DNA of 64,000 nucleotides from Botryllus schlosseri (lineage: Eukaryota), in assembly GCA_051294905.1 (NCBI GenBank), contig CM119371.1:808001-872000 (forward strand). The letters run 5' to 3'. Made by a program: the position numbers and the translations under genes. Within the stretch, counting starts at the first letter, position 1. Every line of letters begins with the position of its first letter. Shown piece after piece: positions 1-64,000 of the stretch. The notes below the pieces were generated by a model, which was given only the letters and a program-made list of their open reading frames with translations, had not been told where the DNA came from and did no database searches.

Positions 1-2533
1 CATGGAATGGTTTGAATATTGTTGAACCAAATTCCAACGTCATCGTTTATAGTTAAATCTATCTTATTCTCACAACGTATAGTCACTACAGTTTTCACGA
101 CTCCGACTCCATCGCGAGGAAATTATGCAAACCCCGACTCCGACTTCACATCCCTGGTTACAACCCTGTCATAATTCCGACTCAAATTATCCCATGATCC
201 ATGCTATATCGACGTTATTTTGATTATAGACATAGCATACAATGAAAGTAGGCTAACCGCGATGAAATGATGAACGCTAAACAGCCTTCAAATTAAACGC
301 AATTTACATACTACCCATAGTTTTAGTACGCATTGAAATATTTAATTACAAATTCCAAGTAACTTTTTGCTGTCCGTATATTTCTCCCGCGACCCGTCAC
401 ATGCCAAGGTCAGCTCTAAGATAATCTACAAGCTTTGGGGGAACCCTTAATTTTCAGTCAGTCACAACAACCAAACCAACCACATTACACAATCAGCACA
501 CATTCAATACATTACTGACATTGTGCGTCCGGTTAGTTGTGTTTTAGCTAGTTGCGGATTTTTGAAGGTCATTAGTTCTCGTTGGGGTTGCATTCAAAAC
601 AAACGGTGTTTTAAAAAATATTGTTTAAAACATGTTTTAAACAGTGTTGTAAACAGTCGTTCGAAATAAAATTCTGTAAAGCTATGCCATAGGTGCGTAA
701 ATACCTTCCAAAAAACGTTGTATGAGCCGAAGAACAATTACGACCCAATAAAACCGACATATATCGATATTGGATGGTTGTAAATCTAGAAATAGGCGGT
801 TCAACAGTAAAAGTACATATATTTCGTCAAAGGAACTATATTCATCCTATATACGTTTTCAATTGTCGATGCCGATCCATTGTGACGTCAAAATTGAATA
901 TTCGTGAAGTCGTGACTTGAAAAAAAATGCTTTAAACAAGGGCTTTGATTATATCATGTTTGTTTTAAATTGATTTTTGTTTTAAATGCAACCCTATTTT
1001 TAGTTATAGTTCTCTAGTTGTCGGTTTTGAAAGTGATTTCTGACTGCTCTTAAGATACTATATTTCATATAATTTGTTCGACAAATACCGCACACTTCCG
1101 TATTTTTGATGCACTTAATCAGGGATGCCAAACGCATTTCCATGCAAATCGTGCATCATGCGTGAGGATAGTTCTACTGGCAGCCACCCACAGTTCAAGT
1201 ATGTATTTCCAAGCTTTCAACAATCCGGGATAATAATCTTTGCGGCCGGAAAATCTGTAACTGATATAGTTTCATCAACTTTACTTCTCAATTCTCAAAT
1301 TAGTCGCCTGCACTACAAGCCTATATTTTGACGTCAGTGCAGGCACACAATCTAACAATCACATCCTGGATGGCTAGTTTGTAATTCGGATTCGTCAACG
1401 TGAACATCACTTCCAAATGAGTTCATTTCACTCTTGTGATTAGGACAACAATGATGATTGGAAAATTACATCATCACACATTCACACAGACCACGCCATG
1501 ACTGCTCTCCTCTCAGATGAATCACCCTAAATAAATCCTAATGTCGCAATATGTCGGGAAAATCGTATTAGCGGGGGATATTGATTGCCTGTATGTATGG
1601 CAGCAAGTTTGATTTCGATCACCATTTTAGATTATATTGATTGTTTGCATAGAATTCTAAAATGTGAAGAAATGTCTCGCGGCACCCTTGCGAGACGCGG
1701 CACACCCGGTTGAAAATCACTGCCTATGCGTTCCTTTACACTTTCAATCGACACAAACAGACCGTCTAAATTCGCTGTTACAATTGTTATGCCAAGTGGG
1801 CCAACGACTTGGATCGCAAATTCACTACTGTGTGCGTCGTTACTAGTTTCTTCACATTTCGAAAACAGTCCGGTTATCAGGTTGTGAGATGTTCTCCTAA
1901 TAGTGAACTACCGGTAATCGGCGGAATTTGGTACCATCTTTGGCCGTGACAGTTGCGATTCCGATGTGTTTGGTATTTATTAGGCACAACACTAATTCCT
2001 GATCACATAGCGATTTTTTACAAGTGCGAGTTAATGAAAGAACACTATTTTCAAAACATACTATATTCTGATGACAAATTCATATGGCCGAATATTAAAT
2101 GTGGAACTGGACAGATTTTCTCGCAACTATTTGTCGGTGAATTCTCGGCGCTCATTGTCCATTATTGCTCACCCTCTCACTCACATCTGACACCATTACA
2201 TAATCAAACTGATCGGTTGTATCAAATTTGATCGCGCGAGAAAACATAATTAGCATGGATCAACCAAACCCCCGACTTTCGACGAATCGGTACATTGGTG
2301 CTTGTAATGTAATCCTTGGAGATATTACTGAATTTGGTTTGGTATAAGTGACGAATAATTCGATACCATGCAGCCGAAAAAGGCCCCTTTCTATATATTG
2401 TTTCTGGAACAGACCAAATAGGAAGAAAAAATTATTGTGGTAAGCCAGGCCAAAAGTTTAAACTTATTCTGCGGTGTATTGATTCTGCTTCTAAATTTAG
2501 GGCAGTAAATGATACTTTATTCGAGATGCTAAG

Positions 2534-2727
2534 CAATATTTCCCTCTAAGCTGCGCACTTGTGCAATAACGCAGTGATGACACGTTCTCTGAGCACAGAA
2601 AATCTAAGCTGCGCACAGAAAATCCGAAGTGATGATCATTTTTTCAGTCGTTACGCACTGCTGTCCAAGGACTGCGCAGTGAGTTGGTGAGTGTGCACAG
2701 ACTCGTTAAAAATTAGAAGGAACATTG
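2534..2727. mobile_element. MITE (CAAT(A/G)TT(T/C)CCTCTAA family)
   Basis: TIR CAATATTTCCCTCTAA...TTAGAAGGAACATTG; TSD ATGCTAAG/CTGCTAAG. Relatives at 4667-4850 and 43741-44839. Confidence 0.75.
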
Positions 2728-2811
2728 CTGCTAAGTGAATGTGTAAATAGAATATTAGTATTTTCATATCAATTACTGAGTATATGACTGTTTATTCACA
2801 ACTAAACTCAC

Positions 2812-2984
2812 TGACCATGTAAGAATGCTAGCAAACAAGGTTGAAACTGAACAATGCAATAATCAGACAGCAATGCCGAAGCTGGAAGTTGGAATCAGCA
2901 TTCACTCAAGTTTATTAATCAAGGTTTATGTAGACTAAGGGCGAAGGTTACGGAAGCTAGTTCATCCAGGTTAATTATGATCGT
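2812..2984 (-). pseudogene. Possible decayed LRR exon of the NLR gene
   Basis: Acceptor TTTTTTATTAG| and donor |GTGAGT. Phase-0 translation TIIINLDELASVTFALSLHKP*LINLSEC* is LRR-like but contains two stops. Confidence 0.35.
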
Positions 2985-3569
2985 CTAATAAAAAACTTTT
3001 AATATTGGCTAATAAACTTTGATATTGTGTTTCTCGAAAAATGAACATTTGCATAATATCTACCCTGAAGAGTTAAACAAGCCCATGTGACGTCTACCAG
3101 TGTCATATATTGCGCACAATTAGTCAGTCTTCGTCGCCCGTCAATTAAATTAGGTCAGTCGTCATACAGGCATTCGTTGATTGAATCTGAATTAGTCTTT
3201 TGGAGATAACAGCTGATGTCTATGGCAAATCACTATATTAGCTAATCTTCGAAGTAATACCTTAAGCCACCGGGTTCGTGATATCGATGAAAATACTCCT
3301 GATATACTCATATATCAAGTATATTCATAGTTCACTGAGCAGGTTGCTACTATATTGTTCCCATCGAATACGATTTTGAAAATTACTATGGTTCCTGCAA
3401 TAGGCCTAGCCAACGCGAAATTATGACCCCGAATGGATTGCTACGGAAAGATGTGAATATTGCACCATATCATATCTGTAGAGGGGAGGCTTCAAAATGA
3501 GTTAAATTCCAGAACAACACATCATATAGATTTCGTACGAAATGAATCATTTGAAAAAGTATGACTCAC

Positions 3570-3967
3570 TCGTATTCGATTTTCCAGACACCTTGCAATG
3601 ATGCTCAAAAGCTCGTCGTCGATACTGCAGTACCTTAAATTCAAAGAAGGAAGGCTTTGATTCCTTGCTGCGAGCGATCCAACGATATGAGCTTCATCGC
3701 GATTCAATGAGTTATGAGATGCGTTGATGACGGAAAGATCTTTCATAAGATTGTCGTCGCCCGATTCGTAGATTGCTGTATAGAGTTCCATGCGAACGTA
3801 TCTGTCTCCAGTCTTATCGTGAAGTTGTGAACGGATCGATTGATATAAAGCTTGTTGCTTCCGTTTTTGATCCGAGACTGTCAAGCAATACACAATGTCA
3901 TTGTCGTTGTACCGGTATTCGTGATGTTTGCCTAATCGTTTACGTAGCAATTGAAAAATTCACGCGA
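3570..3967 (-). CDS. NLR exon: helical linker and first LRR(s), 5' part disrupted
   Basis: ORF 3522-3950 contains RI-like LRR text (SLNRDEAHIVGSL...LPSLNLRYCSIDDELLSIIARCL) and a donor CGA|GTGAGT at 3570. Both candidate acceptors place an in-frame TGA just upstream of the ORF. Confidence 0.7.
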
Positions 3968-4112
3968 CTGTGATGAGACAGGGTTCAAATGGAGTCATTG
4001 AACTTTAATGTCTAGTTCACAATAACAAGATCATTTCATGCGCATCAATATCGCATGTTCGACTAAGATCGGCTCCAGAATTCATACCTAAGTGTTGGAG
4101 GTTTATTTAGGC

Positions 4113-5646
4113 CAGTGGTTCTTAACCTTGCCCCCAGCGCCCCCCGGGGGCGCTGGCGATCTTGAAGGGGGCGGAAACGCTCAGGGGGCGATATGGGGGG
4201 CGCTGGGCTCAGGGGAACGCTGGAGAAAAATGGCTTCGCAGTAGATGATGTGGTGATAGGACATATCTTCAATGAGTATTCAGAGCAAATCAACACCGAA
4301 ACCTTCGTTACATATCGCCTTCAAAATACATATAGGTTTAATTTTCCATGGGCGCCTAAATGACTGACACCGAATGTTCCTGTCTTGGCAATCTGAACCC
4401 CAGAAGACGAATTCCATCTGGCAGGGAAAATTATATGTCAGTGAAGAAATACCAATCTGAAATCGTGTGCGTCTTTTAGTTTAGTACGATTGGGCGAGAG
4501 GGATATTCCTGTTGGGCGACATCCCCGTTGAGCGATTCTATTTGTTTTTAAATTGCAGACAGGGGGTCACGAAATAACATCAAGCAACGAAGTCATACCA
4601 ACGGGTTCGCCTGCCCGAATATGTTTAATTATTAGTAACGGGCCCCACAGTTTACAGGAAACCTCACAATGTTCGCTTTAAGTTTTGATGAGTCTGCTCA
4701 CACTCAACAACTCACTGCGCTGACCCTTGGACAACAGTGCGTAACGACTAAAAAAGGTAATAACTCCGGATTTGTTGTGCGCAATGTAGATTTTCTGTGC
4801 GCAGGGACCGTGTCAGCACTGCGCACGTGTGCAGCTTAGAGGGAACATTGCACCTCACTCAGCTCCATGGGTAAATGTGTTTACGTGAGCAGAGAGAGGA
4901 TAAAAATTGACTTCAATTTACATGCAATTCCCGCTGATATTGACCAATTCAATCATTAATTAGTGAAAGTTTTCGCACTTCGCGCGAATAGGCGAGAATA
5001 GCTGCCTCGGGAAATGGACACCCAATGTAGATACCTAATATAGGGTATCAGCAAATAGCGGACCGCCTAATGGGGGTCTGGGAGTGAAGTCCCCCGGGAG
5101 TTTGGTTTATCACCCGATGGGGCCCAGGACTAACGTTTTTTGTTTGGGCGGGGGGCTGACGAAGTGCTGTTACGGCCCTGGTAACGAATAATTGTACCTG
5201 CGGGCACGCCCGAATATGTTTAATTATTAAATACGTGCCCTGTATCTTCCCATACAACAGCTCACTCAGTGCTACTGGTAAATCTGATTACGTGGGCTGA
5301 GAGGATAGAAAGTTTAGAGCGACTTGTATATGTAATTACCACCACCTATTCATTCATGCATTATGGAAAATTTTGGTACCTAGGGCGACCAGGCCACACA
5401 AACTTTGCTGACCATCAAAATCACGATATGGGTTTCGTGGGGGCGAAGCCCTCAGAAGTTTGGTTCATCACGCTATGGGTGCGCAAGGCAATCGTTTTTA
5501 GGAGGGTTAACGAAGTGCTGTTACGGCCCTCCCTCTTACTCATTGTCTTTATTACATTCCTTGGAATATGAAGTTTGGGTGTGGGGCGCTGGAGCACGAT
5601 GATTTTTGAAAGAGGGCGCTGGAAGAAAAAAGTTTAAGAACCACTG
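4113..5646. mobile_element. Non-autonomous hAT (Buster-like) element with nested repeats
   Basis: TIR CAGTGGTTCTTAA...TTAAGAACCACTG; perfect 8-bp TSD ATTTAGGC. Contains a CAGGGCCGTAAC-family element and the MITE at 4667-4850. Confidence 0.85.
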
Positions 5647-6066
5647 ATTTAGGCTCACCCTCCGGAAGCTGTATATTTCAAAAAGCTTAGAAGTGGGCCG
5701 TGCTACAAGTCGACGGATGCGAAACCAAAAATGCAAAAAATCGGCCTGGTGCAAATGACACCTTTAGTCGACAGACTCCATAAATACCCGAAAAAAAAAA
5801 ACAATGTCACATAGTGATCATCGATGGGCCCTGGTAGCGCTCACGTTCAATGATCTGCGAACTTATGCAGATATTAGATGTATAGGTTTTATTTAGACGA
5901 CTGAATGTAAAGACTTATTTACCAGCCATGTATGAATTTAAGATCTCTCGACTATTTCACCCCTTCGATTGTGACAATACCATGAAAGTCGTGATAAACC
6001 ATAAGCGACCCATAATAATCAATCTGTGCTGCGGCAGAATAGCCGAGGAAAACCATGATTACTCAC

Positions 6067-7506
6067 CGCTGTGAAGATCGTTATTGGATTTCATGTAAAC
6101 GATGCCTGTAACGAATCTTCGAACCACGGACCATCTTTTCTCATGTAGATGTTGGCCATCAAAGCGAGAGAACATTTCGAGCTCCATTCCCGAGATAAAA
6201 CTAGCTGCCAGAAATTCCTGCATGCTTTGATGGCAGAAGAAGAATGTGAAGTCGCCTTCCAACAAGTGACGGCTGAGGATGTTGTTGTCAGGCACTTTAG
6301 TCATCAAATCCTGCACTTCGTCTGTGGAAACTTTAAACCGATCCAAATCTGCTTTGTAGAACACGACTCGTCCCTCTTGCATGCCTTTAAACGCCATTGC
6401 CTTCAATTTGTTGATAATCGAGAGGATTTGCTTACGGTTTCGGATGTTTTCCACACTCCGTAAGACTAACAGGATCTTGCTGTACAGTTCTGTAACGGTA
6501 GACGGAGGAGGTCTATCTGGATCAATTCCCATCACCACCGCTATCAAAATCAGGAAAACCGGGACGGATAAAAGTTGTATTAATCGCGGTGACATGATTT
6601 CAATCTTCTCCCAGAGATGCTCCCCGTTCTCGCGGAGCAGACACGTGAACAGTTTATAAGCATCTTGTGATGTGAGACCATTGAGGGTGATTATTTCTTC
6701 AGGGCGTGCTTGCGCCGGCAATTCGGACACTTTGAATTCGCGTGACGACACGATGATCTTGACGTGACGAAGGATCTGGCGGGATAAGATATTGTACATG
6801 ATGATCGCAGAGCTCCCTTTCTTATATGGTGTAATCTTTCGGAGGCTACACTCCCCGAAATCCCACTGCATTTGATCAAGCCCGTCAAAAATGATAATTG
6901 CATCAGTTTGATTCTCGACCAGCCATTCGAAAGCTTTGTCCTCTTCCGATTCATTTTTGAAGAGACCGTCGAATAGAAACTGGGATGTTTTGATACCGCT
7001 CTCTGCATCCATGTTCTTCAATTCAATATAATGTACCATTTTTTGTTTCGGTTCACCGTTGTCACTCACAGATGAAATTCCGAGCGCTTTGTGCGCAATT
7101 CTACGCATGAGGGTGGTTTTACCCGATCCTGCGGACGCGACGATAGCAGTGTAACCAACTTTATAATTTGAAGGTAATTTCTCATACTTTGACAGCGATT
7201 CCATTATCTTTTCCATTGTTATCGATTTACCGTCGTTGTCGGATTGACGATAAAATCCGACTTCCTCTATCAATTGACTTTGAAAATCTTTTCTTCTTGA
7301 GCCACGAACAGTTTCATCAGTTGAAGAGTTTTTCTCGCGAAAACGGCCTTTGAAGTAGTCATCGACATTGACTTTCTTCATCTGCGGGAAAACCTCGAAG
7401 TCAGGTTCGTGAAGAAGTTCATTCTTGAAGTCTTCGCGAATTCCACTTGCCGTTTCTTGACGAGTATTTTCGTTTATAACCTCTATCAATTTCTTGTTAT
7501 TAACGC
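6067..7506 (-). CDS. NLR-family gene, large NACHT exon (NACHT NTPase + winged-helix/HD2 region)
   Basis: Uninterrupted 476-aa ORF with Walker A ASAGSGKTT, Walker B IIIFDGLDQ, sensor-like IIVSSR, SVPVFL and the NLR winged-helix motif FCHQSMQEFLAA. Bounded by acceptor TCTCTTTTCTGCAG| (exon start 7506) and donor |GTGAGT (exon end 6067). Confidence 0.93.
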
Positions 7507-7953
7507 CTGCAGAAAAGAGAGCTTAAATTAGGAAGTATATCAAAACTGCCACGTCATCTCGCCAGTGAGAAATTACTACAAATGGTATTTTCTAGGACAC
7601 TGTCATCAAACTTAATTGTTGCAGTTACATCAGCATGACGGCTGCTTTAAACGGGCCAGAGATCGGGTGTTGCTCAATGTAACCTAAAACAGTTACGATA
7701 TTCCTCCGAAATCTAATCCTGGCTACGCTTATGAACTTTATTGCTATCTTCGCGCCCAGCATTATCTGCAATGAATCATTACAAATATATACCTAACCCT
7801 GTAGTAGATCAGTCTCCCTTAACGCGACAAGATTTCTGCTGCATGTCGTGGTAAGAAAACGTAGCCGCTGTCCGCAGTGTAGTTGTCGTTGTTGTTGCAG
7901 ATGGTTGGTCGAGTTAATAAATTGTGACGTTGCAATCTTGACAGCGGCATAAC

Positions 7954-9310
7954 CAGGCCGTGTTATTTTTGGCACATGCCAAAACTGCCAAAAATAACTT
8001 ATTTTTGGCATTTTTCGATTTTTATTTTTGGCAGTTTTGGCATCGACCTCTAAATAGATAGTTTCAGCCTCGAATTAGTCACAAAAACGCTTTATTTGGG
8101 CCATTTTGTCAAAAGACACCACAAAATCTGCAGCATCCTCGTATAATCAGTGCCAACAAACAATAAGAAGAAGAAAAAACCTAACGATTTCATAGGTTAA
8201 TAATATCAAACGAAACCACGAAATGTGCAGTATCCATCGGAATCGGTGCCAATAAGCAAAAAAAGAAATAAAAGCCTAACAAACACGCTCAACAGCTGAT
8301 TGTTACAGCTGTTGAATAGACTTAAATCGTTTGCACTGTAACAGTGGTTCCAAACTCAGGTCAGCTAAGTTTCTCCTAAATTCATTTCTTGCCCAGCGAA
8401 TCTGGGAAATATCGGCTTCAACAGTAGCTGTTTAGGGAAAGAATGTTGCCAGTCATCCACAAAAGGTTTTCAGAGCTTCAAAATCTTTGGAGGGCCGAAC
8501 CGCCTTCCATGCACCATGAAAAGAGATCACTTCGCCAGTGCCATCGATCTCATCGCGGAAAGAATTTTCTTCCCGACCCTTTTCTAGGAGTTCCCTGTGT
8601 TGTCGCTCAGCTCATTCTATTTAGTAGCCCGACTATCATTTCTCCTTCAGTCTACCGATATATTTTTGGAGGACTTTTGTCACTTCAGGTGGCTTTAATA
8701 TTACCAACTCGCATGGAAGTGTCCTGGTAAGGTTAGCTTGTTTAAGAACATTGACGCAACAAGACTGTCTGGCAAAACGAGACTATGCAGCTCAGAAATA
8801 GCCAGACAGTTTGTTGCGTCACAATGTTCAACTCGATCACAATGCAAAAATCGTGGTTGATTTTGGGGGTTCCAGTTCTATGAGCAGAATATAATTTATA
8901 TTTTAATAATCAGTACTGCGACAGCTTCTCATTGATACCCGTTTTATCAAATTTACGCTCGACAAGTCGGTCAAAAATGGTCGTAAAATTGCCTTTGGAC
9001 AAATGGAAAGTATGACGTAAACCAAATGCAGTCAGCCGTTCAATCTCGCCGTGCCCACACCATTTAGGACACCATGCTTTCACCCCTAATGGGTGGGTTG
9101 GACACAGATTAAGAAACATGCCTTTCACAAACGCTCTTCTCGCTTGTAACGTCGTCCTGCTAACACAACTCCATGAACGAAAAACACTATTTGACAGGCC
9201 GAGTTATTTTTGGCATATGCCAAAAAATGCTTATTTTTTTGCATTTTCAAATTTTTATTTTTGGCAGTTTTGGCATCTGGCTGCTGAAATGCCAAAAATA
9301 ACACGTCCTG
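7954..9310 (-). mobile_element. Non-autonomous hAT-type element carrying a transposase C-terminal remnant
   Basis: TIR CAGG(C/A)CGTGTTATTTTTGGCA; perfect TSD GGCATAAC; subterminal TTTTGGCA repeats. Minus-strand remnant 8303-8734 reads LPCELVILKPPEV...SFHGAWKAV...LATFFP.TATVEADISQIRWARNEFRRNLADLSLEPLLQCKRF. Confidence 0.85.
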
Positions 9311-9702
9311 GGCATAACCTAAGGTCACGGAAAGGTAGTAGGACGTTCATTCATTGCGTGACAACTGGTTTGTAGATTTACCTCTCTGTAGCCATGAAGC
9401 ATTCGCTATTTCGTCACAATCAGAAATCAAAATGCGAAAATGAATGGTGCGACGCGGCCAACACGGTGTAGTGCGTGAGCCTGATATCATAAAAATGTTG
9501 AAACAAGCGAATCGGAGGACGATTGACAATGCGGGACAGTAACAGCACGTCGTCAGCCAACAAAAATCATTTGTATTGCCCCCACCCTCATAGGGTATAC
9601 CTGACTCTCGGGGGACGCAGTCCATCCGGCTGTACCTTTTGGGCCGCTACTTATCAGCGAGTTCTGTGGACTACTTGGTAAGTAAGCTTTAATCGTCTAG
9701 CT

Positions 9703-11241
9703 CAGTGTCTCCCAAACTTTTTTGAGCTACCGCCCCCCTGGACAGCTAATTAAGTGACACCGCCCCCCCCCCCCCCCCCGACACCCCCTCACCATACCAA
9801 ATCCTAAAACGAAAGTTGTTCTGCATTTAATACAGCTAATAATGAGACGGATGAAGCTAGTGTATCAGTATCATCATTCTCGTCATATTGGGTTCAAGTT
9901 TTGATAGGAACAATATCAGTCTAAAACCTGCAGTGTTCACTGCATGTAGGCCTACTAGCAAATCGGTTTCTGCTGTGAGTCAGAAACTTGGACACGGCGC
10001 TGAGAACACGTTCTATCAAATATGAGCGAGGAAGGGTAACGACTAAAACTCAAAATAGATCTACACTACAATTAGGGTCACCATATTTTGGGAATCTGAA
10101 ACGATGACGCTGTATCAAAATTTTCAAACTTACAATGATGGAGTAAAATCCGGAAAAAATGGTAAATTTTTCCCGAGTTTGTGGCTAATTGACTAATAAA
10201 AGGTCGTTTTCCTGGCTCAGTTTCTGAAACACCCGCCAGACCGATACTCGGGCGCTGATTTCCTATATCTCAGTCCAATTTCCACGTACATTCAAAACCA
10301 AAAATTTCAAACAAGAGGAACAACTCTCAAGAAAGAGGACGTTTAGGCGTCCTCCGAGGACACTTTCAAAAAAGTCAAAAAAGAGGACAAATCCTTTTAA
10401 AAGAGGACGTATGGTAACCCTGACTACAATGTAATCAGCTGCTCAAACATTTCATGCCTGGACACTTCACAGAATGGATTGATTATCCGGTGAGGAATTT
10501 CTAATTGGAACATATCGTGGCACCAAATCACCATCCTCGTTTAATTTTGTGAGATGATTTATTCATGTTTCTTCATCAAAACCCGGTATTCGGGCTGGAC
10601 CGGTAGCTCATAGCCAAGCTTGAGAAATAGAACAGCTGACGTGTCGCAAAATTTCGGTAAATTGTCTATCACTGACTTGTCAGTGAATACGGACAGTGCC
10701 ATGTTCACATTTATCAGGTTTTATCAATACCATATGAACGGATATATTCTATACCCTCAAAGTTTGAGAAATACTACCATCAAATAGGATTGATGTCGTT
10801 TCACACAACCAGAAAGCCGTGTCGAAGGCCACCGTAACAGCACTGTTGAAAATCCACGATCGTTTGAAACAGATAATAAAATCTCATAAAAGCCATCACA
10901 TCTTGCTGTGAGCAATAACTGCTCAAATAGACTTCGTAGATCTCCCAGCAGCACACAATGAACCACGCTTTTCGGGTATGCTGCAGGAATAACATTGTCA
11001 AGTAGCCTAACAATGGACTTTTCTGGTGCTGCGAATATAGCCTCTTTATTTTAATCAATCGTTTCAACACTATACGCAGCAGTTGACTTCGAAACCTACA
11101 CCGCCCGCATTTGCTCTCAGCGCCCCCCTACCGCCCAATTTTCTAGCCAGCGCCCCCCAATCGCCCATTTCATGGCCAGCGCCCCCTCCACGCTCGCGAA
11201 CGCCCCCAGGGTGGCGCTGGCGCCCACTTTGGGAACCACTG
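9703..11241. mobile_element. Buster-type hAT element with decayed transposase fragments
   Basis: TIR CAGTGTCTCCCAAA...TTTGGGAACCACTG; perfect TSD GTCTAGCT. Minus-strand VHCVL and NDRGFSTVLLRW...GCVKR remnants resemble the hAT CxxH and RW motifs. Confidence 0.82.
10073..10422. mobile_element. MITE with AAGAGGAC subterminal repeats (nested)
   Basis: TAGGGTCACCATA...TATGGTAACCCTG; perfect TSD ACTACAAT. Confidence 0.85.
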
Positions 11242-12548
11242 GTCTAGCTAGACTCGCAAAAGGCGATTTTTTTGTATAATTCATGATTGAATCCGTCAAT
11301 ATGATCTGGAATTGCATATATATTGTTATCAATTTTTCATTTCCTCTCTGCTCACTTAATCAGAATTACTGGTATAGCTGAGTGAGATATCTTGGGAATG
11401 TAGGGGCCGTTAAAAATGATGAAACAACTTCGGGTGGACCCATTGGTATAACAACTTCATTGCATGTTATTTCGTGACCTCATGTCTGCTATGTCAAAAG
11501 ATACCGGCAAATAATAGTTTCCTGCGGGACGACATTTGTTTTGTGGGATTCAAATTTCTTGGACAAAATCATTTGACGCCATTTATTTATCGGCTATGGA
11601 CAGTTATAGACAACATATCGAAGTTTTCGGTCAGCATAGGGGCAGTCCTTTTCGGCCAAGGATTTCTCGCAGGCGATTGTTCTGACACACTTCTCGGAGT
11701 CGCATGTGGCATGGCCTAAAACCACATATGTCTTGGTGCGTCGTGGCACGGTAATGGCCTAAGACAAAATGACAATTTCTATAAATAATGCGTATCTGTT
11801 CTTGGCGAGGGTAACCAATATTCAGGATATTTGGCAATATTAAATTGCGTGCAGCGCGGAACATTTATGACAATGTTGTATATCTATGAATTTCCCAATT
11901 TTCCAATTTCATTGGGTTTGGGGTACCAGAGATGCCAGAACACTAATGAAATCTTCATGACCTCTAGGCCTGGCAAAACTTCTTCACATGTTTTGAACTT
12001 ATTGAAAAGGTGCCTTCAGCAGCACTGGCGTAGCAGCATGTGCTGCCGCCCCTGGCTCTCTTGAAAATGCCGCACCCTAAGTAGACCGCATCAATTTCGA
12101 CATAGATTCATATTCAAGTAATCCTGTCAATAGAAATAATTACAAATATTATGCCGCGTCTCAGCCTCACCGCCTCGACGTTAATAAGGCCAAAAATAAT
12201 AAAGACAAGAAATAGCGAACGAATGTAGCTGCAAATAGAAAATCAATGGCCGCCTCAAAGCAAAAGCAGCGATAATATCCTCAAATTCAAGTTTTTGAAC
12301 GTGGTCTCTTTCTATAGACAGAACGGAGAGAGCTGATTGCCGATCATTATTCATGATAGAACTAAATAAGACTTAATCAGTCCTCACACAGCTCGCAATT
12401 GAAACACGAATGTTCAGATAAAGTTTCAGACACGAGCATAACTATGGTGTCGAATCAAGTAGCTTTGCATTAACCAACCAATGTAAAACACCAAACGCTG
12501 TTGCACTACGATCAAGCTTGGTTTCACTGCTCCGCACTAGCCTCTTAA

Positions 12549-13457
12549 CCCTTACGAGGTGGGGCCATATTTCGCAGAATTGACCTTCACTTTTCAAATT
12601 CTCACCGTGACCCCACCAGGTCTTGAATCTGGGCCTTTCCAGTTTAAAAGTGGGCGGAGTATAGCCCTCTACCGATTCCACCCTTGATCGACACCCCATG
12701 ACATGTCTGAGGTTTTTAATAAGTTTAAATAAACAAGCTTTTCCCCAAAAAAACTCTCTCTCTCTCTCAATTTTCAAGGCTGACCCTCAGGATGGCGTCA
12801 GAGAGAGGATTGTGATGCTTCAGTGCGTAGCCACTGTTGCCTGGTTTCAAACAAGCCGTCAACCATGGTTGTAAACCGCGCGGTTCGTCAGATATCGAAA
12901 AATGGAAAATACATATAAAATTTACAAATGGGCGTGGTCAGTGAGTGGTCATCAAGGTCAAATTCATGATCAAGACTCAATCGGCCCCTGCAGTCCGGTT
13001 TATGGCATAAAACAACGCGATATGCTTTCTTTTGTAATATCCAACCATTTGCAGGCATAGTAAACCTGTTTATGACTCTGAATTTGCACTTGAACTTGAC
13101 CTAGATCTTGAAAATCATTGAAGCGTGACCAAAATTTACAAATCCCCCTCCGAAAACGTTTTGATGTTTGAAACGGTGAAAATTTACATAGAAAACATGT
13201 CGACTTCTGATGTTCTGGCAGATTTTCCGACAATATTTCCCACTCGGAAAATATCCGGAAGTTTTAGGTGATAACCGTATTTTATTTTATTTTTTGTTTA
13301 TTTTTACAAACCAAAATTTTTGAGTAAGGTACTTAATACATCGGAAAAGTCTCAACTTTTCAAAAAACGTAGTACCCGATGTTAAGGGCGTGTCAACATG
13401 GAGAAATCGGTGTCGGAGACATGCCATATCAAATATGATACGCCCACCTCGTAAGGG
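12549..13457. mobile_element. piggyBac-like non-autonomous element
   Basis: TTAA|CCCTTACGAGGTGGG...CCCACCTCGTAAGGG|TTAA. Near-identical inverted copy at 32784-33718. Confidence 0.9.
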
Positions 13458-13526
13458 TTAACCCTTTTAAAATCTCAAGTTGAACAACTTCACATGATCA
13501 TACTTTAATTTGTGTTCGTCCTAGAG

Positions 13527-13826
13527 GAGTGGTTCTCAACTTTTTTTAGACACGCCCCCCTATATGATAGTGAAAAATTCCGCGCCCCTTATCGTCATAT
13601 CACAAAATCCAACCGGGATGCTAGCAACCCTAACAGATTGTTTGATGGCATGGAAGGTTATGACTGTTGATTAGAGAATTCAAAAATATGAAATTCGGTC
13701 TATATATATAGAAACACGCGTGAATTGGGGGTAAATCGCGCAGAGCGCGAATAAAATTCATTTGACCTCTTCTTCGCCCCCCGTTCAGATGCTTTCACGC
13801 GCCCCCCCCCAGGTTGAGAACCCCTG
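13527..13826. mobile_element. hAT MITE
   Basis: GAGTGGTTCTCAAC...GTTGAGAACCCCTG; perfect TSD TCCTAGAG. Confidence 0.8.
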
Positions 13827-14371
13827 TCCTAGAGGCCTCATATTGGTTTGTACGAAAAGGTAGCAATCTTCTGCTTTATATTATCCTTAATTCGACGGTA
13901 TAAGGCATGTCAATTTCCGCAGCTAACTCGAAAAAGTCCACCTCGTCGTCATAAGTGCTTCTAAAAGCGCTGGTGAAGAAATTGTGACTTTTGCTTTGCA
14001 GCAGCGCGTGGGAATTCAAAAATCCAAATATATCGTTTAAGTGGTGCATGCCGGTTAACCTACTTTCAGCTTCAAGTTTAAATCTGTCCTAAGCTTGAAA
14101 CATGCATCGTCTAAATTCTTCAACAACACTGAGGCCTGCCCCTGCATCTTCTGTTTGTTCGCCAGGCATTCTCCTTTTTGTGCGAACTCTCCGAACAAGC
14201 GGCCGTGACGGCTATTTCGGAGTGGTTCCAGCGCCATGTTAACATATTAATTCGTGTTTTCGGAATCAGCGCGACACTAGCTTTAGATTGAGACCTGTTT
14301 GATTAAATTTTAGCTCACGGGACGTAAGCTATAGGACTACCAAGCACTCTTATTTTAGCAGGCTCTCTACA

Positions 14372-14510
14372 CGCCGAGCGAAATAGTGTAATGGTGATGC
14401 GTCCGGCTTCTTGATCGTGGGTTCGATCCCCGGCCGGGTCAGAACAAAGACTCGAAAACTGGTATCCGCGGTTATCCCGCGCTCAGCAATCAGGGAGTAT
14501 AAAAAACGGG
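14372..14510 (+). mobile_element. tRNA-derived SINE (head and core)
   Basis: A box TAGTGTAATGG and B box GGTTCGATCCC followed by a non-tRNA body. The anticodon arm is missing or short, so this is not an intact tRNA. Confidence 0.6.
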
Positions 14511-14751
14511 GTGCAGACTAGATTACCTTACTATGAAGTACATATCGCATCTCCGTCGTCAAGGCATCTCGATGATGCAGGCGAAAAAGAATACCATATC
14601 TCTCTCACTATGCAGCCTCATTTTGCCGCCCCCTTGGAGCCTTCCGCCCCTGGCGCAGAGCCAGAACCGCCAAGTGGCTGCTACGCCACTGTTCAGCAGA
14701 CCATTCTCCCAAATTTACAAACCGTATTGAATGAAAGAACATTATACTCAC

Positions 14752-14911
14752 TTTTAATCCCAGGAGGTGATTCTCCTTCAGCGCCGGTGCTGTTGTAGAC
14801 GAGCTTGTTTACATTGATTTGATCTCCGGTCACGACGTTAACGGAGCTTTCCCTGAACTTCAGATTGACATTTTCTCCTTCGGCCAAAGTTGCGGATCCT
14901 AAGAAAGACAT
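14752..14911 (-). CDS. Probable N-terminal coding exon of the NLR gene (MSFLGSATLAEGENVNLKFRESSVNVVTGDQINVNKLVYNSTGAEGESPPGIK)
   Basis: Open frame ending AAA A|GTGAGT (phase 1), which joins |GC GTT AAT AAC AAG AAA TTG ATA GAG at 7506 in the NACHT frame. Upstream acceptor TATTATTTTGTTATAAG| gives an exon start at 14943. A possible 5' exon ends in GTAAGT near 15085. Confidence 0.62.
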
Positions 14912-15943
14912 TATTATTGTACTGCCTGCCAGGTTTCCATAGCCTTATAACAAAATAATATGGATTCTATTATTTTCTTTGATGTCCTTCGGATTATTAT
15001 TTGCGCAACATGCAAAATGTACGATATTTAAATAACTTCACAACTGTATTATAAGAAGTCTGATCTCAAATACTAGGCTACTTACCGCATATTTCGGGGG
15101 CCAATTATATAGGCTTGACATAAGCGACATCAGATTGGATCAGAATCGCTATCTTTACCCCTTTTTCCATAATTGCTTACTAATTAGCTAGCGTATAGGC
15201 CTGAAATTACCAAAAATATATAGTAGCATTCTATGTTTAATCTTTCGAATTTCATATTTGAGAACTGTCTCTTCAACATTCATAACCTCCCATGCCATCA
15301 AACTGTCCGTTGGGATAGCCAGCATTCTTGTTGCCTTTTGTTGTGATATGGCTGTAAGGGGGCACGATCTTTTTCGCAGTCATAAAGGAGGGCGTATCTA
15401 TTAAAAACCTCTGCTTCACGGCATTCTCTTTCAACGATTGTAGATAGCAGCCAAAGTATTGACAGGCCTAACACGCGATTATTCAGGTCAGCGATGATAT
15501 TTTGCGTACATGGCCTGTCTTAGATAGGATTGCTCAGACCGGTTGTTGACGCAAACAATTAGTGAGTATTGCGAGCGGGTCAGCAATCAACGACCTAATT
15601 ATGCTCGTGTAGCGTACAAATGACAAACCAATTCAGCAGGAGATCGCATGCTTTGTGCAGGGCAGGCGAATCTTGCTAATTGGCAACACGCTTGTTACCA
15701 ATTGGCGGTGCGTTACACTGATAATACGTATTAATGGGCAGGATTGTCGAATGCGGATCGCGATTGACAACAAACACGAAGAAGGGTGTGATTTGAAGAT
15801 TTTTGTCCAGAATTGTTGTACTCATGCATGTGCACCACTTACAATTATGGTAATTCAGTAAACATGGATTGGCTACTCGTGAGCCACTTCAATTTTACGG
15901 TTACGGTACTTAGATTCTAAAGCATAATATATATGCCATATGA

Positions 15944-16301
15944 CAGGCTTACCATATTTTGGAAATCAAAAAAGAGGACACTTTGCGACTTGCAAAACCG
16001 GAGTAAAATTCTGAAAAACCGGTTAATTTTTCCCACTTTGTGATCGGTTGACTAAAAAAAAAGGTCATCTTTTCGCTCAGAGCTAAAATCACCGTTTTTC
16101 ACTCCGAAATACCCGCCGGAGCTTCACTTCTGTGCTAATATGCGACATATCACTCGCAATTTGCTCTAAATCTGCCTAAATTTTCAAAAAAGAGGACAAA
16201 ATCTCAAAAAAAGAGGACAAAAGGGCGTCCTCCGAGGACACTTTCAAAAAAGTCAAAAAAAGAGGACAAATCCTCTTAAAAGAGGACGTATGGTAAGCCT
16301 A
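15944..16301. mobile_element. MITE, same family as 10073-10422
   Basis: CAGGCTTACCATA...TATGGTAAGCCTA; TSD CCATATGA/GCATATGA; shared AAGAGGAC repeats. Confidence 0.82.
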
Positions 16302-17635
16302 GCATATGAGGTGAACTTATAAGGAAATATATTTCTTCTTCCTAATTTTGTACCTTTTTATGCACTCAGAACATATGTTTGACAGACCGACCTTAAATAA
16401 AAGCATCAGCTACGTATTCAACTAACAGCTATACGCATTCACCAATTACTCTTATCAGAGGCATCTCCGGATCGGTACGATCTGCATCATTCAAAATATA
16501 GTCTTAGTGTATGGGTGGTTCGATCATCGAAATGATGACAATTAAAATCGTAATGTTGACGTTATTGAAACACTTTTCCGCACAAATTAAACTTGTTTCG
16601 AATGCAAGAGACGAATTTTTTCAGACGGCTTCGTGCCCCCCTAATATGCTTCAACGCCCTCTAATGGAGGTGCGCCCCCAGTTTGAGAAACACTGTTTTA
16701 GAACTTAAAATACATATTTACCGGGACCTTTGATTTTATTTTATTATGCCTACAACAAAATAGGGGGTATGTTATATCTGTGAGGATCATGAGTACTTTG
16801 CAATGTCTTAATTAGCAGAATAAGGTTAGCCTATGCAACTAGAAAAATATATTATAGATATACAGTGGTTCCCAAACTGTGTGTCGCCACAGGATCTCAG
16901 GTGTGGCGTAAGTCTCTCCGAGATTTTGAAGAAAAACACTGTATAATATTGAAGATTGGGCATGCAGACCAGCAGATGTGACTTGAAAGCGGTCAAACTT
17001 TTACAGCATACTGATAAATAAAGAACAGGCGACCAAGTGCATTCATTGTCCATGAAACCAATCCCGACATTGCCGATGAATAGGGTAATGTCTAAATCAG
17101 TGGTTCTTAACCTTTTTTCCTCCAGCGCCCCCTTTCAAATATTATCGTACTCCAGCTGATCCAGCGAAATTCACAGCTGTGATTGGCATTACGGGGAAAT
17201 TAATGGTATTGGATGTTGTCTTAGTGCTTTGCGTAACTATAAGAAAGTCAACTGATAATGCGATGCATATATCTGCTCACATTGAATTTAGTACTGTACG
17301 CACATATTAATTTTACCATGAATATATTCCAAACAAAGCAACTCATATTGTAGGCTATAACGTTCATGTGAGGCTGTGAACAATAGATAGTATGATCCTT
17401 TATGATACGATGAAGAAATAGTTTGACAATTTAATTTGTAGCTCTCAAATACAAGTATATTCCGTTATTCATTTAGTGCACAAAGCTTCAAAACTTATTT
17501 TATGTACGAGAGGTTCTCACTCTCAAACCGGATATACAGTGCCTTCTTCTTCGATTTTCACACGCTACGCGCTGTCGGATATAATACATAGTTCGAAACA
17601 TTTTGTTGAAAAAAACCTAGAAAGCGTGAGGGCAT

Positions 17636-17889
17636 TGTTATGTTCGTGTATTTACGTTGGTATCGTCTGACTCTATCTTGTATAGGACTAGTAATTAGCG
17701 CCAATCATTATTTCCTCGTGTGCCTTGCGTTGCATTTATACCCTGTGTTCTGTTGCCTCGTGGTCTTTCATTTAACTGCACTCTGGATCGTCTCGCCTGC
17801 CTAAAGTTATTCTGCTGTACAATATACTGATTTCTTATTGCAACCTCGTCGCATTGAGTTATTGTTCAAACAAGATCTAGAACATAACA
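17636..17889 (+). repeat. 5' LTR
   Basis: TGTTATGTTC...GAACATAACA terminal inverted repeat. Direct repeat of 31896-32142 plus 35094-35100, with about 7 mismatches by eye. Confidence 0.95.
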
Positions 17890-17891
17890 AT

Positions 17892-17909
17892 TGGTGTCAG
17901 AAGTCGGAT
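17892..17909 (+). promoter_or_regulatory. Primer-binding site (likely tRNA-Leu complementary)
   Basis: TGGTGTCAGAAGTCGGAT lies 2 nt after the 5' LTR. The tRNA-Leu assignment is from recollection of Mag-like PBS sequences. Confidence 0.8.
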
Positions 17910-17939
17910 TCATAGTTATTTCTGCGACGAGTATATATC

Positions 17940-18872
17940 ATGGAAGCAAGTATATTGAAGCTTCTCGAGAAGCAGCAGGAAATGATGGCGGAACAACGCG
18001 CACAGCATGGCGAAGCAATGGCGTAAGTGATGGCTGGGTTGGAACAGAAAAAACCAACACAAAGAAGAAATGGCACAGTTAACGCAGAGGTTGAGTCCCG
18101 GTGCGTCAACATCTGAAGCTACCGCTCCCAAGTTTGATTCATTTGTAAAATCAAAGGAGAAATGGGACCAGTATCTTCAACGATTCAACCATCACCTAGC
18201 AATTTACGGCATTTCCAATGTGGAGAAGAAAAGAGCGTGTCTACTCTCATGGGTCGGACCTGAAACCTACTCGCTTCTACGTAATTTGTTTGGTGCTGCA
18301 GATGTCAGTGCACAATCCTTCGACGCGTTGACTGAGAAGTTGTCCACACACTTCAAGGACTCAATTCATGTGCAAGCAGCCAGGTACGAATTTTACAATT
18401 GCAAAATGCAGCCGGGACAATCGTACGCCGTTTGGATCGCTACTCTACGCGGAATCTCCAAAGATTGCAACTTCATATGCTCAAGAGATGGCTGTGATCA
18501 GAGCTACGTTGATGAGCTAATGCGCGATCGCATCATTAAAGAAACGCCGCACGCGGATGTGAGACGGCATTGTCTAACACAAACCAATCCATCCCTCGAC
18601 GACGTTCTCAAAGTAGCCGCAACATACGTGAGAACGCTGGAAACTGATAGGGTTATTCAGGGCGAGAGTAACGCTAAATATACTTCCATCGTCAACAAAA
18701 TGACTGGAAGCTATCAGAAGGGGACAAAACCTTCAAATCCATCCAAGGCAACTTCCCGGAAAGACTGAAATCCTGCAGCCGCTGTTTCATCGATCACCAG
18801 AGAAAAGACTGTCAATATCGACATTCAGTATGTCAGAAATGTGGCCGTAAAGGTCATATCAAACCTGTCTGC
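17940..18872 (+). pseudogene. gag with two zinc knuckles (premature stop and frameshift)
   Basis: ATG at 17940 (MEASILKLLEKQQ...), TAA near 18024, then ORF 18070-18768 (WDQYLQRF, LLSWVG, MRDRII). In a shifted frame, CSRCFIDHQRKDC and CQKCGRKGHIKPVC (CX2CX3HX4C + CX2CX4HX4C). Confidence 0.9.
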
Positions 18873-19573
18873 ATGTCTACCAAACCTAGCATCACGCAAC
18901 AGGTCACATCCGTCAATTTCTGCTCAGTGCCGCTCCTCTCCTTCGACATCGATCAACTATATCGACGCGTGGGAAACCAGCTCTGGATCAACTCCAGCAT
19001 CAACGGCATTCCGTTGCCGAGACAGTGGGACACTGGTGCACCCTCCGCCATGGTGGGATTGACTGGGTACAAAACTTTGGGCTCGCCGAAACTCTCAGCA
19101 TACCATTGCTCTTTCGTAGCGTACGGCGACAAGCCACTGAAAGTGAAAGGTATTTGCACTGTAACCGTGCAGGTGGGTTCTGAAGTTCGAGTTGGCTTAA
19201 AATTGGTGGTTTTCGACGAACACCGTGGGCAAAACATGTTTGGTCTCGATTGGAGCGATGCTTTCTCCATGACCGCTAAGGGAACGTCTGCTTTGGATGT
19301 AATTTCCTCGCAGATGGTCAAATCGCAATCATGTAATACTATTGACATTTCTGATTCGAACGACAAATCGGTATCTTCTAAGTCCAAATTTCCCTCCGTT
19401 TCCTGCAATGTATTAGGACGATGCACCAAGACAAAGGTGACAATTCACTTGAAACCTAATGCCAAGCCCGTATTCAACAAGCCACGTCCTTTGCCTTTCG
19501 CAAGGCAAATCGCTGTTCAAACCGAATTGGATAGATTAGTCAATCAAGGTATCCTCGAACCAATCAATTACAG
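18873..19573 (+). pseudogene. pol: aspartic protease and RT N-terminus
   Basis: WDTGAPS protease motif, MFGLDW, KPVFNKPRPLPFA, ELDRLVNQGILEPINYS; cut at 19573 by an insertion. Confidence 0.92.
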
Positions 19574-20981
19574 CACTGAAAAAAATCTGGTAGATTTACT
19601 GGGAAATCTCTGTAAAGTTTGCAACGAATTACCAGTCGCAGCCAATAACTGTGTGTAGCTTGTAATTTTACATTTTGATATGTGATATTACCTTAATTTA
19701 GCTGTAAAGTCAAGTTACCAGAATTTCTTCGCAAAATTACTGGCAGTTACTCGTTCCTGCAGTTTATCCGGCTATTGGCAAAATTGATTAGCTTGAAAAT
19801 CGCTGCAGCCAATGTTATACGTGGAACTGAATGTTACTGGTATCATTTTTGGGGTGATTTGACCTGATTCAACAACGTTCGCGAGACTAGGGTCTATCAT
19901 ACGGAAATAGTTGGCCCTAGTACTAATTTAAGTAAAGTACATACTAGGCTAGGGTAAAAGAAACAACTGACAATAGTAGCTAATGTGGTACACCATAGCC
20001 ACTACATTATATTATAAGGCTATGGCTATACGTTGTTTACCACGGATAGGACTGATAAGTTAAAATATCCGTTTAGGATGTATAATATTGTTGGGGAAAC
20101 TAGAAATATCAGCACCGCATGCTCAGTTGTACATTTGTTAATGGCGGACATTGCGAATGGCGATCTGTCATAGGTTACAGTAGGTTAGGGTTACGCGTTA
20201 CTGCTTTTTCTGAGTTTCGTAGTAAACAACCAACGCACAACTGTGACATCACAAGCAGCGTCTGGTTAAGTAAGTACAGTAAGTAGTGAACATCACGTGG
20301 AATATATATCAATTTATACGAGATTAGATGGAAAAGAAAGGGACTATATGTAATGATAAATGTTTCTGTATGAAAAAATACGACCTAAATCAAACATTAT
20401 AACGTGGCCAGTAAATATTATTGGTGGCATGTCAGCGGATGAATACCACTCATTTTGAAATCGTTCGAGTGTCGTATCGTCGTCTGGCCATTATTGAGAT
20501 TTGAGCAAAGGGTGGAGCGCCAATATGGAATCTTTTAGTCTCGCTAAACGTACCGGGATTCCAACCCGGGTGGAGCGAAGATTGTTGTGCTTGAAGAAAG
20601 TGGATCGTTCAAGATCCTAGGAATGCTGAATGGGATACGCATCGTAAAAGGTACAGTACTGCCGGGGCCTACGATATTTCGTAGGCCCCGGTACTGCATA
20701 GTATTTGTTACCGTGAATATCTACGGCTGTGCACACCACCGGGATGACTTTGATTTCATTATTGAAATATTTCATTCGCCGCATTCTCTGTTCTGTTTTG
20801 GATATTAGTCGACTTACATCGTGACCTGTGACACCACATACTTCGCCACAGAAGAGTTGAAACTGTTGGCTTGTTCATGTAATTTTCGGGTCATAGCATA
20901 GAGAAGTTTCCATCCACTGCTGGATTTGTTTGGCGCACATGCCACCTCAAATGAGGAATCTTTTGCTTCAATACATTAGAT

Positions 20982-23846
20982 CAGTGATTCTCAACATGCG
21001 GGGCGCGAGAAATTGACTAAGTCTGTCTGAATTCTGACTAAACATCTTTTTCACAACCATTTTCAGAAGACGATTGTTAAAAAAGAAACCTATTCAAGAA
21101 AGCTCGCCAAATTCAAACTCCAGCAGTCGCCCTCAACTTCATTTGAGCAAATTTCTGGTATTCTCTGAAGATTTAGATCAATTCCAACGTGTAAGTCATT
21201 CATTACTAGGGTGGAGTGAAAATGACTTTTTTTTGTCAAATCAAGAAAGGCCTTCCTCAATCCTGACAAATGACCTAAAACTTCAATTAAAAGTGACTTC
21301 AGGGTGTTGCCCCCATTTTCCAGCCGGCAACCCCCCAATTTCTGCGCGTGGGGGAATAAAATGGCCCATCTCGGCAAGCGCTGGTCGTAGAGTCATGATA
21401 TATAGCTCGAAATCTGCGGAAGCATCATGTTTCTATCTGTCTTCTGAAGAAAGTTTTCTCTATAGTGAACACAAAATGAGTTATAGCCAAAAAACTATAT
21501 ATACGCACATTTTTGTTGAAATTCAGCATTTATTTTGACGAATTGTGATCTGTCATTAGTTTTTTTTTTAAGTAAAGTAACACAGTGGCAATACCGAATA
21601 TTGGGCCCATATTACAAATATATTCACAACACAGTCCTTTTAAAATCGGTTTAAAACATCATAATGAAACACTCACATTCAACGACTTTTATTCAAAATG
21701 CATTCTTCTGTCAAGTTTTTTCATCAGTTTACGAGACTTAATTTTTCGGCGAATGAGGCCATCTCGTCTTTGAAATCCCGAAACCAGTGCTGATGCTTCT
21801 GTTACGAGCTTTACTTGTCGTTCCACTGTTTGATTGTGGCATGGATGAAACAAAATCAGAGGCTTCTCGCGGCATTCTTCTAACTCTGCATCAGTTAAGT
21901 GCTCAATCGTTGGAGGAAGTTGTTGATAAGGTTCAATATCAACCAATTCGTGGTATGCCTTGGCTTTGGGACACATAATAAACGAATAGGACCCCAGTTC
22001 AATTGGTTGGAACTGCTATGACTTTCAATGTCCACAAGTGAATTTTATTCAGCGGCATGTTTTCGAAACGCAAGCACCTTGGTCACACCCTTATTTCGTA
22101 TGTCTTCATTATTATCTACCAGCATTGCAATCATAATATTTTCGGGGTGTGCGGAATAACCGTTTCTTATCACCAAATTCGGAGCAATTTTTCAAACGTT
22201 TCGGTCAGAGAAATTCAAAACCTGTTTAATCAAGTTGAAGATGTTTCTGGGTCCATGTGTTATATGTTTGTTTCCCTTGATCTCAAACCAAGTTGGAAAA
22301 TATACTTCAAGGCAAACACGAACCAGAATCTCCAGGTTTAAAGGCGGTTCATTAACTGTTACATAATACCGTAAAACTCTGCACTGCATCCTAAAGTTAG
22401 CCATCTTGAATGCGCAACCGGTGGTCCAACCTCCAAGTAAGCCAGATCATCATCAGCATTTCCTTGAATAATTGCCCAGCACATTTATAAGCATATAACT
22501 GGTCCTTATTCAAGTCACTAACAATTTCCTATGGGAGCTTTGGAAAGGTTATAAGTGGTGGCGAGAGCTTTTTGAATTGAGTAACTGGCCAACAAGATAC
22601 ACTTCCACGTAGTTTTTTTCAATTGGGTGTGACCAAGGTGCTGGCGATTCGAAAACATGCCGCTGAATAAAATTCACTCCTGGACATTGAGAGTCATAGC
22701 GGTTCCAACCAATTGAACTGCGGTCCTGTTCGTTTATTCTGCGTCTCAAAGTTGAACTTGGAAGCAAAGGTATACCACGAGTTGGTTGATATTGAACCTT
22801 ATATCAACAACTTTCTCCGGCGATTGAGCACTTAACTGATGCAGAGTTGGAAGAATGCCGCGAGAAGCCTCTGATTTTGTTTCATCCATGCCGCAATCAA
22901 ACAGTGCATTGAACATCATGTAAAGCTCGTAACAGAAGCATCAGGGTACGTTTCGGGATTTCAAAGACGAGATGGCCGAAAAATTCATTCGCCGAAAAAT
23001 TAAGTCTCGTAAACTGATGAAAAAACTTGACAAAAGAATGCATTTTTATATAAGACGTTCAATGTGAATGTTTCATTATGATGTTTTCAACCGATTTTAA
23101 AAGGACTGTGTTGTGAATATATTTGTAATATGGGCCCAATATTCGGTATTGCCAGTGTGTTACATACTTTAAAAAAAAAACTAATGACAGATCACAATTC
23201 GTCAGAATAAATGCTGAATTTCCACAAAAATGTGCGTATATATAGTTTTTTGGCTATAACTCATTTTGTGTTCACAATAGAGAAAACTTTCTCCAGGAAA
23301 CAGATAAAAACATGATGCTTCCGCAGATTTTGAGCTATATATCATGACTCTACGACCAGCGGTTGCCGAGATGGACCATTTTACCCCCCCCCCCCCCCCA
23401 CGCGCAGAAATTGGGGGGTTGCCGGCTGGAAAATGGGGGCAACACCCTGAAGTCACTTTTAATTGAAGTTTTAGATCATTTGTCAGGATTGAGGAAGGCC
23501 TTTTTTGATTTGAAAAAAAAGTCATTTTCACTCCACCCTATTCATTACTTCATAGATTTGGCAGTAGCCTAAAGCTCAGTGCACTGGGTAGCTGTTGGTA
23601 ATAGCTGGTGAACTGCACTGCTTATGACAGACTTAGATGCAATATAGGTTGCTATGCGGCGGCTATGCCCAGGAATGCGGCCTTACGCTACCTAAGTAAT
23701 TGAAATGTGACCGTGATTAGCAAAAAGGTTGCCTATCTCTGTATTAGATGATGTGCTCATTTTGACGTGACGATAAGTGCAGGGGGGCGCAAACTTTTTG
23801 GCCATCGCCGAGGGTGGCGCATGTCCAAAAAGGTTGAGAATCGCTG
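20982..23846. mobile_element. hAT MITE nested in the CMC element
   Basis: CAGTGATTCTCAAC...GTTGAGAATCGCTG; TSD CATTAGAT/CATTGGAT. Confidence 0.8.
21207..23540. mobile_element. Fold-back hAT (hATm-like) element with ~0.9-kb inverted arms containing transposase 3' ends
   Basis: TAGGGTGGAGTG...CACTCCACCCTA; perfect TSD TTCATTAC; arms 21207-22090 and 22625-23540. Minus-strand motifs LEVGPPVAHSRWLT, YFPTWFEIK and PCHNQTVERQVKLVTEAS. Confidence 0.9.
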
Positions 23847-24373
23847 CATTGGATAAAGTAAGTCATGAATCTCTGCTATATCATGTAAAAGGCGGAGCCG
23901 TCATCACACAATGTACCAGTACCGGTACTTCCAAAATTGTTATATTTTTGTTAGCCCATTTGTCTTAGTAGTTATTGTAATGTCATGTCTAGGTTTGGAA
24001 CTTTGCTTAATATAGCGACTTACGCATGAGTACTTTTTAGTGGAACTGCAAGATACTAGTCACACAGAAGCAATGAAGACGAGAAAAAGAAACAATTGGA
24101 AGTTTATCCGGCGGTGGAAATAATTCACCTTTTTCTTGGGACCACTTGTGCTATATTTGCATTCCTCCTGAAGAAGAATTAGACCTCCAGCAGCAATACT
24201 TTTTCATCGTGAATCGAGAATGAATACACAGTTGTCCCTATGTCGTTTTTAGAGCGTTAAGAAACTTTTGCGGTATTTTGGCATCGCGTTGCTTTGGGAT
24301 AGGTATGGATGTACGTGAATTTAGAAGCTGGCATGTAATCTGATTTACAAAGGACAGCATGTAGGGTGTAGGT

Positions 24374-26194
24374 TAGGGTTATGACTAAAAAAAATTTTTT
24401 CGCCCTGGAGCAGGAATTGATGAACATTTTGGTATAAATTAATAAAATCATAATCATTTTGTTCAAATCGAAAAAAATGTCCCGCACAAACTAACATCAA
24501 ATTTTCGACACTGGTCCAAATATGGAAAAAAATTAAAATTCAAAGATATTCTTTGCTACAAATTTAATCTTCAAATATATGTCCTTTTCCACTTATTGTA
24601 AAGTCCATTCATCAATTTGACCTCCCTGTCTGTTATTATGTTAGTGCCAGGGACATCTACGACGGACATATCCGACTTCAAATGGAGTTTTGGGGCACTT
24701 TATCGCTGCAGGACATTCGACCGCATAGATAGCAGCAAATGATATTTGGTATATTCTAGAGCCCGACCGATATTGGATTTTTGGGTCGATACCGATAAAA
24801 CCAATATCTCACACCTTAGCCGATAACCCCAATACATTCAGCCGATATTCAAAAGAAGTTGGATGTATACATAAGCACATTTTCAAATCTTCAGAGGGCA
24901 TCTATTTGAACATCTTTATACAGCCATTGTTATACTTGAACATGAAATGAACTAGAAAGGCTGCATCTGGACACCTGTAAAGTGTAAGCTATATGAAATA
25001 TATCAATATTTTCAGTCTAGCGATCAAAGATTATAGTTTTCTGGCTTCCTTCCGCCATGTTGTGACGTCACACGCAAATTGCCGTTAATTTTTCAACTCC
25101 AATGGCCGATACCGATAATTCTTTCAAAGTGTGATATCGTCTCGATATTATCGACGAACCGATAACCGGTCGGGCTCTAGTATATTCCATCTTTAGACAT
25201 CTGGTTAGAATACCAGTCTTCCTGACACGCATTTGCGATAAATAAGTATCTCCGGAGTTATTCTCTATCTGCGGAAGTGGAAGAACGCAACGCAACCCTT
25301 GAGCACCCTCTCGCATTGCGTAGAGATGGAATTTTATGCCATTTGATCAGTAGTAATCTATACTATTTTCTTTGAAAGAACGGCATGTTCTGCACATGCC
25401 ATAGATAAACTTAAAATCATCCTTACATCCTTGGTTTTCTAATGTTTTCATCTGAAATTCGTGCTTGGTGGATTGCACCTAGTTTTCGTAGTGTTTTTTC
25501 ACATCATCTCCAAATTTGTAGCTGAGAGTTGGATTTCTTGAAGATGTTGGATCGTAGAACTCTAATATATGCTTTAAGAATCGATAATATGATGTTGGCA
25601 AGGGATATGAAAACCCATGCTCATCATTGCATTTCGCTGTTTCGAAACAACGCCATTCTGCCGTCCAGTATCAACAGATGCTACGGTGTCACATAGGATA
25701 TATGAGATTTTCAAATTTTCCTGTACATCATATTCTTCTAAGCTGTTTTCTAGACCGCTGAAAATACCTAGAGTTTTTCTACTTTCGCCTTTTCGAACAC
25801 CCAGTTTGATTTGTGCCAGACAAATTGAAATTATATGATATATACAATCTACATCTAAAATCGGAATTAATAATTATTTAATATTGACTGTAAGCGAGAA
25901 CACGATAGGAATAATTCAATCTGGGCGGTCAAAATGTACCAAAATACTATTTTAAATCTTCGCAATTGGAATTGGGTCAGTTAAATTCAAATCAGTCGAT
26001 AAATAAAGTATATAGTCTGTATCTACAAAAGAAAGCCTATCCTCCATACAGTCAAAACTGGAAAATTTTTGTGCGGGAGGTTTTTGTTCAAACAGTCTTA
26101 ACTTTTGTGAGTTTTGAAATCAGGACACAAAAGCTCATCATTTGTGACTACAGGACACACAAAATTTTGAATTTTTTTTCTAGTCATAACCCTA
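24374..26194. mobile_element. Non-autonomous hAT-type element (TAGGGTTATGACTA), copy 1
   Basis: TIR TAGGGTTATGACTA; perfect TSD GTGTAGGT. Contains MITE 24757-25179. Confidence 0.9.
24757..25179. mobile_element. MITE with CCGATA subterminal repeats (nested)
   Basis: TAGAGCCCGACCG...CGGTCGGGCTCTA; perfect TSD GTATATTC. Also present inside copy 2 (~29890-30305). Confidence 0.88.
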
Positions 26195-26433
26195 GTGTAG
26201 GTACTAGGTAGGCGGTAAAATTACAGTCTCGGTCGTAAATGTACAGGAGAGAGTGTAGATTGAATATATCAGAGGTGACTGTAACATTGCAGTCTGGCGT
26301 GTAAAGCTAGATTACCGGACGGGTGTAAGTTGGATTAACATTGAGTGACGATAATGCTACATTACTGCCAAGTGGCTGGCCACCCTGCTTCCAGACATTT
26401 CGCGGTAAATCGAGGTAAATGTTTTTTTGTGTG

Positions 26434-26922
26434 AGTGATTGGGCAGCACCAATTGTTGCCGTCACTAAATCAAATGGATCAGTACGCATTTGTGGTGACT
26501 TCAAAGCATTGAATCAACAAGTTCAGATAGATCAACATCCCCTGCCCTCCTTAGATGAAATTCTTCACAAGTTACAGGGTGGTTGTATTTTCACGAAAAT
26601 TGATCTTGCCGATGCTTATTTTCAGCTAGAATTAGATGATGATGCGAAGAATTTGTGTGTCATCAACACTCAATTCGGTCTATTCCGTTATCGACGCATG
26701 TGTTTCGGAGTCGCATCAGTCCCGCAAATTTTCAACGCTGTGTTGATGCCATGATCGCCGGCTTACCCGGTGTTGCTAGTTTTATCGATGACATAATCGT
26801 TACTGGCATTGATGAACGCGATCATTTTCGCAACTTATCGCTACTCTTTGAGCGCCTCACCGAGTACGGTTTCACCGTCAACTTCGCGAAATGTCAATTT
26901 TTCAAAAGTAGTATCGAGTACC
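26434..26922 (+). pseudogene. pol: reverse transcriptase core (frameshifted)
   Basis: WAAPIVAV, VRICGDFKALN, KIDLADAYFQ, GLFRYRRMCFGV, FQRCVD, FIDDIIVTG, KCQFF. Confidence 0.95.
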
Positions 26923-28222
26923 CAGAGGTGGTCAGTAACGAAGTACTTCTACTTTTTCGAAGTACTCAAGTAGTTTTCCTCTACTTCTGGTACTTACTTA
27001 AGTAGATCAAATTTTCGCTACTTCTACTTCTACTTCTTAATATTTTGTGATCTACTTACTTACTTTTCGCTATTTTCAGTTTGTCAAGTAGAAGTAGTTC
27101 AATCTTCCAATCAGGAAGACAGCCCGAGGAATTTGGAGCTGTTTTCACGTAGTATGAACATTCAATTTTCATAAAAGTTTAGTAAAGCACAGAATTTCGT
27201 CGCGCTTCGCACGCAGTGGATACGGAGTGACCAGTATGATTTCACGAAAGTATCGGTGAATACAATTTAGGTGGAAGGTAGGCGTGGTTCCGTTCACACC
27301 ACATTGTCGCCCGTCACCCATATGAAATAATTCATCACAGTATATATGGCTCATCATAACGTTTGAAACTGATGTTTCGCAATCTAGCATTTTCTTGTCA
27401 TATCGTATAATCTAGCATATATGTCCATGGCGTGTCCTAATCTGGAAGAGTGTACTTTGACTTTTTCTTAGTTTTAGAGCTGTTTTAGCATACCACCTTT
27501 GAAACTTTCTGGACTAAAAACATGACATACATATTCTTTTTTTAGAAGTAGTATTGATATTTCACTTTCAATTCCCAGTATCATATAGGCCTATTTGAGA
27601 TATAATTAATATCACTTCTTTTGTCCGAATAACATACATGTTGGAGTATAAAAGCAAGTGCAGTAATGCCTTTAATTTATGGAAATAAAGCTACACAATA
27701 TGGCATTTTTATGGTCCACCATATTTTTCATTAACGTTTACTAATCGCGCAAAGTATTTACACCGTATCCTATACAACTTCTCCATATTGCTCTTCGACT
27801 AAACTACGGGTCTTATAATATGGGGGATGGTGCCATACCCTGCTATTTTCCAAAACGTGTTGTTTGAGAAAACAGAGGATTATTATCGCATTTCCTTATC
27901 AATACTATCATTTTCATCCCATGATGTGGACGAATGCTTATGCTATCGAAAATTGGATACCTGTTGGTATGCATCAATATGAATCAAGCTCGTCACCTAT
28001 CACATAGCTCAATTTGCAGCTTTTTATAATCCATCCAATCAGGATCGTTTTCACAACTACTTACTTACTTGAGTACTTTTAGAGTCAGTCAATTCTACTT
28101 TTACTTCAAGTAGTTTTAGGTTGCTCATGAAAGAAGTACTTCTACTTGTACTTGAGTAGATTTTTTCGTCGCTACTTCTACTTCTACTTGAGTAGCTTTC
28201 TTGACTACTTTGACCACCTCTG
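26923..28222. mobile_element. Non-autonomous hAT element with CTACTT/AAGTAG subterminal repeats
   Basis: CAGAGGTGGTCA...TGACCACCTCTG; perfect TSD CGAGTACC. Removal restores SSIEYLGHII. Confidence 0.92.
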
Positions 28223-28990
28223 CGAGTACCTGGGTCATATAATCGACAAGGACGGCAAACGCACATCTAACAAATCCGTTGAAGCAATCAAACAGTTGCC
28301 CAAACCTTAGGATGTTCGCCAGCTACAGGCATTCCTGGGCAAACTCAATTATTATCGCGCGTTTATTCCTAATTTCACGAATAAAGCCGCTGCCTTGTAC
28401 CGTCTTCTTCAAAAAGACGCGGAATTCATTTGGAATACGGACTGTGACGCAGCTTTTCGCATTCTCAAAAACGACATAGTCGACGCTACGCAGTTAGCTC
28501 ATTATGATGTAAACAAGCAGCTCATTTTGTCAACTGATGCTTCTCAATTCGGAATCGGCGCTGTCCTCTCAATCGAGCACAATGGCGAAGAGAGACCGAT
28601 CGCGCACGCATCGAAAACGCTTTCCGATTCGCAAAAAGCCTACTATCAAATCGAGAAGGAAGCTCTGTCAATCATTTACGGAGTCACTAGATTTCGTCAA
28701 TTCTTGTATGGTAGAAAATTTACGCTCGTAACGGAGTACAAACAGCTTCTAGCTATTTTCTCGCCGCACAAGAAAATTCCAGTGATTACAGCGCAACGCT
28801 TACAGCGATGGGCACTAACGCTTATGGCTTACCAATACGATATTCGCGGAGATCGTTCACGCTATTAATATGGCATTCGATGCTTACCGTTAACTCGCAA
28901 TGAAATTCGCGACGCGACGCTGAAGGAAAAAACCATGAAACTAGTTAAATTATCTGTCACTCATGGTAATTGGAATCCAAAGGTGCACAT
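28223..28990 (+). pseudogene. pol: RT thumb, RNase H and linker
   Basis: YLGHIIDK, LSTDASQFGIGAVL, IEKEALSIIYGV, LYGRKFTLVT, RLQRWALTL. Confidence 0.93.
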
Positions 28991-30686
28991 TAGGGTTATG
29001 ACTAGAAAAAAAATTTCAAAATTTTATGTGGCCTGTAGTCACAAATGATGAGCTTTTGTGTCCTGATTTCAAAACTCTCAAAAGTTAAGACTGTTTGAAC
29101 AAAAACCTACCGCACAAAAAATTTCCAGTTTTCACTGTATGGAGGATAGGCTTTCTTTTGTAGATACAGACTATATCATTTATTTATCTACTGATTATTA
29201 ATTCCGATTTTAGATGTAGACTGTATATATCGTATAATTTCAATTTGTCTGGCAAAAATCAAACTGGGTGTTCGAAAAAGCGAAAGTAGAACAACTCTAG
29301 GTATTTTCAGCGGTCTAGAAAACCGCTTAGAAGAATATGATGTACAGGAAAATTTGAAAAACTCATATATCATATGTGACACCGTAGCATCTGTTGATAC
29401 TGGACGGCAGAATGGCGTTGTTTCGAAACTGCGAAATGCAATGATGAGCATGGGTTTTCATATCCCTTGCCAACATCATATTATCGATTCTTAAAGCATA
29501 TATTAGAGTTCTTCGATCCAACGTCTTGAAGAAATCAAACTCTCAGCTACAAATTTGGAGATGATGTGGTAAAACACTACGGAAACTAGGTGCAATCCAC
29601 CAAGCACGAATTTCAGATGAAAATATTAGAAAACCAAGGATGTAAGGATGATTTTAAGTTTATCTATGGCATGTGCAGAACATGCCGTTCTTTCAAATAA
29701 AATAGTATAGATTACCACTGATCAAATGGCATAAACTTCCATCTCTACGCAATGCGAGAGGGTGCTCAAGAGTTGCGTTGCGTACTTCCACTTCCCCAGA
29801 TAGAGAATAACTCTGGATATGCTTATTTATCGCGAATGCGTGTCAGGAAGACTGGTATTCTAACCAGATGTCTAAAGATGGAATATACTATAGAGCCCGA
29901 CCGATTATCGGTTCGTCGATAATATCGAGACGATATCACACTTTGAAAGAATTATCGGTATTCGGCCATTGGATTAAATTAACGGCAGTTTGCGTGTGAC
30001 GTCACAACATGGCGGAAAGAAGCCAGAAAACTATAATCTTTGATCGCTAGACTGAGAATATTGATATATTTCATATAGCTTACACTTTACAGGTGTCCAG
30101 ATGCAGCCTTTCTAGTGCATTTCATGTTCAAGTGTAACAATAGCTGTAAAGATGTTCAATTCAAATAAATGCCCTCTGAAGATTTGCTTATGTATACATC
30201 CAACTTCTTTTGAATATCGGCTGAATGTATTGGGGTTATCGGCTAAGGTGTGAGATATTGGTTTTATCGGTATCGACCCAAAAATCCAATATCGGTCGGG
30301 CTCTAGAATATATCAAAGATTATTTGCTGCTATCTTTGCGGTCGAATGTCCTGCAGCGATAAAGTGCCCCAAAACCCCATTGAAAGTCGGATATGTCCGT
30401 CGTAGATGTCCCTGGCTTTAACATAATAACAGAAAGGGAAGTCAAATTGATGAATGAACTTTACAATAAGTGTAAAAGGACATATATTTGAAGATCAAAT
30501 TTGTAGCAAAGAATATCTTTGAATTTTAAATTTTTTCCATATTTAGGCCAGTGTCGAAAATTGATCTTAGTTTGTGCGGGACATTTTTTTCGATTTGAAC
30601 AAAATGATTATAATTTTTCTTAATTTATACCAAAACGTTCATCAATTCCTGCTACAGGCAATTTTTTTTTTTTAGTCATAACCCTA
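28991..30686. mobile_element. TAGGGTTATGACTA element, copy 2 (inverted relative to copy 1)
   Basis: Same TIR; TSD GTGCACAT/CTGCACAT. Reverse complement of 24374-26194 lacking about 120 bp. Confidence 0.9.
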
Positions 30687-31860
30687 CTGCACATTGATGA
30701 TTTTTCTTGGTTTTCGACTCGCAAACACTCGCTTTCTCTGCACGAAGGCATAGTCATGCTCAATATTGATTGTTTTCAGCACGTAGTAATACCGCAGTCA
30801 CTTCGCTCGCGAGTCTTATCATTGTTGCACGAATGACATTGGGGTATCGCAAAAATGAAGCAGATGGCGCGACGTTACATCGCATGGCCTTCCATTAATC
30901 GCGACATTGAAAATCTCGTTAAGAGTTGCGACGCTTGCCGTAAGGTAATGAAAGCGCCTGATCGTCATTATCGCGAATGGCCTAAAACTTCTGAAAGCTT
31001 TGATGAACGAATTCACTTGGATTTCGCAGGTCCAATAAACAATAAAATGTTTCTTGTCATCGTCGATGCGCATTCGAAATATCCTTTCGTTAAAGTAATG
31101 AATGTCGGTTCTACCACAACCTTGTGTGTGGTCAACGCTTTGAGGGAAGTCTTCTCTATTGAAGGCTTGCCCGTAACAATTGTCACGGATGGCGGACCGC
31201 AATTCACGTCGAATGAATTCGATACGTTTTGCTCTAATTTGGCAATCAGCCATATCGTATCACCGTCTTTTCACCCTGCCTCGAACGGGGAAGCGGAGCG
31301 TTTCGTTCAGACTTTAAAAGCTGGATTGATAAAAAATTGCGACGGGGGAAAAGATCTCAACTTCGCGCTCCAAACACTTCTCGCTACATACCGATCTGCA
31401 CCGCACCCGGGCATAGACTGGAAAACGCCTGCCGAGATTTTACATGGTCGACAGCCGCGTAATTTGTTAGTTTGTGCTCACCCTTCGACAAATCGAAACC
31501 CGTTACGCCTGGACAATCAGTCACTCATTTCGAGATTGGTTCCTCGGTTTACGCTCGCAGTTACCGAAGCGGACCAAAGTGGGTTCCTGGCGTGGTGACG
31601 GAAATACTGGGGCGTGTTGTTTACATCGTAAAAACAGATCATGGGTATTGGAGAAGGCACAAAAACCAACTCCAACCACGCTTGATTTCTGCTGGCAATG
31701 ATACATCCACACAGGAAGTTGCTCAGCCTCAATAGTCCCAAGCGGAGCAATCATTGGCCAGGAATAGGGCACAACGTCATGCAGCTAGTCCTGCTCGTAC
31801 GTCGGGTAGACGTTACCCCGTTAGAAATAGAAAACAAACAGATTTCTATCGGCCAACGTG
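30687..31860 (+). pseudogene. pol: integrase (HHCC, DDE core, C-terminal region)
   Basis: LHE*HWG...MKQMARRYIAWP...CDAC, RIHLDFAGP, IVTDGGPQFTS, HPASNGEAERFV; frameshifted tail KWVPGVV...WRRHKNQL. Confidence 0.93.
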
Positions 31861-31895
31861 AATCTCCTTGTACCCTTTAACTTACATGGGAGGAC

Positions 31896-32142
31896 TGTTA
31901 TGCTCGTGTATTTACGTTGGTATCGTTTGACTCTATCTTGTATAGGACTAGTAATTAGCGCCAATCATTATTTCCTCGTGTGCCTTGCGTTGCATTTATA
32001 CCCTGTGTTCTGTTGTCTCGTGGTCTTTCATTTAACTGCACTCTGGATCGTGTCGCCTACCTAAAGTTATTCTGCTGTACAATATACTGATTTCTTATTG
32101 CAACCTCGTCGCATTGAGTTATTGTTCAAACGTGATCTAGAA
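31896..32142 (+). repeat. 3' LTR (last 7 bp displaced to 35094-35100 by an insertion)
   Basis: Direct repeat of the 5' LTR, preceded by purine-rich GGGAGGA. Terminal CATAACA follows the second ATCTAGAA TSD. Confidence 0.93.
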
Positions 32143-32575
32143 CAGTGGTTCCCAACCTTTTTCGGTGGCAGGGCCAAATTTAGAATTTCAGAGTACGGCC
32201 GGGGCCGCACGAATACCAAGGCAATGAAAGGAACCCAAAATAGTCACCAAAATATGAAAATTGGCATTGTTCCAATCATTCGCTTGACGCCATTGGCCAT
32301 TGTGTTGCCGCGCTCCCGTTGTTCAGAACAATCAACCTTTGCTGGCTATTTCGCAGTAGTTTTATTGCCCGGGCGAGATGTCAATTCGTATTTTTGGAAT
32401 CAGTGCGACACTTGCTTTCGATAAACACCGACATATCAAATTATTCAGACCCTAGGGTCGCGAGCTATAGGACTACAAGTTATGCTGCTTTTTGCCGGCT
32501 AAGCAGTACGCATCTCGGCGTATTCAATCGTGAGTCACTTGTTGCACATCTATCTGTAAATTAGTTATCAATACC

Positions 32576-34822
32576 AAGGGCCGTAACAGCACTTCGTCAG
32601 CCCCCCCCCAAAAAAAAACGTTTCTCTTGGGGGCCCCCATAGGGTGATAAACAGAACTTCGAAGCCCCTAAACCTCCTCAGGCTAGATGGCTGTTTACCA
32701 CCTTTTCTCATCTAAATCGGGTGTCCGTTTTAGGCAGCTTCTCTCGACTAATCACGCGAAGCGCGAAAAATTTATAAAATTAACCCTTACGAGGTGGGCG
32801 TATCATATTTGATATGGCATGTCTCCGACATCGATTTCTCCATGTTGACACGCCCTAGACATCGGGTTATACGTTTTTTGAAAAGCTGAGACTTTTCCGA
32901 TGTATTTGGTACCTTACTCAAAAATTTTGGTTTGTAAAAATAAACAAAAAATTAAAAATAAAATAAAATATGGTTATCACCTACAACTTCCGGGTATTTT
33001 CCGAGTGGGAAATATTGTCGGAAAATCTGCCAGAACATCAGAAGTCAACATGTACGGTTTTCTGTGTAAACTTTCACCGTTTCAAACATCAAAACGTTTT
33101 CTGGAAAGTTTTCTGAGGGGGATTTGTAAATTTTGGTCACACTTCAGTGATTTTCAAGATCTAGGTCAAGTTCAAGTGCAAATGCAGTCGGCATATGAGT
33201 CATACTATGCCTGCAAATGGTTGGATATGACAAAAGAAAGCATATCGCGTTGTTTTATGCCATAAACCGGACTGTAGGGGCCGATTGAGTCTTGATCATG
33301 AACTTGACCTTGATGACCACTCACTGACCACGCCCATTTGTAAATTTTATATGTATTTTCCATTTTTCGATATCTGACGAACCGCGCGGTTTACAACCAT
33401 GGTTGACGGCTTGTTTGAAACCAGGCAACAGTGGCTACGCACTGAAGCATCACATTCCTCTCTCTGACGCCATCCTGAGGGTGAGCCTTGAAAATTGAGA
33501 GAGAGAGAGAGATTTTTTTGGGGAAAAGCTTGTTTATTTAAACTTATTACAAAACCTCAGACATGTCATGGGGTGTCGATCAAGGGTGGAATCGGTAGAG
33601 GGCTATACTCCGCCCACTTGTAAACCGGAACGGCCCAGATTCAAGACCTGGTGGGGTCACGGTGAGAATTTGAAAATTGAAGGTCAATTCTGCAAAATAT
33701 GGCCCCACCTCGTAAGGGTTAATGATTGAATCGGTCATATAGTCAGGAATTGCATATATATTGGTATCAATTTTTATCCTCTCTCTGCTCACGTAATCAG
33801 ATTGACCGGTTGAGCCGAGTGAGTTGTGTTTGAGAAGGTAGGAAGACTCAATAATAATTAAACATCTTCGGGCGTACACCTGTTGGCAGGAACGAAACAG
33901 CACTTCGTCAGGCCCCCCAAAACAGTTAGGTCTTGAGCTCCCATAGGGTGATAAACCGACCCGCCGTGCCGTTGTTCGCTTCTCTCACGAAATCAGGATC
34001 CCCATTTAGTGAGCCAGCGTGGAGCACGAAAATTTTCGATAATTCAAAATAAAATAGGTCAATAAGATCGGCAATTGCATATATATTGCTATCAATTACT
34101 TGTCCTCTCTGCTCACGTAATCGGATTTACCGATAGAGCTGAGTGAGGTGTTTTGGAAACTGTAGGGCCCGTAAATAATAATTAAACATATTCGGACGGC
34201 GAACACGTTGGTACGACTTCGTTACATAATGTTATTTTTTATTTCGTGATCTCCAGTCTGCTATATCAAGAAATATAGAATCGCCCAAACATACTAAACT
34301 AAAAGATGCACACGATTTCAAATTGGTAGTTCTTCACTGGCATATAATTTTTCGCTGCGGGATGGTAGCCTATTTGTCTCGTGACGTTCAGATTGCCAAC
34401 ACAGGAACATTCGGCGCCAGTCATTTAGGCGCCTATGGTCAATTATACCTATATGTATTTTGAATATACATAACGAAGTTTTCGTTCAGCGTAAGGGTTT
34501 TCTCGCTGCCGATCGTTCTTGGAGTCGCATGTTACATGACTTAAAACTTTATATGTCCTCGTTCGTCGTGGTGCGGTAATGGCCAACGGCGATATGCCTA
34601 CTTCTATAAATCTTGGCGTATTTTATCTTTGTCGAAGAGTACCGAATAATTAAGGTACTTGGAAACTTGAAATCGCGCGCCGCGCGAAAAATCTTTGTAA
34701 AAGTTGCATAAAATTTCAAAAAAATACTCTATAATTTATGCTAATTCAATAAATAATTTTAGGCCCTCTTCGAGCTCGCTCCCCCCAATTGGAGGGCTTG
34801 GGATGCGGCAGTTACGGTCCTG
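32576..34822. mobile_element. CAGG(G/A)CCGTAAC-family non-autonomous element
   Basis: AAGGGCCGTAAC...GTTACGGTCCTG; perfect TSD TCAATACC. Related fragments at ~4300-5530, 9535-11870, 36340-37050 and 43820-44360. Confidence 0.82.
32784..33718. mobile_element. piggyBac-like non-autonomous element, copy 2
   Basis: TTAA TSD and CCCTTACGAGGTGGG TIR; reverse complement of 12549-13457. Confidence 0.9.
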
Positions 34823-35409
34823 TCAATACCTCTATCTATAGGTACTGCCCGTACAACTGGAAAGTTAGGGCACATTGCATTGAAACAGCAGTGACGTAAC
34901 CTTAGCAGTCTACTCACAACGTTACTGCAACCCTAATTGAAAACTCCTGACTCCAAGCCAAGCAAGAGTATTTTACAAATATAATTTTTTTTTCATAAAT
35001 CGATTTCTCAATATTTTTGTGGGGGCCGCAAGAAGGCTAGCTGAGGGCCGCATGCGGCCCGCAGGGCCGCGGTTGGGAATCATGGATCTAGAACATAACA
35101 GAAAAGGCAATCTAAAAGTATGTGCAATTCGTTTTACATGAATTATATTATAATATGTATTAAACATCGTCCCGTAGCCCAACCAAAAACTCCGGGATTT
35201 GACATGTTTTGTGGAATGTTAATTTGCTCTGAATAGGCTACTCATTAAGGATATGTCCAACTACCACATAATCTACTGCGAAGCCATTTTCCTTCGGCGC
35301 CCTGCATATCGCCCCCCCCCCCAAGCCCTGAGCCCAGCGCTCCTTAAGCGTTTCCGCCCTCTTCAAAATCACCAGCGCCCCTTGGCGCCAAAACACTTTG
35401 GTAACCACC

Positions 35410-35410
<1 letters not shown>

Positions 35411-35442
<32 letters not shown>
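35411..35442. repeat. (TA)n microsatellite
   Basis: About 16 TA units. Confidence 0.95.
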
Positions 35443-35443
<1 letters not shown>

Positions 35444-38400
35444 CCAATACATATTGATAATATCAATCACACGAATAGCAGTAACCAAGGATATTCTTAC
35501 CCGTAGCTACGGCTGACGACGATGAAGGCACATCACTGATACCAGAATCTTCACATCGACGCCTTTTCGCCATTATAGGCCAACTATCACTAAATATTAA
35601 ATAGCTCCTGTATGAAACAATTACCTAAAATGCAAGAACAGTAGTTACGCTTTTACAAGAACTTCATATGCATAAAATGTGGAGACTCAAGTCGGCAACT
35701 GCAAACGGACACAAATTTACCAGTCCCGTTATCCATGTGAAATTCGAACACCGTTCAGGAACAGCAAACAATTTTTTATATGTTCATGTCATTTACATGG
35801 AGTCCAACTCCAACCTAGCAATCAGTAACCGTCAACAACTAAGCTTCTTGTTCAGGATTAATATTCCAGTAAAATTTATTAATCCCGCTCTACAACCCAT
35901 GCCAAAACTAATAAAATACTGGAACTGAACTTCAAAACCTATTATTCTTAGTGAACAGTTCTAGATCTGAAACTGTTTCAATTTGAACGGGTATGGGATC
36001 CATGACTCGCAACATGTCATTCGATCCTCTTTTGACTCTAAATAGCACTTTAACAGCTTTATCTGCACTCCCGTCGCTTCGTCTGAATACTAATTACTGA
36101 TCTAGATTGGTATCGTCTATATACCAGTAGTTCCCAACCTTTTTCGACTCATCGCCCCATTTTGAAGCTCTATACCGATCATCGCACCCCAAATATTGGG
36201 AACCGAAAAATGGGTAGACAAACTGGGATCACCGGCGAGTTGACTAATAACAAAAAGGTCAACTTTTCAGTTCGACCTCTAAATTAAACTTTTACAGCAA
36301 AATTCTCGTGAGAGTCATTTCTCCAGCTTGACTCCAATCAAGACCGTATGAGCACTTCGTCAGCCCCCCAAACGTTGGTCTTGGGCCCCATATTGTTATA
36401 AACCAACCCCCAGAACCCCTTCAGCCAGTAGGCTTATTATCGCTACATATCAGCTATACCCTATTTCATGTACTGTTTGGTGAGTCACCGTATTTCGCCT
36501 AAAAGCGCGAAGCGCGACAAATTTATATAATTCATGGTTTGAATCGGTCAATATGGTCGGGACTTGCATATATATTGCTATCAATTTTTTATCCTCTCTC
36601 TGCTAACGTAATCAGATTTACCGGTAGAGCTGAGTGTGGTGTGTTGGAAAAGGTAGGACCCCTAAAACGTACCAGACTAAAGGACGCACATGATTTCAAA
36701 TTGGTATTTCTTAACTGGCAAATAATTTTTCTCTGCGGGATGGCATTTGTCCGGTAGGGTTCAGATCGCCAGGACAGGAATATTCGACGCCAGTCATTGA
36801 GGCGCCTATGGACAATTAAACATATATGTATATATATCGCAGTTTTCGGTCAGCATAAGGGCATTCTTTTTCGGTAAATAAGGTCTTCTCGCTGCTGATT
36901 GTTCTGGCATACTTCTCGGAGTCGCATGTTACATGACCTATAATTTCATATGTCTTGGTGCGTTATGGCGCAGTAATGGCTGACGCCGAAGTATCCATTG
37001 CCATAAATCATGCGGATTTTTGTTGGGGGAAGCGTACCCCAAAATCAAGATATATGACAATATTAAATCGCGGTCCTGGCTCCATATAGCCGTTTTAACG
37101 TGCCATTGCCCCCCTATCGCCCCTTTCATTGTTTTCGCCCCCTATCTCCCCTTCGTCCGTTTTCGCCCCCCTAGCGCCCCTTCGTTATTTTCGCCCCCTA
37201 GACCGCCAAATCGCCCTCTGGGGGCGATATCACCCACGTTGGGAACCACTGGTCATTACAAACTAAAGAGTCATTCGTCAGATCGGTAAAAGCTTAATAA
37301 AAAGAGATCATATATTATATTTTGAATCTCACAATGGCCAACAGTGTTGAGCTGATGATAAATTGTTGGTATGCTGCATACACACAATAATTGCATAATT
37401 GCAAGGTGCGCGTGGAAAACCTTGCGTATACTATAGGCCTACACATGTAGCCTTCTGCACCTATGAGTCTTGACCCATTCTTTAAGAATCCCTGTGGTAG
37501 CGGTACCTGTATAGGTAGCCTACATAACACAACGACAAGAAGCTGTGCGGTTAACAAGTTCAATGGTTGTCCGTGTCCCCGAGACACTGTGCTATCCTTC
37601 AATTTGTCCATAGACCTAGTAAGAGGTAAAGCTGATCGATTGTCCATACGCGCACAGCACACTCGTGGAATATTAGAGGTAACATTGATCATGAGTATCA
37701 TTGATGCTCTCGGGAGTGGTCTCTGGATGCGAAAAACTAAGTCCGGTTTATGCACAATGCGCAACGCATATGGCTGGCAATAATAAACCCAATTTCAGCA
37801 TCATCTCCCCAGAAAATAAAACAGCGGCAAAAGAAAATCCACAGAATCAGGGCAGTGAACATAAAATAAAAAATCAAGTTGATTTAAATACGCCAGATTT
37901 GAACCAGAAACCTTCCTCTGAATCGGTTTTAGTGTGACTTCGCAGATATTAGTTTATTTTCCTTGGGCTGAAATCTAGGGTCAGTATGCTCATAGTACGC
38001 CGAACCAGTTACAAAAATGTTAATACAGGGGTGGGCAAACTCCGGGCCGCATTCGGAAAAATCGCGTATGTGTTAAGTAGAATCGCTTTCTGCATGTGCA
38101 AAAGTCTTCATAAGTATAAGATTGGCGGGAGCGTATTTGAAGCTAACATGGTTACAACGCTGTCAGCATCCTGTGTCCTGGAGTTGAACCAAAAGTAGAA
38201 GCAGCAAATCTAATAACAAATAACTGCTCACAGATTCTAATCTCTGTCCTGTTCTAAGAATCGGGACAACTGACTAGCCTATCATCCCTAATTTTGAAAA
38301 TTGACCAGCTTATGAAATCAACTGCGCATAATTTATCATGAAATCAATGGTTGGTTGGTTTTAAATAAACATACCCTTCGACTTGGACTTAGTCCCAAGG

Positions 38401-38482
38401 AGAGCCAAATATGATCCGTGATACAGCGGTTTACTGATTCTCACTAATGTAAATAAGATACTTCGGGAAGTATTTCTGGAAA

Positions 38483-38697
38483 TATATATCAGACCACATT
38501 TGCCAAGGAAAATGCATGGTAGTAGTGGAAGTATATGAGTAACATAAACACTTTAGTATGGTAAGAATTGTCGGTAAAAGAACTGGAAATAGCCTATATA
38601 TCAGACCACATTTGCCAAGGAAAATGTTTGGTAGTAGTGGAAGTATATGAGTAACATAAACACTTTAGTATGGTAAGAATTGTCGGTAAAAAAACTG
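38483..38697. repeat. Tandem duplication, 112-bp period
   Basis: TATATATCAGACCACATTTGCCAAGG...TGTCGGTAAAA occurs twice with few mismatches. Confidence 0.9.
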
Positions 38698-39186
38698 CTT
38701 GGATAACCCAAAAAAGTCGAAATACTTCATTGCTGGCCTTATTTGGTCAGACCTGATATCTGCGTACTATTGATATTCTGGCATGCTTCGGTGATGATAT
38801 GTGCCTATAAGAAAGAGCCCAAGAATAATTCAGAGCTCCTATCTGCTCAATCTTGGGGGCCGGGTATTCTTCGGAACTGATTTTGCGCGGTGAAAGCTGT
38901 TATATAGGGTCCATTCGGGGACAGACGTGCATCCGAGTGGACATATGTGCACGAAAAACAGTGCCTGCGATGCCTCAGACCATGCGTTAGATTGGCGCAC
39001 CAATTGTATCCGGACATCGACCGGAGCTGATATGTGCACTTCTTCTAAATAGCCCTGACATGACACGCACTCGACATCGTCATACTGAATGGACTCAGCT
39101 CAGACATACTTTGAACGTGATATCTCCGCGCTATCCCCCTTGCAAACTATGCGCGATCCGAGATAACCTTTAAATGACATCTATAC

Positions 39187-40990
39187 TAGCGGTGGGACCC
39201 CGGGATCCCGGGATTTGAAGCAATCCCGATCCCGTGATCAATCCTGATGAAATCCCGGGATTTGTAAACAGCATCTACCAAGGCTTACGTAGCGCCATAT
39301 CTGTTATTTGGGTAATAAAGCAGTGTCGCAAACTCGGCTGGTCTCAAAAAAACGGTGGTCTCAAACATGCGACCCGCGAGAACATTTTCTGCAGCCTGCG
39401 TCATAGCGTCAGCAATTTGAAATTTCAAGTATTCGCAAATATTTAACTGCAAATTTCTTATTTCGGATATGACAACTTGAAATTCACTCTAAAGCCACCC
39501 CAAACACCCGAATCGCTCTCCCGTGTCATATGTCCGATAGCTGCGAACTTTTGGCGCAACAGTTTATACGTTGATATGATGCAATTGTCGTCTCGTATTG
39601 TGTCTAACAATGTTGCGATCAAGTCACTACCTTCGAGTCACGAGTCATTTCGAGTCATTGCGCATTTCGACTCGAGTCAAGTCAAGTCAATCGATTTTCA
39701 AAGGTGACTCGAGTCAAGTCAACTCACTCGATTTTTGGAGGTGACTCGAGTCAAGTCGAGTCAAGTTAAGCCAAGTCAAGTCACGAGTCAAGTCACAATT
39801 CAAGTTAAGTTGCCTTTTCGAAGTATGAAGCATGATAACGTTATTTCATTTTGCTAGCTGTCTGAAATACAGATAGAGTGGTCATTGATATTTAACCGAT
39901 GAACGAATATAGAGTTATATATACACGCAAGAAGGCGCTGTATCGCTAATTATAAACCTCAGTTTATAGTTACCAGCCAAGATAGTGAATAGATACCAAT
40001 TGATAAGATGCAATACATTACGCATTTACAAATCTATATGATACAATTTGATCCTGCGCCAATGGTTGAGGACTATATAAACTATATTCGAATTCAGTTT
40101 CAATAAAACAATAGGTGTGGTTAAGGTAAAAACAGAGAACATAGTTTACTTTACTATATTAGTTAATGACAACGTAAGCTGATGTAAGCTTCGATCACTT
40201 CGTTTGCGGTCAATTTATTTGTGAGAGAACAATGGATGCTCAGTATAACGCACGATCATTAAATGACTGGTCGCTCTCACGGGTTACACCAACGTTTGGT
40301 GAACAATCCGAATATATGTAAGATACCGCGATTACTTGATGACTTGAAATTGACTCGTGCATTTTGCTCCGAGTCGCGATTCAATCCACATTTGTGATAG
40401 GCCGAGTAAGGTCAAGTCAAGTCATTTTAGCAAAGTGACTCGAGTCAAGTCAAGTCATACAAAACAGGTGATTCGAATCGGACTCGAGTCAAGTTATAAC
40501 TCGAGTCATCCCAACACTGGTGTCTAACTGTCTATAACTCATTATTTCGACAACTTATGCAAAGCACAAAAATATTTTTTAATAAAATATTTAAAAATAT
40601 AACTTTTTCGTGGAAAACGGGGATATTACAATAGTGAATCACATTTTCACAATGTGTATGGACTGCCAGTATGTGCAAGTTCCGTCAAATAAGGCCTATA
40701 CTTGGAATTACATATTGTACCTCTATTTTATGCTGTGGCCCGCTGCGTCATCAGAAACTACGGAATTGGCCCGCGAGCAAGTTTGGTTTTGAGACCCATG
40801 GTCAAGACGATGATACTCTTGCTGCTCTTAAGTTTTGGGTCAATAATGCAAGGAATAAATGTTGTTTGGGTAGCTTGTATGTGTATTTCAATACTTTTCC
40901 AATCCCTGGAAATCTCGGGATTGAGAAGCGTGAATCCCGGGAAAATCCCGATCCCGGGATTTCAAATTTGATCCCGAAGTCTCAACCCTA
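39187..40990. mobile_element. MITE with ATCCCGGGAT repeats, hosting nested MITEs
   Basis: TAGCGGTGGGAC...GTCTCAACCCTA; perfect TSD ATCTATAC. Confidence 0.82.
39608..40519. mobile_element. GACTCGAGTC-repeat MITE (nested)
   Basis: CAATGTTGCGAT...ATCCCAACACTG; perfect TSD GTGTCTAA; GACTCGAGTC/TCAAG arrays at both ends. Confidence 0.85.
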
Positions 40991-43740
40991 ATCTATACGC
41001 GCTGTGACTAATATTACTTCAGATTTTTTTCTAGATTGCAATTACAATTACTTGAAAATGCTGTAATCGTCGAAATAGCTTACAATTATAAATCACCGTT
41101 ACCCCATGTCTGCTCCAAATGCATTTTTCGCCAGCGAAAAGCTTCAACATGACCAAACTTATCAACAAAGGATTATTTCAACAACTAATCTATTCAGCAA
41201 ATTCGAAGTACTGCAACAGCAGCGAAATGTGAATCTGTTGAACGACACCATCAATCAACTTGGGATGAAAGTTGAAACAATAAATGGATTGGTTAATTCC
41301 ATATAGTGCGTCACTTCGTGACTCCAGATCATTGATGCGTCATCCCCTACCCACATGATTTGGTTTATCGCTTAGTATTGCTGGCAGTATGACGTGCTAA
41401 AATTCCATGCATAAACACTTCTGCGTGTGACTGAAATCGCAGTTGTTTCCGGAATAATCTGTTAGAGGCAGTCGTTTTGCAGCAGAGCCATTGCGCAACA
41501 TTCCTTTATGGGTGTGACAAATGCGCGATTTAGCAGCTAAGTCAAACAGGTTAGTTTCAAAAATAAAATTGATTGGAAAGCAAGTAGGCCTAATGGGTTA
41601 CCATTATTGACGAAATGGTTTTGTTAAGCAAAATGTTTAATTACAGCTTACAAACTAGCGTCAATGCAATGTGCATTTCATTGATAGTTCGAGCATCATT
41701 TCAGTTGACTAATCTTGGTGTAATAAGCTCTATAACAGTGCTGCTCAAACTTTTTTAGACACGCTCATGGATGATGGTGGAAAATTTCGCGCCCCCGTTA
41801 GCACCACATTATAAAACTAAGGTTATGTATGATGAGAGACCTTTCGAATATGAAATTCGGACTCTACACTGGGCAATTATCAGCTAGAGGTAAATCTCGG
41901 TGGGCGAGGAAAAAAATCGTTGAATAATTTGTCTAAAATAATCATGTCATGTCCAATGGTAGCACGTAGCATATACACACTTTAGACAATTTGGTGTCAA
42001 ATGCCTTTAATTTCCTGAATTGGGTTAGGTTCAATCAAAAACCACTGGTACGGTCCAGTTCTATACCAATTCAATCCCGGTTCGGACTAAATACTATGTG
42101 TCGGAGGTTCTATGGGCTCCTCATCGCCGACCTCGCTGCAGTCGCAGTGCCTTGAAAAGCCCAATCCGAGTGGGCCGAGCTATAAGTCGGCAGCAAAAAC
42201 GAGACGATGATAGAAGCGCACGTGACAGAGACTGTCTGAAGAGAGTGCCTGAGAGAGTGCAAGAACGAAGAATCAAGAGACGAAGAAATGCATATTCATT
42301 GAACTGTAAAACTTGTAATGCCGTGGAGCACAAAGCCTTAAAACAGGCTATAAGCACCACTGATGTGAATGATAATAATAATATTAATAAGAATACCAAT
42401 TCAATTTATATGCTAATTTCTAAGATCCAAAAGCATTCACATATGGCACAAAAAAGCATATAGCACTTGGCATATGACATGACCTGATAAGATAATATTT
42501 TATTTCTCCATAACGTTGTCTTTTACTACGCACTCTGCACAGATGGCTCACAGACGGACCATAAAAGCATCAGCTCAGCTAACACCTACACGCAAGTTAC
42601 TCCTAATTTGGTGACGTAGTCTGTTCGTTACAAGGTTCGGTATCAGTCATATCACGATCTGGCGTCGGTGTATGGATGGTACGACGCGATTATGACATTT
42701 GAATATTTCGCAATATTGCCGTTGTAGAAACTTGGAGGTTTCCACACCTACTAAACTCACTCTGAGTTAAAGAATCTCTGCTTTTCTCAGGCGGCTTTCC
42801 GCCTCTTCAGATGCTTTCACGACCCCGAAAGGGACGCGTACGTCCGCCAAAAATCACTACTCTATGGAGAGTCAGCCGACATTGCCAAATTGACTGGGAA
42901 TTGGTTTACACGAGTTGGAAACTCAAATATATCATATTTCAGAGACCATTACCGCTAAGTAGTTTTATCAAACTTATCTGACATACACCACAAGCAGGTT
43001 TATGCCACACAATATCTAAGTGGAAACGAAGCTGGGACACGCTGCTTCACCATAATATATTCTCGCGCAGGCTTTTGAAATGAGGAATGATATGAAATAA
43101 TAATTAGGGAAGTTACCAGTGGAAGATTCCAATGAGGAAAAAACTACTGAGAAACCCGGCCAGTATATGTTATCTTACCGATATGAAATTATATTTCGCG
43201 ATACATATTACCGACCAGTCGCTTTAGTTTACCAACGAACTGTTTTATGCCTTCGTGAAGCTATGCTCGTACCAGCAGCATAAGTTATCCCATCTTGCAT
43301 GAAATCAACTAATTGCGCAGTTCCTGTACCAGGCTGCGTATTTGTAACATATATTTCCACTTCAACAGCACGAAAATCGTTGCGCTGAGAACATCATGCT
43401 ATTGCAACCTTTAATTTAATATCAAACACTAAAATGGAGCTCCTGTTATGCATCGAATTCATATTATGCCTGTAAGGACACTAATGGATCATTTTATACA
43501 ATTACGAAGGTTTATGTAACATAGTTTTGTTGTGCCTGCGCAATCTCTAAATTGTTTACAACATTGCATTTTCCAAGTCCTTTGGGCGCGTGAGGCGACT
43601 TCAGTGATGATTAGTTCTCAGGAGTTTCGCTTGTGACTCACTATAGACGAGCTATCTGTCCGCCTAAAAATTATCTTCAATGCAGTGTACGTTTCATCGT
43701 TACGACAAGTATCATCATAATATTTCAGTTGGCTGATGAC

Positions 43741-44839
43741 CAATGTTCCCTCTAATTTTTCACGAGTCTGCGCAAACACGCCAACTCACCGCGCAGACCC
43801 CTGGAGAACAGTTCGCAACCAGCCCCGTCCCCATAGGGTGATAAAGTAACCTGACTGACCCCCCTCGGCGTCTAGGCTTTTAGCCGGTGCTTATCATCTA
43901 CATTGGGTGCGCGTTTAGTGGTTGTGTCGCCGAAATGCGCGAAGCATTTAAAATTTATATAACTCATGATTGCATCGGCCATTATCATGAGGAATTGTAT
44001 ATATATATTGCTATCAATTCTTATCATCTCCATGCTCACATAATCAGAATTACCGGCAGAATTCGGGCGTACCCGCTGGTATTATGACTTCGTTGCCTGA
44101 TGCTATTTCGGGACCTACTATCGCTCCTATCTGCTATGTCAACATGCAGATATTGAAATCGCACAAACGTACTAAACTAAAAGACTTACACGATTTCAAA
44201 TTGGCATTTCTTTACCGGGAAATAATGTTCCCTCGGTATGGCATTTGTCTTGTTGTGGGACTCGGATCGCCAGGACAGGAACATTCGGCGCCAGCCATTT
44301 AGGCGACTATGGACATGGACAGTTAAACATGTATAGTATATATATCGAAGTTTTCAGTTTTGAGTAAATCTTACGCAATGTTTATGCCACGCGGAGAAGA
44401 CTATTCGTTAGTTTCTCGCAGATTAACTTCGAGCTAGCCCATATAGGTATTTATAACTTTGTTAAACCATGTTATTTCGCCATTCCGAGTAAATAATGCG
44501 CTATTGAAATGATATCAGTATCGCACACGCGTACGAGACCATACTTTAAAAAATCTCTTTCGCTAGGCGCACGTGATAGTAAATTCTCATTTCTTCACTG
44601 ACCGCAATATTTACCTTTGCGGGCCGCACTTGTACCTCGGTTTCAGACTTCCGTGATAACACTATTTGCCCGTGGCATTTTTCACGAGTCTGCGCGCCAG
44701 CGTGTCCATTGGACAACAGTGCGCAACGACTAAAAAAAACACCACTTCGGATTTTTTGTGCGCAGCTTAGATTTTCTGTGCGCAGAGACAGTTTAAGCAC
44801 TGCGCATTTGCGCACGTGCGCAGCTTAGAGGGAACATTG
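43741..44839. mobile_element. CAATGTTCCCTCTAA MITE with internal insertion
   Basis: TIR CAATGTTCCCTCTAA; perfect TSD CTGATGAC. Confidence 0.85.
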
Positions 44840-45022
44840 CTGATGACAGATAATGGTGCAATAAGTTCTACAAGGATTAAGTCGCCATATCCATGTCTTT
44901 GAGTGTTTATTTTTTATACGAGTCGTAAAGTTACATATATCATAGTTTTAACAAATTTATATGTCATGCATGGTAAGCAGGTTTATAGCCCATTATCTGA
45001 GTGGCAGTAACTTAGCTGAGAC

Positions 45023-46219
45023 TAGGGTTAGTTCCGATATCAATAATTTTCACTATCCGGATAACGGATATATCCGTATGTTTCGAATTTAGCTAACCGG
45101 TTAACCGGATAGTGAATCCTAAGTGAGATAATCGATTTCACGAGGTCTGCATGAAAAATGGATGGCAAAATCATTACACAGTGTAATTGCAGCGCCCTCC
45201 TTATAAAGCTCACCGCATCAATAGTGTCATCCTGTAGCCGGGACCGGAGTTCTGTAACAAAGAGCCCAAACGTATTAAATACTCTTTCTGCTTCCACAAA
45301 ATTGGCTGAACTATAGTAAGCAAGGCTGAATATAGTAAGCATAAGCAGCGCTTCCTTTTTGCCCTTTCTGCTGTTTAGGTGTCCAGTACTGGAAGGACGA
45401 GTAGCTGATACCGGAATTGAGGCTGGCATGATAGCTCGCTCTTATTCTGCCATGAGAAATTCACATGATCAGGCCAGTAGCCAGCCGAAAAATAAGGGGG
45501 GTGTTCAAATAAAACGAGGTGGTTTCGATTTTTTTTTCGAATTTAGTATCAGCGGAAATCAATTACGCTTGCGCGCACGAACATGTTTCTGGAATGCGTA
45601 CATTCGATGTCATTCAGTTTCGCAATGTCAATCAACAATCACAATCTTAATAATCATGATCATAATAATCTCAGCGGCATATTGTCTCCAAGCCACCAAG
45701 AGATAGGATTCAGCGCATGTCAGGCCCGAGACTATGGTTACGCCAGCGATGATATCGTTCGTATCATGCCTATTGCAGATGCGATTGTGCAGGCCAGCGA
45801 TAATATCTTGATCACCAAGGCAATGCAGATGCGATTATGTAGGCCAGTGATGGTATAATGTCCACAGAGCCTATTGCAGATGTGATTCCGCCAGCCGAAC
45901 TATAGGCTTGTTGAAGACTCCAAAAACCAGGCCAGCAACGATAGCCGAGTTCGCGGCAATCAATGTCCTAATGTGGCGATCTTCTCAGCGAGAGATTCCG
46001 TCGCGTTACACAGTGCATTGACGTATCCAGCTAATTGGCGACACGCTTCTCGCTAATTGGCCGCGCGAAACCCTGATAATACGACTTATTGAAGCTTCCT
46101 AAAAGTTTAAAACACATTATTACCGATACTATTTTATCCGGTTAACCGGCAGATTTATATCCGGATATCGGATAATAAAAAAACATGCGGTTAACCGTTG
46201 TCCGGATAATCCAACCCTA
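45023..46219 (-). mobile_element. Non-autonomous hAT with dimerization-domain remnant
   Basis: TAGGGTT...AACCCTA; perfect TSD GCTGAGAC; ATCCGG subterminal repeats; EAERVFNTFGLFVTELRSRLQDDTIDAVSFIR. Confidence 0.87.
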
Positions 46220-47477
46220 GCTGAGACACGCTACTTCATCATAATAAATTCTATTCAGGCTTTTGATTGAAGTGTGATATCAAATAGTAATGAGGAAAGT
46301 AGCCAGTGGAAGATTCCATTGAAAAATAAAATGGTGTGAAGCCCTATATTGCTATGTTATCTTGTCGATATGTAATTATATTACATAATAAACATTAGTT
46401 ACACTTTGCTTTGACTGTTCTATGCCTTTACGACGCTCTGTTCATAACAGCAGTATAGGTTATCCAATCTAGCATAAACGATACTAACTTAACAGTGCCT
46501 GTACCAGTCTGCACACTCGTCGCATATGCTGTTACTTACTTCACGAAGCTCAGGGATCGCGTTACATCGCAGCGAACGGATTCGTGTGCGGTGTACGAGC
46601 TGACATGTCTGCATTCTAAACCGATGACGCGCGAGTCAGCGTGCAATTGCTTCCGCCGTGCACTTATCCTGATCGATTATCGAACTGAACTAGATATAGC
46701 CTAGGCTAGCCTAAATATGCCATTACTTTGCATTTCACTACAGACATGCGATGCCACGCGCATTAATAGCGTAACGTGTATATTCAAAGAATAAACATTT
46801 TTGAACTGCATCACTAACGATACCTCTTAGTTGACAATTCACATATAGACCGTGCAACCTGATGGGATGATAATCCACGTACACATTAATAACATACAGT
46901 TTAAGGCCATATCAGTGGCGAGTAGTTTACTTGAATAATCCACAGCCGCAACGGCAATGGATTGCGGATTCGAGGCCGACCGAGGTCGATTTCAGGATTC
47001 CTACGTAAGTGTTTGAAATTTATCTAGTTTCTTCTTCGCCATATCAGGCGTAAAAGCCTAGAAGTGGACCATGCTATACGTCGGCAGCTACTGAATAAAA
47101 ATAAAGGAGATTGGCCTGGTGTAAATGACCGGAGATGTCGACAAACACCATGAATAACCATAAACAACAAGGCTATATTGTTTGTGGGTAACATAAATGT
47201 ATAAAATGTATCAGTTCATTCAAAACCATATTTACGAGATTTGTTAATGACTTAAGGTGAATATGGAAAACGTTAGCAGTCTATAGAAAATATTCACATT
47301 GGTATAAATCAGGGGTTCCTTGGGAATCTATGTTTTTTTTTGATGACATATGACTCTCGGAGAAATATAAAATGTGATTTACCAAGTAATAATGAATATC
47401 AAAGTGAAAGCAAAATCAAAATAATAATGTAACGAATTGAGGAATATCGACTGCATCTAACATCGAAATTTCAGATC

Positions 47478-47953
47478 AGTCGGGTGGTAATGACTTGAGT
47501 CATGTCTCGACTCGAGTCGCGATTTTTCAGTGACTAGACTTTTATCGACTCGATTCGAAGCAATTTGTGTATTGACTCGACTTGTACTCGAGTCACTACA
47601 CATGACTCATCCAAGTAATAAAACTCAGGACTCGGACGGCCGGGACAGGCATTTCGTTTGAACTACTAAAAATAATAGCCTAAGCTACCACATAATGCTA
47701 GGCATTAAATATCCACTAAAAAAAGATGCAAAAACGTGATTTGAACAGGTTTGAGCTTGAAAATTAACAGGTAACACAATGACTTGGACTCAGTCTCGAG
47801 TCTCAACACTGTCACTATGGACTAAAACCTTTGAACACTATGACACGGACTTGACTCGGTGGTGAATTGAAAATGACTCGACTTGACTCGAGTCAAAACT
47901 AATAAAGTAGACTTGATTATGACTCGACACCTTGTGACTCGGTTACAACCCTG
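47478..47953. mobile_element. GACTCGAGTC-repeat MITE
   Basis: GACTCGAGTC/GACTT arrays ending TTACAACCCTG. Relatives at ~48220-48660, 54110-54525, 56092-56570 and 57157-58627. Confidence 0.65.
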
Positions 47954-49440
47954 GGATATGGTAATGTTTGATAGATCACGTCCCAAGCGCAAAATTAATT
48001 GATACGGCCTCGAAAAATACTCTTGACACGCGGATTTCGAAAATATTCGCCAAACAATTTCGAAAAATTAAAAATTCGACACGGTCTAACAGCAAAAGAA
48101 TTACCATAAATATGACCTATTACGGCGTTCCAATTATTCGCTACAAAGCCTGAATTCAATGGTTGTAAGTAAGTAACTTGGTTCTAAATCACATGTCAAT
48201 CTTACTTTGCTGCTATTAATGGAGTCGAGTCATTTTGAATTCATAATCGAGTCAAATCTAAGTCGTGGTGGAAAGGGTCGCTCCCGAGTCTAAGCAATTA
48301 TGTCTGCTGTTTAGTTTCGAGTTCAAGTCATGTTCAACCCAATTTTCACAACTTTGCTCTAGTGATATTGGGTGCCGCACATTGAAAATGTGCTGATTTC
48401 TATCATCGTTAACAATTTCTGATCCCAATTTAGATGTACGAGTACTGATAGACGAAATAACAATAGGGTGGATCTCTACTATTGTTCGAGGTAACAATGA
48501 AAATGCCTGACTTAGCCATCCTAGTTTCGAGTCATATGACTCGATTGAATCATGCGCAATGACACTAGTACAAGTCGAGTCGATTCACAAAAAGACTAAG
48601 TCAAGTCGAGTGATTTTCAGTTTTCAAGAAAGTGACTCGAGTAAGGCAGAGTCATCGAACAATATAGGTGGTTAAATCGTGCAGCAGCGTACTACGCACG
48701 TACTAGTAGTTTGTTGCCTATAGAGTCGGAAGAAAACGTTAACTTTCCGATGCGTCACACACTTCGACCCATTCTTTGGCTATGGCTACATTCCTCAAGT
48801 ACGCCTTACGAGTGCAAGTGTGTTTGTAAACAATATGGTCAAACATTCTGCTTCTGCCAGGAAGGAATTGGTTTGATTTTTTGGCCTCTCCTGTGAAGCC
48901 TGTATGTTCTCATCGTCCTTTTTATCTCGATATTTTTGCTCCACAATCTAGTTTCCCGATGGGATTTTCCGTTTCCTATGATTCAGTTAAGGAAGTTTTT
49001 CACCGCTGGCCGTCGGGCCGAAGCTGCCTTGAAATGGAAGTCGATTTTCAGAGGTATGTTTTTTTCTCGTGAGTGGCCGAATCTTCCAATGACTTTCTCA
49101 TGAAATGTTGTCGGTTGGTACTCGATTGGGGATCGGCACCATTCGACGAGTCAAATTCCTCCTTTTTTCTAATGCTTTGTGAGAAATGTCGCTTCACGTT
49201 GGTCTTTCTTTCCGAGCGCTTTCCTAGAATATAGGAATCGGTTGATTTGACCGGGAAAATTGATATACTTTAAAAAAATCTGAATCAAGTACTAATTCAA
49301 ATGCTTTGAGTCGAGTAGCGAGAGATGATTTTTTCGAGCACTGATATTATCAGCTTGTTGCTTCTATAGAATTGATTAACCGATTGGCACTGGCGGTTTT
49401 ATCAAAAACATTTGCTGCACTTTTCAAAACTGAAAAACAC

Positions 49441-49512
49441 GACACCAATGGGATGCGAAATGGGTTACATCGTTGGACTCAGAATGTCAACGTCTGACCC
49501 ACTACACCACGA
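49441..49512 (-). mobile_element. Degenerate tRNA-derived sequence (SINE head or tRNA pseudogene)
   Basis: Minus strand GTGGTGTAGTGG A box and degenerate B box TTCGCATCCC. Confidence 0.4.
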
Positions 49513-50649
49513 AACGAGACGAGAGCAGGTCAACAACCCGTGTATATAATCGAGAAGACTAGATAACTTTTCTGTAAAAATGGACATGTTTTGGTTACTT
49601 CCTTATAGAGTCCACTACGAATACCTAGCGCTAATTTGTACCTGCTATTCACTGCAGCAGAGATAACATCTTTCGAACAAGGCACGAGTGACCGATTTTG
49701 CTCAACTTATGCAATCGATACTGTAGAGCGTTTGAACCTAAACCGCAGTCTGATTCATGCGTCAGTCAGGTATTTAATATGAAGTAGAGCCGGCATTATA
49801 TTCTTTCTGGTCATGGAATGTACAAATTTGCACTTCCAAGATTTTCCATGCTGTTATGATAAACTCATGAACACAACGGGGATATTGTCAGTGGCCATCA
49901 AATCTCACAAAACATCATGATTCAATCATGAGTGACAGAATCTCAAAATCTATTCGGGTGGCCTACAAGTTATAAATACCATTAAGAGTGCATTGTCTCA
50001 GATACCTTTTCAGGCCTCACTGAGTATGATATTATTGGCTGGTAAGCAGACTTGTACATTTGTACAAGCTACCAATCTACTTAGTCGCCGGTTAAGTAAC
50101 AACTGTTTTTTTTTTACTAGATTGAGTTAGACATTTTGAAAAGTGTGTAGTTTTAGTTCAGTAGTTCATTAAATAGTTGCCCACATCTAGAAAACACGTG
50201 TCATCATTTGGCGTAAATCTTGTTGTAAACATCGTGATGTAAACCTCAGAGACCTCATCACTACAGAGACTGGCGTAGCCGGGTTGTTTGGGGTTGCAAG
50301 CCTTCCACATACGTAGAAACCTTATTTTAGAAGTGACAATTCCGCATCCAATATTACTCATCTCGTTAGCGATTCAGTAATTTGTATTATCAGTGCTGCC
50401 AATTATCGACAATCGACAGGGCATAGCGGCATGCGATCTAGTTGTTAGTTGCAGATATTTTATGGTCGAAGTTCACGTTACCGATATCGAACAACCAGCA
50501 GTTTGTAAAAGTCTGTTGGTATATAATATTTTAGGAAGGGGGTAGTGTTTTACCCTCATTGGCCGAATGATTAGGATCAAGTGTTGTAAAGCAAAATGAG
50601 ATCTGTAAAATGAAACTGAAAACGAGTAAAGTTCATGTCAAAGTCAGCA

Positions 50650-53600
50650 AAGGTCCGCTTTACTTGAAGCTTTACCTGCTTTCCATTGTAAATCAACTAT
50701 GGGGTTGGGCATATTGATCGTTCCAAAGATCCCAGAACTGTTATTAAAACTCTTCGAAGGTTTTAAAGCGTTCTCATGCTTGGCGAAGTTTATGAATGCG
50801 TATCCGAGCGGTCTTCCGACTCCATCTTTGCTGAAAGTCTTCAGATCTCGCATCTCTCGAGAATCCGTGATAACTACGCCGCGTCGATGTTTGAATTGGG
50901 ACAGGAGAAGCTCCTGAAAACATAACGAAATCAGTTTATTGAAGTAGGCCTACTCTTCATAGAGTAAATGAGTTAGTCACACAAAACTGCTACAAACAAA
51001 ATAGAGAACAGCGATTCTCTACCTTATCAGCCTGTGTACTGGTAAATTTCCCCAAATTAAGGTCAACACAGAATGTAATGACGACAACAGCATGCAATTG
51101 AAAACCAAGAAACTGAATTTCAATTAAATGAGAAATTTGATACCGTCCGTTTGATATCACACCTGTTATACCATAGGTCTCATTGAAGATTCTGGAAGAA
51201 GGGATAAAACCAACAACTCACTTTTGACCGTTTGGTCTATTTTGAAAGAAATGCGACTAAATGCTTACCAGATTGACAATACTGGTAAACATTGCTAAAT
51301 AGCATTTACGAATTTCGTCAAATTTTTTAAAGTCTTTATGACTCATGACTGGTCTCACACGAGTTGTAGGCATGTTTAAACTATGGTACAGCACTTGTAG
51401 CATTGTTGGCTGGAGAATTCCAGGTTAGCATACGGAATCGTCCGGTTAAAAAAAGGTTAAGAACCACTACTCTAGTCATTTTTGTATACTGACTTGACGA
51501 TAACACTTCACAGAACACACACATATTTCAGCACCGAAGTCGTGTCCAGTAATTCTCAGTTTACCGATAGACTCGTGTCGTAGCTATGGATAAAAATTGT
51601 TTACATGACAGATCGAATACTCTCAACTGATGCTACTTTTACCAGGTTTTTATGCAGGGACAGTGGTTCTAAACCTTTACTAACCCGGTGAACCGTTACA
51701 TTTATCTGAAAGCATTTGGAGAGCCCCATATTTCCGTCGAGTCACAAAAAACCTACCGCCTTACAGATCTAAATACACCACTTCAGAATACTGGTTCACT
51801 ATATCAACTGCGCATTACCATCAGTGTTGAAGGAAAAATCCTTTAAACATGATCATCAAAGAAAATATATTACAGTAAATCATTTCGACTTTTGCTGTAT
51901 GAGTCGGGTGTGTGTTTTGACTTCCGGTGAACCCTGAGACTGGCTCAAAATAACTTGGACAACGAGATAATTTTGGTTGTCTGATTACACTAATTAGAGG
52001 AAAATGTCGGTAATCTAATTCTAACATAATTCGTGAAATGTTTCTTTGCTCTAACTCAGATTCTAATTTCTGGTCTTTCCGAAAATGCTACAGGAGAACT
52101 GTATCGCGCGAAACGAATCAAGCATAGTGTGCAGACATTTGTCAGTCACATGCTTATAAGGCTGAGGTCTGATCTGATATGAACTGGACTTCATTCCATG
52201 TCCCAAGTTTTCGCGAATTGCGTAATTCTAATACAATGCAATTTGGAACAACTGTGTAACTGTGTGCCTTTAAGTCTAGTGTAATTTGGAAAAATACTGT
52301 CTATTATAATTCGGATTCTTGTCTAAATTGGAAAAATAACTGTGCAGCTATAACTCTAATTCTAACCTAATTTGTAAAAAAAACTGTACAGCTACCATTT
52401 TGATTCCAAATTTAATTTCTAAAAGCTGAAAATAATCTAGTTGTCCAAGTCTGGTTCATAGAACCCCTGGTGTTATCGTGTGAACCCGGTTAGGAACAAC
52501 TGCTCTAAGTTAAATAAAAAGCATGCTCATAGTTGTGATTCTGACATACCTTCAACTTTTTACCGTCCACACTTCTAGGAAGAATGTCAAAAATAAGTGA
52601 AGTTGTAGAAAAAAAAAACATTAGAAGTGTGTCTGTCTGTTTGGCCCGTTTTGCATTGTTGATCTTTTCACGTTTCTTCCATTCTATTGCGTCGAGACCG
52701 TCCGAGGCTTGCGTTCCTACACAGAAAACTACTGGTGGTCGCTGGAGTCAGGATTGCAATTTACTACAATTGCTAATTGGAGGTGGCTATTTTCGAAGTA
52801 TATTCTCGATTATAGCAAAATGATTCATGACACTAACACACAATACAAAGGTAGAATCTTGATGAAGCATTTTCAATTACCGTGACACAGGGGGCTGTAA
52901 TTCACTAAAATAAGTGTTGTAACTAATTAAAAAACACTTTCTACTTTTCAAAATCAAGCTGCAAAAGTAATTTCCGCAGTTTGATCGGGAAGTAGAAATG
53001 GCAGTAGTCATAACATAAACAATTTAATAATTACTTGAATTGGCAAAAACTACAGCAGACCAGAACTTTAATTTGAAACAGAGAAAGTGAACTTTCAAAA
53101 GAGGTAGATAATAGCGGCAAAAATTAGCCAAAAAGGTTGAGAACCACTGGACGATGTCCAGTAGGGTGGTTCAAAAATACCTTATTTCCCGGGGATTCAC
53201 TGATTAAATTGTTAGGTTGCATAAAAAATGCTTCGCGTCAAATTTGGGTCGATTCCAACCAATGAAAGCTGAAGCAGAGTCAATTCAAATTTTTAAATTT
53301 ATGATGAAAACTAAAAAATAAATTTTGAAATTTTACTATCAACCCTATGAAATTGGTAAGTTGCCTAAATGAACGACATGTAACTATTTTTGTTCGATTC
53401 CAACGGGTAAAAGCGAAGTTATTACAGTTGAAATCTTAAATTCGCTAACATACCATTGACGGCGGGAAAACCCAGAATTATGAATGAAAAAGTCAAATAA
53501 CTTTGTTTCTACGTCTTGGAGTTGCGTCAAATTTGTTTTTCATCGTTTTCTTAGACAACTCAACAATTTCATGAGGTATGCAGACAAATTTGAAAAAAAA

Positions 53601-56600
53601 AAAGATTCATACCCTTAATAAATTTCAATTGTGTCTCTGTCGGCCTGTACTGGTAAGAATTCAGCAAAATTTGGTGTGGAGCGTTTTTAGGCAAATGAAC
53701 AATGTAATTAGAAGATGCCCGGGATCCTGAAAAAATGTTATTTTTGAACAACCCTAATGTTTAGTCATACGGGAACTTTACCGCTTGGATATTATGATGA
53801 CTCATACGATACAAATGTATCGGAACGTTATTTTGATAAAATGTGTTATTCAAAAGTATATTATACCGTGCCATGCCAAAGACCGCATTGCAGGTCTGCC
53901 AAATATACTACGAATTTAAATCTCAATTTCAGAAACGGAACAAGTTGTACGCCAGCTCATTAGTTATTGAATTGATTTAGAAATTCGGAGCGAATTTTTC
54001 ACATTGTGTCATGACACCGTTCATGACCTGATTTCGATTTGGCATACATCACAATCCACAATACTGCAATTGCTGTACCATATTGTTTAAAAGTAGCCTA
54101 CCCTACAACTGGTTCAAGGATATTTACATGTGAAAGCCAAAGCTATGACAAAGTCACAAGGTTCCGAGTCACAAGTCCAATGGACTGTTAGGCTATAACT
54201 TCGACTCAAGTCAAGTCAAATCATTTCCAACTCACCACCGAATCAAGACCGACTCCACGTCAAGGAGCAATGCGCCGAGTCTGAGTCATTGTGTTAAGAC
54301 TTGAGTCCGAGTCCAAGTGATCGTGTTCATTATGCAGTAAGAGTTAAATCAGGTTGAACTCTTGGGTGATATCTTGGGTCGACTCATGCGCAAAGACTCT
54401 AGTACAAGTCGCGTCAATACAGAAATTGTCTCGAGTCGACGTGAGTCATTTAGCGTTTTTAAGAAAATAACTTGAGTCAAGTCGAGTTGAACGAAAAATT
54501 GTGATTCGAGTCATTGCAACCCTGCCAAAACCTAAGAAGACTTGGTCAAAATTGTTGGTTTTTCACTGTCCTATTTGGAGACATCTGAGAGTATGAATAT
54601 GTCCAGCCCACAACAAGGTTGCAATAATTTGAAAATAAATCAAACAATAAAGTGATTTTAACGGGACTTAATGCCTTACGGTGTCTTCAATAGAATCAAA
54701 ATGACACTAGCAACTTTCTGATTACATTGAACTTTCAGATATCCATTTTTAAGTTGCACACAATTGCCTTGAATTTCTATTTTTGATGACTGGTCTAGAG
54801 TACCAGCACCACAGCACTGACAAAATTGAACTGAATATTGGCTCTCGAGTATCTTGTCGTACCATACCTTCCTTGCCGAGGTTCAAATTCCTTTTGTCAG
54901 TCATTTCATTCTTTCGCTTCTTCTGTTGACCGATCATTCCGTTCGGGAAGCCCTGAAATGGCAGTCAACCGCACGGTTAAAGCCAGACTTGTACAAATTA
55001 CCAGTCTAGTTAGGGTATTTAATAGTTCTAAATGAGGATTTCGAAAAGTGAGTAGTTCTAGCTCTGGTTGCAGATTTCATAAAGTGAGCAGTTCTCGTTG
55101 TGCATCTTAAATATAATTCAGTTGTAAAACAACCAGAAAGCAGGTGTTATCGTTCGGTGTTTTGTTGTTATGTGTTCCATCTCAAATATTTCACAGCTCA
55201 TTTGCAATTCAGTAGTTTCATTTATTTATAGTTATTAGCTGTTTTAATTAGGATTGTTAAGGTTGTTGTTTATAGATTAGTTGAAGATGTGAGTTTTGTA
55301 ACGTCAATACAAATTTTGCAAATCCAAAAGTTTGTACTTAGTCCGGTTGCAGCACCGCAATAGTGGATCAAAATTGATCATGGACGCAACTACATACGTT
55401 TTCTATACCATTCAGCGCGTTGATACAAATTGTCCCTTCTGAAGAGGTCTAGAATTTGATGGAAGCACATCTGCTAGACATTTCTGATGGCAGAGTTGAT
55501 GGAGATCTGAATACAAGATGACAGAAACGTGACAGCAACGCATCCCAACACACCAATATATCCAGGAGTTGTACAATGTACATGTACATGTACAGTACAG
55601 GCACCTGGTGACTATACAACTAATGGTGAGGGTAATATACAGACACTACAGTAGGAGATATTGACCTGGGGTCTATATATCCCTTGATGGTGTAGGCCAA
55701 CACATATTACCGTAGTTGAAGGGCCATGTAAGGCCAATGTTGAAAAAAGAATAAGAAGCTATATTGTCCATTATAACATCTGTTCTCATTGCGGACTGAC
55801 ATATATACTGTGTTTCATTTTTGGCGCGCACAACAGTTTGCAAGCAAAAGTGACGAGCATTTATTAGTAACCAGGGGCCATCATTAGGAGTGGGCAGAAG
55901 ATATGATATTTCGTTTGTAGTCATCGGGATACCAAATCCCCATGAAGTGTTTTTACCGAAAATTTTCCTAAAAAAATCATGCTCTCAAAGAATGAACAAG
56001 GCGATTATTAGGGCCCCCCTTGTATACTAGGAGTTAGTTTACTACCATCAGACGTGGTCATGGTCAGTGACAAAGTATTTCAACTTCTGGTCAGGGTTGT
56101 AACTAAGTCACATGGTTCCGAGTCATAAGTCGTTCTCACTTTTATAGTTTCGACTCGAGTCAAGTTGATTCATTTTCAATTCACCACCGAGTCAAGTCCA
56201 AGTCAGCGAGCAGAGGGTCGATTCCGAGTCATGGTAACAGTTTCCAGTTAAAGTCTTGTTTAATCGACTCTTTATGACTGTTTGGTGATATCGAGCGGTT
56301 CGCATTTATAATATACTAATTTTTCTCACTTTTAACAGTTTCTGGTCACATTTTCAAGCACCGCTAACAACAGATGAAATACCATCAGTCTGGTTACTTC
56401 ACTATTTTTCGATATTACAATGAAATGTCGGTCTCTGCAGCCTGAGTCTCAAGTCATATGACTTGAACTCGAGTCATTACCGTATTTTGAGAAAATTACT
56501 TGAGTCATCAGTTGAGTCATCAGAAAATCGCGACTCACATCGAGTCATGACTCGATTCATTACAACCCTGATTTTGGTAATACTCAAGTATAGTTAGGTT

Positions 56601-56975
56601 TATATACTTGCACTACTGACTGAATTCGTGAAGATTTTAGACTGCTTTCACTTGTACCTAACTTTTTACGTAAAACCGGCCTACTTACTTCTCAAACTTG
56701 ATTTTTTGTCAAGCGGAAGATAGTTTCGAGATAAGCTTGCATGGTTGTTATGAGCTACATTGGCATGACACGTGGGTGAAATACTCCTGCATTGCAAACA
56801 CCAAAGGTATTTTTGAAAATTGCACATAAGCCTGTGTCGTGTCATTTGTCATGCTATGTCACTCACGGAGATGCACCTGCAATTCCGAAATTATCAAACT
56901 TCGATTACTTGCCAAAAGCATGGAACACGTCCAACAAATCTACTTTTTCAAACTACTTACACGTGTACTTTTGGT
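50650..56975 (-). pseudogene. RBM28: Intron-containing RBM28 (nucleolar multi-RRM protein, Nop4 homologue)-like pseudogene
   Basis: Exons ~54868-55000 (DKRNLNLGKE), 52550-52731 (VGTQASDGLDAIEWKKREK...LPRSVDGKKLK) and ~50650-50913 (ELLLS...MRDLK...LGYAFINFAKHENALK...NNSSGIFG...PIVD) follow the RBM28 linker-RRM4 order with phase-compatible GT/AG sites. A decayed RRM2-like piece at ~56800-56975 (DLLDVFHAFG, AYVQF) has stops and frameshifts. Confidence 0.8.
53162..53756. mobile_element. TAGGG-terminus MITE
   Basis: TAGGGTGGTTCAAAAA...TTTTTGAACAACCCTA; TSD ATGTCCAG/ATGTTTAG. Confidence 0.72.
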
Positions 56976-57789
56976 TGAATTAGGACCAGATACTGAGGCG
57001 AATGGTCTCGTTCTACTTAGTAATACTATTGACACAGTTACTGTTCAGAACTACCGCATATAAATATTATTTCAAATAGTAGCAACGAGTCTTCTAATTG
57101 CTTAATAAGGAATAGAAATACTTCTACTTCCATCGTCAGATAGTGTAAAACTAGAGCCCTGGTTGTAATGACTCGACATGAGTCAGACTCGAGTCATCAT
57201 CATAGAATTGGAAAATAAATGACTCAATTCAAGTCACTCGGTCTATTGACTCGAATTGAGTGATTTTCAAATTTTATGATGATGACCGTGGGTCATTTAG
57301 AAAATTGTAAATGGACCATTCTGTGAATTTATTGAAAAGTTTGAGAACCACTAGGTTACAAGATCATAATTATAATGCACTTACAATGTCACTGTCAATG
57401 CCAATGTGTCTTGAAAAGTATGTCGCGGTATCAAACTCACCTCGTATTACAATTGAAAATGTCACTGCTTGAAAGTTGCGCAAATTGCTTGAATCTGATC
57501 GATAAAAAGACCTTTGTCTGTAATGACAAAGAAAAGATACGTCGATTCAAAATCGACTCAAATTCAAACTCAACAGTTAATCAATGTGTTGAGATTTTTT
57601 GTTAAATACAGAAGTAATCATATCGGCAGTGATGTCACAGAATGAAAAACTCTCATATCCGAGATTATTGATTCAGGGATAAAACAAAATCTGAACTTAC
57701 CCATATGGTGCATTTCAGTCTAATATACATTGATGTTCGTCAGATTACATCTGATCTGTTGAGATTGCCGTACGAATGTCTTTATGATC

Positions 57790-58045
57790 CAACTGATCAG
57801 CATCGGAGGAATAGGACTTGAAATTATATGTCATATGATGATCTTCCATAGGCAAGGTCTCTGTTAGAAGAGGGACGACGTCGAAATTTGACAAGGTCAT
57901 TTCAATTCCCATACACATGATGTAGGTTGACATGCAAAAGGTATGACATATTTGCATATTGGAGGGTGTGCGATCTGGCTTCCTACTGACCATGGTAGCG
58001 TACATTAGCACAGTGTATTCGAAGATTCAACACATCGCGAACAGC
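57790..58045 (-). mobile_element. Possible LINE APE-endonuclease remnant
   Basis: NLRIHCANVR followed, in a shifted frame, by NFDVVPLLTETL and YNFKSYSSD, reminiscent of the NxR and 'D..lxETW' motifs of CR1/L2-type endonucleases. Confidence 0.35.
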
Positions 58046-59258
58046 ATAAATACAACACACAATTTAATGACATATAGTAATTTTATATATAGAATGTTAC
58101 TTGGAAGTATCCACTGAGAGAACAGACTAACGGAATATGTGACATTTTCATTAAGGAAGACACTGATTCTTCATTTGTATGACGAACTTACACTCATTGA
58201 GAACCTGAGATGCAGTTCATCCATTTTTCAAGATTCATTCCAACTTGACGTTTTTCTTGACAGTTAAAAAAGAGAGACATCTGAAGATATTATGTGCATT
58301 AAAGATGAATAGCTCTTTGCTGCTCTTATATAAATGAGCTCCGATTAAAGAGCACTGACTGTTTTCACATAGCTATGTACTGCCTTATTAATACCGATTT
58401 CAAATGGAGAAAAGAAATGATTCACATAATTGAAATTTTTTGTCAACTTGACTTGAGTTGAGTCATCTTCATGGAAAATGTAAATGGAAAATGACTCGAG
58501 TCAACTTGAGACACTTTATGTGTGGTGTCAAATATGACTCAAACGTTATATACAACTTGATTGAAGTCTCGTGTATCAGGATCAATACTTGACTCTGCGA
58601 CTCGAGTCAAGACGAGTGAAGTCATGACTCGATTTATTACAAGCCTGAATGTAGCCACGGTATTGTCATAAAAGGATATTGTTACGAAAATCTTGTCTAT
58701 CCGCGTTTCTGTTGCTCATTATCAGTTACTCAAAAAGATGATTCTTGCCATTTTAAAAGCTAGTACTGGGAAATTATTACCAAAAGCCTGCGTCTCATTC
58801 AGACAATCTATTTGGTAAAACAACTTATACTCAAGTACTCATCAGAACTTCTACTTTTGAATATTACTTCAAGTAGTTGTAACAAGTCTCAAATCACCCA
58901 TAATTGATAAGAAATTAAGGGGTCAACTTCAAACTTCTTACCAAGTCTCGGAGATTTATCTAGGCTCCCCCTTGTCATATCATCTGTGTAAGCAGTGTCT
59001 TATAAAAGTCAAGACGCGGGCCGTGCTACAAGTCGGGAGCTAAAGGATAGAAATGAAGAAAATTGGCCTGGTTTTAGCGACCGTGATAGTCAACAAACAC
59101 CATGAACACCACAAACAACAACATAATTACTTCTACTTCAACCACAAGATAGTGCAAGGCTAGAGCTAGAGCTAGAAACTGTGTTTACCTGTAGTCATAC
59201 ACATGTTAGGAGTGAAAAGAATGAGTATATCATGGTTTTTACTGGTGATGCCGACAAC

Positions 59259-59809
59259 CAGTGTTGGGATGACTCGAGTCACTTTTTTCGTATGACTTGA
59301 CTTGGCGTGTCAGAAATGTGGTTTGACTCGTGACTCGGAGACAAGGTTTCGAGTCAATCTCAAGTCATCAAGTAACAGTGTCGATAAAAATGGCTGATCT
59401 TGCATATATTCGAATTGTTCTCGGTACGCTGGTGTGACATGTAAGAGTGAGCAATCACTATTTTGAATGATAATTATAGATTGAGGCTATACAGTTATTT
59501 GAGTACTTTATCAGTTCTACGCATGTGTGGGCGGTACGAAGCCTTTTTTACATGTATTTTAAACTAGGTATAGTCGTCATACGGTTCCAAACTAATGGCA
59601 ACTTCCAAACAGCTCTTGGTATCAAAATGCGATGACGCAAATATGCTTCGTACTTCAAAAAATCAACTTGAATTGAACTATGACTTGACTCGTGACTTGA
59701 CTTAACTCGAGCCACCTTTGAAAATAGGATGACTTGATTTGACTCGAGTCAAATATCAATGACTTGAAATGACTCGTGACTCGAAGGTGGTGACTTGGTT
59801 CAAACACCG
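59259..59809. mobile_element. GACTCGAGTC-repeat MITE related to 39608-40519
   Basis: CAGTGTTGGGATGAC...CAAACACCG; perfect TSD CCGACAAC. Confidence 0.82.
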
Positions 59810-61030
59810 CCGACAACACGCCACTATTCGGATCTGAAATCATGGATTTGCCAAAATAATGTAATTTATAATTTACTCACTTTTCACCTCCTCATGTGTC
59901 AGTCGGACATTTATGTTTGTCAGATTCCGACTGAACGGTTGAGATTGTCATGCAAACGTCTTTCACGAAAGAAATTTAGATGTATCGGAGGAACAGCCTC
60001 TTAAATGAGATGTTATGTACAATGATATTCTGATGGCAATCCACTGTAATAAAAGCAAGAGTTGTTGTATAAAGTAGATTCAGTAAATGTAGCCATCTAT
60101 AGAAAGCACAGCAGCCGACCATATTCATCTATTTTCTATAGTCACAGGCTGAAATGGTCAGGATTTCCTCAGTGTTACTCAGGTAGAAAAAGCATCATAC
60201 GTTTCTACTCAAGTGCAATTTATAAGTAACTTGAAAGACAAATGCCAGTTTTGCCAGAAAAATGAAAACTGTTCAGGTAGAAGTGTAAGTAGTCCTAAAT
60301 CATAACAACTCGAGTACAGTAATTAGTACTAGCATGCAAAACTTATTTGAGATTTAAGTACTTAAAAAAAATTTAAATGACTTCATTACTGACCATCACT
60401 GCTTGCAGAGGACCTGATTTGGTTTTCTAGTTTATTTCACGTCCAAGCTTAGCAATGGATGTGTGTGCTTGAAGCGAGATGAAATATATTTTGAGCATCG
60501 TCGGCCACATCGGAACGATCAGCAAAGGTTTAGTTATCAGTTTGATGGGTAGTTCATGAGATATCCGGTAATAGTCAGGCTCTAGTTCAACACACAATGG
60601 CAGGGTGCAGACTAGTACACCATACTCAATTAACCGGGACCGGGAACTACTTAATTTTTAAAACAAACAGCTATAACTATTTATTTTCAAAACTAGTAAC
60701 TAGAATTACCGTAATTTTCCAAGTATAGTACGCCTTCATGTATAATACGCACCCCTAAAATAGCATGTAAATTCTGGGAAAAGGCCTGTACCCATGTATA
60801 GTACGCACCCTGCATTTCAGTACATGAATAGTCCCGATTTCGTATACGATGTCATTCTGTTTTGCGATGTCACTGTTGAACAATCATTACACGACGATCG
60901 TTAATCCATAGTGATCTAGTTGTCCCAATCTGGCTGAGAAAACCCAGTTATCGTGTGAACCCCGGTTAGAAACCCCTGCTGCAAGTTAGCCTAATGAGAA
61001 AGTATGCTAATAGTTGTGGTTATGACATAC

Positions 61031-61191
61031 CTTCAGGTTTTGACACTTCCAGTAAGATTGTCAGCACATAATCGAGTTGTACGTCTGCATTTTTCAGTTT
61101 GGCCCGATTTGCATTTTCAATCTTAACATGTTTCTTCCATTCTGTCGCGTTGAGACCTTCATGGGCTTGCGTTTCTACACAGAAAAATCAC
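61031..61191 (-). pseudogene. RBM28: Second, more decayed copy of an RBM28-like exon
   Basis: VETQAHEGLNATEWKKHVKIENANRAKLKN then, frameshifted, TTRLCADNL. Donor GAAG|GTATGT kept, acceptor mutated. Flanks align with ~52430-52790. Confidence 0.75.
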
Positions 61192-62876
61192 AGGTGGTCA
61201 TGTAGTCTGCATCGCACTTTTCTACAAGTGTTAATCGGAGGTGGCTACCTAGCTTCACGCTGGGTTGCTATGACTCGACTTACCGGTGACTCAACTTGAC
61301 TGGAGTAATTTTTTCAAATAACTCTACTCGAATAAATTGATGTGTTGAATCAACTTGCCTCGAGTAATTTCTTCAATAGACTTGACTTTAGGATTACCAT
61401 ATTCTGGAATCGGGAAAGGGGGACGCTTTTTCAAAATGTTTAAACTTGGAGAAGTCAAAATTATGTCAAAATTGTAGCGTTAGGCCAAAAATTGTCTAAA
61501 TTGTTTACAAAGTAACAACTTTTTTGCAACCTGCGTTTCGTTCATTTTGTATATTTTGCAGTGTCTGTGAACTTGTCATTTGACATTTCACCGCTTGTAG
61601 CCTACTTTATAGGCCTGCAGTTGTAGACGGCCCCATGGTCTGCTTATTGTGAATCGTAAACATTCAAATGAAACAAATAGGTCAACATGGTGCTCAACGT
61701 ACCGCAATATCCCAACTGAAGCTACACTGCGTGGACATTGCAAGGTTCTTATATCAAGAAGTGTTGTGCTACTAAACATTTTAATTATCTCTACCATAAT
61801 CCGTGGTGTAACTTCTGCAATTCTTCATAGGGCCAGATTTTCTTAAAATAAAGTTAGAAAAATTTTCAGTTATCGATGCAAAAAAGTTTTTTTCAGGCCA
61901 TACTACTTCGTAAGGAACGACAGTTCCAACCGGAAATGAAGACAATTCTAACGTTATGTGGGAAAACACCTCATTTGTATACATTATTTTTTAAAAATAG
62001 GTCCAAAATGTCAAAATATTGATTTTTAGGTCAAAATCGTTCTTTTTTAGGTTAAAAATAAGCCTAGTCAAAACCATTCACGTCATCAAATTCTCCGTTG
62101 GGATTGTTAGCATTCTGATTGCATTTGCATTTTCCTTACCATTTTGAGAGTTGATACAATTTGAAATTTTGTCGAAGGTGAGGTCTTGAATCGGACGCGA
62201 GCACATCGCTTGGACATGCCAATGGCGATCTGAATACAAGATGTCATAAATGTGACAGCAACGTATTGAATTTGAAACATATGAATACAAGCAGGAAAAT
62301 AATGTTCATGCATCTGAGATCTTATGATCATACGTACAACACACTTGATATCAAAAAGAAACCATCAAGTTTCGCATTAAATTCAAATTTCTGATATTTA
62401 TTTATTTGATATTTTTGGTATTTGGCATCGCCATGACCCAACATATCCATCACTGTTTCAATTCAATAGTGAAAATCACCTAATAGTTTTATGGTCTTGT
62501 TCTACGTTCACTTTAGTTACAGCGAGTAGTAGAGGTCGACCGATATCGACCTTGCCGATGATCGAGGCCAATGTTTGGAACTTCGCTCCGAGTTCTCAGT
62601 CTCAGGAAATCGACGACACAAAGGGGGCTGCGTGACAGATTGCCCTTGCAGGACAAGTTGAACTGGGTGAGCATGCAGTGAAACTATGCTTCCTGCATCA
62701 CAGCCTACCTCTACTGGACTGATCTGTGATTCTGCATCATCTTTTGCTCTTTGGGATATCCCACATTTCAATGAATGTGCACAATTAGGCAATAATTGTT
62801 TTCTAGTTTATTGATCAGCTTTCTGTGGCATGCACAAGAGACAACTACCCTAATCGAACAGAACAAAATAGAACAG

Positions 62877-63493
62877 TAGGGCTGTTCGAAAAAAATCTTT
62901 TTTTTCTGAATCTTGTTGGCTACATCATTAAATCATTTGTTTGGCTCAAAAAACGATGCACACGAAATTGGAATTCATTCAAACCGGTAAGCGCGGACTT
63001 TGTACAGTTTGAAAATTTTGAATATACCCAAAAATGCAAAAAAAAAATTTCAAATTTTTGGTCAACCCCAAGAAATTGTTGCGCTGTCTTCAAAAACTAT
63101 CCAAAACAAATTTGACTCAATTCCAACCAGTAAAAGCGGGGACATTTGAGTTTTTCTTTGATAATTCTGGGATAATCCTTGATCGGTGGATAATCCAAGA
63201 ATTATCAACGAAAAACTCGAATAACTCTGCTTCTACTAGTTGGAATCGAGTCAAATTTGTTTTGGATCGTTTTTGAAAACAGCGCAACAATTTCCCGAGG
63301 TTGACAGAAAAATTTGAAAATTATTTTTTATGGCATTTTCAGGTAAATTCTAAATTTTCACACCGTACGAATTACGCCCTTACCGGTTGGAAAGAATTCC
63401 AATTTCGTGTGCATCGATTTTTTAAGGCAACCTAATGATTTAATCACGTAGCTAACAAGGTTCAGGAAAAAAAAGTTTTTTTGAACAGCCCTA
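62877..63493. mobile_element. Palindromic (fold-back) MITE
   Basis: TAGGGCTGTTC...GAACAGCCCTA; inverted symmetry runs nearly to the centre (~63180); TSD degenerate. Confidence 0.78.
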
Positions 63494-64000
63494 CTGCACA
63501 GCCTGTCGTAGTGGTCTGGCGGAAGAGATGGACATGGCCTATTTTGTACCATTCACCCATGATTCAGGAACTACATGATACTGCACTATAGTTGTTCCAG
63601 ACGCAAATGAATAGCTTTGCACAGCATAGAGGCAACTAGAGTGGAACATGGCGTTACTAAAAAATCATGATTTTGCAGTTCCAATACAGCAGCTTTCTGA
63701 AGAAAATAGCTACAACCAAAAAAAAATCATGATATTATCTTTAATTTGATATCACTTCATTTTTGGAGCGAAGTGACCCTTGAAAACAATAATTTTTGAA
63801 TATTTTTGTACGACAACATTTTTCAACAACTGATGCTTCAGCATAAACATGTTTTGCATATTGGAAAACAATATGCATGTAAATGCTGGTTTTATTTTTG
63901 TTTCAATTGGGATCAGGTTGTCGACCGCACACTCGATAATTCTAGTTGTATAATTTCTCTAAATTAAAGCGAAATGACAGTAATCTAAATTTAATCTAAT

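What the first reader, a model, noticed from the sequence alone, without database searches (positions are those of the whole stretch)
14752..14911. Animal NLR with no death-fold domain and a short amyloid/RHIM-like N-terminal motif
Seen: this exon splices in frame (AAA A|GC GTT) across a 7.2-kb TE-filled intron onto the NACHT exon. The predicted N-terminus is about 53 aa, with a V/N-rich, beta-prone stretch ENVNLKFRESSVNVVTGDQINVNKLVYN, then a G/P linker, then the pre-NACHT region. No CARD, DD, DED, PYD or TIR is visible. Known: RHIMs, the cryptic RHIMs of Drosophila PGRP-LC/Imd, and the N-terminal motifs of fungal and bacterial NLRs all signal by amyloid templating. Inference: the SxxxVVxGDQxN pattern resembles these, so this could be an animal NLR that signals by amyloid nucleation to an unlinked effector carrying the same motif. 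It lacks the canonical (V/I)Q(V/I/L)G RHIM core, so the match is only suggestive.
Basis: partly seen in the sequence, partly recalled or inferred. Interest (0 to 1): 0.72.

Follow-up and report, generated by a model that had tools for sequence, protein, structure and literature searches.

The report
Conserved tail exon of animal NLRs
This is the second small exon of an immune-receptor (NLR) gene; it encodes a short asparagine/valine-rich tail that about 150 sister copies carry where a death-fold domain usually sits, but in this copy the first exon is broken and amyloid signalling remains untested.

Summary
The open frame, the phase-1 donor at 14752|14751 and the in-frame acceptor at 7506 are real. 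The N-terminus is mis-assigned. In 30 of 30 paralogous loci an AG acceptor sits directly before "GSATLAEG", at 14900-14899 here. The true exon is therefore 14898-14752, a symmetric phase 1-1 cassette.

A short exon 1 lies about 190-220 nt upstream and is intact in at least 18 of 30 paralogues (MAEGG...SPGxS). In this copy it carries an in-frame TAA.

The genome holds at least 150 copies of the cassette. Of 151 copies, 94 have a listed NACHT exon within 40 kb downstream. The 40-residue core is under purifying selection (dN/dS 0.23, against 0.84 for the linker).

No death fold is present. This rests on Pfam, an in-frame stop before the conserved ATG, and an AF2 model of the pre-NACHT region. RHIM and EAD10 membership tests fail. 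AF2 gives the motif no fold.

No kinase, caspase or pore-former carrying the motif was found. Four tandem NHL-propeller genes do appear to carry the same cassette. RNA data were uninformative.

Verdict: a real, lineage-specific, non-globular NLR N-terminal module. An amyloid mechanism is possible but unsupported.

The parts
15171..15225 (-). Promoter / 5'UTR-like block conserved among paralogues directly upstream of the family's start codon. In the consensus it holds an in-frame TAG 7 codons before the ATG.
   Evidence: conservation among loci ends about 350 nt upstream of exon 2; every intact exon 1 has a stop within 25 codons or fewer upstream of its ATG.
15086..15170 (-). Exon 1 relic. ATG at 15170-15168; compensated indels; in-frame TAA at 15107-15105; phase-1 donor G|GT at 15086|15085-15084. 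Paralogues encode MAEGG(K/Q)..S(D/G)VADV(K/M)PTS(I/L)SPG(I/T)S here.
14899..15085 (-). Intron 1 (187 nt).
14752..14898 (-). Exon 2, the motif cassette: 147 nt, phase 1-1. It encodes (G)SATLAEGENVNLKFRESSVNVVTGDQINVNKLVYNSTGAEGESPPGIK(S).
7507..14751 (-). Intron 2 (7245 nt), rich in repeats.
   Evidence: Distance from motif exon to NACHT exon in paralogues ranges from 118 nt to 39 kb, median 8.9 kb.
6067..7506 (-). Exon 3: a pre-NACHT region of about 125 aa, then NACHT (Walker A ASAGSGKTT) and NOD2-type winged helix. Donor G|GTGAGT at 6067|6066.
3522..3959 (-). Open frame downstream that aligns by eye to the post-NACHT helical/LRR-proximal region of the Styela clava NLR P0015. Exon borders were not resolved.
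   Evidence: (only weak LRR_FBXL18, E 0.051).

Best explanation
The stretch is exon 2 of a NACHT-LRR (NLR) gene. The true exon is 14898-14752. The gene belongs to a lineage-specific family in a 495-Mb animal genome. Its nearest named relatives are NLRs of the ascidian Styela clava.

The exon is a symmetric phase 1-1 cassette present in about 150 copies. Together with a 25-codon exon 1 it forms a non-globular N-terminal tail of about 75 residues that stands where animal NLRs normally carry a CARD, PYD, DD or TIR domain. Its 40-residue core has the consensus LGSATLAEGENVNLKFxKSxVNVVAGDQINVNKxVYNIT and is kept by purifying selection.

Inferred mechanism, not shown: the tail is the receptor's output module. 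When the NACHT domains oligomerise, the clustered tails associate through short beta-strands (Asn/Val ladders). In that state they bind each other or a common partner, in the manner of a homotypic adaptor motif.

In this particular copy exon 1 is disabled by a nonsense codon. The motif is therefore translated only if transcripts start in, or retain, the 3' end of intron 1 and use the ATG at 14911. Otherwise this copy yields a tail-less protein or is decaying.
For: Gene anatomy
- The frame, donor and acceptor are as described.
- NACHT matches at E 2.7e-19 and NOD2_WH at 5e-06.
- An AG acceptor and a phase-1 donor are present in 30 of 30 loci.
- Exon 1 is intact in at least 18 of 30 loci, with a stop shortly upstream of its ATG.

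Family
- There are 150 matches, 2 of them with stops.
- 94 of 151 cassettes have a listed NACHT exon within 40 kb downstream on the same strand. For matches at E<0.001 the figure is 68 of 89.
- 85 of 141 listed NACHT loci have a cassette upstream.

Selection
- The core has pS 0.441 and pN 0.136, giving dN/dS 0.23. The linker gives 0.84. The intron 1 p-distance is 0.27.
- The window's own subfamily has pN/pS 0.44.

Non-globular nature
- The AF2 model has mean pLDDT 50.2 and no secondary structure.
- There is no significant PDB sequence match and no Pfam family over its cut-off.

No death fold
- Pfam finds none.
- The AF2 model of the 140 pre-NACHT residues shows one long helix plus scattered elements.
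- Foldseek finds nothing at E<=0.001.

Portability
- The same exon 1 plus exon 2 cassette stands upstream of four tandem NHL-repeat genes.

This copy
- It has TAA at 15107-15105 and no later ATG in exon 1.
Against: - No transcript evidence. Laying four runs gave no listed joint for 15086^14898 or 14752^7506, and depth on the NACHT exon in the one certain RNA run was about zero. The splice model therefore rests on comparison alone.
- The mechanism is inference from composition and position.
- 57 of 151 cassettes have no listed NACHT exon within 40 kb. The NACHT lists are incomplete: each search scored only 84-94 of 217-224 candidates.
- 16 of 20 loci examined over 9 kb downstream showed no recognisable domain. 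Many cassettes may therefore be orphans or pseudogene heads.
- The AF2 alignment was shallow (27 rows, Neff about 2), so 'no fold' is weak evidence.
It could be a genuine alternative start in this subfamily.
Confidence: 0.55

Rival explanations
1. The tail is an amyloid-forming signalling motif of RHIM, PP or BASS type. Receptor oligomerisation nucleates a cross-beta fold, which templates the same motif on an unlinked effector.
For: - Position and size fit: a short motif at the N-terminus of an NLR, as in fungal and bacterial systems (passages read).
- The composition is rich in Asn, Val, Gly and Gln, with alternating hydrophobic and Asn positions.
- There is no globular fold.
- There is a faint internal repeat, GENVN against GDQIN, at hhalign E 0.11 over 5 columns.
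- The same cassette sits on a second protein type, the NHL genes.
- The closest named NLR, Styela clava P0015, also begins with an Asn/Ile/Gln-rich repeat. It aligns to the motif at the same position with E 0.11.
Against: - The G-phi-Q-phi-G / (I/V)Q(I/V/L)G core is absent. The family has G-[DN]-Q-[ITV]-[NH].
- There is no Pfam hit to RHIM, PP (Ses_B), HET-s or NACHT_sigma at E<=10.
- No solved amyloid motif appears among the PDB matches.
- No kinase, caspase, TIR or pore-forming gene with the motif was seen in 20 loci.
- An NHL propeller is not a known executioner domain.
- The two E 0.11 alignments are not significant.
Confidence: 0.13
2. The tail is an ordinary short linear or beta-strand docking motif. 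It binds a common globular adaptor or the receptor's own LRR/NACHT in cis (autoinhibition). No self-templating assembly is involved.
For: - The conserved core is short and is flanked by a fast-evolving linker.
- It is predicted disordered on its own.
- More than 100 paralogues share it while their sensor parts diverge to 50-60% identity. This is as expected for a shared downstream contact.
Against: - Forty conserved residues is long for a linear motif.
- No candidate adaptor was identified.
- Nothing here separates this model from homotypic assembly.
Confidence: 0.2
3. At the level of this copy only: the window's gene is a decaying or N-terminally truncated family member, and the motif exon is not translated here.
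For: - Exon 1 has compensated indels plus an in-frame TAA and no later ATG.
- After canonical splicing the next in-frame ATG lies in the pre-NACHT part of exon 3.
- Several short upstream ORFs precede the 14911 ATG if intron 1 is retained.
- There was practically no RNA depth on the NACHT exon in the one certain RNA run.
Against: - Exon 2 and the 487-aa NACHT exon are open.
- Window against L002: 5 synonymous changes per 27.8 sites and 6 non-synonymous per 92.2 sites in the motif core, still below neutral.
- An in-frame ATG at the same place is shared by 8 of 30 loci. These include the whole closest subfamily, whose ancestral start is also lost.
- The RNA sample was about 6% of one run.
Confidence: 0.35
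4. The tail is a diverged member of the bacterial Effector-associated domain 10 (EAD10, PF19954), a small alpha+beta homotypic adaptor of NTPase conflict systems.
For: - EAD10 is the only Pfam family reported for the window's exon (E 0.097, 13.2 bits, profile positions 30-68 of 77).
- It recurs in 3 of 27 paralogues, best E 0.0085.
- EADs are homotypic adaptors on STAND/NTPase proteins (passages read).
Against: - The score is far under the curated cut-off of 24.1 bits.
- None of 12 further homologues matched at E<=1. These were 11 ORFs from other sources plus the divergent copy L051.
- A profile search of 1.84 billion proteins returned no bacterial EAD10 protein.
- The AF2 model shows no alpha+beta fold.
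Confidence: 0.03

Closest known systems
Animal NLRs (NACHT-LRR receptors such as NOD1/2 and NLRPs); closest named sequence is Styela clava 'NACHT, LRR and PYD domains-containing protein 4C-like' (P0015)
   Same: It has a NACHT with Walker A, a NOD2-type winged helix and a conserved pre-NACHT segment. P0015 is 32% identical over 94% of the NACHT exon. P0015 also has no Pfam domain in its first 250 residues and begins with an Asn/Ile/Gln-rich stretch.
   Different: There is no CARD, PYD, DD, DED, BIR or TIR domain. The N-terminus is a two-exon, non-globular tail of about 75 residues whose core is a family-specific 40-residue motif.
NLR-associated amyloid signalling motifs of fungi and bacteria (HET-s/HRAM, sigma, PP, BASS1-10) and the metazoan RHIM
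   Same: It is a short, Asn/Gly/Gln/Val-rich, non-globular motif at the N-terminus of an NLR. The same motif is present on a second kind of protein.
   Different: The RHIM/PP/BASS3 signature G-phi-Q-phi-G is absent. No profile match was found. No cell-death effector partner was found. The motif is about 40 residues long, against about 20 for one RHIM or BASS unit. Amyloid formation is untested.
Effector-associated domains (EAD1-11) and death-like adaptors of bacterial NTPase conflict systems (Kaur et al. 2020, 2021; passages read)
   Same: The logic is the same: a small non-enzymatic module on the NTPase, and again on other proteins of the same genome.
   Different: EADs are folded domains (EAD10 is alpha+beta). 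The sequence match to EAD10 is below threshold and not reproducible.

Membership tests
NLR (NACHT-LRR receptor) | NACHT NTPase domain with Walker A | tested here: met
   PF05729 at E 2.7e-19, 70.1 bits against a cut-off of 26.7; ASAGSGKTT is present in exon 3.
NLR (NACHT-LRR receptor) | C-terminal leucine-rich repeats | tested here: inconclusive
   The only hit is a weak LRR_FBXL18 match (E 0.051) on ORF 3522-3959. The homologue P0015 has LRR_6. The window may end before the LRR exons.
Death-fold superfamily (CARD/PYD/DD/DED) N-terminal effector | Six-helix bundle of about 85-90 residues N-terminal to the NACHT | tested here: not met
   No Pfam hit on exon 2 or on the first 125 residues of exon 3. 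The AF2 model of the motif has no secondary structure. The AF2 model of the 140 pre-NACHT residues has one long helix plus short elements. Foldseek against the PDB finds nothing at E<=0.001. A stop lies upstream of the conserved start codon.
RHIM (Pfam RHIM; RIPK1/3, ZBP1, TRIF, Drosophila cRHIMs) | Core tetrad (I/V)-Q-(I/V/L)-G, or G-phi-Q-phi-G | tested here: not met
   The family alignment has G-[DN]-Q-[ITV]-[NH]; only Q28 is invariant. The signature was taken from passages of the preprint 10.1101/2020.01.06.895854.
RHIM / PP / HET-s / sigma (Pfam models) | Profile match | tested here: not met
   An hmmscan at E<=10 lists only EAD10. None of these families appears among the 27 paralogues at E<=1.
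NLR-associated amyloid signalling motif (functional class) | The same motif on an effector protein, adjacent or elsewhere in the genome | tested here: inconclusive
   Four tandem NHL-repeat genes carry the cassette. Two of the three examined have an intact exon 1, and a phase-compatible linker exon is present. No kinase, caspase, TIR or pore-former was seen in 20 loci.
NLR-associated amyloid signalling motif (functional class) | Forms self-templating cross-beta fibrils | not testable with these tools
   This needs ThT/EM/ssNMR or an in-cell nucleation assay.
EAD10 (PF19954) | Score over the curated cut-off (24.1 bits) and an alpha+beta fold | tested here: not met
   13.2 bits for the window's exon. 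3 of 27 paralogues match, best E 0.0085. 0 of 12 further homologues match. No fold is predicted.

The most novel reading that the evidence does not exclude
An animal NLR family of more than 100 genes has replaced the death-fold domain with a portable, exon-encoded beta-assembly cassette. The cassette signals by nucleated, amyloid-like co-polymerisation with the same cassette on non-NLR proteins, here a cluster of NHL-propeller genes. This would be the first metazoan counterpart of the fungal and bacterial NLR, amyloid motif and partner logic. It would be independent of RHIM.
Probability: 0.12. Interest if true: 0.85.

Novelty: new variant of a known kind. Interest (0 to 1): 0.55.

Why it matters
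Animal NLRs are thought to signal through folded death-fold, BIR or TIR domains. Short non-globular N-terminal motifs on NLRs are known from fungi and bacteria.

This family shows a large, selected, exon-shuffled N-terminal module with no recognisable fold on about 150 gene heads in an invertebrate chordate-like genome. Automatic gene models miss it. The public ORF-level entries and some Styela models begin at the NACHT exon. Such receptors are therefore likely to be scored as 'NACHT-only'.

If the tail proves to be a homotypic or templating module, it gives a directly testable new output mechanism for animal innate immune receptors. It would also link to the allorecognition-type NLR systems of fungi. 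If it is only a docking peptide, it still defines the common downstream contact of an expanded receptor family.

Tried and rejected
RNA evidence
- The look-up of sequencing runs listed no holder on record as RNA.
- Read laying on window:1-16200 with X1, X2, X5 and X23 was dominated by repeat-derived reads.
  - It listed no joint at 15086^14898 or 14752^7506. Another 29 joints and 545 loose ends were not shown.
  - One contig joint, 3806^6067, has a canonical donor. Its acceptor side lies inside what looks like coding sequence and lacks AG, so I did not use it.

Complex prediction
- Four copies of the motif gave 'no answer'. This is no evidence either way.

Protein searches
- ESM Atlas gave no usable hit.
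- The search for homologous proteins with the 53-aa exon and lengths 'longer' found none.
- The profile search of 1.84 billion representatives found only 11 short ORF-level entries with the motif. It also returned 3 long repeat proteins that I take as chance hits.
- The 'near' and 'longer' searches with the NACHT exon gave unnamed single-exon ORFs at 40-51% identity, and Styela clava or fish models at 32% or less. No full-length model carried the tail.

Similarity tests that did not reach significance
- Internal repeat test: hhalign E 0.11 over 5 columns.
- Link to the N-terminus of Styela P0015: E 0.11 over 23 columns.
- EAD10: rejected.

Partner search
- Of 122 ORFs of 90 aa or more from 20 loci, 104 were scanned. 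The 18 left out lay over or upstream of the motif exon.
- Only NACHT (1 locus), NHL (3 loci) and retroelement domains (1 locus) appeared.
- Of 267 ORFs of 55-89 aa, 144 were scanned, from 7 of 12 loci. The 123 ORFs of L035, L039, L045, L046 and L047 were not scanned. The only hit was a P-element transposase piece.
The weaker cassette copies on C3, C12 and C1:23-25 Mb were therefore not inspected.
- The genome search does not take an alignment for this genome.

Literature
- Three searches (listings and abstracts only) showed no paper describing such a tail on animal or ascidian NLRs. This is not proof that none exists.

Full report
**Observation.**
On the minus strand, 14911-14752 reads MSFLGSATLAEGENVNLKFRESSVNVVTGDQINVNKLVYNSTGAEGESPPGIK and ends AAA A|GTGAGT. 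At 7508-7507 a pyrimidine tract ends in AG, and the next exon begins GC GTT AAT. That exon (7506-6067) is open for 487 aa. It matches NACHT at E 2.7e-19 and NOD2_WH at 5e-06, and it ends at a G|GTGAGT donor.

**The exon is an internal cassette, not the first coding exon.**
- A six-frame search of the window's own genome (495.5 Mb, 219 contigs) with the 53 residues gave 150 matches from 159 candidates. Of these, 89 had E<0.001 and only 2 of 150 contained a stop.
- In all 30 loci delivered with that search, a pyrimidine tract plus AG lies directly before the G of 'GSATLAEG'. All 30 exons end in a phase-1 GT donor.
Twelve of 30 have no in-frame ATG before the next upstream stop.
- The 30 loci share a block of about 350 nt upstream, and conservation stops abruptly beyond it. 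Aligned, this block holds a short exon of the type ccATGGCAGAAGGGGGT...AGCG|GTGAGT, followed by an intron of about 160-220 nt.
- This exon encodes about 25 residues, MAEGG(K/Q)..S(D/G)VADV(K/M)PTS(I/L)SPG(I/T)S. It ends in phase 1, matching the acceptor of the motif exon.
- My script found it intact in 18 of 30 loci. In a nineteenth, L019, it is visible in the alignment but has a donor my pattern missed.
- In every intact copy a stop lies 25 codons or fewer upstream of the ATG. No further coding exon can feed into it in that frame.
- The family's N-terminus is therefore exon 1 (about 25 aa), then exon 2 (49 aa), then about 125 pre-NACHT residues of exon 3.

**This copy.**
- In the window, exon 1 spans 15170-15086.
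- It has an early 1-nt loss and a later insertion that together restore the frame. It then has TAA at 15107-15105, where paralogues have a Ser codon. No ATG follows before the donor at 15085-15084.
- The acceptor AG is at 14900-14899, so the true exon 2 is 14898-14752 (147 nt, phase 1-1).
- The closest subfamily (L002-L005) has also lost the ancestral ATG. L002, L003 and L005 keep only a 6-codon start, and L004 keeps none. All members of the subfamily share the in-frame intronic ATG.
- Two readings remain. Either the subfamily has moved its start to that ATG, or the window's copy no longer translates the tail.
- The motif core of the subfamily still shows pN/pS 0.44.
- RNA data did not decide the question (see the section Tried and rejected).

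**Family and linkage to NACHT.**
- Three searches for NACHT exons together listed 141 distinct loci. Each scored only 84-94 of 217-224 candidates, so the list is incomplete.
- Of 151 cassette matches, 94 have a listed NACHT exon within 40 kb downstream on the same strand. The distance has a median of 8.9 kb and ranges from 118 nt to 39 kb. For matches at E<0.001 the figure is 68 of 89.
- Of the 141 NACHT loci, 85 have a cassette upstream.
- The window's 7.2-kb intron is thus typical. Its very high contig depth fits repeats.

**Is the motif functional?**
- Twenty-seven copies align almost without gaps. The consensus is LGSATLAEGENVNLKFxKSxVNVVAGDQINVNKxVYNITxAEGE.
- G2, L6, A7, N11, Q28 and V35 are invariant.
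- Pooled Nei-Gojobori estimates give dN/dS 0.23 for columns 1-40 and 0.84 for the Gly/Pro/Ser linker. Intron 1 differs by 0.27 per site among 21 copies.
- The core is therefore a translated, selected peptide, and the linker is close to neutral.

**What it is not.**
- *Death fold.* Pfam finds no death-fold family on exon 2 or on the pre-NACHT part. The AF2 model of the first 140 residues of exon 3 (13-row alignment, pLDDT 63) has one long helix and a few short elements. Foldseek finds no PDB match at E<=0.001.
- *A folded domain.* The AF2 model of the motif (27 rows) has pLDDT 50 and no secondary structure. A profile search of PDB sequences gives nothing better than E 0.22.
- *RHIM-type motifs.* RHIM, PP, HET-s and sigma models do not appear even at E<=10. 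The RHIM/PP/BASS3 signature G-phi-Q-phi-G, taken from passages of preprint 10.1101/2020.01.06.895854, is not met. The family has G-[DN]-Q-[ITV]-[NH].
- *EAD10.* The only Pfam name that appears is EAD10 (PF19954), a bacterial homotypic adaptor (passages of PMC7159879 and PMC8195603). It scores 13.2 bits against a cut-off of 24.1. It matches in 3 of 27 paralogues and in 0 of 12 further homologues. A profile search of 1.84 billion proteins returned no bacterial relative. I reject membership.

**Relatives elsewhere.**
- The profile search found 11 short ORF-level entries carrying the motif, and no full gene model.
- The best named relatives of the NACHT exon are Styela clava NLRs, at 32% identity.
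- One of them, P0015, has no Pfam domain in its first 250 residues. It begins with an Asn/Ile/Gln-rich repeat that hhalign places against the motif at the same position, but only at E 0.11.
- Two other Styela models start exactly at the equivalent of the NACHT exon. This suggests that small 5' exons are missed by annotation.
- An earlier finding of this scan in the same genome (e1-7786589) reached the same description for another copy: two small first exons, an Asn/Val-rich tail, and failed RHIM tests. My analysis was made before I saw it and agrees with it.

**Partner search.**
- I fetched about 9 kb downstream of 20 cassettes that had no listed NACHT exon. One of them has a NACHT exon 2 kb away that the lists had missed.
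- Three loci, all from a tandem cluster on contig 8, have NHL repeats downstream instead. One locus holds a retroelement. The rest show nothing recognisable.
- A search with one NHL ORF gave 56 matches from 210 candidates. The four best matches are exactly the four C8 genes at 3.86-4.02 Mb, each 4.1-8.3 kb downstream of a cassette.
- In two of the three C8 copies examined, exon 1 and its donor are intact.
- A conserved open exon encoding ...VISSARELLKNQDSDELIESDS...GKVK starts in phase 1 after a strong acceptor and ends in phase 2. This matches both the cassette's donor and the acceptor of the first NHL exon.
- A chimeric 'tail, linker, NHL propeller' gene is therefore plausible but unproven.
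- Some loci carry two cassette exons in tandem, for example L048.
- No kinase, caspase, TIR or pore-forming exon was seen.

**Mechanism.**
- *Shown.* The tail is a conserved, selected, apparently non-globular, exon-portable N-terminal module. It sits on a large NLR family, and probably on a small NHL family, in the place of a death-fold domain.
- *Inferred.* It is the output module. Its short alternating Val/Ile-Asn strands associate when NACHT oligomerisation brings the tails together, in homotypic fashion or with a common partner.
Composition, position and the existence of a second carrier type fit. The motif signature, the profile tests and the lack of an executioner partner do not.
- I put the amyloid model at about 0.12-0.13, a plain docking or autoinhibitory motif at about 0.2, and homotypic beta-assembly without commitment to amyloid as the leading model.

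**Novelty and score.**
- Three literature searches (listings and abstracts only) showed no description of such a tail on animal NLRs.
- I class the finding as a new variant of a known kind: an NLR with a new, non-death-fold N-terminal module.
- Interest is 0.55. The module is real and widespread in this genome, and it makes a clear biochemical question testable. The mechanism is unproven, and this particular copy has a damaged first exon.

Noticed in passing
G000 contig 8, 3.86-4.02 Mb (loci L036, L041, L049; fourth copy at C8:4008634 not fetched): Four tandem genes have the NLR-type exon 1 plus motif exon lying 4-8 kb upstream of NHL-repeat exons with short GT-AG introns. A conserved linker exon is phase-compatible with both. 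These are possible 'tail-NHL propeller' chimeras. The exon 1 donor of L036 is mutated, and L041 has a retroelement in the intron.
   Followed up: partly
L048:786-932 and L048:1307-1435 (G000 C2:26859362 and 26859868). Similar pairs are listed at C2:39494750/39495495, C1:11762594/11763743, C12:2905681/2907504, C1:17089185/17089521 and C2:34575812/34575890.: Two motif exons stand in tandem a few hundred bases apart on the same strand. This is exon duplication of the symmetric phase 1-1 cassette. In L048 the second copy is more diverged and its donor looks weak.
   Followed up: partly
window 18031-19658, 26643-27005, 28311-28868, 30837-31598 (+ strand): These are pieces of an LTR-retrotransposon-like element upstream of the NLR gene. 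The gag/PNMA-like and aspartyl-protease/zinc-knuckle ORFs gave weak Pfam hits. ORFs that look by eye like reverse transcriptase, RNase H and integrase appear. The pieces are interrupted by other sequence.
   Followed up: no
window 3806 and 6067: One contig of run X1 joins 6067 (the canonical donor of the NACHT exon) to 3806. That site lacks an AG and lies inside an open frame that looks coding. It may be a paralogue, an assembly chimera or an unusual splice.
   Followed up: partly
P0015 (Styela clava NLR), residues 1-60: The N-terminus carries three G-x-x-I-x-x-(D/N)-N-I-Q-like repeats (EGANIVNIQ, RGEVIQIDNIQ, AGVIHTDNIQ) in a gene model that has no recognised N-terminal domain. This may be a distant counterpart of the tail described here.
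   Followed up: partly
G000 contig 1, about 0.18-4.5 Mb (includes the window): The window lies in a dense array of same-strand NLR genes. Dozens of cassette and NACHT matches on the minus strand are listed. Several NACHT matches include stop codons near their ends, which may mark pseudogenes or simply exon borders.
   Followed up: no
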